Assembly (NCBI RefSeq): GCF_024521635.1
Contig: NW_026250423.1
Location: 310,001 to 374,000 of the forward strand
Reading direction: 5' to 3'
From: Tricharina praecox
Taxonomy: Eukaryota
DNA: 64,000 bases
The translations under genes were made by a program, and so were the position numbers. Positions 1 to 64,000 of the stretch are shown here, piece after piece (the stretch's first letter is position 1; every line of letters begins with the position of its first letter). The notes beneath the pieces are model-generated. The model was not told the origin of the DNA and did not search any database. It saw only the letters and a program-made list of their open reading frames with translations.

Positions 1-466
1 ACTTGGGAACCCACTCCTGCTTCTCTTCGTCGTAGACCATCTTGCCGTCGCGGGGCTTGGTGCGGATGCCCTTCTTCTTTGCAAACAACTCCCTGTAGAA
101 GAATCAGCAATCATTCTCCGCCACATTTTCAACCAAAAGGTAGACAAACCACTTGGTCAACTCCTTCAGTCTAGGAATTGGCTTCTCTCTGGGCAGCGGT
201 GTGACGCCCTCCGGGAGCTCAACGAAGATTCCGTCCTTGGTGGATTTCAGCGGCAGCGCAGTAAGCACCTGGTTGATGAGTGCCTGAGCACCGTCGCGGA
301 TCGCCACCGAAAGGCATTCCTCGCGCGCAGTGGCGTAGAGCGCAGCATCGAGAGGGTTGTTGTCGAAGGCCGTCAAGTGGCCCATGTCGAATTCGAGAGG
401 AATTGGCTTCTCAACTGTTACGACGAGCTTTTCGCGCTTGGCGGGGGCAACCTCTGCGGCGGGCAT
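1..466 (-). CDS. RRS1: Ribosome biogenesis regulatory protein RRS1; the 3' end runs off the window. Exons 466-150 and 92-<1, intron 149-93.
   Basis: ATG at 466. The spliced translation contains KPIPLEFDMGHLTAFDNNPL...LPREKPIP...TKW|ELFAKKKGIRTKPRDGKMVYDEEKQEWVPK, typical of RRS1. Intron GTTTGT...CAG. Confidence 0.93.
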
Positions 467-710
467 TGTGAGGACTTTGGTGGTGGTTGTAGGTGGGGGG
501 AAGTGTGGTGATGGTGGTGGTGGTGGAACTGCTTGCGAAGAGATCTCAAACTGTCGCGCAAGTGGAAGGAAAAGTTTCAGCCGCATCCGCAATAGGATTA
601 GCGGAGGCTCGTTTTTTTGAACATCACCTTCCCCCCACCAACCCACCAACCGCAGTGCGACCCACCCCCCACGGACCTCCTCCACACCTCAATTGACCTG
701 CACATCCATC

Positions 711-2158
711 ATGGTGCTCTCGACCGCTGGCTGGCGGTGCCTCCGCTCTACAACCATCCGCCAGCTCCCACGATCACTCGTTCCTACTACCCCCACGGCA
801 GCAGTAGCATTCACCACCTCCGCGGCGACCCTCGACAAGAGCTCGAAACCCAACGTCAAGGGGGGGCAGGGGCGGAACGTACAGACGGGCCAACAGCGAG
901 TCGGCGGAAGGGGTGGTCCTCCAACTACGGAGTCGAAATCGCGGGCTGCATACAAGGAGGGCGAGCGCAAACAAATACGTCAGCGCATCGTGCTCTCGAA
1001 TACCAACGCGCCGCCGGTAAACCTCGGCGAGCTCACGGTCGAGGTTTCCATCCATGAGCCCACCGTCGGCAGTGTGTTCGCGCTTGCTCCACACGATGTG
1101 GACAAGTTGAGGGAACTTCAGGCATTCAGGCGTACCCAGGATTGGAAGTTCTTCTACCGCCCTAGTACGGTCATGCGGAAGGAGAGTTTGGTGCTGGGAG
1201 AGATGCTGAAGGAGATCCAGGAGGGTGAAAAGGGGGCATGCGAACGTGTTATTCTTTCGGGTCCCAAGGGGAGTGGGAAGAGTGTGCTTTTACTACAAGC
1301 TATGTCGTGGGCGCTGCAGAGGGAGTGGGTAGTCATCAACATTTCCAATGGTACCCGTCACACCCTTCACACAGCCAGCACCTCCATATCTAATCAGCTT
1401 CGATGCTTCTTCTAGCCCACGATCTGGTGATAGGCCACACCGAGTACGAGCATGACGCGACATCGGGCACCTGGGCACAGCGGGAATACACACGGTCGCT
1501 TCTATCGCGCATCTTGTCCGCCAACCACGCCGTCCTCGCCCGCATGAAGCTCTCCAAGGACCACACGCTGAACCGTATCGACTTCCCCGCGGCAACCGAC
1601 TTGGCGCAGTTCTGCCAACGCGGATCGCGCGACGCCACGATCTCGCACGAAGTGTTCACCACTCTCCTCGAGGAGCTCTGCCACGCCGGCCGCCCACCCG
1701 TCCTCTTCGCCGTCGACTCGCTCAACTTCATGATGCAGAACTCCGACTACCACGACCAGGACTACAACATCATCCACGCGCACGACCTCGCCATCCCCCG
1801 GCACTTCTGCGACTTCCTCAACGGCACCCGCGCATTCCCGCGCGGACTGGTCATCGGCGCCACATCGCTCGCCGGTGCCCCGCGCACCGACGCCTTCGAG
1901 TACGCCCTCCGTGGCTGGAAGCTCCCCGCCTACTCCAAGCTGGACACTAGGATCGCTCCTAGCATTGCCGGCGCCGAGGTGATGGAGATCGGCGCCATGG
2001 CCGAGGAGGAGGCGAAGAGTCTGCTGGAATACTGCCGTGTCAGTGGACTGCTCAAGGAGGGCCGTCCCCTGAGTGACGAGCAGGTTGCGCAGAGAGTTGC
2101 AGTTAGCTCGGGTCTGGCGAAGGAGCTGGTGGCAGGCTGTGTTAGGATGCTGGCTTAG
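711..2158 (+). CDS. RSM23: Mitochondrial small-subunit ribosomal protein mS29 (DAP3/Rsm23). Intron 1351-1415.
   Basis: Presequence-like R/S/T-rich N-terminus, ERKQIRQRIVLSNTNA, P-loop GPKGSGKS, RPPVLFAVD and HAHDL motifs. The intron GTACCC...CTAAT...TAG joins two track ORFs in frame (N-A|HDL). Confidence 0.9.
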
Positions 2159-4688
2159 GGGAGTGTAAAATAACATACATAGATGTGTGCACGCGGTTGT
2201 AGGCATAGATGTACGGAAGATCTTGTACTTTATTGACAATTATGGGTTGGCTGGATCACTTTCCGAGACGATTCATACCATCAAGACATGTCAACCGTTT
2301 CCATAACATGGGCGAATACATGACAAACGATACGGTAATTTCCACACAAAGCAAACTGCTTGAATCATACTTGAGTGATTCCACGTGAATACCAATAGTT
2401 GGTCCCCGCTATCACTCTCAGAATGTGCCATCCCTCCCACTAAAGCTTTCACCTCGGGAAAAACGAGTGCCGAGAAACGAATGGAACAGTACGGAAGAAG
2501 AACCGAGTGACACGGAACCCATCCTCAGCTCGCACGGGCCGGGCCGGACGGGACGGCTCAGCTCACTGGGTGCTTGCAGGTTCGTGTCACGGTATCGGGA
2601 GGGACTACGGAACCAGTGACCAGCGTCGCAATATAGATGTCGTTCGTGAGCCTGACACCACCAGCATCACGACAGCTAGAGTACTAACTATACCAAACAG
2701 ATCATGTGAACAATCGCAATATCCTCTCGAGTCTCAATACCGCCGCCGGAGACCTCCCGGCTCCTCCGTCTTCGAAGTTTGGGTGTGTGAGACGGATCTG
2801 CTCCGTCTAGGTACCTATATGTGTTGTACTCTATTTCCGCCAAGCACAACACTGCACAGCACAGCACAACACTGGCCCGTGGGTATTTAGCTGTATAGAT
2901 GGACTCGTATATATTTACAACCGACGGATTCCACCCGCGCCGCCTCCGCCGCCGCTGCCGGAAAGAGGCATTGCAACCCGCCTCACACACACACACACTC
3001 TCTCTCTCTCTCTCTTTCTGGGGCCTGCCTGCCTGCACAGTGCGCCCAGACCCTGAACGGCGAACGGCGAAGGTTGATGCACACTACTCTATCTGAATCG
3101 GTGGGTTCGGAATCTGTAGACAAGGAATCTGGAATCTGTGGAATCTGGGGTGCATTTCCGACCCATTCTTTCCGCGTGTTACACCTTCCGTCGTCGCCGT
3201 GTGACCTTACGGGGCGAGACCAGTGGGGTGGCGTGATGGTCGAGAGAGGGAGGGCTCGACAAAATGTTTAATGGCCTACTGGGTTGGGCGGTTTGAGGAT
3301 TGAGGGCCAAGAGACGGAATCGCAACCGTTGGCTAGGTCGGGACACTCGCACGATATCAACTTTCAAATAGGATGTAGAGTAGAATGGGTGCTCAGAGTG
3401 ACGACAGCTGAGTTGGGAATAAGGGCGAAGAGAGACCTTCTCTTATTATACGGAGCAATCGCTCATGAAGGGTGCCAACATGGATTCATCGTCGCCTTGT
3501 AACGACTTCCGCTAGCTCATCTGTGTATATATCGTCGTCGTGCGAGACTACCGGTGTCTACGGAAGAAATCATAGACCTCTCGGGCCGCTGGTCAGGTGA
3601 CTGCGAGGTTCTGAGATGGAGTGGGGAATCTCGGAATCTCGCTCGCCTTGGGCGTAGTCGTGAATTCCGCTTCGGTGGGTTTGGTCGGGCCGTGTCCATC
3701 AACTGCCAAAGCGTGTGTCCTATGTAGAGATCAGTGGCTACTATATAGGCATGTAAATCTTGGTAACCAACTTGGAATTGCCGCGGCAGAGGAAGAGGGT
3801 CTATCGATGAATGATAATTCGAGCTTAGAGAAGCCTATGGTCAACCGAAAATCTGCTTCCGCGTAAATGTGCAGCAACGTGACCCAGCACGTGCCCACGT
3901 GCCAGATCGTCCATAAACTAGGCCTTCAAGTGTCCAAACTCCAACACGACCTCCCTCCTCGTCTCAAATCGCGCCCGATGACGTCCTCCACCACCATCAG
4001 ATGCCATCTCGACTTCACACCAAGCAAAAGCAACTTCCATCCCCCCCCCCCCCTCCAACCGTCCCAATGGACTCCACTCCACGTCACTTGGCCAGGCTGA
4101 ATGAGTATTCTCGACATCTGTCAGTTGGATCACACTACATAAGCATCGCGGCCCGACCCCTCGACAGCTTGGTATCGATCCGGACAATATATACCGGCTT
4201 GCCGGCTTACATGAGTGATCGGAACTCTACCTAGCTGTCCGGCTTCCGAAGACCACGGTCTGGTCTGGTCTGGAAGAACGACTACCCACGGTCCTATCCC
4301 ACATTCGCCGCGGTGGCAACAAAAGCGGACCGAGTGGTAACTACTCTAGTTCGTCCAGAGGATCAGAGCCACACCGAAAGTCGTGACCACCACTGGTTTG
4401 ATTTTTGATGCGGTGTGGTGATCAGTGGTCACGACTTTTTCTGTGGCGCCGCCGGACGAACTTCACCCCTCAGTATGGAGGTACACATCTGGTCCGAGGG
4501 TTTAGAAATGGTTCGATATTCCGTTGGCACACCGAGCACACGGAGCACACCACATGCCAATACCTGCCACATGAGTGGAGTACATACACCACATACCTAC
4601 ACCACATACGCAGTAGTAGAACTTCGATAGAGTACATGTCCAGCGTACTCTACATGTGAGTAGTAGGTATGGTGGATATCAGTAAGCC

Positions 4689-4760
4689 AACGCAGCCAGA
4701 CCACAGTGCCAGAACGCAGCCAGACCACAGTGCCAGAACGCAGCCAGGCCACAGTGCCAG
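4689..4760. repeat. 24-bp minisatellite (AACGCAGCCAGACCACAGTGCCAG) x3
   Basis: Three tandem copies with one mismatch, followed by degenerate ACCA(C/G)A units. Confidence 0.9.
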
Positions 4761-6865
4761 ACCAGACTACAAACCACAGACCACGGACCGCAGTGTGCAC
4801 CCTGGCTATAACTACCGGTTGCAGTAGCCGGTGGCCGATAGTCCCGCGGAAACCTGTTGCCAACTTGTGCTGAGTGCGTGGGAATCGGTGGGCGGAAGCT
4901 TGCTTGCTTGCTTAAATGCGGGGTAGGGGGGTGGGGCGGTGGGGCTTCTAGAGAGAGACAGAGGAGGATGGGTAATGGTAATGTGGGATTCTTGTATGGG
5001 TGGGAGGGGGGAAGCTTTGCCGCGGTCAATCCGGTACCATAATGTTGGGCATTGGGCAATGGGGGATGTTTATGCGTCGCGGTTGGGCCGGCGGATACAT
5101 GAGCCCATACCGTAGGTCCTACTTCGTTCATATCACCATCATGGGCAGGAGTATTTACTTCACCGTAAGAAACAAGTACTTGGTTACATATACCTTATCC
5201 CCGTCCCCAGACTCCAGTCCATCGTGCTTTTTGTCCGCCACAAAAGGACCTCGGCAGTGTCGGCAAGGTAGTTTCCCAGCCCGCCAGCGGCCGCCGGTCT
5301 CGGAAAGCGTGCGTGCATGTTCGGGTATGTGATACCTACCACGAATCTTCGAATCCACACAGCTGAGCTGCGACAAGACAAGACAAGATTATTGTCTCGT
5401 CACATTCCCGGCGGTTGCAGTGTTATGTGGTTAACTAGAGCACGGTAGGTAGTGTTGCAAGACGTGTGTGGGTGTTGGAACGGAAGAAGAGAACACATCT
5501 CCGATCGGGTCGGGAGGAATGGGTGGAGAGGGGTGGGGGGAGAGGCGGGGGGTTACGTTAACCGCTTGTGAAAGCTCGCGCAGGACAGAAACTCCCACGT
5601 CGAGAGTCGAGACGGGCGGCGAGGATTACGAGATTCGGGAGACTGCCCAGAATACCTAACTGACTGGAGGGCATCTTGCTTGCTTACTTGTATTCGGTCG
5701 AGGCATTGATTGATTATTGGAGTCGACCCGGCCGGGAAGAAACAAACCAACAAATGGACGGACAGTCATCGAGGTCGACTTTCGTCTTTTCCATTCCCTC
5801 TTCCGCTGCAGACCTTCTTTTTTCAACTTTTTTTTTTCAAGTTGGTGTTTGGGGGAAAGCTTGCCGGGCCGGCAAGAGACAACAGACAGGCAGTGTGACG
5901 CTCGAGTAAGCAGGGGTTCCAGCCAATCGCGAGCGCTGCAATTCAATGCTGAGACACTATGGACAGCCCGGGAATGCCGACGAAACGAAACTCCGGGGAG
6001 AACCTGGCTGGTATGTATGGGAGAAAATGCTGGCAGAGTCCCCGTGAGCTGGATGGAGATACACATATCTAGAGTGCTTGCCTGCTTGCTCGGCGGAGAT
6101 GAAGTCTAGAGCAGAGTGCTTTCTCGATGGACGGGTGCTATGTACCTGTAACCTAGGTACTTGCCTTGGTATGGCCGTGAGAGTACCGGAACCGAGACCG
6201 AGCATTCCCATCGCCATGAATGTGAATGTGAATGTGATTATGAAAGGCCTGTGGCCGTCTTCCCCGGCAGAGTTCACAACGTGTGCGTTTGGGCCAGAAA
6301 GTTAGTTGGACCGGCACCGTCCTCGTCCTCACTAATCGGACACCCAATCGAAGACTCTCGATCAAGCCATGCATGATGGGGCTGGTAACGGTTGGTCTTC
6401 CGAAGCAGACGGAGAGACGAAAAGTCCGGCCAGAGCTGTATCGAGTGGCCACTACTTGCTCTTTCCTCGTTCGTGCTGCAAGCGACACTCTCGCCGGGAA
6501 TGGGGGAGGGGACCCTTGTGACATCGCCATTGCCTCAGTACAAAACCCGCGTAACGCTGCCAGAGGCTGACAACTTTCTTTCCCATAAACTCCCTAAACC
6601 CCCCCCAACACCTCCCCCACTCCTTCTCTTCCTCTCACTTCGACCTCCCTCCATAAACTCCCCTCCCCCCATAATACCCGCCATCCCCCCTCCAAAACCC
6701 GCCATCCGTACTCGCTCCTCAATTCATTCTCTAGCTTCGGCCCGTCTTTGGCATTTGCTTGCTTAGTCTAACTTTTCTCCCGGACGAATACAAACCACTA
6801 CTACTACTTGCTTATCCACCAACCGAAAACCAAACAAAACCAAACCCGTCGAATTTTCGCCCATC

Positions 6866-9011
6866 ATGGAGCCCGCTCTGAAGCACTCGACCAAGGTCTG
6901 CCCGTTCCTCAAGAAGACGTCCATGAGCACCCTCCGCGCCCTTTCCACGTCCACGTCCGTCTCCAGCAGCGGTGGCGCTATGTCGAACCTCCGAATCGTC
7001 GCCGAGCGCTGCCCCATCATGTCGCAGGCTATGGCCGTCCAGAGCGTCGGCCGTGGCTCGACCATGAACTCGGCCTTCAGACGCTCCTCGGCCGCCATGT
7101 TCGGCCTCGGCCTTCAGCAGCAGAAGCGCTCGTACGTCGTGCCGAGCAAGCCCAGCGCTTTCGGCACCACCAACACCAGGTCTGCCGAGGCTGCCGATGT
7201 GTCTGAGGTCCATAGAAGGGCTGGCGTTATCGACACCTCAAAGGGTATGTTTTTCTTTTCTTTCTCAATTCTCTCGGAGTGCATTGCATCTTTGGGAGGG
7301 GTTTGGAATTGATGGGTTAACATTGGTTGGTTGCGTGCAGGGATTTGTCCTCATGGTTCTGCCGCCATGAACGCCGCGAAAATTGCCGATGCCTTTTTAC
7401 CTGCTAAGGGCACTCGAGTCACCCTTCCCACCAGCGCCCGCAAGACGACCAGCAACGTCTGCACTGCAAAGTTCGATTACGAGGCTTTCTACTCGTACGA
7501 ATTGGAGAAGAAGCACAAGGACAAGAGTTACAGATATTTCAACAACATCAACCGTCTCGCCAATGCTTTCCCCCAAGCACATCTGGAGGACCCCAGCCAA
7601 CTAGTCACGGCATGGTGTAGCAACGATTATGTGAGTATCTGTCCATTGATTCGGGGGGTTGACGACCGTGGTAAACTGACTCGGATTTCAGCTTGGTATG
7701 GGAAGGAACCCGGAGGTCCTCAAGGCGATGCACGAGACATTAGATACGTATGGAGCTGGTGCCGGAGGAACTCGAAACATCTCGGGACACAACAAGCATG
7801 CGATCCAACTCGAAGCCACGCTTGCCAAACTGCATGCGAAGCCCGCGGCGTTGGTGTTCTCGTCGTGCTACGTGGCGAACGATGCGACGCTGGCGACCCT
7901 CGGTTCGAAACTGCCCGATTGTGTGATCCTGTCCGACTCGTTGAACCACGCTTCGATGATTCAGGGAATCCGCCATTCGGGAGCCAAGAAGATGGTGTTC
8001 CGTCACAATGATCTGGAGCACCTCGAGTCGCAGCTCGCGTCGCTACCCCTCCATGTTCCCAAGATCATTGCCTTTGAGTCCGTCTACTCCATGTGCGGAT
8101 CCATCGGCCCGATCGCCGAGATCTGTGACCTCGCCGATAAGTACGGTGCGATCACCTTCTTGGATGAGGTGCACGCTGTTGGAATGTATGGACCACACGG
8201 TGCCGGTGTTGCTGAGCATCTCGACTGGGAGGCTCATGCTACTGGTAACCACGAGGGAACCATCATGGACCGCATCGACATCATCACCGGTACCCTCGGA
8301 AAGGCATACGGTTGTGTCGGTGGTTACATTGCCGGATCCTCCAAGTTCGTCGACGCCATCCGTTCCTTGGCCCCCGGTTTCATCTTCACCACTTCGCTCC
8401 CCCCAGCCACCATGTCCGGTGCCGCGGCCGCGATCGAGTACCAGTACAACTACAACGGCGACCGCCACCTGCAGCAACACCACGTGCGCATCGTCAAGTC
8501 CGAGCTCGAGGCCCGCGACTTCCCCGTGATCCCCAACCCCTCACACATCGTCCCGGTCCTGGTCGGTAATGCCGAGCAGGCCCGCGCGGCCAGCGACATG
8601 CTCCTGAACAAGCACGGCATCTACGTCCAAGCGATCAACTACCCGACCGTGCCCAAGGGACAGGAGCGTCTACGCATCACCCCCACCCCCGGCCACACCG
8701 AGGTCTTCCAGCAGCAGCTTTACGCGGCCCTCGACGACGTCTGGCAGACCCTCGAGCTCAAGCGCACTTCTGACTGGGCTCGCGAGGGCGGGCTCTGCGG
8801 AGTCGGCCAGGTCACCGATGTCGAGCCCATCTGGACCGACGAACAGCTGAGTCTTGAGGCTTCCAACACCACCAACACCAACACCACTACCACCACTCTT
8901 GCTGCTGCCGCCGCCGCCGCGCCCGTCGTCATCAAGGCCGGCCGCGCCGGCATAGCTGTCGACGAGATCCTCGAGAAGGAGCTCAGTCGCTCCAGCGGAA
9001 TCGTTGCTTAA
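6866..9011 (+). CDS. HEM1: Mitochondrial 5-aminolevulinate synthase. Introns 7245-7340 and 7631-7691.
   Basis: [43 protein letters not shown] and the PLP-lysine motif GTLGKAYG. Three N-terminal CP motifs (VCPF, RCPI, ICPH). Canonical introns. Confidence 0.97.
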
Positions 9012-10273
9012 TGAATCAACTGCCATTTGCTCTTGTTGATTGTTCTTTGGCGACTGTTGTGTTGTGTTGCGTGTGTTGCGTGTTTTTAGGCTAGGCTAGG
9101 AATTGGATCTGGGAATTTTTTGTGTGTGTGCAATTGGATCATCTCTACTACTGTGGCACCGTTTTTGGCGATTTTTTGAGATCTTTGTTATGTCGGGCCG
9201 TATAGTCCGCATGGTTTATTCTTCTGTTCTGTTCCGTAAAGAAGTAGAGAAGTAGAGTAGATGGATGGAGGTCGAAGAATCATTTTCTGCCAAACTGCTA
9301 AGTTCATTTCGTTGTGATATCATCGCCGGCCGGAGGAGGATGGGTAATTACATTATGCAGGGCGGTGAGTCGGTGACGGATCTACATAGATCTGATCTCT
9401 GGATCTGTAGTGCATTGGGTAGAATAACAGATCTTGGAGATCTTGGTAGCGGTATATGCGGACTCACTCACTGGCGGTCTGAGACTTAAAGATTTCGTCC
9501 TGAAGAAAAATCCCAAAAAAAGTATGGAGCTTTAACTTCAACCTTAAAAGCCTAAATACTCGATATAGAAAGAGCATTTCCGTCAAATCACAGTTCCTTC
9601 ATCATCTAGACCTCAAACTCTTTCCCGAGCACCTTTCACCCAGACGTTCGCCTACCAGCCACCTCCGGTCCTCGATATTGATCATATACGCAGCCTACGC
9701 GGAGGTATTTCTCCCCCTCACATGGTTAGCCCGCGATCGTACGGTATCTACCCGTGAACCTTAGGCACTCCTCGATGGTGAGTCCGAGAGTTGCTCAAGA
9801 ACTCTGGAGCAGAGCCTAACTTAGGTACCTACTCTGTCCCGGGGGGAGGGGGGGCAAACGTGGGCATATGGTCGTATACCGTAACTACGACCGGCGCTCC
9901 TATTGATGAGTCTGGACTGGGTGGAAACCAAACGTACCGTACCGTAACTCTTCATCTAGATTCTGAGCAAGAGTTATGGTCTGGGCCGCGCCACACACAA
10001 CCGCCACACGCTATCGACTCCTTGGAAGCGAGTTCAGTTCCATGTGGCATGTGGGAGTGGCAACCTACTTTAGTCTTTACATAGTGGGGCAACGGCAACG
10101 GCAAGGTGGGGTTGATACAGCAGCGCAAACTCTCCGCGATGGATGGATAATCCGTAATCATCATGTTCTAGCTAAGACAGTACCTTAGTGGCCACTCGAT
10201 CCACCACCACCGCAATGCGCTCTTCACCTTCACCAGCAGCACATCCACCACCACCACCACCACCACCATCACT

Positions 10274-12169
10274 ATGGCGACTCCCGAATCAGATCCAGCC
10301 ATGACCGCGCCCACCACCGGGTCCCCGCGGCGAGCACTGATCCTGTACGCGTCGCAAACGGGCACGTCCGAAGACCTATCTCTCCAGCTGTCCGACGTCC
10401 TCACGCGGCACCACATCCACCCCACCGTCCTGTCATGCAACGAGCTCACGCCCCTCTCCACCCTGCCCACACACGCTCTCATCTTCCTCCTAATCTCGAC
10501 CACCGGGCAAGGCGAGATGCCCGACAACGCCAAGCTCTTCTGGCGCGGTCTGCTACGGAAGAAGCTGCCCGCCGCGTGGCTGGGGGAGGTGAGCTTTGGC
10601 GTGTTTTGTCTCGGCGACACGACGTATCCGAAGTTTTGCTGGGCGGGCAGGATGGTAGGGAGGAGGTTGCTGCAGCTCGGTGCGAAGGAGGTCGTGCCCA
10701 GGGTGGAGGCGGATCAGAGCGCTGATGAGGGCACCGAGGGCGCGTTTGCGGGCTGGGTAGAGGTGGTTAGGAGCGTGCTGAGGCAAAAGTGGCCGCTGAT
10801 GGATGGGACGGAGGAGATTAAAGATGAAGTCGTGCTCGAGAGTAAGTGGGTTCTTGAGTTCGCGGGTGCGGACGGGGAGGCGGACGGGAAGACGGATGGG
10901 GAGGCGGACAGCAAGGGCGAGGTGGATGGGATGGAAATCATGAGGAAGCTGCACGCACCGCGGCCCGGAGCGATACTGGCCACCGTCGCAAAGAACGAGC
11001 GGATAACGACGCCCGAGCACTGGCAGGACGTGCGGCACCTCGCCTTCACCCTTCCGGAGCCCATGTGCTGGTCTCCGGGCGATGTCCTCTCCATCTCTCC
11101 CAAAAACTTCCCGGCGGACGTAGAGCACCTCCTCGCGCTGCAGAACTGGACCGCGATCGCCGACCGGCCACTGGTGCTCAAACCCTCCGCCCACCTGGCG
11201 CCCTCTGAAATCCCGCCGTGCCCCATCTCCACCCCCATATCCCCCCTCACCCTGCGCACCCTCCTCATCCACCACCTGGACATCACCTCGATCCCGCGGC
11301 GGTCCTTCTTCTCGCTCGCCGCGCACCTCACCACCGACTCGACACACAAAGAGCGGCTGGCGGAGTTCGCAGACCCGCAATGGATCGAGGAGTTATGGGA
11401 TTACACGACGCGCCCACGGCGCAGCATTCTCGAAGTGCTCCAAGAATTCAGCAGCATCCGTATCCCGCTCCCACGGCTGCTGCAACTGATCCCGCGCCTC
11501 CGCCCACGACAATTCAGCATCGCCTCGTCCTCCCTCTCCTCACCCACAAGCATCGAGCTCCTCGTGGCTATAGTCCGCTACAAAACCGTCATTAAGAAAA
11601 CCCGGCTAGGCGTGTGCACACGGTACCTCGCCTCGCTCCTCCCCGACGCCGACGCCGACGCCGACACCATCTCCCTAGTGTTCCACGGAGGCTCACTCGG
11701 CCTCTCCCCCTCACACCTCCGCGCACCAGTAGTCCTAATCGCGCCGGGCACGGGCGTAGCACCCATGCGGGCATTGCTGCAGCACCGCCTCCTATCCCCC
11801 AGCCCAGCGGTGGACAACACACTAATCTTCGGCTGCCGCTCCTCACGCGCAGACTACTTCTTCTCGTCGGAGTGGACCTCTCTACAAGCGCGCGGCGCAC
11901 TGCAGCTCTTACCCGCGTTCTCGCGGGACCAGCCGGCGAAGCGGTATGTACAGACCGTTGTCCGCGAGAATGCCGGGAAGGTGTGGGCCGCCCTCGCGGA
12001 GAGGGGCGGGAGCGTGTTTGTGTGTGGAAGTAGTGGGCGCATGCCCAGTGCTGTGAGGGAGGCGCTCGTGGAGGTGTTTGCAGCCAGGGGGGGGATGCGC
12101 AGGGAGGACGCCGTGAAGTGGCTCGAGCGGCTGGAGAAGGAGGGGCGGTATCGGCAGGAGACTTGGTGA
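10274..12169 (+). CDS. TAH18: NADPH-dependent diflavin oxidoreductase (Tah18/NDOR1), intronless
   Basis: Flavodoxin motifs LYASQTGTSED, STTGQGEMPDN and LGDTTYPKFCWA; DYTTRPRRSILEVL; RQFSIASS; IAPGTGVAPMR; C-terminal GRYRQETW. Confidence 0.93.
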   Translation: MATPESDPAMTAPTTGSPRRALILYASQTGTSEDLSLQLSDVLTRHHIHPTVLSCNELTPLSTLPTHALIFLLISTTGQGEMPDNAKLFWRGLLRKKLPAAWLGEVSFGVFCLGDTTYPKFCWAGRMVGRRLLQLGAKEVVPRVEADQSADEGTEGAFAGWVEVVRSVLRQKWPLMDGTEEIKDEVVLESKWVLEFAGADGEADGKTDGEADSKGEVDGMEIMRKLHAPRPGAILATVAKNERITTPEHWQDVRHLAFTLPEPMCWSPGDVLSISPKNFPADVEHLLALQNWTAIADRPLVLKPSAHLAPSEIPPCPISTPISPLTLRTLLIHHLDITSIPRRSFFSLAAHLTTDSTHKERLAEFADPQWIEELWDYTTRPRRSILEVLQEFSSIRIPLPRLLQLIPRLRPRQFSIASSSLSSPTSIELLVAIVRYKTVIKKTRLGVCTRYLASLLPDADADADTISLVFHGGSLGLSPSHLRAPVVLIAPGTGVAPMRALLQHRLLSPSPAVDNTLIFGCRSSRADYFFSSEWTSLQARGALQLLPAFSRDQPAKRYVQTVVRENAGKVWAALAERGGSVFVCGSSGRMPSAVREALVEVFAARGGMRREDAVKWLERLEKEGRYRQETW

Positions 12170-12433
12170 GCTGTATACAGCTGGAGTGGGTACGTCACGG
12201 AGGGGGGGGTCATTGTATTTGATTTGGTTTGGTGAGGATGAGGAAGATGTGGATAGTGGAGGGTAATGAAGGTATAACATGTATGCATACCATCTCACTC
12301 GCTCGTTCTTCAACCCTTCCGCCAACACTTCCGCCCACGCTGCCGCCCATACCACACTACATGGCATCTCACCCGCACAAACATGCATACATCATCATAA
12401 CGGCCAGATCTGACCCGTCCACATCTGACCCAT

Positions 12434-12492
12434 CCACATCCACAGCCACATCCACAGCCACATCCACAGCCACAGCCACAGCCACATCCACA
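12434..12492. repeat. (CCACA[T/G])n hexamer microsatellite between convergent TAH18 and VTS1
   Basis: Direct reading: ccacatccacagccacatccacag... Confidence 0.8.
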
Positions 12493-12871
12493 AATCAAAT
12501 CACATCGAAACACAAGCCAAGTCAAAAGAAGAAGAAAGAAGAAGTAAAAGAAGTAGAAGAAAAGAAGAAGTAGAACAGAAATAAAAGGGAGAGTAGGTAA
12601 GTAGCGGTCGGGCAACAGCAACAGCAACACAGCATAGACATCGTAAGATATGAGTCAACAGAAAAGAAACGAAAAAGACAGCAACAGAGGCCCAAACAGA
12701 AAACCCGCAAATCAAGTAGTATAGCAAGCACCACAACTAATGAATGAATGTAGCAAATGAAGCGTCCCTATCTTTCTTTCATCATTAACCCCTAATCCGC
12801 CCACCCGCCTGATCACCTCAGATCACCTCATGTTGTGTTTCTTTTTCCAGGGTCCTGCCGAGCGAGATATC

Positions 12872-14818
12872 TCAATTTGGGACGGGAAGCTTTCCGTCTC
12901 CCTGTGCTGCGCGAACCTGCTCAAACACCTGTTTTGATATAAGTCAGCGTATATTCTCCCGGTGCAACATCACAGTTAGGCCGTACCTTCAGCATTTTCC
13001 TCCTCGCACCCAGGGCGTTTACGCCCCTCTTGTCAAGCGCATCATCGTCCAGCTGGACCAACTCGGTCCACTTGAGATCCTTCAGGTTGTCCGTGTACTT
13101 ATGCAGCCTCAGACTCCTCAGCCACTGCGGGATATCGTTCAGCAGCTCGGGGTTAGTGGGGTCCTCCGGGGGCTTAGAGCTTCCCCTGCGACCCCTCGGG
13201 CTCCTTCCGCGGCCGCCGTTCAGATCGTCAGAGTTGTACCCCTCCGAGCCACCGCCCAGCGAACCGAACTGTCCGAGCAGACCGTTGTTGAGCAGCGGCG
13301 ACTGCGCGGCAAGGAACCCGTTTGCCTGCGGAGACGCGAATCCCATCCCGCCCCATTGCGACGCGGGATTGAAGAATCCGGGCGAACTCGGCCGAGACCT
13401 GCCGCCGAGTAGGTTCGATCCGTTCTGCTGTTGTTGCAACGCGGCCGCCGCTGCGGCAGCGGGGATCTGCACGAGTTGCCCGTGTTCATTGTACATCGTG
13501 ATGTGTGCCGGCGAGAGACCTGGGATTCCACGGGGCGAGGCCAGTCCTGGAGTACCAGGGGTGCCGTCCTTGCGCCGCTTGCCCCAGCCCTTGGGATCGT
13601 TGTCGAGGATTATACGGTTGTTGACGGTCGAAAGCGCGGCGAGCTTCATGGCGGTAGCGTTGGCGATCATATCGGCGTTCTGGTTCTGCGGGAACATGGC
13701 ACCGACCGGCGTGTTGACCATCGACGCCCAGTTGGTGCTCGCAACCGGGTACGGCGACATTTGGGGCAGCTCCAGGTTGTCAGAAGGCGCAGCCAGAGTG
13801 GTAGCCCGGATGTTGGAATCGCCGGTGATCTGCGGGGGAGGGTTCCTGGGAGAACGAAGGCCGGCGGAAGGAGGCTGGGGCAGCTGGAAATTGCCCATGG
13901 CGGACTGACCGGAGGCGGACTTTGGGCGCGAGATCTCATTGTTGGAATCGCTAGGACGGTTCCAAGGGGAGGGCGGCGGGTTGTTCTCTTTCGTGTTCGC
14001 GCCGCCGGTGTTGATGGACGGAGTGTTCAGATTAGCGGTGCTACGTGTCTCAAACAGAGCGCTGCTCCGATTGGACTTGATTCCGCTGGCAGCCCCGCCC
14101 TGTCCGGAGAGCTTTGCCCGTTGAGCAGCAATCGTGGCCGAGGCTTCCGGGAACATCGACGTGGGGTCTGCAGAAGGGCGGCTGTTGGGCCCGCCAGGGG
14201 ATGGCGGGGGAGGACGATTGTTGAATGCCTCGCGGCTTCCCATGGTCAATTTAGTCATGGCATCGTTCATTCGGTTGGCCATGGGATCTGCCGGAGATTA
14301 GCATACTTTTCCATCAACGCAACCGGAGAAGACCAACCTTTCTCGAATGTGTTTGGCGAAAGAAGGTTCGACATCGGATGGGACTTTGCCATCTGCTGAA
14401 GGACCGTTATGAAGAACCGGATCTGAACCTGAGTCGTCTGCTGCAGCAGAGCATACAGAGCGGCGGTGCGTTCCGCCTCGCTCAGCACACGAAACCACTG
14501 CTCGATAGCGCTGAGCTCGTCTTTGAACTCCTGATCCAATGCGGCCGAAGCCATCTCCTCCAGCGTATTCTCGTATGTCTCGAGGTCATTGATCCATTCC
14601 CGAGCGGCCTTGTCGAGGGCCTCGGTCTCGGCGTTCTGCTGCGGGATTTGAGGAGGGTTCAGGAATATCTCGGATGATGGCCGGATGCGTCCGCCCATCG
14701 GAGATTGGAAAGCGCCCGACATGTCGGCCGAGGCTCGGAGGTGGTGGCCGGGTCGAGACGTCGGGGGTCTCAACGATCCGCCGTTGGACGTCTGCTCGGA
14801 CTTGTTAAGGGAAGACAT
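12872..14818 (-). CDS. VTS1: SAM-domain RNA-binding protein Vts1/Smaug. Exons 14818-14338, 14287-12987 and 12928-12872.
   Basis: [29 protein letters not shown] and the SAM domain [18 protein letters not shown]...[13 protein letters not shown]. Two GT-AG introns restore the frame. Confidence 0.95.
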
Positions 14819-17800
14819 CTCGATTCACGGGTGTCGCGGCGATGCGAAGGATGCGGAGTGTCGGTTGCGCTGAGAGGAAACGGTATCCCAATGTTGAGTG
14901 GTGATGGTGTGTTCGACAGAAGGCTGGCTTTAATTGATGAAAGTATTCTTGATGGTCGAACAATGAAGGCAGCCAAAACTACGAATCACTTCTTCAACAC
15001 GTCAGGAGCAAGGTGGAGCAAATGTTGAAGTGGTGAGGATCAACCGCTATTACTAGAGCTATCAAGGAGGACGGTACTGCCGAAAGCGACGGTGCGAGCT
15101 TCTCCTGCAGTGCCTGCTGACCTCAAAGGAGCTTTGCTGCTGCGGTGTGCGAGAGCAAGCAATTTTGCGAAGACGGAAGAGCGTGGAATGGTGTTAGAGA
15201 GGAGGAGAGAGGAGAGAGGGAGGGGTAAAGGTGGTGGCAGTAGTCGGAGAGGTAGTGAAGGCCGTAGCGGTGCTGTGGCGCCTGATCGTTGCGTGTGGCG
15301 AGGTGTTCTTTTTTTCTTTCGATGTTTCAAAACGACTGGGTGGATGAGCGGAGAAGGGGAGGGGGGTGGGGCGCAAAGACGTTTATGCGGCCCAGTCGCA
15401 GAACCGAGTCCGAGGGAAGGATGTGTTTGTAGGAGTTGAAACTGGCTAATGGGACCGAACTGGAGGCTTCGAGGGAGGTGGTCGCAGGATTCTGGTTATT
15501 GGCGCGCTGAGTTGGATGTGCGGACACGACGAACCACGTCTATTAGCACTGCGGGTTACTGTTTACGAGCCTAGTTGGCAGCGGCGGCGGCAATACGGCG
15601 AGTGTCGGCAACTTCAGACCGAAGGGATGGTGGGGGACTTTGTTGGCAAGCGAGATGTATATGTGAACCAGCCAGCCCAAGGGAGGGGAGGTGTGGTGTG
15701 TGGGACGTTCAAAGAAGAGAAGGCGAAACGAGAGCAAGCAACAACAAAGCTGCGCAAAAGAACAACCGGCAACGGCAACGGAGGTGACTACGGGCGACGA
15801 AGGCGAAGCTCGCGGAAACTGTCTTCGAGAACGGGGAAGAAGAGAAATGGGGCAAGTGCCTTTATGGTCCGTTTGGTGATGGATGTGGTGGAGGGGCTGG
15901 CGGAGTGGGCAGGACGAGAAGGGAGAAGGAGAAAGAGGAAGAGGATGTAGCAGCAGTGGATGTGGAGGGAGGAGGAGGCGGAGGCGGCAGGGTAGTTTTC
16001 CGATGAGGGGGGGCCGAGAAAAGCACTCAGTTCAGGAGAAGAAGGAACGAATGACGGACGGGGGGAGTGTGTAGAAGGATTGATTTGCTGGAGAGAAATG
16101 TACCTATGGTAACTACGGTACGTACTACTGGTAGAATGACTACACCCACTCGACATTGTTAGGTAGATACATACGGGCATGTATGTAGACCCTAGGCTGT
16201 GATCCTCGAGTCTCACCAACCGCAACCACCCAACCAAACAACAGTGCCTGTTGGCCCAGAGCGCAGGGATTGGGCCATGCAGTCTCTATCCCGTGGCCAA
16301 AGGGAGCTGCGGGGGACATAAGGCAGGCAGCAGCAGTTGAGGCTGGCCATCTACGAGTAAGTCGAAGCCGGAGCAGAGAGCAGGATGGCTAATCAATCGA
16401 AAGGAGCATATCAGCGGACGGACCGCCTTGCGGTGGGGCTTGCTGCCCATCAACGTCGGCTGTCGACTGTCTGCTGTCTGCTGTCTGCTGTACTGCAAAT
16501 ACTACTACACACACGAACGATGCATGGTATATATCTACGGTACCTCTCTTGGGCGTGAAAACACGCCTTACTGCCGTGACCAGCGCTGGTGTCGATTGAT
16601 TGATACCCCAATCAGTAGGAAGCCCGGATAATTCCAGGAACACCGCAGGTCCGCAGCAGACCGGCGCCGGTAGCGGCCGCGGTGCAACGGGAGGGTGGGC
16701 AGAGTACGGTAGCCAGTGTATAAGGGCAGCACCTCAGTGAAAGGGAGTGAGCGAGCGAGCGGATTCACGTGGGTAAGAGGTAGGCACTTACATACTAGCA
16801 ATCGGCGGCCATCACAAGAGCGGCGGTGGCGGCGGCGGTGTTGGCTGGTCTCCGGCGCGGCGACAGTCTCCACTCCACTCCACCTACCTACTCTAGCATC
16901 ACGGTTACTGAAGCGTCGGACCCACCATCCCAGTTCTGCGGTGGACGCGCATGCGTCGAGGCAGGTATGTAGGTAAGCTGGTCGGTCGACGGTCATGCTT
17001 CTCGTCGGTTGCAGATGGGCACGCTGCATCCGCCGCGCTCTAGAACGGGAGTGTAGTGTAATTAATTCGCCGTGCACTCGAGAGTCGACTCCGCATCCCG
17101 CGCTTCTCGCCCACAATCCAGTGCACCCGGCAAATTCAATTCATCCATCCATCCATCCATCCTTCCATCCATCCTTCCACGCACGCTCGCTTTCCTGTTG
17201 CGGCGTAACTAATGGATGTCGACTCGACGTCTGCTGCACGGCGGGAGAGAGCCCCATCTGGCACCGACACAGTAAGCTTAGGAGGGGGGAGGGTCCCTCC
17301 CGCCGACGCTCGAGCTCGTCGTCTCGTGTCGTGTCCCGACGCTTCGCAGCTGAGCTATGGACTATCCACCGGTTGCGTCCGCGCTCGGATCGTGACCAGG
17401 TCCCCGATCAATGATCTTCCGCGTTACTATTAGCGGGTGCCATCACGATTCACGTCCGATGTCCGATGCCCGATGCTTCGGAGGCGGCTGCGTGTGCTGC
17501 AGCAAGTAGGTAGATCGGCACGCTCGAACGCAAGCGATGCGGAGGGGGGATGCCGGGCGGGTGGGCAGGCCGGAGCATAGTAGTTACTCTGCTCACTTCC
17601 CTACACAAAAATCGCCTATTATGCGTCCAGGCTCCACAGTGCTATACACATTCAGCATCCAAATACCTCCGAGCTGGAACCGTGGAACGAAGCCAAAATA
17701 AAGTCCGACAGCAATAAAAAGTGAGGTATGTATTGTACTCTATTTGCTGTAAAAGCTCAAGAATATAGTAGGACTACAATTTATATCCGGATTGTACGAT

Positions 17801-18169
17801 TTAGGAATATACCTGACGTCCAATAATATCTGTTTCAGATACACAGCGGGCAAGCAAGCGATGGTCCATTCGCCCTGCTGATCGCGATTCGCGCCCAGCG
17901 TCTCCCGTGCCATGCTGGGTCACAGTGTATCACTCGGTAACCATATAGTAGTTAGTACCGCCAAGCTCGCCGCTGATCCCTGCAAGAAAATTAATCTCGG
18001 AGCCTCAAACGCGAGCACCGCCGCAAAAAAAAAAGTTTGAGAAAGCATCGAGCGAGCGAGTGACGGACGACCTCGAAAACGGTAACGACACTTTGCTTTG
18101 CTAATTCTTCAAGTTTGGAGAGCCCCGCAGCAGCGTAACATATCGATCCGAACACGACCCAACGCAACA

Positions 18170-21100
18170 ATGCCGTCCGCTCATCCCAAGCGGCAGCGCA
18201 TCCAGGGTGCGACTACGGAGCAGGCGGCTCATCCTACACCTACACACTCCCGCATTTTCGCTCCATACCGAGTATGTAGGCGTTCCGTCCCGGTGGTCGT
18301 CGTCGATGCGATGGGTGGGGGGGTGGCGGGGGAGATCTCTCGGTTGCTAAAGCTGCTGCTGCAAATATAGGCCATCGGTCACATCACCTCACCAGTGCCG
18401 TTCTCGCTGCTGCCGCAAGGGAAGACTTTCCAGGTTACCACGGCGCTCGAGCGCACGGTGCAGACGTATGACGTGCGGAAGCTGAACCTGCTGTTCGTGT
18501 CGTCGCCGCCGACGCCCGGCGTCATCGCCCGTGTCGTCGCACATAAGGATGTGGTCTATGTCGCCTTTGCCGACTCGAACGCGGGTGGCGCTGGCGTCTG
18601 GATCTTTAAGCGCGGAAAGAAGATGGGCGAGTTGCAGATGCCGGCGCAGAGGTGGGGCGCCTGGAAGGAGTTGATCGTCTTTGGGGAATGGGTCGTGGGC
18701 GCCTTCGATAAAGCGCTCGTTGTGTGGAGGAGGGAGAGCGGCGAGGTCTACACCGAGATCGAGATGGGCGGGAAGGGGGGCGCGGTCACCGCGGTCTGCC
18801 ACCCCAGTGCGTATCTCAACAAGCTGGTCGTTGCGAGGAGAAACGGTGACTTGGAGATTTGGAACATCAAAACCAGGTATTTATGTCCGATTGGGGGAGG
18901 GGAGGTGGGGGGGGGGGTCTTCAACAACGGCGTCGCTGATTCGAGCCCAGTAAGAAAATCTACACCATACTCTCACCGGTTCCAAGCACTCCAAATTCTC
19001 CAAAGGCGGTCACCGTCCTTGTGCAGACTCCGGCGATCTCGGTTTTGGCGATTGGATATTCGACGGGCGAGATTCACTTGCACAATATCCACACAGATGC
19101 ACCGCTCTTTACCCTCAACCAGCGCTCCCTCGTTGTCTCCTCCCAGACCAGGCGTGTTGCGAGCCTGTCGTTCTGCAGCGACCCGTTCGTTGGCGCAGAG
19201 AAGACGGGCGCAGAGGGCGTAGGTGGCCGTATTCTTGCTGTGGGACATGAGGACGGACATGTCACTCTTTGGAACCTGGAGAAGCGCAGGGTCTTTGGAG
19301 ACATCAGAAACGCGCATACCCCTTCGCCGCAGGGTGTCCATGTACAATGGCTGTCGGGAATGAATGTGCTGGTGACGAGTGGCGCAGATAACAGTGTGAA
19401 AGTATGTGGTGGTGGACCTGTTGAGTTGGGGATTGAGATGCTGACCATGGCTAGGAATGGGTATTCGATTCTCCGCATACGACGAGGCCGCGCCTCTTGC
19501 GTTCTCGGGGTGGTCACTCGGACGCCATTTCTTCCTTGACCTTTGCATCTCCCGGAACCTCTCACTTCCTCCTCTCCGCTTCCCGCGATCGGACACTCCG
19601 AGCTCAGTCGCTCCGCAACGACGCCCAATCGTTCGAGTTCTCGCAAGGAGCTGCGGTCAAAAAGGCCACAAAGGCAGCCCAGAACGCCATTGAAGAAGCA
19701 GCAAACACAATCGCAGAATTCAGGGCGGGACCAATCACGGCCATTGCAACATGTTCAGGCGACGATGGGGCTGGTACGTCCGGGAGAGAATGGGAGGGCA
19801 TTGTTACTGCCCATCAGGACGAGCGTGCTGCTCGGGTGTGGAGTTTCCAGAACAAGAAGATTGGACGATGGCAACTACCCACCCACGACGAGGGCGAGGT
19901 CAAGTCGGTGGCCATCACTACCTGTGGCACGTTTGCAATAATCGGATCGTCCAAGGGCGGAATCACAATGTTCAACCTCCAGAGCGGCATGCAGCGCAGA
20001 CGATTTCCAGAGCCTCTTACCCCCGCGCAGGCTAAGCAGGTCAAGAAGGGCGAAGCCATCGGAAAGATGAACATGATTGGAAGGGGAAAGCACACCAAAG
20101 CGGTCACGGGAATAGTGACGGATGCCCTGAACAGGGTGGTCATTTCTTGCGGCCTGGACGGAAAAATCAAGTTCTGGGAGTTCACAACAGGAATCCTGAT
20201 CCATGAGTTCAACTGGGAAGGTACCACAAAGATACCCAATATGATGAAGTTCCATCGGCCTTCGGAGCTCATGGCTGTTTCTTGCGATGATACTTGCATT
20301 CGTGTCATTGACGTCGAGACTAAAAAGGTCGTGAGAGAGCTTTGGGGCTGCGAGGGCAAGATCAGTGACTTCTGTTTCTCCAACGATGGCCGGTGGATCG
20401 TTGCTGCTTCTATGGACAGTGTAATAAGGGTCTGGGATCTGCCGACCGGTCACCTTATCGACGGTATAAGAACTAGCAATATTGTTACTGCCTTGGCGTT
20501 CGCTGGGTCTGGAGAGTTTCTGGCGACGGCTCATGTGGGAAGTGTTAGTATTAATCTCTGGTATGTTACCTCGCATCTCCAGCTCTCAATCAGTGCTGAC
20601 CGATTTCCAGGACAAATCGGACACTCTTCCGCCATGTTCCGGCCCGCCACATCGAGGACTCGGACATCGTCGACCTCGCCATGCCCTCGATCTCGGGAGA
20701 AGGCGGAACCAGCTTGGTGCACGCTGCCCTCAATCTGGACACCGAGGATGACGTTGAGACTGGTGTTTACAACACCGCCGACCAGCTGAGTAAGGACTTG
20801 CTCACCATGTCCTTGGTGCCCCGGACCCGATGGCAAACGCTTCTCAACCTTGACGTGATCCGAGTACGTACCTTCTTGTACCTCCGACAGTGCTTCCGTG
20901 CTAACTTTGGTCCCAAAGCAACGCAACAAGCCCAAGGAGGCCCCGAAGGTCCCCGAGAAGGCACCATTTTTCCTCCCTTCGCTCGAAAAAGGCAATCCAA
21001 ACACGATGACCGAGAATCTCGCTCTCGTTTCCGCCTCTGCCGCACAAAGAGCGGCCGAAGAAGCGACCGCCCTCGCCGCAGACCGGAATAGGATCATGCG

Positions 21101-21485
21101 TGTTGACCCCAACATCAGCACCGGCGAGTCGCAGTTTACACTGACGCTGCGCTCTGGAAACCAGGCCAAGCTGCTCGACCACCTCAAGAGCCTCCCGCCA
21201 TCATCTGCAGATTTGGAGCTTCGGAGTTTGCAGGACGACGAAATGGCTGACTTTGTAAACGCACTCACCCAGCGGCTGCGAACGAGGAAGGACTTTGAGC
21301 TGGTGAATACGTGGATGAATGTTTTTGTCAAGTGCCATGGTGAAGCTATCGCCTTGGGTGGGGCGAGTGGGCTCAGAGAAGCGCTCGAGACGTGGCAGGC
21401 AGTGTTGAGGGCGGAACAGACCAGACTTGGGTCAAGAGTAGGGTTCTGTTTGGGTGTTGCGGAGTTCTTGAGATCAGGGCGGTGA
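18170..21485 (+). CDS. UTP21: U3 snoRNP WD40 protein Utp21. Introns 18272-18370, 18877-18950, 19402-19454, 20561-20610 and 20864-20918.
   Basis: SRIFAPYR|AIGH, YDVRKLNLLFVS, WD repeats (FSNDGRWIVAASMDSVIRVWDLPTGHLID), RNKPKEAPKVPEKAPFFLP and DFELVNTWMNVF. Five canonical introns. Confidence 0.95.
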
Positions 21486-21811
21486 TCAATCGTGACGGGA
21501 AAGCGGTCTTATGTAATGATTGTATATACTGTCTTGAGGACCGGTTGGCCAAAAGTTGTCTTGATTTTGTGGAGACGTAGATAATGACATTTTTAAAGAC
21601 TTTGATGGCTCCACAACGCTTTTCGTCTGTGACTGCAGCATTTTTCGGGCCAAAACTGATGGCCTCAATGGCAAGCCTCGATTGATAGCCGATGACTGCT
21701 TCCTTAGCGGGGGGGGCGGCTCTTTCCGAACAACTTTTTCTCCAAAGCTTCACCCACCTTGCAGTGCACCACCGTTTTGTTTCGTGTTGTCGTCGCCCAA
21801 ATCCCACAATC

Positions 21812-22986
21812 ATGAACGCTGGTCTACGATCCGCGCGGCGGCCTTTAGGCATGCTGCTGAGTACGCGCCCGCCCTCCCTCCCTCCGGCCCCCCCCCCAAC
21901 AGGAAAAGCCAATTGACAACCTCTCATAGAGCAGCACCGGCAACAAGCAGCAGCACCTCGTGCATACTCTTCCGCCGCCCCCGCGACCGTCACCACCGAA
22001 ACCCCCACCACGCCACCGGCCCCGCCCATCCAATTTAGCCAGAATGCCTCCACCACGCCCACCGCGACGCCCAGCAAGCCCACCGCGCGCAGCGCCGGCC
22101 CCTACCGCACGACCTCCGCCGTGGTCCTCTCGCGCCCGCCCATGCTGACGCCAGACCTGGACCCGTTCGAGGAGTCGTTCTACTTCTACCAGCGGCGGCT
22201 GAACCAGCGGCTGGCTTTGCCGTTCACGCGGTACTTCTACTTCAAGAAGGACACTCCGGCGGATCTCGAGTGGAAGCGGAAGCAGAAGGCTCTTGGGGAC
22301 GACGTGTTCACGGGGTTCGGGAAGCGCTCGTGGGCTGACGAGCTGCTCGTCGGCGATGAATCACACAAGAGTGACGATAATGGGTTTCGTCGCCTGGCGG
22401 CGACGACGGTGTCGGGCGAGGATGCGACCGCGGAGGGAGTTGAGGGTGTTAAGAAGTTTGAAATGCCGCTGGGCAGGACGAGTAAGGCGGATATGGAGGG
22501 AGACCGTAGGAGCCTCGATCGACACATGACTCGCACCCTCTATCTGCTCGTCAGGAAGAAGGGTCGCGATAGGTATGCGTGGAAGTTCCCACAGAGCCCG
22601 CTGGTTGGCTTCGAGAACCTGAAGGAGGTGCGTGATCCTCTGCCCATACCATACCGCCGCGTGAATATTGGCTAACACGGGCGATCAACCAGGCCGCGGA
22701 ACGAACACTCGCGGAGGCGGCAGGCGTCAACATGAACACGTGGTTTGTCGGCAACGTGCCAATAGGCCACAGCGGCTACCGGTACCCCAAGGGGTACACG
22801 GAGGACGGCGACTACATGGGGAAGAAGGTGTTCTACATGAAGGCGCGCATCATGGCTGGACAGGCCGACCTGGCCGAGAACAAGTTTGGCCTCGACGACT
22901 TCATGTGGCTCACCAAAGAGGAGGTCGATGAGGTCGCCGGTCGCCCGTATTTCAATGTCGTCAAGGATATGTTGGTCAACCAGTAG
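21812..22986 (+). CDS. MRPL17: Mitochondrial large-subunit ribosomal protein mL46 (MrpL17). Introns 21861-21929 and 22628-22692.
   Basis: VVLSRPPMLT..FEESFYFYQRRLNQRL..PFTRYFYFKKDTP, SLDRHMTRTLYLLV, WKFP, MNTWFVG, KVFYMKARIMAGQ and DFMWLTKEE. Confidence 0.92.
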
Positions 22987-23354
22987 GGGCGGCGGCTGTA
23001 AAAACCGGAGTTTGGGGTGGCGGGCTGGCTGGCTGTATCATAGAAATCTACATGTAGTTCTTGCGGGTTGAGGGCCGTAGCCGAGTGATATCCCAGTGCT
23101 CGAGCCGTACGTATGGGGGATTAAAGGTTGTGGGTTCTGGTTTAAAGGGAAGCCGAATGGCATGCGCCTCGCGTTCTTCCAAGCCTAGGGACTGTGTTCA
23201 GGTTCATTCGTCCTTCGCCTGAACCATTTGTGACGGAAACACTTGGAATGTTCGGTGGCTAGTTATTTCACATTTCCAGCTGACAAGTCACCCGATCACT
23301 CGATATCTCTACGACCAAACCAAAACCTTCACATGTCGATAGAGTTTGTGATCA

Positions 23355-23403
23355 AAGCCACAGTCTTCCCAGCCACAGTCTTCCAAGCGACAGTCTTCCA
23401 AGC
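23355..23403. repeat. 15-bp tandem repeat ([A/C]AGC[C/G]ACAGTCTTCC) x3
   Basis: Direct reading of the sequence. Confidence 0.8.
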
Positions 23404-24528
23404 TCCACCGAGTGAAGCTCTGTACTGATTTCTGCCCGCAAAAGTCTAGTATCATTCCAAGTCCAGCGAGAAAGCTTCGTATGAACCTACGCGGAATCGA
23501 CACGGTAGCAAGGAGAAGTAGTGCAGGAAACCAAGAATCCTGTCCGTTCGTGAGACGTCTGTAATAAACCTATTCTGGAATCGTACACGAAGTATGTACC
23601 GCTGTACCGATAGCACTGTGTCTATTCGGACGCTCACAGACAGCCAGGCCCGGAGCGGTCATACCTATCCTACTCGTCACCGCCCAGCGCAGCAAACACA
23701 TCATTAGACTTTCAATTCTTAGCCTTGTCCACCATCCAACCCGACTTTCGTCGAGCAGCCCGTGGTGGCCCCCTCTCTTGCCCCTCCCTCCGCCTAGGCA
23801 CCCAACGTCAATACACGGTAAAGACTGATATGGGCCTGCATGCGCGCTCCTTCCAACGTCTCCTCTCTCCAATACGGGCTGACACGCCCGCTCTTACCTT
23901 CCGCCCTCAGCCCCTTCGTTTGAAGGTTTTCCGACTCTTCTTTATGGTGGTTGCGTGCCTTTTGCAGCCTGGCGTTCCTGCTCCCACCGATGAAGACGGG
24001 CACATATAACGCCCCCCTGTCGCGAGCATTATCAGCCCACGACGGGACACATTCTTCCAAATCTCACCCTCTCTTCCCACCCTCTCTTCCCCCCTTCCCC
24101 TTTCCACTTTCGCTTCCTCTCAACCTTCTCTCAAATCCTCCAGCAATCCGCCCTGGCCAATAGTCCGCCGAATGACATTCCATGACCCACTCCGTCGTAC
24201 AAACAAGCAACGCGGGGTAGCCTAGCTATGCACTCTATCTCCAAGTACCGGTTTCTGGGACAGTGGGGGGTAAAGTATGTAGCACAGCGCACCACCACCA
24301 CCCACCACCACCACCCACCACCACCGCAGAGCAGGATCATGTCACGTCCGGTTCAGTGCATAGTACGTACGGAAAAAGCAACCCGCACGACCGACCGAAC
24401 CCAGCTCGCCACTCATCGCCTCATCCCCAGTGTCCCCACCTACGACCGTCTCCCCTCACTACACGACCACGACCACGACCACCATCACCACCAGCACTAC
24501 CACCACTAGCACCACTAGTCAGCACACA

Positions 24529-25046
24529 ATGTCCGCGCCCGCAAGCTATTACGAGCTCTACCGTAACTCCTCGTACGCCCCCCCTCCCCCTCCCCACCCC
24601 CCTCTCCGCCGGCGCGCGTCGTGAACGGGAGCGATCGATAGCTGGCTCTGGCTGACTCGCGCAGGATAGGAACTACTCTGACCTCGACGCTCGACGAGCT
24701 GCAGTCCTCGGGAATGATGACGCCGCAGCTGGGCGCCCTGGTGCTGCGGCATTTCGACCGTCACATGGCGGAGGGTCTCGCGTCCGTGAGGGCCGTCATG
24801 AAGCTTAAGGTATCCTACTACTCCCCCCCTCTTCCTCCTCCTCCATGTTCCCCATAGATACACACCCGCAGACGGAGGAATAGACGGCTGACAGGCTACG
24901 TGGGAGCACAGGGCGACCTGGTGACGTACCGAAACGTCGACGACGTGTGGATGTTCCAGCTCAAGGACATCACGTTCACGTTCGAGAAGAAGAACCAAGT
25001 GCAGGTCAAGAAGATTAATGTTGTTGCGATGGCGGTGAGGGATTGA
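24529..25046 (+). CDS. TOA2: TFIIA gamma (small) subunit-like protein, divergent, 107 aa. Exons 24529-24572, 24665-24809 and 24912-25046.
   Basis: Spliced translation: MSAPASYYELYRNSSIGTTLTSTLDELQSSGMMTPQLGALVLRHFDRHMAEGLASVRAVMKLKGDLVTYRNVDDVWMFQLKDITFTFEKKNQVQVKKINVVAMAVRD. YELYR.S.IG, PQL...FD and Y.....VW.F are TFIIA-gamma signatures. Both introns are GT..CTGAC..CAG. Confidence 0.88.
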
Positions 25047-27729
25047 CTTTATAGTATAGTAGACTATGCAGTGCATGTATGGATTTTGGTTTCCTTTTTT
25101 TTTCTGACTTTTTTTTTTCTGACTTTTTTCGGTTCGATATGCTTTCACTTGTGTGAGCACATGTAGATCGTACATACCGCCCCCGGTGGTGGATGCGATG
25201 TACTTACTCTGGTTACCGTAGATCGAGGGGTGCAGGTTTCTGGTTCGCTCCGTGAGCAGGGCTGGAGAGGTTACTTGAAAGCTCTACTACATAGTATCAT
25301 AGGAGGAAGATCCATTGAGCTGCACTTGACGTGAAAGGGCCGTCGAAAACACTCCCAGAACCCTATATATCCTCTAAGCATACAGCACCTCAACGGATGG
25401 AGGTGTATACTGAAGGATTACCTTCCCGCAGAGCTCCGTAGCACATAGTAGATAGCTCAGCTATCAGATATCGCAAGACGTCAGCACGGAATACGCCGTT
25501 CATTCGTTCGTTCGTTAATCATTCATTCGCCTTCAGCCTTCAGCCTTCATGTGCAGGTTTATTCATCAGCCTTAGTCATTTGCGTTCATGAATCATGACC
25601 GCTTCGTAAGTCCACGTAAGTGTGGAGAATCCCCCCCCCCCCCCTCCCACTCCATCGAAGATCTGAGGGTGGGTGGAGGGGTGGGGTGGGGTGGGTGAGT
25701 GGGCGGGGGATACGTACCGTACGGTATAACTGTATTCTATATTCCAGCCGTAGTGAATCATAAATGACGGATTGTATGCTACCCAAGTACCCAAGTACCT
25801 TTTTATGTAGATAGGCACATGCTCGAGCTCGTCGTGAGCCGTGACGCATACCCTCCTACCCTACCCACCTACCTCCTACCTATGATGCATACCTACCAGT
25901 ACCAGTAGCCAGTAGGTATGGATATCCACGGAGCTTTTATCTATTTATCAGTCTGTCTGTCTGTAACGTCTCATTTCGGAGGATTCGTAAGCTCCCGCTC
26001 CCCCCTCCCGCTCCCCTCCTAAGGCGAAACATATCGTCTGGCCGCAGGCCGCGGGCCCCCCAAGCTCGAGCAGATTCTGGTAATGCCATGCACTTGTGCT
26101 TGCGTTGCGCTCGGGGATATCCATGGCGGGAGTGATCCATGGCGGGAGTGTGAGTTATATGGTGCTCGGACTTGAGAATTACGGAGCTTGGGTTGCGTGG
26201 GATATCACTCGCATGTCGGACCCTTGAGGGTCGGTGATTCGGGGGCCGGGGGGCCGGTGATCAGTCCACTTCTACTCGTTGGTATGTTGGTACAGGTAGG
26301 TATGTACTGATTACTCATCTCCGTGACTCTGGTCACATGTATGTAGAATTGTAGATATGAATCCCGGGTGGAGAGAGCGGTATCCAGGTATGTGGGTAGA
26401 ATCGTTGCGTCGGTCCTTTAATCTCGTCCCGGCCCGGCGCTGAGCACCTATAGGTATTATAAGTACATGGTTGGCCGTTGGCGAGCCTGTCATTGGGAGA
26501 CCATCAGGCTAACCGGGTATGTAGACATGAGCAATACTCGGTATGTAGCCACTGTTCCTACTGTAGATACTGTACCAACTCGTTCCTTCCACCTTAAAGG
26601 TCCATTGTTTTCAACATGAATGTAAAGTCGCAGTTTGGCATCAGGCCGTGTTAGACGTTTGAAATTCCTGGCTATGGAACGAAGAGATATTGACCAGCGG
26701 CCAGCCTGTCAACCGTGGTCTTCATGCCACATGCCACGGTCAGTCTTTTGCTCAAAACTGGGGTTGGCTGTGGGCAAGCATTCCGGACTACTAGCTAATC
26801 AGTAGGCATGGACATTGGACAGTCGGGTTAGCTGGATCGTGTTGCGACTCGCATACCGACTGCTCGATGGACGGACGGTTATATAGCCTTGGAATTCCAC
26901 ATACCTATGATGGGGGGGAGTGGGAAGGAGCAATGCACTTCGAAATGCCAAGCATGACCATTGGCCACGATATCATAGGTACCTATCATATTGAAGTGCG
27001 GCAACGCCATCTCGTCGAGGCCTACTTCGAGATTTCGACTCCCCGAGTTCTTGGGATTAGGATACCGGCTGCGTCGTGTGATCCCAGATTCCCAGCCGGA
27101 GTAATCATACCCGTAATTCCCTCCATTCCCCATTCCCCACAAACGCCGTGGAGGTAAGCCGGGGGGGTTCATGTCTAGAGTTTTGTTTTGTTTATTCGTC
27201 TACCTTGCAGTGTTTCCTCCATTCCGCGACCCTGGCAGGTGGCATATGTTGTCTCTCTCTCGGCGCTTTGTGGGGGAGAGGAGGGGGAGGGGAGACAACA
27301 AGCGCCTGGAAGGGGGCGACAGTTGAATCCAAGTCGCCGAGTGATCGAGGCGCTCTTCTTTCTTCTTCTTTCCGCGCCGCCGAGGGGCAGCATTCCATTC
27401 GATGCGACTCATGTGCATTATTTTGCATTGTACACGTCCTACTTATGATACACAAAAGGCAGTCCGGATTGAAGTCGGGAAAGGAAGTTAGGTTATGTAT
27501 GTAGCAGTGGATTTGAGTTCTCCTTGTTCCTGCATGTCACGTAGCGAACTCGTTCCCTCGCTCGCCAACGACGGGTAGGGGAAGAGGCATCCGACGGGCT
27601 ACGGCGAAGAGGGAGAGGTCTGCTAGTTACATACTGCTAGTAGAGTTGAGTAGACATACATCGCATGCATGACGCTTGTCATCTACACCATGCAGCGAGT
27701 GTGCGGTAAGCGTGCAGCAGAGGGAGGGA

Positions 27730-27772
27730 GGGTGAGAGGGTGAGAGGGTGAGAGGGTGAGAGGGTGAGAGGG
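27730..27772. repeat. 8-bp microsatellite (GAGAGGGT)n
   Basis: About 5 tandem copies. Confidence 0.85.
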
Positions 27773-28244
27773 AGGGAGAGGGAGAAATCTCTTCTCTGCT
27801 CGCAGGCACATGGAGGTGGAAACAATATCCGTTGTCACGGTTGTATGTAGCCACGAGCCCGAACTCCATTCTTTGTTCTCCATTCTTCTTGCTTCGTGCG
27901 TACACGCCACACTGCTGTATTGTACTCTACGCACCGGTAGTGTACCCGAAACCCTTCCGTCTCGAGAAAGGTCAAGTGAGGCGTTTCAGCGACGGGTGTG
28001 CTAGGTAGAGTGAGTAGAGTATAATGGTGCTAGTAATAGTACTAGGACTAGTATGGTAGATACAATCCATACAACGACACCGCGCTCTCGCATCGCGGCG
28101 GGGCGGGGGGAGGGGTGGTGGACCGTGGTGGAAATGGAAATTGAAATTGAAATGTGCCAGATCGACAAGGGCGCGGCTTCCATCCAGCCAGCCCCTCGCT
28201 ATTTGGGGGATCAGCAGTGCCCGGACATGGGGTAGATACCTCAT

Positions 28245-28275
28245 CGTGGTGGTGGTGGTGGTGGTGGTGGTGGTG
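28245..28275. repeat. (GGT)n trinucleotide microsatellite
   Basis: About 10 copies. Confidence 0.9.
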
Positions 28276-29704
28276 TGCTGGGCAGTCGAGGTTACAGTTC
28301 CGTGTCGTGTTGTGTTGTGCGGCGCGGCGGCTATACCGGGCGGTGCAAGGCTCAAGGCTCAAGCACGGAGAGGGGCTCGGCGACAGTCAGTGGGCTCTGG
28401 CGGATGAAAATACTCGGCCGCAGAAGAAGGTGGGCGATGCAGCAGGTGAGATGGGGACTCGGAGGGGCGGATGGCGAGGAGTTCTGCTGATTTCTCTTCT
28501 CAGCCTTGCACCTGCTTGCCTGTTCGCTAAATTGGACCGACGTATGCATGCTGCACTGCTCTGCACTTACGCAGCGAGAGATAACTCTCTGCCTACTTGC
28601 TCTGCCTATCTGTTCGGACGAAGAGGAGGAGTGGAGTTGGCGCTGTCATAAGCCAATTCTGCACGCTGGGCGCGACAGGGAGCCATCATTGGCCACAGCG
28701 CCTACCGTCCAATTGTGAGCACTGGAAACGCACGAGGACAGGCAGCTGAGAGCGCAATAAGTGAGAAATGCGGTGGAAGGGAGGAGGGGAACGCTGGCTG
28801 GCCGTATTAGAGCAGACCCCGCTCTTCGGATCCACTCTCTGCTTTCCAAACCCGACCCTTCATCTCTTCCGTCTGTTCTGTTTTGTCTGTCTGTGCTCCG
28901 GCAACTCTCGTCACCGCGCCACTGGTCAACCGTCGGTTGCATTCAACTCAGACTCCAACAACGATACCTTACCGCCCTATGATTCCGGGCGCCGTTTAAC
29001 GCTTTGTCGGAGAACCACAACACCCCCCGATCCCCACACCCACCCACTCACACCGTCTCCATCATTCACTCTCATCTACTCACACAGTCTCCATCATTCA
29101 CTTCCATCTACTCACACTGTCTCCACCCCCACTTTCCACAGTCTTCATCCTCTACTACCATTGTCTCCACTCCCGCTGTCTCCACCTTCCACTTCTCTGT
29201 GGCTTGAAATACACGATTGACGGCGCGCCCCGGTTCAACCACTCGCGACGAACCACCTCCCCCACTTCTCAGCGTTCGCACTACTACCATCCGCTAGCTG
29301 AACCTATCGAAAGCGACACTCGGGAGAGCTTGCTCGATTAGGTATTTCATCTTGAAGGTGGAAAAGGAAAGCGAGACATCCACACCACAGCCCACCTCAC
29401 ACTTCCACCTTCACACTTGCACTTTCACACCTACACCACCACCACAGACAATTCAACCTACCCCCCGTCGAAAAGCGAGAACAAGGACCGGACTGGACTC
29501 GACCTTCACTTACATACTGTCGTACAAATCTAAATTCAACTGTCATCCAGCCCCCCTTCCCTCCCCAACCGATATATCATACTGTTACTCCCTCTCGTAC
29601 TCCCGTAGACCACCACTCCACACCGCCAAACACTTCGTCTCCCCAACAACACCAAACGACAAGTACAACACCTACAACAAGAACAAGAACAATAAACCTC
29701 CATC

Positions 29705-30711
29705 ATGCTGCTGTTCAGGAAGGACAAGACTGCCAAGGCCCCGCCAAAGATTCAGACACCTCCAAAGGAGCCCGCTCCAGCCCCCCCTCCACCGTCGAGG
29801 CAGTCCATGCCACCTCCGCGTAGGGAAGTTGTTCACCATTCGACCCTTCTACTTCTCGACAAATTCGAGCTTCCCCAACAGCCTCGCGGATATTGGGACA
29901 ACAAAGAGGTCTTCGAGACACCGTCCAGCAAGGATGAGCACTCGCGACGCACAGTGTTTGACCCCGAGAGCAGTGCTCGTCCTGTGCAGAACCGCTACAG
30001 GAGGGAAATCAGGGTGCGCAAGGAGGAGCGTGAGGCGCGCAGTCTACAGGAGGGATGGCTGGAGGGACCCGGAGAGCAAGTTGTCCAGGTCCTCGAGGAG
30101 TTGGAGGATACCAACAACGATCTGAGAGATGCGGGCCGATGGGAAAATCATCTGATGGTGAAGCGCGAGATGAGGATTGCGAATGCTCGCAGCAGTTGGT
30201 TCGGGAAGGAGGCGGAGGATGAGAGGACGTGCAGGATGGCGGTCGAGGCGGCGCTGAGGAGTGTCAGGCATCCAGCGTATGGCACCCCCTTCACCACCCT
30301 ACTGACACTGGCGAGCAACGACGACGAAACGTGATGCTAACGATGCGGTGAAGATGGACTGTCGAGTTCGAACCACAGACTCCGGAACAGCTGGACTCTT
30401 CGGCGCGTTCCATCAGAGCGGAGCGCAGGATTTCCACGTCGTCGATCATGACCATGGGGTCGCTGGCGCCGAGCAGGGAAAACCGACTTTCGATACTCTC
30501 GACGACCACTAGCAGGACCACCCCTCGAAGCTCGATCATGAGCATGACGCAGGCGTCGACCGCCTCCTCGCCGATAAGCTCCGGTATGCCGAGTCCCACG
30601 TTTAGCACCGCGAGCGGTAAGGGTGGTTTCTGGAAGGGGACTTCGGCGGGCTCGCCGACAACCGAGCAGCCGAATCCGATCGCTCTGCCACCACCCGCTT
30701 TAACCCACTAG
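29705..30711 (+). CDS. Hypothetical protein with a Pro-rich N-terminus, charged helical middle and Ser/Thr-rich tail. Intron 30277-30353.
   Basis: The intron GTATGG...GCTAAC...AAG joins track ORF 29705 in frame to track ORF 30448-30711 (RHPA|WTVEFEPQ). Coding-like codon bias. Confidence 0.7.
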
Positions 30712-31857
30712 GCGCGAGTTGGCGGTGGTGTGCGGAAAGTGCTGTCACCAAAGGCACCCTCAAAACTGGGGAAGTGAGTTGTGGGGGTGTTCTCCGGTGA
30801 TCAGCGGGTGTCTGCGCTATTTCTCTTTCCCCCCTGGAGACTGTCACTCTCGTTAAAGCAAACGAAATCCGACGAACGAACATATTTGTCGGAATTTACT
30901 GCATGATGATATGATCGTTGAATGCATTTGACCTGGGGTCCTGGCTTTTTTTTCACTGTCGTTTGTGTTCCATAGTTTTTTTCTTTTTCTTTTTCTTTTC
31001 GGGGGCATACCGGAGTTCTGGAGGCTGCTATTTTATTGATTTTTTACGGCTCTGCTTTGTTTGTCGCTGTTGATCGTTGCTGGGGGTACAGAACGGAATT
31101 TCTTTGCAGTTGGAACGGTGTAGGTATGAGATCGAACCGGACTTCTGTTTCCTGTACTCGGTGTTTTGCATCTTTCTTTCTTTCCTCTTCTACTTGTTAC
31201 TTCTACATAAGTTGCTTGTAATTCAATCGGATGAACTGATCAGTGGCTCGACTCGGCTTCGTTTTCTGCCTCGAGACAACTCGTGATGGGAATCACAAGC
31301 GGTGTTTCATCCATCTAATGTTCCCAAGATACTGACATATATCTCACGTGCCAGCCCCCCAAAAACGGTGGCTACGGCGTCGGCTGGATGTTCCTTTTGC
31401 CTGCGTGCGGCACGTTGACATGACATCGTCATAGTTAAGTCCCTCACGTATGGCTGGATGGCGTGCATAAGCTCGCCTACGATTGCGGGACTGTTGGATG
31501 TTTTACTTCCACGGTTGGTGTTGGATGTCTCTGTCTCGTGGCGGAATTCGCATTGAAAAAAGAAATGACGCCGTGTCCGTGTCGATGGAGACCGAGTGAT
31601 CCGAGCCGACACATACCGAGGTCCCGTATTCTATTGGCAAGGTACTCTACCCTAAACCCTGGTTTCCGGCGACCGTTGCTTCAACCTGCTGCTGTTGCTG
31701 CTGCCCTGCTTGCTAGAATACATATCAACAACGACTCCGCAAGATACCGCCTGCCTACATACCGCACCTCATATCGCGACCTCCCTCCCGCTTGCCCATA
31801 ACTATAACTATAACCCCGCTACGTACGTACGGACAACCACCGCCATAGCAAGTAGCA

Positions 31858-32559
31858 ATGAAGCCAATCACAACAGCAACCTACCAGGCCGCCTTCCTCT
31901 CGGGTATCTCCAACATCCTCGCGCAGGTGCTAAAGAGCTACCGCTCCTCGGTGCGTGTGTCCCCACCCCCACCCACACGGCGTTCACACCTGCTGACTGA
32001 TAGACAGACCCCGCTGGAGCTCGACTTCACCCCCGTCATTCACTTCGTCATCTTCACGATCATCAACACGCCGCCGAATTTCCAGTGGCAGGAGCAGTTG
32101 GAGGCATGGTTTCCCGGGCAGGTCGCGGATGAGGGTGCGAAGGGGGAGAAGGGAGAGAAGGGAGAGAAGGGGGAGAAGGCGGCGGCGAAGGCGGGGAAGA
32201 CTAGACTCTCAAAAACCAATACGGCAAAGAAGTTCTTGGCCGATCAGGTCCTGGGCGCCCCGATCAATACGGCAATGTTCCTTGCGGTCATGGGATGGTT
32301 CAAGGGACTCGAGGGACAGGTGCTGATGGATTATGTTCAACAAGTGAGTTCGCTGCTGGCTGGCGGTGGGGAGTGAGTGAGTGAGTGGGCGGCTGATTGA
32401 TCCGGGGGATAGAACTTCATGCCGTTCATGGTGGCTGGCTGGAAACTCTGGCCCGCTGTCTCGCTGATTTCGTTTTCGGTTGTGCCGGCTGACAAGAGAG
32501 TCGTGTTTGGAAGTCTGGTGGCCCTGGGGTGGAATACCTACGTGAGCATGATTATGTAG
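31858..32559 (+). CDS. Mpv17/PMP22 family membrane protein. Introns 31951-32007 and 32344-32412.
   Basis: ATYQAAFLSGISNILAQ, TPPNFQWQEQLEAWFP, KFLADQVLGAPINT, AGWKLWPAVSLISF.VVP and ALGWNTYVS. Confidence 0.9.
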
Positions 32560-33012
32560 ATGTTTCGGGAGGGGGGGGAGTGGGCTTTACTGTTACTGTT
32601 ACTGTACACTGTACACTGTGTAGGGCTGTTTCTGCATGCATACGACTAGAAGCCACTTGCATGACGCTTTGATGAATTGATGACTTCAATTGACTTATTT
32701 TGGCTGAGCGGAGGAATGTCACTTTTTCGTTAAAACTGCATGTTACTACATCCAGCCTTGGCCTGGGCGTCCTGGTGGTGGTGGGGCTGCACTCCATTGC
32801 ACTACACTACACTACACTCCACTGCAATCCCACCTTCCCTCTGCTTTCTGCTTGCTGCTTGCTGCTTGCTGCTCCTCCGCAACAGAACGACATGCTTTAT
32901 CACCTCTCTATCCGTGTATGAATACATACCTACCACGCATCCACTACTATCCCATACCTACCTACAGATCCCATTACTCCTCTTCGTCGTCGCTTCTACA
33001 ACTTCTTCTACA

Positions 33013-35203
33013 ATGGACATATCAACGCACCGCACACGCATCCACATTCCAATTCCCTTGTTAGGCGATAGTATTGAAGAATCGCGGGCCCGCGAGCTCC
33101 TGCAACGTATCGACCACGCCCACAATCTGTACACGCACCGCAAGGGGTTCCCAGAGGCGGAGCGCCTGTACAAGAGCTATGTGAGGCTGCATGTGCGGTG
33201 GCTGGCGGAGCAGGAGGAGCTGGAGCAGGAGGCGGTGGAGACCGAGGCAGAGAATGTGTATGATGAGCGGTGGCCGATGCTGTGGGGCACGGGGAGCAGG
33301 GTTGAGGTGAGTGAATGCGTTAGGGGACCGGGCGGGGCGAGAGCTGACGACGACGGGAAGGGGGGCTCGAGGTGCTCGAGCGTCAGGTCGAAGGGAATGC
33401 CGTCGAGGCCGTCGTCGGCGGGCCCGAGCACGGGCCACCACGCGCCGCCGCCGTCGACCGCTCCGACCACGCACGAGCTGGACAGCGAGCCGAGTGCGTC
33501 ATCGCTGAGCTCGCGGATCCGCGCCAAAGCGCTGTCCGAAGCCACCTCGGACTATTCCCCCGGCCGCCCCCGCTCCCACAGCCAGGCGGAGTGCCCGTCC
33601 ACGCCGATATTCCCGCCGCTGCTGACGAATGCGGATATCCTGTGCGGCGGCACGGTGCTGAGGATCGTATCCCACATGCCCTGGGAGGCCGGGAAGCTGC
33701 TCTATTGCATCGAGTGGAAGCCCCACGATGTCGACGTCGCCCCGCTGTTCTGGTGGGTCAAGTTGTCCGGCATGCAGTTCCACAGCGCCCTTGTGAACGA
33801 GTACCATCACAGACATGCACTCGACCCGCCGCGGTGGCCGAATAAGCGGCGAGTGCGGTCGTCGGCGAGCTTGGGGGTTAGGGAGATTAAGCGCGCGCTG
33901 GAGGAGCGCAGGTTGCATCTCACGCTGCATGGAGTCGCTGAGGAGGACACGGCGAGGGAGCTGGCCGATGAGAGGTGGAGGATACGCGATGAGTGGCAGC
34001 ATACCGGCCGTGGATGGGGCTGCGCCAAGGAAATTGTCCAGAGGAGACGGAAGGAGTGGATGGAGGCCGAACATGAGGCCAAGACCCCATGTGACAACGA
34101 GGAAGAGGTCGACCAGCCCACGGAGACGGAAGCTAGGATGCCCCTTGGTCTCGTTAAGCAGCATTCCGAACCGATCCTGCGGTCAAGACAGAGGTTCGAT
34201 GCACAGGACGAGCTGGAGTGGAGGGAACATTTTGGTGGGATCATCTCAGCGGCTGGTCCTAAGGGGGGCAGCGTCGTCTCGCTGCAGCAGCAGTTACTGC
34301 CCCGAGGAAGCTGCGCGAATCAGCCGCTTTCGAAGGTTGTCTCGACGCTGGTGAGAACCCACAAACGACCCCCTTTATACGCTGCCCTGGTTGGTCGTGG
34401 CGGCGGCAGCGGCGGCGGCAGTGCTTCGACCTTACTGTTATTTAACGGAGCGCCTTCCGTTGATTCTAGTAAATCTCTTGGCAGCAGCGGAGGGAAGGGG
34501 ATATTTGCTAGCTTGCTGGATGCTTTGAATTGGAGTCTGTGGGGAAGACGTCAGGAGGCTGGTACAGCATCGGACGCAACATGCGTAACCCAGGGCCTCT
34601 CCACCGCTGGGGAATCTCCAGCAGTTGGAGACCTGGATGGAGCTCCACGGTCAGAATCCGGACAGCAGACAGAGGGCTTTTCCGGATCATCTCCAATTGA
34701 CATGGTGGGCATCATCTTCAAACTTCCCTGGCGATGCCTTGTGCTAACGGTCCACACAGACTGCTCCATTCGAGGTCACTCGCTCGCAAACCCCCAAACA
34801 AATCGATTCCCTCTACTCATTCCCCGGGTATGAAGTCTTCGGGTCTCGGTCCCTCAGCACCCCATCCTTCCAGTACAAACCATCGCCTTCCGTCTCGGTT
34901 GAGAAAGTTCCATTGCGCACGCAAACCCCCAATCAGCAGCAGCCGTCCGACCCTTCCGCGCATCAGCACCATCACCATCACCACAACCACCACCACCACC
35001 ACCACAAACACCACCACAACAAACACCAACAGCCCACCAGCAAGAAGTCAAAAGAGCCGCTTGCCGGCCTGGACGTACAGAAGGAAGAAGCAGTGCAGAG
35101 GAAAGTAGCCGTGCGCAAGGAGCCGCTCGAAGTCCACGAAAGCGAGCTGTGGCTCGACGGCGTTGGCTCGCCGTATCCAAGGCCGGACTCAAGGGTGTGT
35201 TGA
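33013..35203 (+). CDS. Hypothetical protein with a chromodomain-like segment and a His-rich C-terminus. Intron 34705-34759.
   Basis: Long GC3-rich ORF from ATG 33013. The intron GTGGGC...GCTAAC...CAG joins it to the 34913-35203 frame. The segment VLRIVSH...LLYCIEWK...WWV...LVNEY resembles a chromo fold. Confidence 0.7.
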
Positions 35204-35765
35204 TGTCTCCCACCCCCGACGACGACGACGCTCGAAGGAACGGCGGAATTGAATTAACTGAACGCGTGAATACATAGGTCCTAATACGCCGTAATCATCT
35301 GCGGCAGAAGTGTGTTGGTTAAGTGCTATTGAGGTTGGCCGTTGGCCGCTGGCAAGCTCGTCGAGTCCTGGAGCATGATGGATGGGTGTGCGCTACGGAA
35401 TGGCAGTGTGTGTAGTGTAGTGAGGGGCTACCTGGTTGGTTAGCACTCACTTTTCTTTTCTTCTTTTTCTTCTTCTTTTGAGTCTCGGAACTTGGAAGGC
35501 AAGGCGTGCATATAATTTTTAGCAGTAGTAGTAGTAGCAGCAGTAGTAGTATGCCCTGCTTGAAGGAGTTCTGCGGCCTGCGGGACGGCACTGCACTGTA
35601 GGCACCGTGATGCCTGGAGTGCCTGGATAATAGGAATTTTTTTTTTTGTGAATACACGACTTTAAATTGGGAGGTTTTCTCCTACATAGGTAGGCTGTAG
35701 ACTGAAGACTGTAGTGACTGTAGTAACTGCATTGTCGTTCCGATGTAACGGCTACAACGGGTGGC

Positions 35766-35968
35766 CAGTGTTCTCCATAGTCCGGTCCAGTCCGTCCGGA
35801 GGTGACTGTCGGATGGACTAGGTAGTCCACCAGTAAGGTCGGACGGGACGGACTACTTTTATCCCGTCCTCCAAAAAGGCACGGACGGGACTGGACTGGA
35901 ACTTGGCAGTCCATCCCGTCCTGTCCGGGCTGCAGTCCAGACTCTGGACCGGAGTATGGAGAACACTG
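35766..35968. mobile_element. hAT-type MITE, 203 bp, intact
   Basis: Perfect 14-bp TIR (CAGTGTTCTCCATA...TATGGAGAACACTG) flanked by an exact 8-bp target-site duplication CGGGTGGC at 35758-35765 and 35969-35976. The interior is rich in GGAC/GTCC subterminal repeats and is non-coding. Confidence 0.92.
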
Positions 35969-36287
35969 CGGGTGGCTGGACCCCGAGTAATTGACGTTGA
36001 TTTGGGCCGTCAACTACCTTGCATCTCGATCAAGTTCATCGGATGGGCTGGTCCCTCCTGTAGCGTAGGTAGACAGTGATCACGATTGTATGTGAGCGAC
36101 GAGACACGAGTGTATACGGTATGGTGGTATGATAGGTGTATTAGACATTCCTCATGCTTCATAAAGCTCCAACCTAGAAAAGATAAAAATCAAAGACACC
36201 GGCTCCATGAAAAAACCAACAGCAAAAGCCAGAACTCCCTCGCCTCCCATAACCAAGTAACTATCCCTCCAGTGTCCCCTACGTATG

Positions 36288-38390
36288 CTAAATCTCCCAC
36301 GTCTCCCCCCACAGATTCTCGCCCCATAGTCCCTCCCTGCCCCACTTATCCTGCAGCCTCGTCTTCCTCTCGATATCGCTCAACTCGGCATACACCTGTC
36401 CGACCGCGGCCTTGAGAAACCTCCTGAGCGCGGTCTTCCTCGCAGGGTGCTCAGCCATATGCCACCTCCACAGCCCCTGGCGGACTATGGCATCCCACCT
36501 GCCCGCCTCATCCTCCTCCTCCGCCTCGATGACCGGACGGAGCGTTTCCAGATCCAGTGTCTGGAGGTAAACGACCCAGAGCTCGACGCCCTCCTCCATC
36601 TCGAGCACGCAGTGTTTGCCCAGCTCGGGGACGACGCCGGCCTTGACGGCGAGCGAGAGGTCGGTTGTCAGCGGGCACAGGAGCACGCCGATGCATTGGT
36701 ACACCTCGAGGAGGTCCCGCAGCTGCTGCATTCCCAGGCGGCGCGATTTCAGCCACGATATCTGCCCTGCGACGTTTGAGAGCGCTTCCGAGAAGTGCAG
36801 CGAGAATGCCCATACGTGGAAGATGGCGTCGTCGAAGGCTTTTTCGTCGGAGGCGCTAGCTTCGAGGAGGTGCTTGGATAGAAAGTTTTTGCACCGCGCG
36901 CGGATCGCGGATTTTAGCATGCTGGCCGTCTCGATGGAGGTGGTTATGGCGTGCGAGTACTCTTTGAAACTTGTGGGGTGGAGTTTCGGCGTGGAGAGGA
37001 GTGTGCGGAGCGCCGGGGATGTGGTGCCAACGGCCGAGCTGATTATTGATGTTGCGTTTTCGGTGAAGATGCGGTGAAGGTGCGGTGATGTAAGGGAGAA
37101 GGAAACGATTTCGGAAGCAGATGGGAGGCCAGAGAAGATTCGTACGAGGATTTCGGCAGGGAGGGATAATAAGGTGTTTGCCTCTGTCGTCGTCTGCTCC
37201 ACGGGCTCACCTGCTGGAATACGTTCTGGTTCTGCGGTAATCTCTTCCGCATATACGGCAGTTTCTTTTCCCTCCTCCTCCCCCTCCTCCTCCTCCTCGA
37301 TGGTCGGGAATAGATCTGGGAATTCCCGTCTGAACGGCGTTGCAGGTGTGGAAAAATCAATAAACGGACTCTCAAGCGGTTTCTCCTCCACAACCGGCTT
37401 ATCCTCCTCCACCTCATCCGAGATCGCCAGCTCCTGCGAGAGCCACGACAGCGAGTCATCGCTCTTCTGTCTCCGCGGCGTATGTGGCGGCGACAGCGGT
37501 GGTTCCCGCTGCTCCTGCGGAGTCGACAGGCACCCGATATCATGGCCCACTTCAATATCCTTGGGAATGGTCAATGACTCCACAGGACTGACTGGCGGTG
37601 TTGCCAGAAGTCGTACCACTGGCGTATCTGGGCGTGGAGGAAGCGGGGTTGGTGTATCAGAGGGAATGGGTGGTCTCGTGGTTCTCCAGTCGGCGTTCAC
37701 GCCGCGGTTGTAGCCCATCGTGACCAATCTTCCCGGCCGTCGGGCGGGTGTGCTCGCTCGTCGACGTCTTCGTTGGATCATCGGCTGGGCCGTCTCGGGC
37801 TCAAGGCTCCGGGTCCGTCGGTATATGAACTCTGCTGAGGACAGTGCTGAGGAATGCCGGGTTGTGTAGGGAGGAATATTTGGCGGTGAGCGGGGATCGA
37901 GAAACCTTGTTTGCAGTGGCGATTCATCGGGTGGGCTAACTCTGATGCTAGGGACTCGCTGCTGAGGGAGTTTGATCTCGGAGTAGTGATAGTCGAAGCC
38001 TTCCTTGGTGAAGACTCGGACTCGGTATTTGGTGAACGAGGTGAATGATGGCTCACCGAACACGGACAATCTCGCGGAAGTCGGCGAGGCTGGGGGAGAA
38101 AGGGGAGACATGGGAATACGTAGTGCCGACAAAATGGAGCTCGTCGGGGTCGCTGGGGAAATGGGTGATGATGCTGGAATATCTCTCGGTGACGGTGCCG
38201 ATACGACCATCTTGGTCCCCAGCGCCGACGAGACGGTGATACGCCTGACATCCAGCTTCGTCAGTGCGCCCGAGAATGTCGAAAGTCCCTGCCAGCTCCT
38301 GGATCTAGGTCGGGTCGGTATCTCTGGTGGCATATTCGGATTATGGGTACTAGTAGTACTCGGGAAGCTGCTGGAAGTGATTATCGGCAT
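36288..38390 (-). CDS. F-box-like protein with a long disordered N-terminus and a helical C-terminal domain; start at 38390 or 38333
   Basis: 700-codon ORF with the F-box-like motif LLSLPAEILVRIFSGL...IVSFSLTSPHLHRIF, followed by LKSAIRARCKNFL and FDDAIFHVWAFS. Confidence 0.78.
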   Translation of the reverse strand: MPIITSSSFPSTTSTHNPNMPPEIPTRPRSRSWQGLSTFSGALTKLDVRRITVSSALGTKMVVSAPSPRDIPASSPISPATPTSSILSALRIPMSPLSPPASPTSARLSVFGEPSFTSFTKYRVRVFTKEGFDYHYSEIKLPQQRVPSIRVSPPDESPLQTRFLDPRSPPNIPPYTTRHSSALSSAEFIYRRTRSLEPETAQPMIQRRRRRASTPARRPGRLVTMGYNRGVNADWRTTRPPIPSDTPTPLPPRPDTPVVRLLATPPVSPVESLTIPKDIEVGHDIGCLSTPQEQREPPLSPPHTPRRQKSDDSLSWLSQELAISDEVEEDKPVVEEKPLESPFIDFSTPATPFRREFPDLFPTIEEEEEGEEEGKETAVYAEEITAEPERIPAGEPVEQTTTEANTLLSLPAEILVRIFSGLPSASEIVSFSLTSPHLHRIFTENATSIISSAVGTTSPALRTLLSTPKLHPTSFKEYSHAITTSIETASMLKSAIRARCKNFLSKHLLEASASDEKAFDDAIFHVWAFSLHFSEALSNVAGQISWLKSRRLGMQQLRDLLEVYQCIGVLLCPLTTDLSLAVKAGVVPELGKHCVLEMEEGVELWVVYLQTLDLETLRPVIEAEEEDEAGRWDAIVRQGLWRWHMAEHPARKTALRRFLKAAVGQVYAELSDIERKTRLQDKWGREGLWGENLWGETWEI

Positions 38391-41300
38391 GGTTGCAAAT
38401 GTGGAGTCGATTCCAATAGACGGCCGTGAACAGTGTTCTTTCCTTCATGTACAGAATCCCAACTCGAGCTTTTGGTGATAGATGGGTGGGTGGGTGAGTG
38501 GGTGGGCGGGTGGATGAAGGGTGCGAGGTCTGATATACACATAGTAATCCATGGCACCAAAATGCATCCCCACCACGGCGCGGTAGCGTAGGAAACCTGC
38601 AACCACAACGATCGCAAACGGCATAGTGGTCTTCACCGCATTTATTCCCCTTGCAGATCATCGACTTGACGACAATGCTTCTACGTGGTGGGTTTGCAGC
38701 GGGCTGGAGGCGCAGTTCGTTGGAGTGCAATATTCGAACCACAAGCTCATCTCAGGGAATAGAACGGTGACTCTGGTCTGTGCGAGTCTCCAGCGGGCTG
38801 TCCACTTCCTGCCTGCCATCCTCTCCCGTACCGTAGCTGTGGAGACTGGAGTAGGTAAGTCTTTAGGTATGCAAGCAAGGCGCAGCTCATATTAATACTA
38901 TAATCAAGATATCCGTTCCGTCTCGATTCAACTAAGCGGCTGTGAAGGAATTCGAGTATAGTATTGTCAGCCCCGCTTTGGATCTGCCGTGGCCCGTGGT
39001 TACCAACTGGACTCTGGACTCTGGAGATTGTTGGCACTAACCAACCAATACTAATCACCGAAATAGTACTTTCGCTACAGGCATGGAGAGGATTTTCAAG
39101 GAAGATCGCCGGCCCTAACCCCCAGATTATCATGGATGATGCTTTGCAGGTTGTGACCGAGATACCGCTAGCTAGGTGATGCCGGTGAGCAACGGGGACG
39201 CGGCAATTGCAGGAGAGAGAGAGATCTGGAGACATCCGTCGATTATCACAGGCTAGCCAGTCAGCCTGCCAGAAGGGAAACAAGGTGTTTATCGAGGGGG
39301 TATGTACATCCGTCCGGGCTTCTGCCCTTTCAACCAGTCATCAGGAGCTGACCCACATCCCGCCATCACCACCAGTTTATGGCACAAAACTCGCATCATC
39401 CGCCAGAACGTATGCGCGAAACTACATACAGCGGTAGTTGGCTTGCGATTGCATCGTTGGTGCAGTCTTCCGGAGTGTATGCAGAACACCATCACCATAG
39501 GCCACCTGCGAGTGGGTGGGTGAGTGGATTGGAGGTGGGACTGTAATGCCGCGTCCGCCCGTCCACAGTCATCACTCCGTGTGTGGGTTGTTCCGAAGCC
39601 AATCGAGAAATGCCACCGAGCCGGTCCCTTACTTGCTTACGGTGACCCATCAGCCTGGTCATGAGGCATCTGGGCAGGTAAACACAAGAGGACTGGGCCA
39701 GAGAGCGGAAGATGGAGCAAGCCGTGGCCGTGGCCAGGGCCAGGCACATGGACATCCTTCCGCCGGCCTTGCTATTCTGAGATAGCCACACTGAGCTAAA
39801 TCATTCACCTGCTACGGAAGTAGGAGTCAGGAGTCAGGAGTCAGGACCTGTGGCGGAGGGCTAATATTAGCTATCTATACTCTCAGGCTCGCACACGTGT
39901 AACGGTGCCATGGAACACGCACCGAACAGTGTCAATATCGTTGCGCATCGATATGCCATGTCAACCAGGTCATATCGAACCGGGTACGGTCGAGGACATT
40001 TCACCTTGTGGCGGCCCCGGCAAACTCCAGAGCAACATTTGAACGGTAGGTAAGTGGGTGGGTAAGTGGGTATATGTTGCAATGATGGGGATAATGCAAG
40101 GAAGCCTCAATCAATGCACAGCCGCCGTCGCCGTCGCCGCCGCCTCCAACGATAGCCAAATGTGCAACCCCCACAGAGCACAGACGGCGAGAATCGAGAT
40201 GATACATAGGCCTTATGGCGCACGCGAGCACCTTCTCTCCAACCGTCCAACCGTCCAACGTGCATGCATGATACATGATACGTGATACACCCTGTACGGG
40301 AGGGAACAAATACAGCCGGCCACCATCTGCAAGCAGGCCTTGCCTTGCTTCGTCACACGCCGGATCGAATCACGGAGTTGTGCAGTATGGCGATGATGAT
40401 GATGGTAATAGTCTGCATGGGAAGTTAGGAACCTCTCCCGGCCCCATCCATCCATCCTGCAAGGTTCCATCCGGAAAGGAAGGCACTCTTGCGGGCTTCA
40501 TCGGCCGTCACTCTGTTTCATATCGACGCCTGAAATTGGAGTTTGCTGGTGGCCGGCCTTTATCTCCCCAGCTATGTACTCAATATCATACCGAAAATCC
40601 CACCGGAGCTCCGTCAGAGGCGTACTTCCGTTCCGACCACTACCACGGCAGTCCGCAGATGTTTTATGCTCACCGGCCTCCTAAAAACAAAAAAGATAGC
40701 ATCGCTCTGCCTGCGCCGAAAGATACGGATGCAATGCACATGCAACTCCCCGTCTCCACGTATAAACAACTCACAAGCATCAAGGAGATACAGGTCCGAC
40801 CCGATCCGAGCGACGGTTTTCGCCGTCCGAGTAGGCCTTGCAGTTGACGTGACGTGAGGCAGGAAGTACCGACACGATGCTGCAGTCGCTGGGTGGTGGA
40901 AGCTGCCTCGCAAGAATCCGACCGGCCTGGCGAGTACCGGTACATATGTCTCGATCACGATCATTTTTATCGCGGGCTGTACACTTCAGAGACAAATCCT
41001 CGGGTTGCCGTTGCATTGGCGTTAGTAACCGTAGGTTGCGGGTGGTTAGTGGTCAATGACTCAATTGTCACTGATGGATAGGACGCAAATACACACCAAA
41101 GCGTCTGAAATTATCAGCCTTTTCCCTCACTGACAATCTTTTCTTTCTGTGGTTTGTCCCCTCTTTCCACTCCTTCCCGCCCACAAATGAGCCCCATATT
41201 AATCCTTGCCGTACGAGCCTAAATTCTAGTCGGCCCAAGAGAGGATGGGAGCGAGGATCAAGAGATCTGCCGAGGCGCACGGTGATGATTCTACTACATG

Positions 41301-42884
41301 ACCGGGGGATATGTGGAAGAAAAGAAGTTGTATATAGAGCTTCCCATAATTCTCTAGAGTAGAGTACATATTTCACCAAGACACCAATCCTTTTGCAGCA
41401 ATTGACCACTCCACTCACAGTACCTGGAGATTATGTAACCTGCCTCTTCAAGGGTGAGGAACCTAAACGAGCGGCTGTAAGAGAGAGCACATCTCACATT
41501 CCACCTCGATTTCCTCGTCTACGCCACTCCACTGGCCTCTGGTATTGTTGCAGTTCGAGTAACACTTGAGCACCGTAGTAAAAAAAGGCGAAGCTGTCAA
41601 TCACATGGTGGCCGACTTGGGAATCATTGGTGGGTTACTTGTCCTCTATTCGAGCTTGTGATCAACAGACTGTTCCACATTCATCATTCATGATTAGTCT
41701 TGCCAGCCGAAGGCCCGAAGTCTATGTAAACAGTGTTTGGAATCAGCGCTCACGTGCACGTGGTGTCTCGCCAGACAGACAGACAACCAAACCAAGCAAT
41801 CAAAGCGGGGCTTCTGATTCGACTGGAAGCAGAAGTAGACGATCACCGGACGCCATGTGGGTCACAGATCGTGGCCTACGTACGTAGGAAGTATGTAAGA
41901 AGTAAGTACTTCGGTATGTCCACCAGTCTGGAGGTGAGTCAGCGCTGCACACCGCTATGTACGAATGTCCGATAACAAACAAACAATGGAGATCTTTCCT
42001 CTCCTCGACTTCGCCGACGCGGGGGGTTCAGTTTGCTTGAACGTACTGCCTAAGTAGTAGATACTTGCTTACTTATATGCCGATTGGTGGCTCGCTCTTC
42101 ACACCCCACCGATGATATGCATCGAGTTGCGGGGAGAAAAGACGTGCTCCCTCCCCCGCTCCTGCCCCATTTCGTTCCGGTCGGATCTCGAGTGATTGTT
42201 CATATCTTTTTCGTCAATTACGTGCGGTCTAGCTACATACTCCGATCATGGCAATAGAGTATAAACTTCCCTCCTCCTGTCTGCAGCCCAGCTCTGGCCC
42301 GGCACCACCCTTCCTCAACGCTCAGCTACCGCGGATAAATGCCAAAAGTTGGACTGGACCAGACCTTAGCGAGTGATATCAAAGGCATGCGCCAGTGCTG
42401 TGGGCCAATAGTACCGATATCTACTATCAACAGCGACAACTGATTGCCGGCATTAGCGCGCACGCATTCACAAACGAAAAAAAGAGATGCAGCTTCAAAT
42501 CCCGCAGCACTCGAATTCAGCGCGGGTCCGCATCATACAAGTACAAAGTACCTATCCTCTATCCTCCGTTTCGAAGTACAAGTTTCGAGCCATAGGCTAT
42601 TGCCCCACTTGTATCGACCTTCTTTCCGTTCACGCCACGTCATAAGACAACTTCCCTTCCCTTCTCTGGAAACTACATATGTAGAGTACATAGCGCTGTC
42701 GGTGGATCGCAAAGATGGCGCCCGCACTGCGTCCATTTAGTCTACATTGAGAAGGTAGATATGTAGGTGTTTCCTCCCGTCCTTCCCTTCCTACTTAAAC
42801 TCGCTACGGTACCGGTACTCTACGGCATACGACAAGTCCTCGTCGTTTTTTCACATACCCGCTCTAGACGAAGAGATATAAGAT

Positions 42885-43866
42885 CAGTGTTCTACATAGT
42901 CCGGACAGACGGACTGGGCGGGTTCAGTCTAGTCCCTTCTGTTCCTTTTAGAGGATGGGATAAAAGTAGGTAGTCCGTCCCGTACGTCGTTTCGCTGGAC
43001 GGGGCTGGACTGCAGCCCGGCAGTGAAAAAAAGTTCCAATCTTTTCAGCACATACCCGAGCAAATATGACAGTAGAACTCTTCCAGCTATTGTGTGAACA
43101 GCCCATGGCCAGTGTTCTCCTGGTCCGGTCCAGACTGCAGTCCGGACGGGACGGACTCTCAAGATCCAGTTCCGTCCGTGCCTTTTTGAGGACGGGATAA
43201 AAGTAGTCCGTCCCGTCCGCCAATTTGCTAGACGGGGCTCAACTGCAGTCGACTGCAGTCCTTTCCGTCCGACCTTACTGGTGGATTAGTCCGTCCCACA
43301 GACACCTCCAGACGGACTGGATGTATGTAGTCCAGTCCCGTCCAGGATCCGGACGGACTGGACTGGACTATGGAGAACACTAGAACAACCTACACCACAA
43401 CACAGATAAATTTTATCATAAGGCACTGGAGGAAACGTGGAAGACTTCTTACTGGGGGTAGTTACAGTTAGGCTCACCCTGAGGTGGGGTGGAAACGGCC
43501 AGTGGCAGCATGAGGATCTGCTGCCAGATGGACAACCATTAAGTCTATGGGACTGAAAGTATCTGGCTCCCAGCCAATATAATGAGAGCATTAGCATGAT
43601 GGGCCGCTTTCACCTTTCGGGGACCGAGTTGTTGAAGTTGTTCAAATTTATCTGTTGAAATTGTTGGAACCAAAATCGAGTGACCTTGCGCGAATGGCTC
43701 TAAACAACCTCACTGACCATTCTTGGCAGTCGACTTCAGTCCGCCCCATCCGACTTTACCGGCGGACTAGTTCGTCCAGCACATACTTCCGGACGGACTA
43801 GGTAGATGAATGTAGTCCAATCCCGTCCAATGGCTCGGACGGACTGGACTGTCATGTAGAACGCTG
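42885..43866. mobile_element. Older copy of the same MITE family, split by an insertion into a left half (42885 to ~43016) and a right half (~43727 to 43866)
   Basis: Starts CAGTGTTCTACAT and ends ATGTAGAACGCTG (inverted, one mismatch). Both halves align by eye with the two halves of the 43110-43382 copy. No TSD is preserved. Confidence 0.65.
43110..43382. mobile_element. MITE copy (~273 bp) nested in the older copy, inverted relative to 35766-35968
   Basis: Ends CAGTGTTCTCC...TATGGAGAACACTA. Internal CCGTCCGTGCCTTTTTGAGGACGGGATAAAAGTAGTCCGTCCCGTCCG and GTCCGACCTTACTGGTGGA are near-exact reverse complements of segments within 35820-35890. Confidence 0.85.
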
Positions 43867-44517
43867 CACGGGAATCTCTACTGGTTTCACATTGAGAGAT
43901 GTCAAATGACCTTGCTTAGTATTTGCTGACGTAAATCCGGAAAATTATTCCTTCGATGTGCTGATGAACCGAGGAGCTTTGGCCGTTGAAAACCGCCGGT
44001 TCCAGATCGTTCCACGGGTTACAAAGTAGGCAACTTCTGATTGCATGCTTGTGGATGAAAAGCCTTTGAACACCACAGCGTGATTCAAGTCGGTGCTGAG
44101 ATGTGAGGTTCTTTGTCTTCGTTCATTATTGGTTTCTTATAACCTATCTAGCTCATGGCAATGTATGTACACTGTTCCCACCGTCCAGTTTTCCCTTGTC
44201 TACGTCAGTGAGCCGGCTTGCTGCAACGCCATCGTCTGTGATGTGAAGTTGAATTATCGTGAGCATTGATGGGTGGCCACCGAGTGACATCCCGTGCTTG
44301 GACGCACAGCCCACGAGCATGAGCTCTTGTGGCATGTGCGCGTCAAAATAATCATGCCATCCGGCCGGTGCTTAGCCAATTATGTCTGTCTTATCGTTTA
44401 TCGAGTCTTTCCGCTCACAGGCAAAGCCAAAAGAACAACCCTAATCCTGATTCCAGGCAGCAGTAGCGCCGGAGATAATCGGATAAAATATCATGCCGAG
44501 ACCTCGTCCTCATCATG

Positions 44518-44632
44518 ATGAGTCGACATCGCCTCTGCACGTGATCGACACTCTTGCCAGCCAATCAAAGGCCCCGGATGACTCCACTTTCTGCAGGCGC
44601 AGCAATGCTGTGGAACGTAAGCTGATGACTTA
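44518..44632 (+). promoter_or_regulatory. Cluster of AP-1/GCRE-like sites plus an E-box and CCAAT upstream of the bZIP gene
   Basis: ATGAGTCG at 44518, CACGTG at 44538, CCAAT at 44561, ATGACTCC at 44578 and ATGACTTA at 44625. Confidence 0.45.
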
Positions 44633-44899
44633 GCCTCGCTCCCGCAGTCAAGGCTTGTTCACTCACAATGATATTTAGTAGACTCACTCCCGCTCTTCAC
44701 ATCCCTCTTGCCCCCCCTCCAGAACAACACCATCACTAGACGGCCATCCACGTTGTCTTTCTCCCCCCTTCCCACGCCCCTGTGCGTCTGCTTTTCTCGC
44801 CACCTCCTAACGACCCGCCAACTGCGGAGGTCATAAACTCCGCACCCCGAGCACCCCCGTGTCTTCATCGCCTTCAGCGATCCCTAATCAATTTGCGAA

Positions 44900-45940
44900 A
44901 TGTCTCACTGTTAGTCCCCAACTTCTCGCCCATCCTCCTCCTCTCACTCATATTGACCCCGTCGTCTGTAGTCAACTCGGCTGCTCGGACCAGCAAACTC
45001 AACGCGGGCGGCATTCCAAGCGAACCCAAGTACTCAACCGTGGACTAATCATCACGACGAGCACTTTCCCCTCGACTTGGACCTCGACCTCGGCACTGAT
45101 CTAAACTTCGATCTCGACTTCGGACAACAAGAACTCGACGGATTCCATCACGATAACACTTTCTTTGGCTTTGACTTCCCGCTTTTCGACCGCGTAAACA
45201 ACGACACGGTTGACCAGCTTCTCGAGAAGTCAATTTTTGACGACCCGGCCCTCAGTAGCATCATCACCCCGACTCCGACCACCCCCGACATCTCCCTCGA
45301 TTCGTACCTCAACCTCCCCCCCACCACCGCCACCGCAGCAGACGACTTCCTCGAAGCAACGCTGTCCTCCACCATAACAATCCCCCCCCACACCACCACG
45401 CGGCAGCAAAAGACTCCTTCCCCGGACGCCTCCCAGGGCTCCGAGGAGTCTACTCCTACCGCGACCACACCCTCCCGCAATGTCCTAACACCACCGCCCG
45501 CCTTCGCGGACCAGCTGACCCCACCGCGCTCCACCGCCACTTCGACCTCCACCTTCCGACTACCCACGCCGCCCTCCACGCTCCCTACGCTCCCCCTCTT
45601 CCCGCCGCTCGGGCACTCCCTGCCCACCTCCACGCTCTCCCCCGAGTCCTCCACCTCTTCGCGCAAGCGCAGAGCCAGCTTCACCCCGCTCTCGCCGCGC
45701 CCAAAGGAGCTGGTCGAAACAGACATCCACAGCTCCGACGACGACAAGGACAAGCGCCGCAAGCGGAATACTGCCGCCGCGAGACGGTACAGGCAGAAGA
45801 AGCAGGACCGCATGAAGGAGCTGGAGGACGAGCTCAATGAGGTCCGTAAACGGGAGGAGATCTGGAAGGCCGAGGCTCTCAAGCAGCGCATGGAGGCTGA
45901 GAAGTGGTTCGAAATGTGGACGCTTTGTAAGGGGAAGTAA
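44900..45940 (+). CDS. bZIP transcription factor, JlbA/IDI-4-like (Gcn4/ATF4-related). The start is ambiguous: AUG 44900 with intron 44910-44993 (318 aa), or a non-AUG start such as TTG 45077.
   Basis: C-terminal basic region KRRKRNTAAARRYRQKKQDRMKELEDEL plus zipper, and an acidic Phe-rich activation-like N-terminus. The frame is open from 44972, but its first in-frame ATG is at 45812. Confidence 0.82.
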
Positions 45941-46847
45941 TTGTAAACTGGTGGCGAATAGGATGGGTTGCGGTAGCGGATTGCGGTAGTGGATTGGTGT
46001 TTTCTTTTTCACTCTTGTTTTTGTCTTCTGATGCTTCTTTATTTCCTTGACGTTTGAAATCATAAAATGATACCTAGCAAGAGGCTTGCTACTTATTCTT
46101 GAACTCTTCTTTGTCTAGGTGCGTCTGTATGTACATGATAGCTCTGCCGCCTATGCATACCTCCACCCTCAAGAATCGCGAGTTGTGACCCCGGATCCCT
46201 CCTCACTATCTGACACCTGCAGCCCTATGTGCCAGCCCTGATGCCCATCTCCGCCAGAACCGCTAATCACCATCACGACCAACCAACCACCCAAGCACAG
46301 CAATCCCCCCCTCCAAGTGCCCACTTCACACCATCGTCCATAACCCATAAAACATCGTCCCATTCAATTTCCACCATGACCTCCGGGCTTAGCATAAGTA
46401 GAGTATCATACAATACATAACATACATACAAAAAGACACATCAGCGTACATACATGTATAGAGTAGAACAAAACAAAGAGACAGCCTATCCTCCCCACCC
46501 AGTGACCCATCTCACCAAGCGTTTTTGCCATATCGATCATCCCCCATTCCTTTTCCATCCCAGCCCTTAGCCAACAGCCAGCAGCCAACAGTAAGTAGTC
46601 CCTAAAAGTCAAGTGGGTAAGAAGTAAAGAAGTAAAGTTCATCCCGGCACCTTGAATGAAGAGAAGAGAAGAGAAGGAAAGAAACATGATCGATTTACAT
46701 GTTGAAGTAAACTCGGGGAAAAAATGGAAAAGAGGAAAAGAGGAGAAAAAACATCATTCACAGCTACCCTATCCGCCCGCCATTCAATTCAAATCAATTC
46801 ATACTTACTTGACTCATCATCCACATCATCGCATTGCATTTCGACCA

Positions 46848-49382
46848 TCAACTCCTCCCCACCTCCTGCAACAACTCCCCGAACCCGCTCGCGCCCCACT
46901 GTTTGTACATCCACACGCCGACCACGCCGACGAGGCCTCCCAGCCCCGCAATCTTGATCATGACCAGCACCTTATGCCCGACGGTTTCATTGATCTGCAG
47001 AATACCGAACGGATCGCGGGTGTCGACTCCGCCGTTCATATTCCTGCGGCCGTCGCTGCGGCGGAAGCCCGCCGCCTTGCCGCCGTTGCCGCTGCTGCCA
47101 CCGCCGACGGTGATGGGAACTAGTTGGCCGTCCGAAATGCATTCGCCGAGACGCTCAGTGAGCCAGACTGCGCGGTCGCCACGAGCGAGCCGCTCGTATC
47201 GCTCGCGCTCGGCGGCGAGACTTTTCTGCAGGTCGTTGGCCCACCGTGAGAGCCGCACTTGGGCGAGGCGCTCTTCGCGTTGCGTGTGGTCGGCGACTCG
47301 GGCGAGGGTGAAACTATCTGCCGCGCCGCTGGAAGCTCGGTCACGGTTGAACTGGACCAGCGTTCCCTGGGCTGAGTAGCTACGGGGCGGTGTCGAGGGT
47401 CGTCCTGGTGAGCCAATTTGGCGGGTGGTGATCAGTTGAGCGGCGCTCTTGTTCATTCGCCATTGCATCCATTTCTTGGCTGTTGAGTGCTTGAGCCACG
47501 CAACATTTTCCGGGTCGAACACCAAGTCTACCAGTAGCTTGAGCTCGGTGTCTATCAGCGGCGGTATGTACTCTGGTGACATCAAAACGCTGGCATCCAT
47601 GTTTTCGGAATCCGACGACACTATCGAAGAGATCGCAAACGGTGCGGTGACCGTCGGCATTTCACCCTCCGAGTTGAAGGCAGCGCTTCGCAGGATATCG
47701 GATGATGACGCCCCAAACAAGAATGGGTGAACACCGTTCGATCGAAGATCGCCAAGTATGGATAGCTTCAAACTAGTCACTTGCTGAAGCGTCAAAGTGT
47801 CGGCTTTGGCAATGACGGGGATGATATTGGTGAATGGCGAGAGCCGGCGCATGAATTCCACGTCAACGGGTTTAAGTCCTGCATGAGCCGTCAGCAAAGG
47901 CACCATCAGGAGGAGTCACGGGGCACCAGACTATGCAGTATCACATAAAACACAACATCAACATGAGGAGCGCCTCCTCCGGAGAGCAACGACATCAGCT
48001 CAGCTTCCCCATTGGTGATGATTGACTGCGTCCGGTCGAACTGTGCCTCCACATAGCGTACAACGGGCTCGATGCATTCGAGAAACTGCAACGGGTTCCG
48101 TCAATATACGTCATCGCATAATAATATAGTGCTGCAGCAAACGAAAACATGTGAAAGGGACCTGCAAGAGTGGTTCGAGTGGTGAAAGCGAAAGGGGAAT
48201 GGCTTACCGATGTTCCAGAACCGTAGCCAGGCGTATCCTAAGCAATGTTAAAACACTTACCCAGGAGCTGGATACTGAGGCCAAATACCACAAAGCACAA
48301 ATTTCGTTCGATCACTTGTTCTTCTATGCCACGGGACTTTCTTCGGCGGAGGACTTTGTTATCGTCGATCTCGCTCCACCACTGAGGGTATGGCCGCGTA
48401 GAAGCATAAACCTCTGTGATCTTCTTTGTGCACTCCTCTGCTCCTCCACTCCTTCTGCTGCTGTGCCGCGTAGAGATATTGTGCGTCGTTACGGGATCCA
48501 CATGCACGATATCTTCGCAAGTCTGAACGATGCTCTTGATCAGCGACGTCTTTCCGATACCTAAGACACCCAGTCAGCCGTTGGCGCCGAGATATCGCAA
48601 CGCATGATATGGCTACCAGAATCTCCAGCAATCAAAATCTTAAGCTTCCCTATCCGCTTTCCCTTCTCCGTAAAGGGCCGCCGACTTGGAATGACGATCT
48701 GCGGCATGATAAGCTGCGGCCCTCCGCCGCCAAAAAAGCCGTCACCGCCATCACTAGTGCTTCGGCTCCGCGACGCGACCGGGCTTCCGACGATAGGGCT
48801 GGGCGAGATGCTTGGACCCAGCATCGGCGTCAACGGCACGCTCATGTTTGTCTTTGGCGAGGGCACGCTCGACATGAAGTCCTGGTTCGCAGTACTCAAC
48901 GAAGCCATGCTATGGGTGTCGAGTCTGTCCAAAACCCCGTCCTCGTCTTGATCCTCCAGTTCTTCTTCAACTTCCACCTCCTCTGTTGTTGTTGTTGTCG
49001 CCGCCGCCACCGGTGCTACTACTGGTGCGGGACTGTTCCGTCTACTATTGCCACCCCTGAGCTCCGAGTCGGAAACGGAGGCCTGCAAGCTGCGCACGCC
49101 AAACGTAGACGAGCTCGCGTTGGAGGACATGGATGCGGACACGGAGGTAGAGGTAGAGGTAGACGCAGACGCGGACGCGGACGCGGGAAGAAGCGACGCA
49201 GCTGTAGCTGTCGCGGCTTGCACCGTAGCTTCGTCCGCGAGGAAATACATCATCGGCGGGGAGTGGTCGCGGTCACGGTCTCGGTCGTCGGCTGTAGCGG
49301 GTGCGTCGGAATATTTCCTCGGGCGCGAGACGCCCTGGATCGCGGCGTCGGCCGAGGAGGTCGTGGTGGTGGCCGGCCTCAT
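46848..49382 (-). CDS. Septin-like P-loop GTPase with a C-terminal transmembrane segment. Introns 48616-48561, 48288-48238, 48207-48086 and 47931-47879.
   Basis: Spliced motifs: G1 KILIAGDSG|IGKT, G3 LCFV|DTPGYG, HVDVVFY, R-LKPVDVEFMRRL and G4 NIIPVIAKAD. Hydrophobic tail VLVMIKIAGLGGLVGVVGVWMY. Confidence 0.85.
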
Positions 49383-51567
49383 CGATTCGGGAGGGAGGGA
49401 GGATTCGCGATAAGGTGCTGGTGCTGGTGGTGGCGGTGGTAGTGCTGCTGGTGGTGGTCGCTATGCTTGGAGCTGGGCTACCTACTGGATGGCTGGGGTG
49501 GGGTTGTTTGCTTAGGAGTGTGGGTGGTGGTGGATGAGCTGGGAGTGAATAAAGTTGTAGAGTACGACAAGCTCCCCTTGTGGTTTTGGGGAACCTGGCA
49601 GCTTTGCTTTCTTCCGCCTGATCCAGACAGATGTCGTCGTCTGTTATTCGTCGTTCGCGCACGACAAGGGAATAAGCGGACAGAGCTTGATTCGGTAGAG
49701 TAGAGCTATTGTAAGGTGTTAAGTAAGCATTTACTTACTTTGAGCATGTAGGTACCTGCTGGGCACAGTGACAGGCCACGGCGGAGCTCGAAGGGATAGC
49801 TATTTTTATTTACTCTGGGAAGGGATATGCGTGAGGAAAGTGGAAAGTGGAGAATCGAATGCGGAGTCGAGATGGGACAGATGGGCGTCCACGAAACTGT
49901 TGACGTTACTACTGATTCCGTCTTCCCTGTGGTTGGTGAGGTGGATCGCGGATAGTAGAGTAGGACTGGATGCACAGGGCAGGTGTGCAGAGTAGAGTGG
50001 AGTGCGTAGGAGAGATGCAGGTAACGCAAGTTACGCAACGTTGAGGAGCCCGACCCGTGCAGAGCCGTCAAATGAGTTACGGAAATCGAACGGAGCGCTG
50101 TTGACGCTCTCAGCGCACTGCGCTGCGGAATCGGGTCACTAATAGCCAGCGGTCAGCAGACACCGGCTGATTGCGGCCCTCGCCTCAAAAAGGTTGGGAT
50201 GTCCAGGGAACTCACCGCCGTATGTACCCTCGGCGACGTGGGGGACTACTCAACAATACGGTAGAGTCATATTGGCATGGAATGGAGTCAAAGATTGTTG
50301 AATGGGGCGTGGGAGGGGCATTCAGCACTTGGTGCGCTAAAACCAAACATTCCAAGATCACATTCCATCACTCGCTGGTCACGTGATGCTGGTCTTGTGA
50401 CCTCTGCTGATCCCGTTCGGTGAGCGCTGCAGATCACGGAGGGAAAGTGTAAAAAAAATTATGGTGTGCACATCGGACGCGTGCTAGAGCTGCCAAGGCA
50501 AAGCTAGTGGTGGGGCTGAGAGCCCGTGATCTGGAGTACCTAGAGCACCTACCACGATAGTTCGTGTTCAGCTTCCTCTTCCTCTCTCCATCTGTCATCC
50601 ATTTCTCCATGCGGTTTCTCCTTCAACGCTCTCCCAAGGCTGAACTCGTTCACTGCCAACCTTGCACTATTCTACAGGACCTGTCTCTGCTCAATGGCAG
50701 TTATACGTATTATACAGAGTGCCCGTCGAAAACACCTACTCGCTGAAGTCGAGCGGCCATGAGAGACCTGGACCCACAGAGTGATGGTGTGGTGCAGTTC
50801 AAGCCTCAAGGCGAGAAATCCTCCACATTATGATGCCGACACTGAACACAGCAGCAGCATTTCGGGACACCCATCGTCACTGGATTAGCTACGTGCTTCT
50901 CAACGCGTTGAGAACCTCCCGGGCCCGCAAGTCTCCAGCACACACTGGAGCCACTACACTATTCAGAGGATACCTATGGTCCTCTCAGGCTCAGCGGCGT
51001 ACCTTTTTTCAGTTCTTCCGTGGCCCGTGGGCAGGATATAGTCTATGGTGTCTTTCCTGTCGTTGTCGTCCGGTGGGCGGACGGATACCTACTGTCACGA
51101 GCAGAAACGAAAATACGCCCTCCAGGCTATCGGGCCAATAGCTGAATAGCCATTCCATCCCATACTATATTTTCGGGCAGTCGAGAGGGTGGGATCGACG
51201 GCGGGGCCTGTGACTCTGTGATGGTGATCCCTAGTATCGGTTGAGACACAGGAAGAGTGCTTAGGGAGTTGATTGTTTTGGGGTTTTTCTGCTGGAGTTT
51301 TTTGGGACGTGTATAGTTAGTACCTACGGTAATCGTTGACCTTGCTGCTGCTTCGGGCGTCAAATGGAGATCATCGAGAGGGTTGCCCCACCTCGAATAT
51401 CACGGCCCGTTCGTTTATTTCCATTTCCAGGGTGGCAACTACTTCCCATTCATACAGCATCGGTCCAGAGAGCGAACCATAACTCATGAAAAAACACCGA
51501 CTTGATTGATTTTGTCCGCATCCACATCATTCCATCCGCTTTTGCCTCACCCCACCCCCCATCAACA

Positions 51568-51649
51568 TCACCACCTTCAACATCACCACCTTCAATCTCA
51601 CCACCTTCAATCTCACCACCTTCAATCTCACCACCTTCAATCTCACCAC
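51568..51649. repeat. 15-bp minisatellite (TCACCACCTTCAA[TC/CA]) x5.5
   Basis: Direct reading of the sequence. Confidence 0.9.
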
Positions 51650-52291
51650 GTCTCCCTCTTTTCCTTCCGCCTCGTCTCCTCACCCACTCAGCCACCACTC
51701 ACATAGCAATATCATATCCCACTCACAGCCCTCAAAAAAGGAACAGAAAGAACCAACGCCCCCGAAAAAAGTTATATGTAGAGCAACAAAAAAAAAAAAA
51801 AAGTCCTATTAACCTCGCCCGCTACTGGCCACCCAACTTATTCCATACACAAAAACAAGCTGCGTCATGAAAGAAAAGAGAAAAGTAAAGAAAATGCCCG
51901 AAAAGAGAACACAAAGAAGATCGATGGTAGGAGGAAAAAACGGGAAAGAAACATAAGGTAAGGTAAGTAAGGTAAGGTAGCAGGTAGTACAGACACGGAA
52001 AAATGAAATAAAGCCCATTCCCCCATCGCACCTCCCACCACCCAACCAAAGGCCGCCGATACCCCGAACCACAGACCCAAATCGAGAAAACAAATGACCC
52101 AACCCAGGTGGTGACAAAAGAAAGAAAGCTTTCGTGAGGCATACGCGTTAGATGAAGCCAACAAGGAAACCCTATGCAGAAACAATAAGAGACCCCGAAT
52201 TTTTAGCCAAACCGATGTTAGGACGTCTGTAGATCAGTCAGCATCTGTCGTAGGTGAAAAGGAGTAATTCATACCCGTTGGTTGGCATTAC

Positions 52292-54188
52292 CTAGTTGCC
52301 AGCCGGGGCAGTCTTGACGCCGCCCCGTCCACCACCGAAGCTACCACCACGCCCGCCACGTCCACCACGTCCACCACCACGGCCTCCGTCGAACCCTCGG
52401 CCATCACGGTTCGGGAAGCCACGGCCACCCTGGGAAGGGGGCCTTCCGTCTCCTCGGTTCGACGGGCCACCACGGTAGGGAGTATTCTGACGGTGGCGCT
52501 CCTCAACGACAACGCTGGAACCAGCAATGGTGAGGGGACTAGCAATGGCGGAAGCGAGGGCGGCGGGGTTATCAAACTCAATGAAAGCACAGCTCTGCGG
52601 TATATTATTAGCTTTTGATCGTCAATTTGTCGCTCGAGGGAATAATGATACCTTCGTTTTGTTGATATCAAGACTCTTCAAGCTTCCGAACTTAGTCAGA
52701 GCCTTCCGGAGAGCCTCCTCAGTGACCGCGTCGGTGACGTTCTTGACGAATCCATTAGTTGGGCCAGGGGTGGCAGCAGCGCCAGCGCTGGCACCGGCGC
52801 CGGTACGAGAGCGACGCCCGCTATCAGCAGTCTGCCACTGAGATCCTCCACTGGCAACAGCAGGGGAAGCAGGGGCAGCAGGTGCGGCAGTGGTAGCAGG
52901 GGCTGCAGAACCGGCAGCAGCAGCAGCAGGAGCCGAAGTCTGAACTGGAGCAGCCGCGGCGGGAGCGGCAGCAGCGGGAGCGGCAGCAGCAGCGGGGCGA
53001 GCGATAGGGGTGGCAGGCTTGGAACCAGAGGCAACAAGGTTGGCCCAGGTCTTGGGAACAACAGGCGCAGGCGGAGGAGGGGGGGTAGCCTTCACAGGCG
53101 CGGGTGGGGCGGGCTTCTCCTCGACAACTGGCGTAGGAGCAGGTTCCTCAACAGCAGGTGCCTCCGGCTCAGCTGGGGCAGCCTCCTTCTCCTCCTCGAC
53201 CGCCTCAGCCACCTTCTCCTCCGCCTCGGGAACAGGAATGGCCTCCTCGGTACCGTTGGCAGTCTCCTCGGATCCATTGACTGGGGCGGGAGTCTCCTCG
53301 ACTGTGGGTTCGACCTCGGTAGCCGGGGTAGGCGCCAACTCAATTGTCTCCGCAACCTTGATCTTGTCCCCCTCAGCGGTCTCGATCTCCACCGAGCTGG
53401 TCTCCTTGATGCTCATCTCCTGGATCTCTTCAATGATCTCTTCGGTGGCCGCCGCAACAGCCTCCTGGACCTCATTGATGACCTCCTCAGGGTACTCGTA
53501 CTCGCCCTCCTCGATATCGTCATCATCCTTCAAGTATCGGAAGATGTCGTTCAGAACGTAATAACCGTTGGTCTGCTCCGCGAGGAAGAAAGTCTGAGAA
53601 AACTTGCGGTTGGGATTGCCATTGTTGCTCATCTCACCGAGAACCTGGATGATGATACCGTTCATGGCGGAGGCCTGCGAGTCGACGTTTGATACCCGAA
53701 CCTTACAGTCTTTAAACTCGTGGGCAGCAATCTTCTCTGCGATGTCCTATACATCAAGACGAAACGTTAGTCGCTAGTCTTGATCGGACTCGGGGTTGAC
53801 AAAGGATGGTCATATCAACATACCGAACGTCCATGGGCCACTGGCAGGCTCTCACCCTCCGTGCCCCACACCATTATAGACTTCTTGTTGTAGAACAGCT
53901 ATGACGAGAAGAGATCAATCAGCACACAAGAAGTAACAGCAAGAAGAAGCATCAAGCCGAGCAACATACGTTAAGACGTTCCGGTGTCTTATTCAGGGTC
54001 GTGTAGTACTGCTCGACAAAGTACCAGCCAACCTCATCTTTGGGGACCTCTTGGCTCTGTGACTGCTGTTCTGGTTGAGCAGCGGTGGGAGCAGTGTAGT
54101 TTGGTGGTGGAGCACCGGTGGCATTCGTAGGGAAGTGCTGGGGGTCTGCCTGCTGCAGATAACTTCCATTAAGGTTGGGAGACGCCAT
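52292..54188 (-). CDS. NTF2 + RRM + RGG protein (G3BP/Nxt3/Bre5-like). Exons 54188-53970, 53898-53824, 53746-52652 and 52594-52292.
   Basis: EVGWYFVEQYYTTLNK, IIIQVLGEMSN...RKFSQTFFLAEQTNGYYVLNDIFRY, the PKTWANL motif, RRM K|SCAFIEF and an RGG-rich tail ending GRGGVKTAPAGN*. Confidence 0.93.
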
Positions 54189-55869
54189 AACTATTGTGAT
54201 TGTCGATACGGGATAGACTGGTTGAGGGTATAAGGTGGGGTGTAGTTTTTTTTCCTTGGGTGCGCGGGCTGTTCGGCTGCGGAGAAGGAGGCAAGTGGTG
54301 GACGGGAGGTGATGGGTTGGAGAGATGGGTAGGTGAGGTTGACGAGAGAAAAGGTGAATGCAGTTATGCGGTAGCAGTAGTGTTAGCGGGGGGAGGGGGA
54401 GGGGGGGATTGATGGTGTAGTGGGGGATTCGGGGGGGTGGGTTTGGGTTTTTTTGGGTAGTGTGGTTAGGGTGGCGGGCGGATAGGTTGTGCGGGATTGT
54501 TGTTGCTGTTGTGTGTGTGGGCGTTCGGAATTTTGGAGCTAAGGAAACGGTAGAGAAAAAAAAATGTGGGGCGCGACGGCGGCAGAAGAAGATCGGAGAA
54601 AGGTCGGGGAAGCGCCACGTGATCTGGATTGGACAAGGGAGGGTAAATGCTGGGTATTGAGACGATGCGAGGCAAGGGAGAGGAAGGGAAAGATTAAAGG
54701 AATTGAAGGGGGGAGAGGCAGTTGATCGTTGAATGGGTTGAAAGGAGGAGCAAGTTCTCGTCTTGCCTTTAACAAGAAAGAAAGCAAGAAAAGAAAAAGA
54801 GAGCGAGAGGCAGCAAAGTGAATAAAGCAATTGGACCTCCAGCGACCTGCAGCGGCTTGGCATTTCCCCACCTTTTCGCAAGGGAAACTGTTTGTCTAGA
54901 ACCTAACTCACATCAAAGAGTAGGTAGATCGGCTCTGCCAGTTGCTTGCTACTCCCATTCACTCGCGCTCAGTGGAGGTCGATTGGTGATTACGATCGAA
55001 CCCGCATAGGTAGAGGGTCTGAAGCTCACGTACTGGAACCTGGGCTCAAAGCGAGAACAAAGACAACTACAACTGAGCTTGTTGGAGCTGGAATAGCTGG
55101 AGGGAACAGCTGTAAATGCATTGACAGACTCAAGTCCTTTGTGCTCGATCGCGACAGAGCTGAACCAAACCAAACCTGTTGATCTGGCTGAATCTCTTGC
55201 CACTCATATGATCGCCATGTCCAGTCGAAAGAAGGCGGAGCAAAGCAAAGTACACAGGTGCGATGCCGCAGCTGTCCGCGAGCTGAACGAAGCCGATTCG
55301 AGTTCGATGTCTCGAAAAACTGCCGAAGCATACCTTCCGAAGCACTGTTATGCTCACCGAGATCGCTTTCTCCAGCTCAAGACACAAATCCCAAAATTCA
55401 AACGTAGTATATTCAAACAGTATTCCATCTCTCCCGCAGACTCGCAGAAGAGTCATAACTACAAGTAGGTGTAAATCAAATCAAACAAAAATGGCAGCAG
55501 GGTAATCAGAACGAAAAAAGGAGAAGATCATGAGAATAATCGCGCAGGCATAGACGACAACAACAAAAAAAAAAAACAACCCTTCCCAACGCCAAAACCC
55601 GTCTGACTTTTTTACTTGCAAAATCACACGCGTAATGCCTTTCGTAGTCCAGTCCGGCCCAGTCCAATAAAACGAGGGAAAAAAAAGCGAATGTCGAAAG
55701 TTTGTCATCCCCTAACCCCTATATGAGGCAGGAGTAGGTAGGTGATGAGCATCATGATCCAGAATCTAGGTATGTGGGAGGGGAGGGGAGGCGGGCGGAT
55801 GAGAAAACAACCCATACATCCACTACCTCCCTCCCTCGCCGATCCACCCTCTCTCATCGTGACGACCGT

Positions 55870-56235
55870 CTAACCCGACTTCGCGCGCGGTAGTCTGGGG
55901 ACATAATCCTGTCCCTCCATCCTCCACCTCAGAGCGCGCTCCACCTTTGCGCCCAGAGCCAGTTTCTGCAGCATCTCCGTCTTCTGCTCGGTGGGCACAA
56001 AGCGCTGCTGGACTAATCTGCGATCATCGAGTCTGCGGAGACCCTCGTCGATCTCGTTGATGGTGTTGGAATCGGTCGAGTCGCGCTGGGTCTGGGACGG
56101 CGAAGAAGAAATCATGGTGAGCGGACGAGGACGAGGACGAGGATATGGAGAAGAAGAAGATCGCGGACGGTAAGCTGGACTGGGACTCACGAGCATTGGT
56201 CTGGAGGAATCGGCTGAGACGATCGAGCTAGGCAT
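55870..56235 (-). CDS. Small hypothetical protein (121 aa), probably conserved in filamentous ascomycetes
   Basis: ATG-initiated ORF after a CT-rich leader. The C-terminal QRFVP...LQKLALGAKVERALRWRMEGQD looks like a conserved fungal motif (from memory, not searched). Confidence 0.7.
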   Translation of the reverse strand: MPSSIVSADSSRPMLVSPSPAYRPRSSSSPYPRPRPRPLTMISSSPSQTQRDSTDSNTINEIDEGLRRLDDRRLVQQRFVPTEQKTEMLQKLALGAKVERALRWRMEGQDYVPRLPRAKSG

Positions 56236-58045
56236 GGTGGCGATGACGGTGACGGCGGTTGGTTTGGGTTTTATATTTATTCCGAGGGCAGGTTTGGTCG
56301 GGTTGCGTAAAGATGAGGGAGGAGATCAGGGAAGGGGATCGGATCAGGCGATACAGGTAAGGTGTGTGTGTGTTGAGGATGTTGCTTCGGTAAGGTCGGG
56401 GGTGTTGTGTGATAAGGGTTGGGGGACAGAACGTGGGAAAGAACGTGGCGGTGGAAGGGAGGGAAGGAAGGAATGGGTAAATGAGAGCCAGGGGGTGGGG
56501 GACCAAGCCGGTGGTGAGAATGACACACGCTAGGGCGGATGCAAATCTGACAGACACGAGGTGCGAGGTGCGAGGCTGCATGTGTTGACAGCATGGGGGC
56601 GGCGGGTATTCTAGGTAGATACATACCAGCAAAGGCGACCTCGATGCCAGTCAAAGCCACCCCTACTCTGGGTACTCTATGTACATAGTCGACTCTCGAG
56701 CTCTGTCCCCACGATCCATATAAAGTATCCCCATCTCCCCAGACGGCCCTTACAATTATCGACAATTTACCCACCGAATGAAGGCATCCGGGCCGGAAAG
56801 GCAGAGGAAGGAACCCAGGCCGTCGATCCAAGTTCAGTCCAAGCCAGCCTTCACTTGCATGCCGATTACCCAGCAGCAAGTGCAATCTCCCCGGCTGGAT
56901 TCGGATCCGAGCCATCTTGCATACATAAACGTCCGGGACAGCTCTGGGCGCTGCTATAGCCATCAACAATGAGATCTCACGAGTTGATAATTCATACAGC
57001 ATGGAGTCCTAAGGTTATGACTGGCAGATCTCACAACTCCTTCGAGAACAAATCTCGCAGTATAGGTAGTAGACCCCGAGCTCCAAATCTCAGAGCAATC
57101 GAAAGGCCGCGTCTCGGCCAGCCGGCTTCCGCAGGCTCGGCTCTGGGTCTTCCAAGTTCGAAGTCCCAACACACTCTGAACCCCGGCACCTAGAGTATCT
57201 CGGGCTGAAGAAGGCAGACAGATGGGGGCTGTGCAATTGCAATCGGTGTCCCGGATAATTTGGGGTCCGTCTGGATGAACCGGTAAACATCATCGCCGCA
57301 GCCCGAGGAATACCTAGTAAATATCCAGTGAGTCCATGACGACAACGGAAATGTCGGCCCAAGTGTCACCGGTCGCATGTAGGCTCCGGTCAGAATATTG
57401 GTAGTCTCATGAGCACATGCGCAAGCTGAGAGGCGAGTGACGATTGATGTGCCATGATCCTGAAGAACGAAACATTCGGAGCGACGAACTCGTTGAAACG
57501 TCCAAACACCAGTCCAGAGCGTTTGTCTATTGCCAATCCTACTGGTTCCGCTCGCTGAACCCTTCCACCTGAAAGACCGTCCGGTGCAGTAGGAATATCC
57601 CAGTATCGCCAACATACGCGGCCCCCTAACCAATCTGCGACTACAGCATCTGGAAGACTGCGAAAATGTATAAATAGGATAGCGATGACTACTACCTAGT
57701 ACGGATGTAAAGTGAAACAAAGTGGAGGACGGAGAGTGATCAGACTGCTTTGTTTCGGTCAGTGCATAGAGTGCCGGTGTTTAAAGTTTTATGGTATCCG
57801 GGAACAAGGTGCGTAATCCGACTGTGTGAGGAACGCTGTGGCGGTCAATCATGTGTATTGCGTTAGTCTCGTTATCAATCATGAAGCATCCCTTCCCCAA
57901 ACACAGTGAGTAGATCAAGCCAAAACCCAGCAGATATCCAGCCAGAGGAATTATACGCCTTATACTGAAGGTTGACACAGCAATGTGACCGCATATTGGT
58001 GAGAGCCCGGCCAAATTGCAGCGTCCAGTCTCAGTACCGCGTTCC

Positions 58046-58810
58046 TCACTCCTTCAACTCCCTCACCCACGCCACCTCTCCGCCATCCATCGCCACGACC
58101 GTCACCCCCGCCTCGCGCATCTCCTTCTCCGCAGTCCTCGCCCCCTCCTCACCGCCCACCGCCCTAGTCCCCTCCCTAACCACCCAAGTCCTAAACCCAA
58201 ACTTGACCGCATCCCTCGCAGTAGCCAGCACACAGTAATCCATCGCCAGTCCCGCCACGTACACATCTGTAACGCCCTTCTCCTTCAGCAGCCCGGAGAG
58301 CTCACTGACCGCCACGGCATTACATCCCTCAACCCACTGAAACGGATCGCAAAACGCCGAGTACATTTCCACGCGCTCGTCCATGCCCTTGTAGACGGTG
58401 GTGTTGACCTTGTCAACGTCAAAGCCGGCCGCGAACTCTGCACCCGCGGACTGCTGCACGCAGTGGACGGGCCACAGGGTGCTGGTGTAGCTGTGTGCGG
58501 CGTTGGTCGGGTGGACGATGGTTGTTGTGCTCACGAACGGCGGGGGAGACGACGGGTGGTTCGTGGCGAAGGAGATGTGCGAAGCGGGGTGCCAGTCTTT
58601 GGTGGCGATTTTGAGCGCGAACGGGAGGGTTAAGAGCGTGTTAATCGGCGCGATTATGTCGCGGCCGCAGGGGACGGGAAGCGCCCCGGACTGGCTATGG
58701 GGGTTAGTGAGCTGGTCATGCATGCGGGGAGTGGCACAAACTGGTGGGCAGAAGTCTTCTTGGAGGTCCACGATTAAGAGCGCGGGTTTGAAGGGGGTTG
58801 GTGCGGGCAT
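58046..58810 (-). CDS. PNC1: Nicotinamidase/pyrazinamidase (isochorismatase family). Intron 58741-58691.
   Basis: ALLIVDLQEDFCPP|SGAL, ATKDWHPASHISFA, LWPVHCVQ, KG...EMYSAF and VAGLAMDYCV (catalytic D-K-C). Confidence 0.93.
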   Translation of the reverse strand: MPAPTPFKPALLIVDLQEDFCPPVCATPRMHDQLTNPHSQSGALPVPCGRDIIAPINTLLTLPFALKIATKDWHPASHISFATNHPSSPPPFVSTTTIVHPTNAAHSYTSTLWPVHCVQQSAGAEFAAGFDVDKVNTTVYKGMDERVEMYSAFCDPFQWVEGCNAVAVSELSGLLKEKGVTDVYVAGLAMDYCVLATARDAVKFGFRTWVVREGTRAVGGEEGARTAEKEMREAGVTVVAMDGGEVAWVRELKE

Positions 58811-59162
58811 CTTGCGCTGTGGTATGGGTTGAAGCTTGAAGCTGCTGAGAGCGTGGTGGGGTAGGTACTACTTTAGATGAGGTGCGCGTTTTGAGCATGT
58901 GTTTGTGTTACCATCATCTTAACCCACTTTCACCCATAGGCATCACTCAAATTCATCACAGGTGTGCACACGGTAAATGATTGCAAAACTGGAATTCCAT
59001 TTGCAATACAGACGATCAAAAACAGGTATTCATCAAGAGCGGCATCTAAAGAGCGAATGGAGATGGCCACCCAAAGTCAAAACTCAAATCAAAACTCAAA
59101 TCAAAACCACATGGCCAAAGCTCCACTCAAACCCCCCATATCCCAAAGCAAGGCTAGATGGA

Positions 59163-61969
59163 TTACACCGAAACGATCGACTTTCCGCCCTATACGCCAC
59201 ATCACAGTCAGCAATCGTTCCTTTAGTAGAGAATACTCTGGAGAACCCACATCGGCAGTCAACCTCTTCCTGATCTTGACCCTCAGAAACCTGCCTCCGA
59301 GTTTCTCCTGCGTCGCCGAAGATCCCGACCCACTATCTTCTCCATCATAACCATACGACATTTCACTGGCAAATGGAGATTCGCTAAGGAACGCGGAGGG
59401 GATGATGGCGCTGGGACAGAAGATCAAACCCTCGCCAACGCGCAGGTTGATGATCCGCTTGAACAGCTTTGCATCGTCTTCCATGACGGAGACGTGTTTG
59501 CAGAGTGTTTTGAACCACTCGGGGGACTGGAGATGTGTCAGCTTGGAGGGCTTCAAATCAGGCTTAGTGCTGGGAGGCTTACGGTGAATCGGTGGATCAG
59601 CGTCAGAGAACAGAGATCCATAAGTCGAGGATCGATCGTGGGTTCCTGGGTAGAGATGATGATCCGGGCGCCGTAATGACGCTGCTGGCGGATGAGCTGT
59701 AGTAGGGACTCGGTGAGGACCTTTGACGCCGGTGTGTCGGTGATATACTTGTGCGCCTCGTCGACAGCAATGACCTTCCCCACGCCCGGCGTCGAATCTT
59801 GAAGGAAGACACCAAGGCAAATGTTGAACAGCACGCACGCGGTGTTTTCGTCCACGAACGGACAGGACAAATCCACGATAGTGATGCTGCCTTCGGGAAA
59901 TTCGAAGCCATCATTGGTACCCCGCAAGTCCAGGAACGATTCGAGCAGATCAATCCTCTGTTCCAAAGGTTTGCGCTGAAGGGGCATCATGTCGACTTGA
60001 TCTAGGCGGTATTTGAACTCTTTGAAGTTGAAACTGTTAGTCTGCGATGCCATTTCCCTCAGGATCTTGGTGACGTGAGAGATGTACAGCGGCGCGCTGG
60101 ACGATTGGTTCACCGACATGAGAGTCAGCATGGACCCGACGTTCAAATCCTGAGGCCGCAGGAGAAGGGGCTTGACCGTCACTCCTGGGATCTCGGAGTA
60201 CGCGATTTTGAGACCTGCGTAGTTCGATGGAGAAACCAGAACCGTTACCGGTACGGCACTGTGCTGGTCCTTGAACTTGAGGTCCGGACACGCAATGAAT
60301 GCCGCTTCGCACGGTCTGAAGTTGAATCGTGAGGTATACTGGCTGAAATGGAAAACAAGAGCGGACAGTGGACGTTTCAGAATGCCGAGAGTGCGGGTGG
60401 GAAGCAGACAATTCTCTGGTGTCATATATCGTCAGAACGTAGCGACGAGCCACCTGAAGACGGGATTTACTCACCAAGAAGACAACTCAGAGAATGGCTC
60501 TTTCCGGCGCCTTGCAATCCACAGCAGAAGACTGAAAAACTACCGTCGAGTCAGGTCAGCGAAACAACAATGGTATGCTGGAAAACTTACGGATGATTCG
60601 TGTTTAAGAACAGACGTGAATCCGCGATGGACTGTGTCCCATTCGTAAACACTTCGCCCAGTAGTCCATATTGCGGTAAAATCTTCTTGTTTGCCTCGAT
60701 GATATCAACGGTGAAGAGCACAGAGTTCTTGATATCACTATCCGGGAGATCTGAGGGTTTCCGGTCCTGGTCGTGAATGCTAGTATCTAACAAACACATC
60801 TGATCATCAAGGAGAGGGATTTCCTGTGGCTCCTTCTGTTCGTCCTCTTCATGGACGTCAAGTGCCGCTGCAGACGGGGTTAGCTTGTAGTCCAAAGAAC
60901 ATGGTGGTCTTCCATAAACATACCGGCAATTTTAGCGTTACGGTGAATGGGTTTCTCCGGAAGAGGCATCCCTGGGGTAATGGCCCTTGGATTGGCGTTG
61001 AAGCCCAGCCCATTCGTGTCTTGTGCAAGCCCCACTTGATCGTGAGGGGTTGCTAGAGGCCGAGCCACCCAGCCGGAGGACGCCAGCCCACCGCTTAAGC
61101 GCAACTCATAATTACGCAGTTGGCCACCTAATCCTCGGGGTTTCTCGGTATTCCCTGGACCAGGAACTTGTGTAGTGGACGATTGGGCAATACCACCTGA
61201 GGTGGTATAGACATTTGCTCCATTGGCGTGAGCAGTTGCGGTAACCTCGTTGAGCACAGTCTGAATGGCACTCCTTAGATCGTCCTTTTTGGGACGGGTG
61301 TGCGGAGGAATCAATTTCAAGAGCTTGTTTAGAATAGCTTCCTTGCCCAGACTGTCGCCATTTGGGGCTATGCCATGAAGTGGGTACACTGAGCGCACCC
61401 ATCCAACCAAGGCCTGTGGGCGAGCACCATCCGTCGAGTTGTAAGCGGCGGGAAACTCGGGCGAGGGCCCTCCTTTCACTCCTTCGAGACACATCTCCCG
61501 AACCGCATCATTGAGGGCAAATATAGTAGTACCTCCCTTCAGATGAGGGGGAAGCATTGTAAAAAGAATCTTCACAATCTTCACACGACTCAATAGCGCG
61601 CCATCCGGGCCTTTGCAGCAGGAAGGGTATGTCGAGCGAATCCATTCCGCCAAAGTTTGTGCTGAAGACTGCTGTTGTTGCTGTTGCTGCGGTTGCGCTC
61701 CGGTAGGGTGAGCACTCGATGCCGGGGGAAGCTGCGAAGTCCTAAGCAGCTTGGTGAGCACTCGGTACGATCACATTTCTTTTGAAAGGATAAGCTAACT
61801 TGCTCAGATGATTCACCGCCTGCTTCACTTGTAATTCGGTATAAGTAGGGAAGGCCCTAATTAACCGCTGCTTGTACTTATCAGTGCCAATGAAACTCCC
61901 TTGTGAGTTAACTCCCAAAACGGGGTACTGTTGGATCACCAGCTGCAGGAGATGCGGAGCCGGCGGCAT
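59163..61969 (-). CDS. HerA/FtsK-like P-loop ATPase with a three-repeat N-terminal region. Introns 61799-61742, 60923-60868, 60590-60540, 60474-60416, 59582-59527 and 59250-59190.
   Basis: Spliced Walker A FLNTNHP|FSVFCCGLQGAGKSHS, Walker B IAVDEAHKY, the HerA-type RQQRHYGARIIISTQEP and the end RKRLTAD|GGKSIVSV*. Six GT-AG introns link four track ORFs in frame. Confidence 0.82.
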
Positions 61970-62919
61970 CTTCGCGGCGGGTGGTGGTGATGGGTGGATG
62001 GGTGTTTCTGAGTCGAGATTTAGGTGTGGTGAATGTAGTGGAGTGGGTGGGTGACGAGTCCTGGGAGAGAAGTCAGGATACAACAGCACAAGTTGGTTTT
62101 TTTTTGCGTCCTGTGGTGTGGGTGAGCCCGATTGGTCGGCGTGTCCTCGCAAACGTGCAGTCGGTCAGCGAATCAAGCGCTGGAAAGCTTCAACGAGTGG
62201 TGCGACGGAAAGAGTCAGAGCTGGGGTAGACGAAATGCACCCGGACCGGCGACACCCAAACGGGAATACGGATACGCTCCAGGTTGAGAACCCGAGGAAC
62301 AGGGTGGAGAGGTCGTGCGATTGCACTGAACGGAAGCAAGTCACAATTCAAAACTGGGCCCACAGATCTTGGTTGGTCGTGAGAAGGCTGGCGGAAAAGG
62401 GAGGGTAGGATGGGAAGGAGAGGGACGTTAGGGGCGAGTGACATTTTGTGAGGGGCTGTGGAAAACATCCCTAGTACGTCATTGTTCCAAATAGCTAGTC
62501 TAAATGGATTGCTGCTCAAAAACATCGTAGTATGTAAACAGAGTGAAACTTTGAGTGTGACGGTGAACTTTGATGGCGATGATTTAGCCACGTGAAATCA
62601 CTCGTCGAATGACAACAGTCGATGTTGATGAATAGATTTGGGGCCGCGAAGGATGCCTATTTGTGGCGCCCAGGCCGTGCTTAGCCCAGCGTGTCCTATA
62701 TGCTGGGACAGTCAGATATGTACTGACCAGTAAATTTTACGGTTGACGATCGCACATCATTAGATGCAATCTCGCTCCCGAGTCACCCCCCGCTTTCGCG
62801 GGCCCTGAACCCTCGACGTCGAGTCCAGCGGCAAAGCGCTTGTGTGCGGATATGTAGAGAGTAAGCACGCTGGCGGTAGCGCAAAGGCCCATGTATTATT
62901 CGGATACATATTCCGGATA

Positions 62920-62975
62920 TTTGAGTCTCCGTAGGTATTGGGTTGTTTGAGTCTCCGTAGGTATTGGGTTGTTTG
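62920..62975. repeat. Exact 26-bp tandem duplication (TTTGAGTCTCCGTAGGTATTGGGTTG) x2
   Basis: Direct reading of the sequence. Confidence 0.9.
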
Positions 62976-64000
62976 CTTTTGTTGCATTTGCCGTTCTTCC
63001 CCGCTGTTCCACCCCTTCCCCGCTATTCCATGTTTCCGTGCCTGGTTCTCAACATCCGGAGCACCTAAAACCCTTACATCAGACCCGGCGATCGCTGCCC
63101 ACTGCTGCAATGCACAAAACTTCTGCTGCAGATTTTTTCCCAGCCGGCAAGGGCGAGCACACGACACCGCACTCGCCGTTTTATGCTCATGTTTGTCCAA
63201 GAAGTATCGAGCATGTACATCATAGGTAGCAGGTGACCACCGGGCGGGAACGGAGTGCGGGGGGATGGACGTCGACACTAGACACTAGACGAGCTTACCG
63301 CACGCGCGGCCGTTCGTCCGCCCGAGTCGATCCCGCCCGCCCCGCTTGCCGCCTGGATATCACTCGGGATTCGGTTCCCTCTTTTTTTTTCGAGTTTTAA
63401 AATTTGGTCTTGACTTCTGAGCCTGCCCCCCTACTGCAGGTACACACGGTTATAGATGTCCCACTCGGATCCCGATGTGCACGAACTCTATAGTGCTCGG
63501 CTTAGCTTCACGGTCGAGGACTACTGGTTACCCAGTTAGACCGGACAGGCTCCCATGAATGCGAACCTCCCACCACCACCCCCCACTACTACTCACCACG
63601 ACCACGTGCTGCAATGGCGGCGTGTATGTATCATTCTCTATGTACCTTCCGCTTGCTATGTACATATTTGTGACAGGGTGACGACGTGAGCTGCTTCTTC
63701 TCGTTTTCTCGGCGCCGCGTCCGCCGCAACTGCCGGTACCTAGAGTAGATACATAGTGGGGGTTCCGTGTGCACAGTTTTCCGGCAGCGGAGATCGTGAG
63801 ATGAGAAGAAAAAATGAAGGTGAAAGGACTACATACGGTACATACAAATTTCCTTTCGTTGAGATCTCCAGCTTCAGGAACCTCCAGATGGTCTACATAT
63901 GTACATACAAAGCGAGAAGGCTCGGACCCTCCCCCGACCTACGTAAGTTCCTTCCTTCTCTTGCTAGCTGGGCCTACATATGTATGTACATAGGGGATTA

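What the first reader, a model, noticed from the sequence alone, without database searches (positions are those of the whole stretch)
44900..45940. bZIP gene with no AUG in its main ORF: one AUG and one intron give three possible outputs
Seen: the bZIP frame is open from 44972 to 45940, yet its first in-frame ATG is at 45812, after the basic region. There is no ATG in any frame from 44903 to 45479. The only nearby AUG (44900, good context GAAATGT) is followed by a 5' splice site GTTAGT (44910), a pyrimidine tract, a branch-like ATTGAC (44952) and two acceptors. Outcome 1, intron retained: ATG TCT CAC TGT TAG, a 4-codon uORF (MSHC*). Outcome 2, first acceptor TAG (44969-71, at the normal branch distance): an out-of-frame 28-aa uORF MSHFNSAARTSKLNAGGIPSEPKYSTVD* ending at 45048. 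This overlaps in-frame near-cognate CTG 44981 and ACG 45002 and stops 28 nt before a TTG in good context (GACTTGG, 45077). Outcome 3, distal acceptor CAG (44991-93): the AUG is in frame and gives a 318-aa factor. Known: Gcn4/CPC-1/ATF4 are uORF-controlled, and Podospora IDI-4 has, as I recall, been proposed to start at CUG. Inference: output is gated by alternative 3' splice-site choice and/or non-AUG reinitiation. A +1 frameshift at GAC TAA into the bZIP frame is also formally possible.
Basis: partly seen in the sequence, partly recalled or inferred. Interest (0 to 1): 0.82.

Follow-up and report, generated by a model that had tools for sequence, protein, structure and literature searches.

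The report
AUG-less fungal bZIP gene, GUG start
This fungal stress-type transcription factor gene has no usable AUG and most likely starts translation at a conserved GUG just upstream of an out-of-frame AUG; its relatives IDI-4 and ZIP-1 are already thought to start at non-AUG codons, and genome annotators keep mis-modelling the gene.

Summary
The splicing-switch interpretation is not supported.

- **Splicing.** RNA contigs from 4 public runs show one junction only, 44909^44972, the proximal acceptor. This leaves the sole leader AUG (44900) out of frame, heading a 28-codon overlapping ORF.
- **Distal acceptor.** The in-frame distal CAG has a counterpart in one of three orthologous lineages.
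- **What is conserved.** In five sequences from about three lineages:
  - a hairpin (44823-44844);
  - 13-16 nt later, an in-frame GTG (44859; CTG in a distant relative);
  - 17 codons with a protein-coding substitution pattern and indels in multiples of three;
  - the out-of-frame ATG;
  - a fixed TAA stop (45046-48).
- **Best reading.** A 339-codon bZIP protein starts at GUG 44859. Ribosomes that scan past the GUG are captured by the AUG ORF.
- **Family.** The bZIP domain matches Podospora IDI-4, for which a CUG start has been proposed. Neurospora ZIP-1 is its named homologue. The layout resembles human EIF4G2.
- **Annotation.** The deposited gene model (Tricharina praecox, 296 aa) is contradicted by the RNA.

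Verdict: a new member of a known kind, of moderate interest.

The parts
44670..44681 (+). TATA-like conserved element, putative core promoter
   Evidence: Lies in a block that is invariant in the alignment of W, L001 and L004 apart from one position just 5' of it. RNA contigs begin 20-50 nt downstream, at 44701 in X1 and 44731 in X2. The promoter role is inferred.
44701..44909 (+). Exon 1: 5' leader plus the first 17 codons of the main ORF
   Evidence: RNA contigs cover 44701-44819, 44737-44887 and 44806-44909 without a joint (table 8).
44808..44810 (+). In-frame TAA that closes the main frame upstream
   Evidence: Each orthologue also has an in-frame stop 8-16 codons before the GTG/CTG.
44823..44844 (+). 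Conserved 7-bp RNA hairpin, 14 nt 5' of the GTG
   Evidence: Predicted in all five folds. In the consensus fold, 7 pairs are kept, 2 with compensatory changes and 0 broken in 5 sequences. The spacer to the start codon is 13-16 nt.
44859..44861 (+). GTG, proposed initiation codon of the bZIP protein
   Evidence: GTG in W, L001, L004 and L007; CTG in L005/L006 at the in-frame position assigned by the main-frame translation (the DNA alignment, offsets it by 2 nt). It is the first near-cognate codon after the in-frame stop in W (read). Initiation there is inferred, not shown.
44859..44909 (+). Exon-1 part of the main ORF (17 codons, motif VSSSP.AI.NQ..KC)
   Evidence: 9 of 11 amino-acid columns are invariant in this frame, against 4 of 10 in each other frame. 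Column shuffles reached the observed value 39 times in 20000. The same motif heads the ORFs P0002, P0003, P0005, P0010, P0014 and P0021 and lies inside the longer model P0006.
44900..44902 (+). The only AUG of the leader, out of frame (+2) with the main ORF
   Evidence: An ATG at the same relative frame is present in all 6 loci read.
44910..44971 (+). 62-nt intron (GT..AG), branch-like TTGAC at 44953-57
   Evidence: Joint 44909^44972 in contigs of 4 of 4 runs. At least 31 letters lie on both sides in X1 (59) and X3 (104); only 23 in X2 and 29 in X4 (table 5).
44900..45048 (+). 28-codon overlapping ORF (10 nt in exon 1 plus 44972-45048), stop TAA 45046-48
   Evidence: The orthologous ORFs are 27, 29, 17, 25 and 25 codons with unlike peptides. 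The stop falls in NNT-AAT of the main frame in all loci.
44991..44993 (+). Distal CAG that would put the ATG in frame; no use seen
   Evidence: Sequence. No joined form was seen in contigs, which is not proof of absence. It is not conserved.
44972..45940 (+). Exon-2 part of the main ORF (322 codons plus stop)
   Evidence: Homologues reach E 1e-134 and beyond.
45734..45853 (+). bZIP basic region and start of the leucine zipper
   Evidence: Pfam bZIP_2 at residues 255-294. The profile-profile match to the IDI-4 group covers residues 260-318.
45812..45814 (+). First in-frame ATG, located after the basic region
44605..44616 (+). First exon of the deposited 296-aa model (MLWN); not supported
   Evidence: P0001 starts MLWN followed by HFPLDL. 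That implies an intron 44617-45061. RNA contigs carry 44972-45212 joined to 44909, so that stretch is exon.

Best explanation
This is the IDI-4-like bZIP gene of Tricharina praecox.

**Transcript.** The mRNA starts near 44701-44731 and has one 62-nt intron, 44910-44971.

**Main ORF.** In the spliced mRNA the bZIP reading frame is open from 44811 and contains no AUG before its DNA-binding region. Translation of the 339-codon protein most likely begins at the conserved GUG at 44859, decoded as Met by initiator tRNA. This GUG lies 14 nt after a conserved hairpin.

**Overlapping ORF.** Because GUG is a weak start, most scanning ribosomes should pass it. They then start at the AUG at 44900, which has A at -3. 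They translate a 28-codon out-of-frame ORF across the exon junction and stop at UAA 45046-48.

**Control.** Protein output would therefore be set by start-codon stringency. That means the partition between the GUG and the AUG, and possibly ribosomes at the AUG ORF queuing scanning complexes back over the GUG.

**Shown:** the mRNA structure, the frames and the conservation pattern. **Inferred:** initiation at the GUG, leaky scanning, and any regulation.
For: **1. mRNA structure**
- Joint 44909^44972 is seen in contigs of 4 of 4 runs.
- One soil-metatranscriptome contig (X3, record 17) carries 44806-44909 joined to 44972-45096. That is the GTG, the ATG, the junction and the short-ORF stop on one record.

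**2. No AUG route**
- The leader has a single ATG, in frame +2.
- The first in-frame ATG lies after the basic region.

**3. Conserved start**
- GTG is found in W, L001, L004 and L007. CTG stands at the in-frame position in L005/L006 that the main-frame translation equates with it; the DNA alignment places it 2 nt off.
- In-frame stops lie 8-16 codons upstream in every locus.
- No near-cognate codon lies between the stop and the GTG in W.

**4. Coding signature upstream of the ATG**
- 9 of 11 amino-acid columns are invariant in the main frame, against 4 of 10 in each other frame. Shuffles reached this 39 times in 20000.
- Changes include CCT/CCA/CCC, GCG/GCA, AAT/AAC and a TCT-to-AGT serine switch.
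- The GTG-to-ATG distance is 41, 44, 44, 47 and 47 nt, so all indels are multiples of three. The hairpin-to-GTG spacer is 14, 16, 16, 16 and 13 nt, which is not.

**5. The same N-terminal motif in homologues**
- It heads ORFs translated from short contigs of other species: P0002, P0005, P0014 and P0021 start with V.
- P0003 is written with M where its near-identical DNA locus L001 has GTG.

**6. Main-frame conservation inside the overlap**
- GTP.F..A.TY.NQ.D is shared between genera.
- The short-ORF peptides are unlike each other.

**7. Hairpin**
- 7 pairs, 2 compensatory, 0 broken in 5 sequences.
- Fold z-scores are -3.0, -2.4, -1.1, -3.6 and -2.9.

**8. Precedent**
- IDI-4 is proposed to start at CUG (PMC5487733, passage).
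- N. crassa zip-1 has a 'poor CUG start codon', and its translation depends on eIF2-alpha phosphorylation (PMC10241597, passages).
- NCBI files IDI-4 orthologues as 'partial', beginning with L.
[quoted passage not shown] 2 legend).
Against: - No ribosome profiling or protein N-terminus exists for this organism, so initiation at the GUG is inference.
- The GUG context is poor: C at -3 and U at +4. The consensus it is judged against is recalled, not taken from a call.
- The conservation evidence rests on 5 DNA sequences from about 3 independent lineages. W, L001 and L004 are close relatives. The shuffle test ignores relatedness.
- The L005 CTG is aligned by the protein frame. The MAFFT DNA alignment offsets it by 2 nt.
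- The conserved AUC codon of the 'AI' motif, or other weak near-cognates upstream in L004 and L007, could contribute.
- Contigs cannot exclude a minor distal-acceptor isoform.
- Homology to IDI-4 was shown by profile comparison for the bZIP domain only, 59 columns.
Confidence: 0.68

Rival explanations
1. A minor mRNA spliced at the distal CAG (44909^44994) puts AUG 44900 in frame. This mRNA would be the real source of a 318-aa factor, and splice choice would gate output.
For: The distal CAG exists and gives an intron of 84 nt, divisible by 3. L001 also has an in-frame distal TAG 16 nt after its proximal acceptor. Contigs drop rare variants, so a minor form cannot be excluded.
Against: - The only joined form present in 4 runs is the proximal one.
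- L004 has no second YAG in range, and the L007 distal CAG is in the wrong phase.
- The branch-like A at 44956 is 15 nt from the proximal AG and 37 nt from the distal one.
- This model does not explain the coding signature upstream of the ATG.
Confidence: 0.08
2. The main ORF starts downstream of the AUG, either at near-cognate codons (CTG 44981, ACG 45002, TTG 45077) or by reinitiation after the short ORF.
For: These codons are in frame in the window. Short ORFs can allow reinitiation (general knowledge).
Against: - None of the three is conserved at its position in L001, L004 or L007.
- L007 has no in-frame near-cognate after the short-ORF stop in the 33 codons shown.
- This model leaves the conserved 17 codons upstream unexplained.
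Confidence: 0.08
3. Ribosomes start at AUG 44900 and shift +1 into the bZIP frame at or before the UAA (45046-48), as in antizyme or prfB.
For: - A +1 shift gives the correct frame.
- The stop is UAA followed by U at a fixed main-frame position in all 6 loci.
- Ivanov 2017 mention frameshifting from a uORF AUG as a formal possibility for cpc-1.
Against: - The last sense codons differ: GAC, GUC, GAC, CUU and UGU. There is no conserved shift site.
- The AUG-frame peptides are not conserved.
- The main frame is conserved at protein level upstream of the stop and upstream of the AUG.
Confidence: 0.04
4. The long ORF is not translated. Only a short product from AUG 45812 is made, analogous to the Met175 re-annotation proposed for A. 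nidulans jlbA.
For: Etxebeste 2021 (PMC8396895, passage and Fig. 2G legend) propose a downstream Met for jlbA, after finding that its predicted first intron is absent from RNA-seq.
Against: - AUG 45812 lies after the basic region, so its 43-residue product could not bind DNA.
- About 280 upstream codons are conserved as protein across genera.
Confidence: 0.03

Closest known systems
Podospora anserina IDI-4, Neurospora crassa ZIP-1 (NCU08055) and Aspergillus JlbA bZIP factors
   Same: - The bZIP domain is homologous (hhalign probability 99.2, 42% identity over 59 columns).
- IDI-4 orthologues are among the hits of the family profile (P0050 at 2.5e-11).
- The ORF has no AUG and a non-AUG start is proposed.
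- NCBI files IDI-4 orthologues as 'partial', starting with L.
- The jlbA gene model is also contradicted by RNA-seq.
   Different: - The start here is GUG rather than CUG.
- The N-terminal motif is VSSSP.AI, against LQEW in Sordariales.
- Regions outside the bZIP domain did not align profile to profile.
- I could not check whether IDI-4 also has the hairpin and the out-of-frame AUG, because I had no Sordariales DNA.
- Orthology was not tested by reciprocal search.
Human EIF4G2 (DAP5): exclusive GUG initiation
   Same: The main ORF is started only at a GUG, with a short out-of-frame AUG ORF just downstream (PMC9082881, Fig. 2 legend). GUG use is enhanced by ribosome queuing (PMC6601509, abstract and passages).
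   Different: The protein is unrelated and from another kingdom. Here the AUG ORF spans an intron, and a conserved hairpin lies upstream of the GUG, not downstream.
N. crassa cpc-1 near-cognate N-terminal extensions (Ivanov 2017)
   Same: A fungal bZIP with conserved in-frame coding sequence upstream of any AUG, and conserved near-cognate starts.
   Different: cpc-1 keeps a main AUG and two AUG uORFs that act by reinitiation, and its near-cognate forms are additional isoforms. Here no main AUG exists.
ATF4 / GCN4 delayed-reinitiation control
   Same: A bZIP stress factor with an ATF4-like basic region (the likeness is recalled). A short ORF overlaps the main ORF out of frame, like ATF4 uORF2.
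   Different: There is only one AUG in the leader, no reinitiation-permissive first uORF and no main AUG. The overlapping ORF starts after the main start, not before it.

Membership tests
bZIP transcription factors (Pfam bZIP_2 / bZIP_1) | Basic region followed by a leucine zipper that scores above the curated cut-off | tested here: met
   bZIP_2 scores 33.4 bits against a cut-off of 22.3, at residues 255-294. bZIP_1 scores 21 bits, below its cut-off of 27.6.
IDI-4 / JlbA / ZIP-1 family | bZIP domain specifically similar to named IDI-4 orthologues | tested here: met
   The A2 profile finds P0050 at 2.5e-11. The bZIP domain of P0050 retrieves PODANS_6_10650 and two proteins named 'b-ZIP transcription factor IDI-4'. 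hhalign of A2 against A4 gives probability 99.2.
IDI-4 / JlbA / ZIP-1 family | Similarity outside the bZIP domain, or orthology by reciprocal best hit in the genome | tested here: inconclusive
   The hmmsearch stretch on P0050 spans profile positions 92-322. hhalign aligned only 59 bZIP columns. No genome is held for a reciprocal search.
IDI-4 / JlbA / ZIP-1 family | Induction by starvation, rapamycin or incompatibility, and induction of autophagy | not testable with these tools
   Needs expression and genetic experiments.
Main ORFs initiated only at a non-AUG codon (EIF4G2 type) | No in-frame AUG upstream of the functional domain in the mature mRNA | tested here: met
Main ORFs initiated only at a non-AUG codon (EIF4G2 type) | Conserved in-frame near-cognate codon with a coding signature beginning at it | tested here: met
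   GTG or CTG is present in 6 of 6 loci read. Frame-specific conservation and multiple-of-three indels start at it. The sample is small, about 3 lineages.
Main ORFs initiated only at a non-AUG codon (EIF4G2 type) | Experimental proof of the start (initiation profiling, N-terminal sequencing, mutagenesis) | not testable with these tools
   No such data could be reached.
GCN4 / ATF4 delayed reinitiation | Two or more AUG uORFs upstream of a main AUG | tested here: not met
   The transcribed leader holds one ATG, and the main ORF has no start ATG.
Frame switch by alternative 3' splice sites | Both joined forms present in RNA and both acceptors conserved | tested here: not met
   Only 44909^44972 is seen (contigs cannot show absence). 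The distal in-frame AG is missing in L004 and out of phase in L007.
Programmed +1 frameshifting (antizyme / prfB type) | Conserved shift codon next to a conserved stop, with an upstream frame conserved as protein | tested here: not met
   The UAA-U stop is conserved. The preceding codons (GAC, GUC, GAC, CUU, UGU) and the AUG-frame peptides are not.

The most novel reading that the evidence does not exclude
The hairpin, the GUG/CUG start 13-16 nt after it, the out-of-frame AUG 41-47 nt further on (7 or 10 nt before the exon 1 splice donor) and the fixed UAA stop would together form one ancient start-site selection device. In it, ribosomes engaged on the short AUG ORF, or the refolding hairpin, would hold scanning complexes over the weak start. 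Factor output would then report initiation stringency or eIF2 status. The device would be ancestral to the whole IDI-4/JlbA/ZIP-1 family, which would have lacked an AUG since before the Pezizomycetes split from the other Pezizomycotina. A lead in that direction is that the Sordariales proteins begin L-Q-E-W. This could hide an out-of-frame ATG in GAA-TGG, but I could not see that DNA.
Probability: 0.25. Interest if true: 0.68.

Novelty: new member of a known kind. Interest (0 to 1): 0.5.

Why it matters
- **Annotation.** It gives a concrete, testable gene structure for a transcription factor that every annotation pipeline gets wrong. The homologues' models all start differently:
  - Tricharina: MLWN plus a 445-nt false intron;
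  - Sphaerosporella: a long upstream extension;
  - two Pyronema strains: two different starts;
  - Sordariales: filed as 'partial'.
- **Evolution.** If the IDI-4 link holds, translation of this stress factor family from non-AUG codons would reach an early-branching class of filamentous ascomycetes. That would argue the weak start is a selected regulatory feature rather than an oddity of Podospora and Neurospora.
- **Experiment.** The conserved hairpin / near-cognate start / out-of-frame AUG arrangement is a compact natural test case for leaky scanning and ribosome queuing.

Tried and rejected
**RNA contigs**
- No contig covers 44300-44634, and no 44909^44994 joint was listed in any of the 4 runs. 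These are contigs, so neither point is evidence of absence.
- X2 and X4 bridge the joint with only 23 and 29 letters on the shorter side. That is below the 31 asked for, so only X1 (59) and X3 (104) are firm.
- The intron bin has some depth, so intron-bearing contigs exist. Contig depth cannot quantify retention.

**Searches that gave nothing useful**
- The window's own genome is not held, so there was no paralogue or reciprocal search.
- Papers not held: Dementhon 2004, Dementhon & Saupe 2005 and Wei 2013. The CUG proposal is therefore cited second-hand.
- Earlier-findings look-ups returned nothing.
- The protein atlas gave only generic bZIP clusters.
- The cluster look-up named 3 of 10 proteins, and none as IDI-4.

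**Ideas considered and dropped**
- *Conserved-peptide short ORF.* The C-terminal PKYS.V motif is shared by W, L001 and L004 only. L007 and L005 have unlike peptides.
- *The hairpin as a DNA site for a zinc-cluster factor (CGG..CCG).* The loop length varies, L005 keeps the pairing with a different sequence, and the element is transcribed.
- *A second small hairpin 9 nt after the GTG.* It is predicted in W, L001 and L007 but not in L004 or L005. Not pursued.
- *ATG avoidance in all frames as a sign of long-range scanning.* The signal is weak. W and L001 have 1 ATG against means of 5.5 and 6.2, and L005/L006 have 3 against 6.8. My count failed for L004 and L007, which carry a second intron.

**Other**
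- The script crashed and was corrected.
- The 395 pattern matches in metagenome contigs gave only 12 loci. L002/L003 duplicate L001, L008/L009 duplicate L007, and L010-L012 were not examined.
Full report
**1. Checking the observation**

- The bZIP frame is open from 44972 to 45940, 322 codons. It carries Pfam bZIP_2 at residues 255-294 (33.4 bits against a cut-off of 22.3).
- Plus-strand ATGs near the gene are at 44668, 44900, 45480 (another frame) and 45812. The last is the first in-frame ATG.
- 45812 encodes residue 281, directly after the basic-region motif RYRQKKQDR.
- No ATG occurs in any frame from 44903 to 45479, against about 4.4 expected from composition. Over the 813 nt before the basic region there is 1 ATG against a shuffled mean of 5.5, and 0.029 of shuffles gave one or none. 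This is suggestive, not compelling.
- The donor GTTAGT (44910), the branch-like TTGAC (44953-57), the acceptors TAG (44969-71) and CAG (44991-93), and the three predicted outcomes are all as stated.

**2. What the RNA shows**

Four public runs hold the stretch. I laid their contigs on 44300-46300.
- The single joint listed, in all 4 runs, is 44909^44972, which skips 62 nt with GT..AG ends. This is the proximal acceptor.
- Two runs bridge it firmly: X1 with 59 letters on the shorter side and X3 with 104. Two bridge it weakly: X2 with 23 and X4 with 29.
- One X3 contig carries 44806-44909 joined to 44972-45096. That places the GTG described below, the ATG, the junction and the short-ORF stop on one record.
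- Contigs run without a joint over 44701-44819, 44737-44887 and 44806-44909.
- No base differences and no insertions or deletions against the window were listed, so an assembly error is unlikely.
- These are contigs, so they cannot show that the distal form is absent.

In this mRNA the ATG at 44900 is in frame +2 relative to the bZIP frame and heads the 28-codon ORF ending at 45048.

**3. The deposited gene model is contradicted**

- The window's protein is 100% identical over 93% of its length to a 296-aa hypothetical protein of Tricharina praecox.
- That model starts MLWN and continues HFPLDL. This means ATG 44605-44616 plus an intron 44617-45061 (coordinates).
- The RNA contigs carry 44972-45212 as exon, joined to 44909.
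- Homologues' models start in many unrelated ways, as expected if predictors are forcing an ATG onto a gene that has none.

**4. Orthologous DNA**

A scan of metagenome contigs with the family alignment gave 12 loci. The useful ones are:
- L001, identical to L002 and L003 in the leader, 73% protein identity;
- L004, 80% in the best segment;
- L007, about 99.8% identical to L008 and L009, 55-56%;
- L005 and L006, 40-41%, roughly 1.1-kb intron-less contigs that look like transcripts.

This amounts to about three independent lineages, with W, L001 and L004 close to each other. Searches give the following.
- **(a) The ATG.** Every locus has one ATG at the equivalent place, always in frame +2. The four genomic loci have GAAATGT and L005/L006 have CGATGT/CGATGC. 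It lies 10 nt (W, L001, L004) or 7 nt (L007) before a GT[T/G]AGT donor.
- **(b) The distal acceptor.** A distal acceptor that would put the ATG in frame exists in W and L001. It is absent in L004 and out of phase in L007.
CTG 44981, ACG 45002 and TTG 45077 have no counterpart at the same codon in L001, L004 or L007.
- **(d) The short-ORF peptides.** They are 28, 27, 29, 17, 25 and 25 codons long and unlike each other beyond the close trio.
- **(e) The short-ORF stop.** It is always TAA followed by T, formed by NNT-AAT in the main frame. The codons are ACT, TCT, ACT, TTT and GTT, encoding different residues before an Asn of the conserved N-(H/Q)-(H/Y)-D motif.

**5. A conserved start upstream of the ATG**

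In the spliced mRNA the bZIP frame stays open upstream of the ATG, back to a stop at 44808-10.
- **The codon.** 41 nt before the ATG lies GTG (44859). The same codon is present in L001, L004 and L007. L005/L006 have CTG at the in-frame position that the main-frame translation equates with it; the MAFFT DNA alignment puts it 2 nt off.
- **Upstream stops.** In-frame stops lie 8-16 codons upstream of it in every locus. In W no near-cognate codon lies in between.
- **Coding signature.**
  - Over the first 11 codons after the GTG, 9 of 11 amino-acid columns are invariant among the four alignable loci in this frame. The other two frames give 4 of 10 each.
  - Shuffling alignment columns reached the observed value 39 times in 20000.
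  - The changes are of the coding kind: CCT/CCA/CCC, GCG/GCA, AAT/AAC and a TCT-to-AGT serine switch.
- **Indels.** The GTG/CTG-to-ATG distance is 41, 44, 44, 47 and 47 nt, so indels are multiples of three. The spacer before the GTG is 14, 16, 16, 16 and 13 nt, which is not.
- **Homologous ORFs.**
  - The motif (start)-SSSP.AI.NQ...C heads ORFs translated from short contigs of other species.
  - P0002, P0005, P0014 and P0021 begin with V.
  - P0003 is written with M, although its near-identical DNA locus has GTG.
  - P0010, P0016 and P0027 also begin with M; their codons are not known.
- **The residue before the invariant Cys.** It is K, R, Q, E, P, L or S. All of these can be encoded NNA, as a conserved overlapping ATG requires. 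I saw DNA for only 6 loci, so this is compatible rather than shown.
- **Inside the overlap.** The main frame is conserved between genera (GTP.F..A.TY.NQ.D). This argues that it is translated there.

These tests use few and related sequences. They support a start at the GTG but do not prove it.

**6. The hairpin**

- A 7-bp stem (44823-44844) is predicted in all five leaders. The z-scores are -3.0, -2.4, -1.1, -3.6 and -2.9.
- In the consensus fold all 7 pairs are kept in 5 of 5 sequences. Two pairs change on both sides. L005 keeps the stem with a largely different sequence.
- It ends 13-16 nt before the start codon. That is upstream of the start, unlike the classical downstream hairpin that aids weak starts (mentioned in PMC6601509).
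- Its function is unknown. A pawl behind the scanning complex, or a protein-binding site, are guesses.

**7. Mechanism proposed**

- **Shown:** the mRNA structure, the out-of-frame AUG, the lack of any in-frame AUG before the DNA-binding region, and the conservation pattern.
- **Inferred:**
  - The 339-codon protein starts at GUG 44859.
  - Most ribosomes scan past it. Its context has C at -3 and U at +4, which is poor by a consensus I recall.
  - They start at AUG 44900, which has A at -3, and translate the short ORF.
  - Output depends on start-codon stringency.
  - Ribosomes on the short ORF may queue scanning complexes and so favour the GUG, as proposed for weak starts in general (PMC6601509, abstract and passages; PMC9082881, passage).
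- **Homologue behaviour:** for the N. crassa homologue, translation depends on the eIF2-alpha kinase CPC-3, and the authors refer to its 'poor CUG start codon' (PMC10241597, passages).

**8. Comparison with what is known**

- **Profile search.** The family profile found 528 proteins at E up to 0.001, 43 at up to 1e-10 and 17 at up to 1e-30. The hits beyond the Pezizomycete family include P0050 (Chaetomium, 2.5e-11).
- **Link to IDI-4.**
  - The bZIP domain of P0050 retrieves PODANS_6_10650 ('partial') of Podospora anserina. It also retrieves two Triangularia proteins named 'b-ZIP transcription factor IDI-4, partial'.
  - All three begin with L.
  - The profile-profile comparison gives probability 99.2, but over only 59 bZIP columns.
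  - The gene is therefore IDI-4-like in its bZIP domain. Orthology is likely, since Fedorova 2005 list one IDI-4/JlbA per Aspergillus and Sordariomycete genome (PMC1325252, Table 2 passage). It is untested here because no genome is held.
- **Non-AUG precedent.** That IDI-4 is proposed to start at CUG comes from Ivanov 2017. I could not read the original paper.
[quoted passage not shown] In Tricharina that way out is closed, because the first in-frame AUG lies after the basic region.
- **Nearest layout.** Architecturally the nearest described case is human EIF4G2. It has exclusive GUG initiation with a short out-of-frame AUG ORF just downstream (PMC9082881, Fig. 2 legend).
- **Not a GCN4/ATF4-type leader.** There is one AUG only and no main AUG.

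**9. Verdict**

- This is a new member of a known kind. It is an IDI-4-like bZIP translated without an AUG, now seen in Pezizomycetes with GUG.
- The conserved hairpin / weak start / out-of-frame AUG / fixed stop arrangement is, as far as my four literature searches show, not described for this family. Those searches cover open-access text only, and supplements were not consulted.
- Interest is moderate. The finding fits existing ideas, corrects an annotation, and offers a clean natural system for studying weak-start selection.

Noticed in passing
window 44506-44530: A 21-nt promoter element is invariant in W, L001 and L004 and duplicated in L004. It contains a perfect 14-nt palindrome (CTCATCATGATGAG), about 170-200 nt upstream of where RNA contigs begin. 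It may be a dimeric transcription-factor site, perhaps for a bZIP factor or for autoregulation. A CACGTG and a CCAAT motif follow in W and L004.
   Followed up: partly
window 45480-45488: The only ATG between 44903 and 45811 opens a two-codon ORF (ATG TCC TAA). L001 has an ATG at the same offset and frame.
   Followed up: no
homologous proteins P0002-P0033: 17 of the 24 homologues examined have no internal Met in the 130-320 residues before the basic region. Part of this may be due to the Ser/Thr/Pro-rich composition.
   Followed up: partly
L004 and L007, downstream of exon 2: In these relatives the main frame is interrupted after 188 and 154 codons. Some homologous models carry odd inserts there. 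This suggests a second intron that the window's gene lacks.
   Followed up: no
window 45590-46300 and beyond: RNA contigs of 3.8 and 4.0 kb in X1 and X2 run from the 3' part of the gene past 46300 (table 8). The 3' end may overlap or abut a neighbouring transcript.
   Followed up: no
window 45322-45330: Several RNA contigs break at the C-run here with poly-C loose ends (table 7). This is probably a sequencing or assembly artefact at a homopolymer.
   Followed up: no
P0199, P0200, P0202 (Sordariales IDI-4): These proteins begin L-Q-E-W. If the Glu codon is GAA, an out-of-frame ATG would lie 6 nt after the start of the CTG codon, echoing the arrangement here. No DNA was available to check.
   Followed up: no
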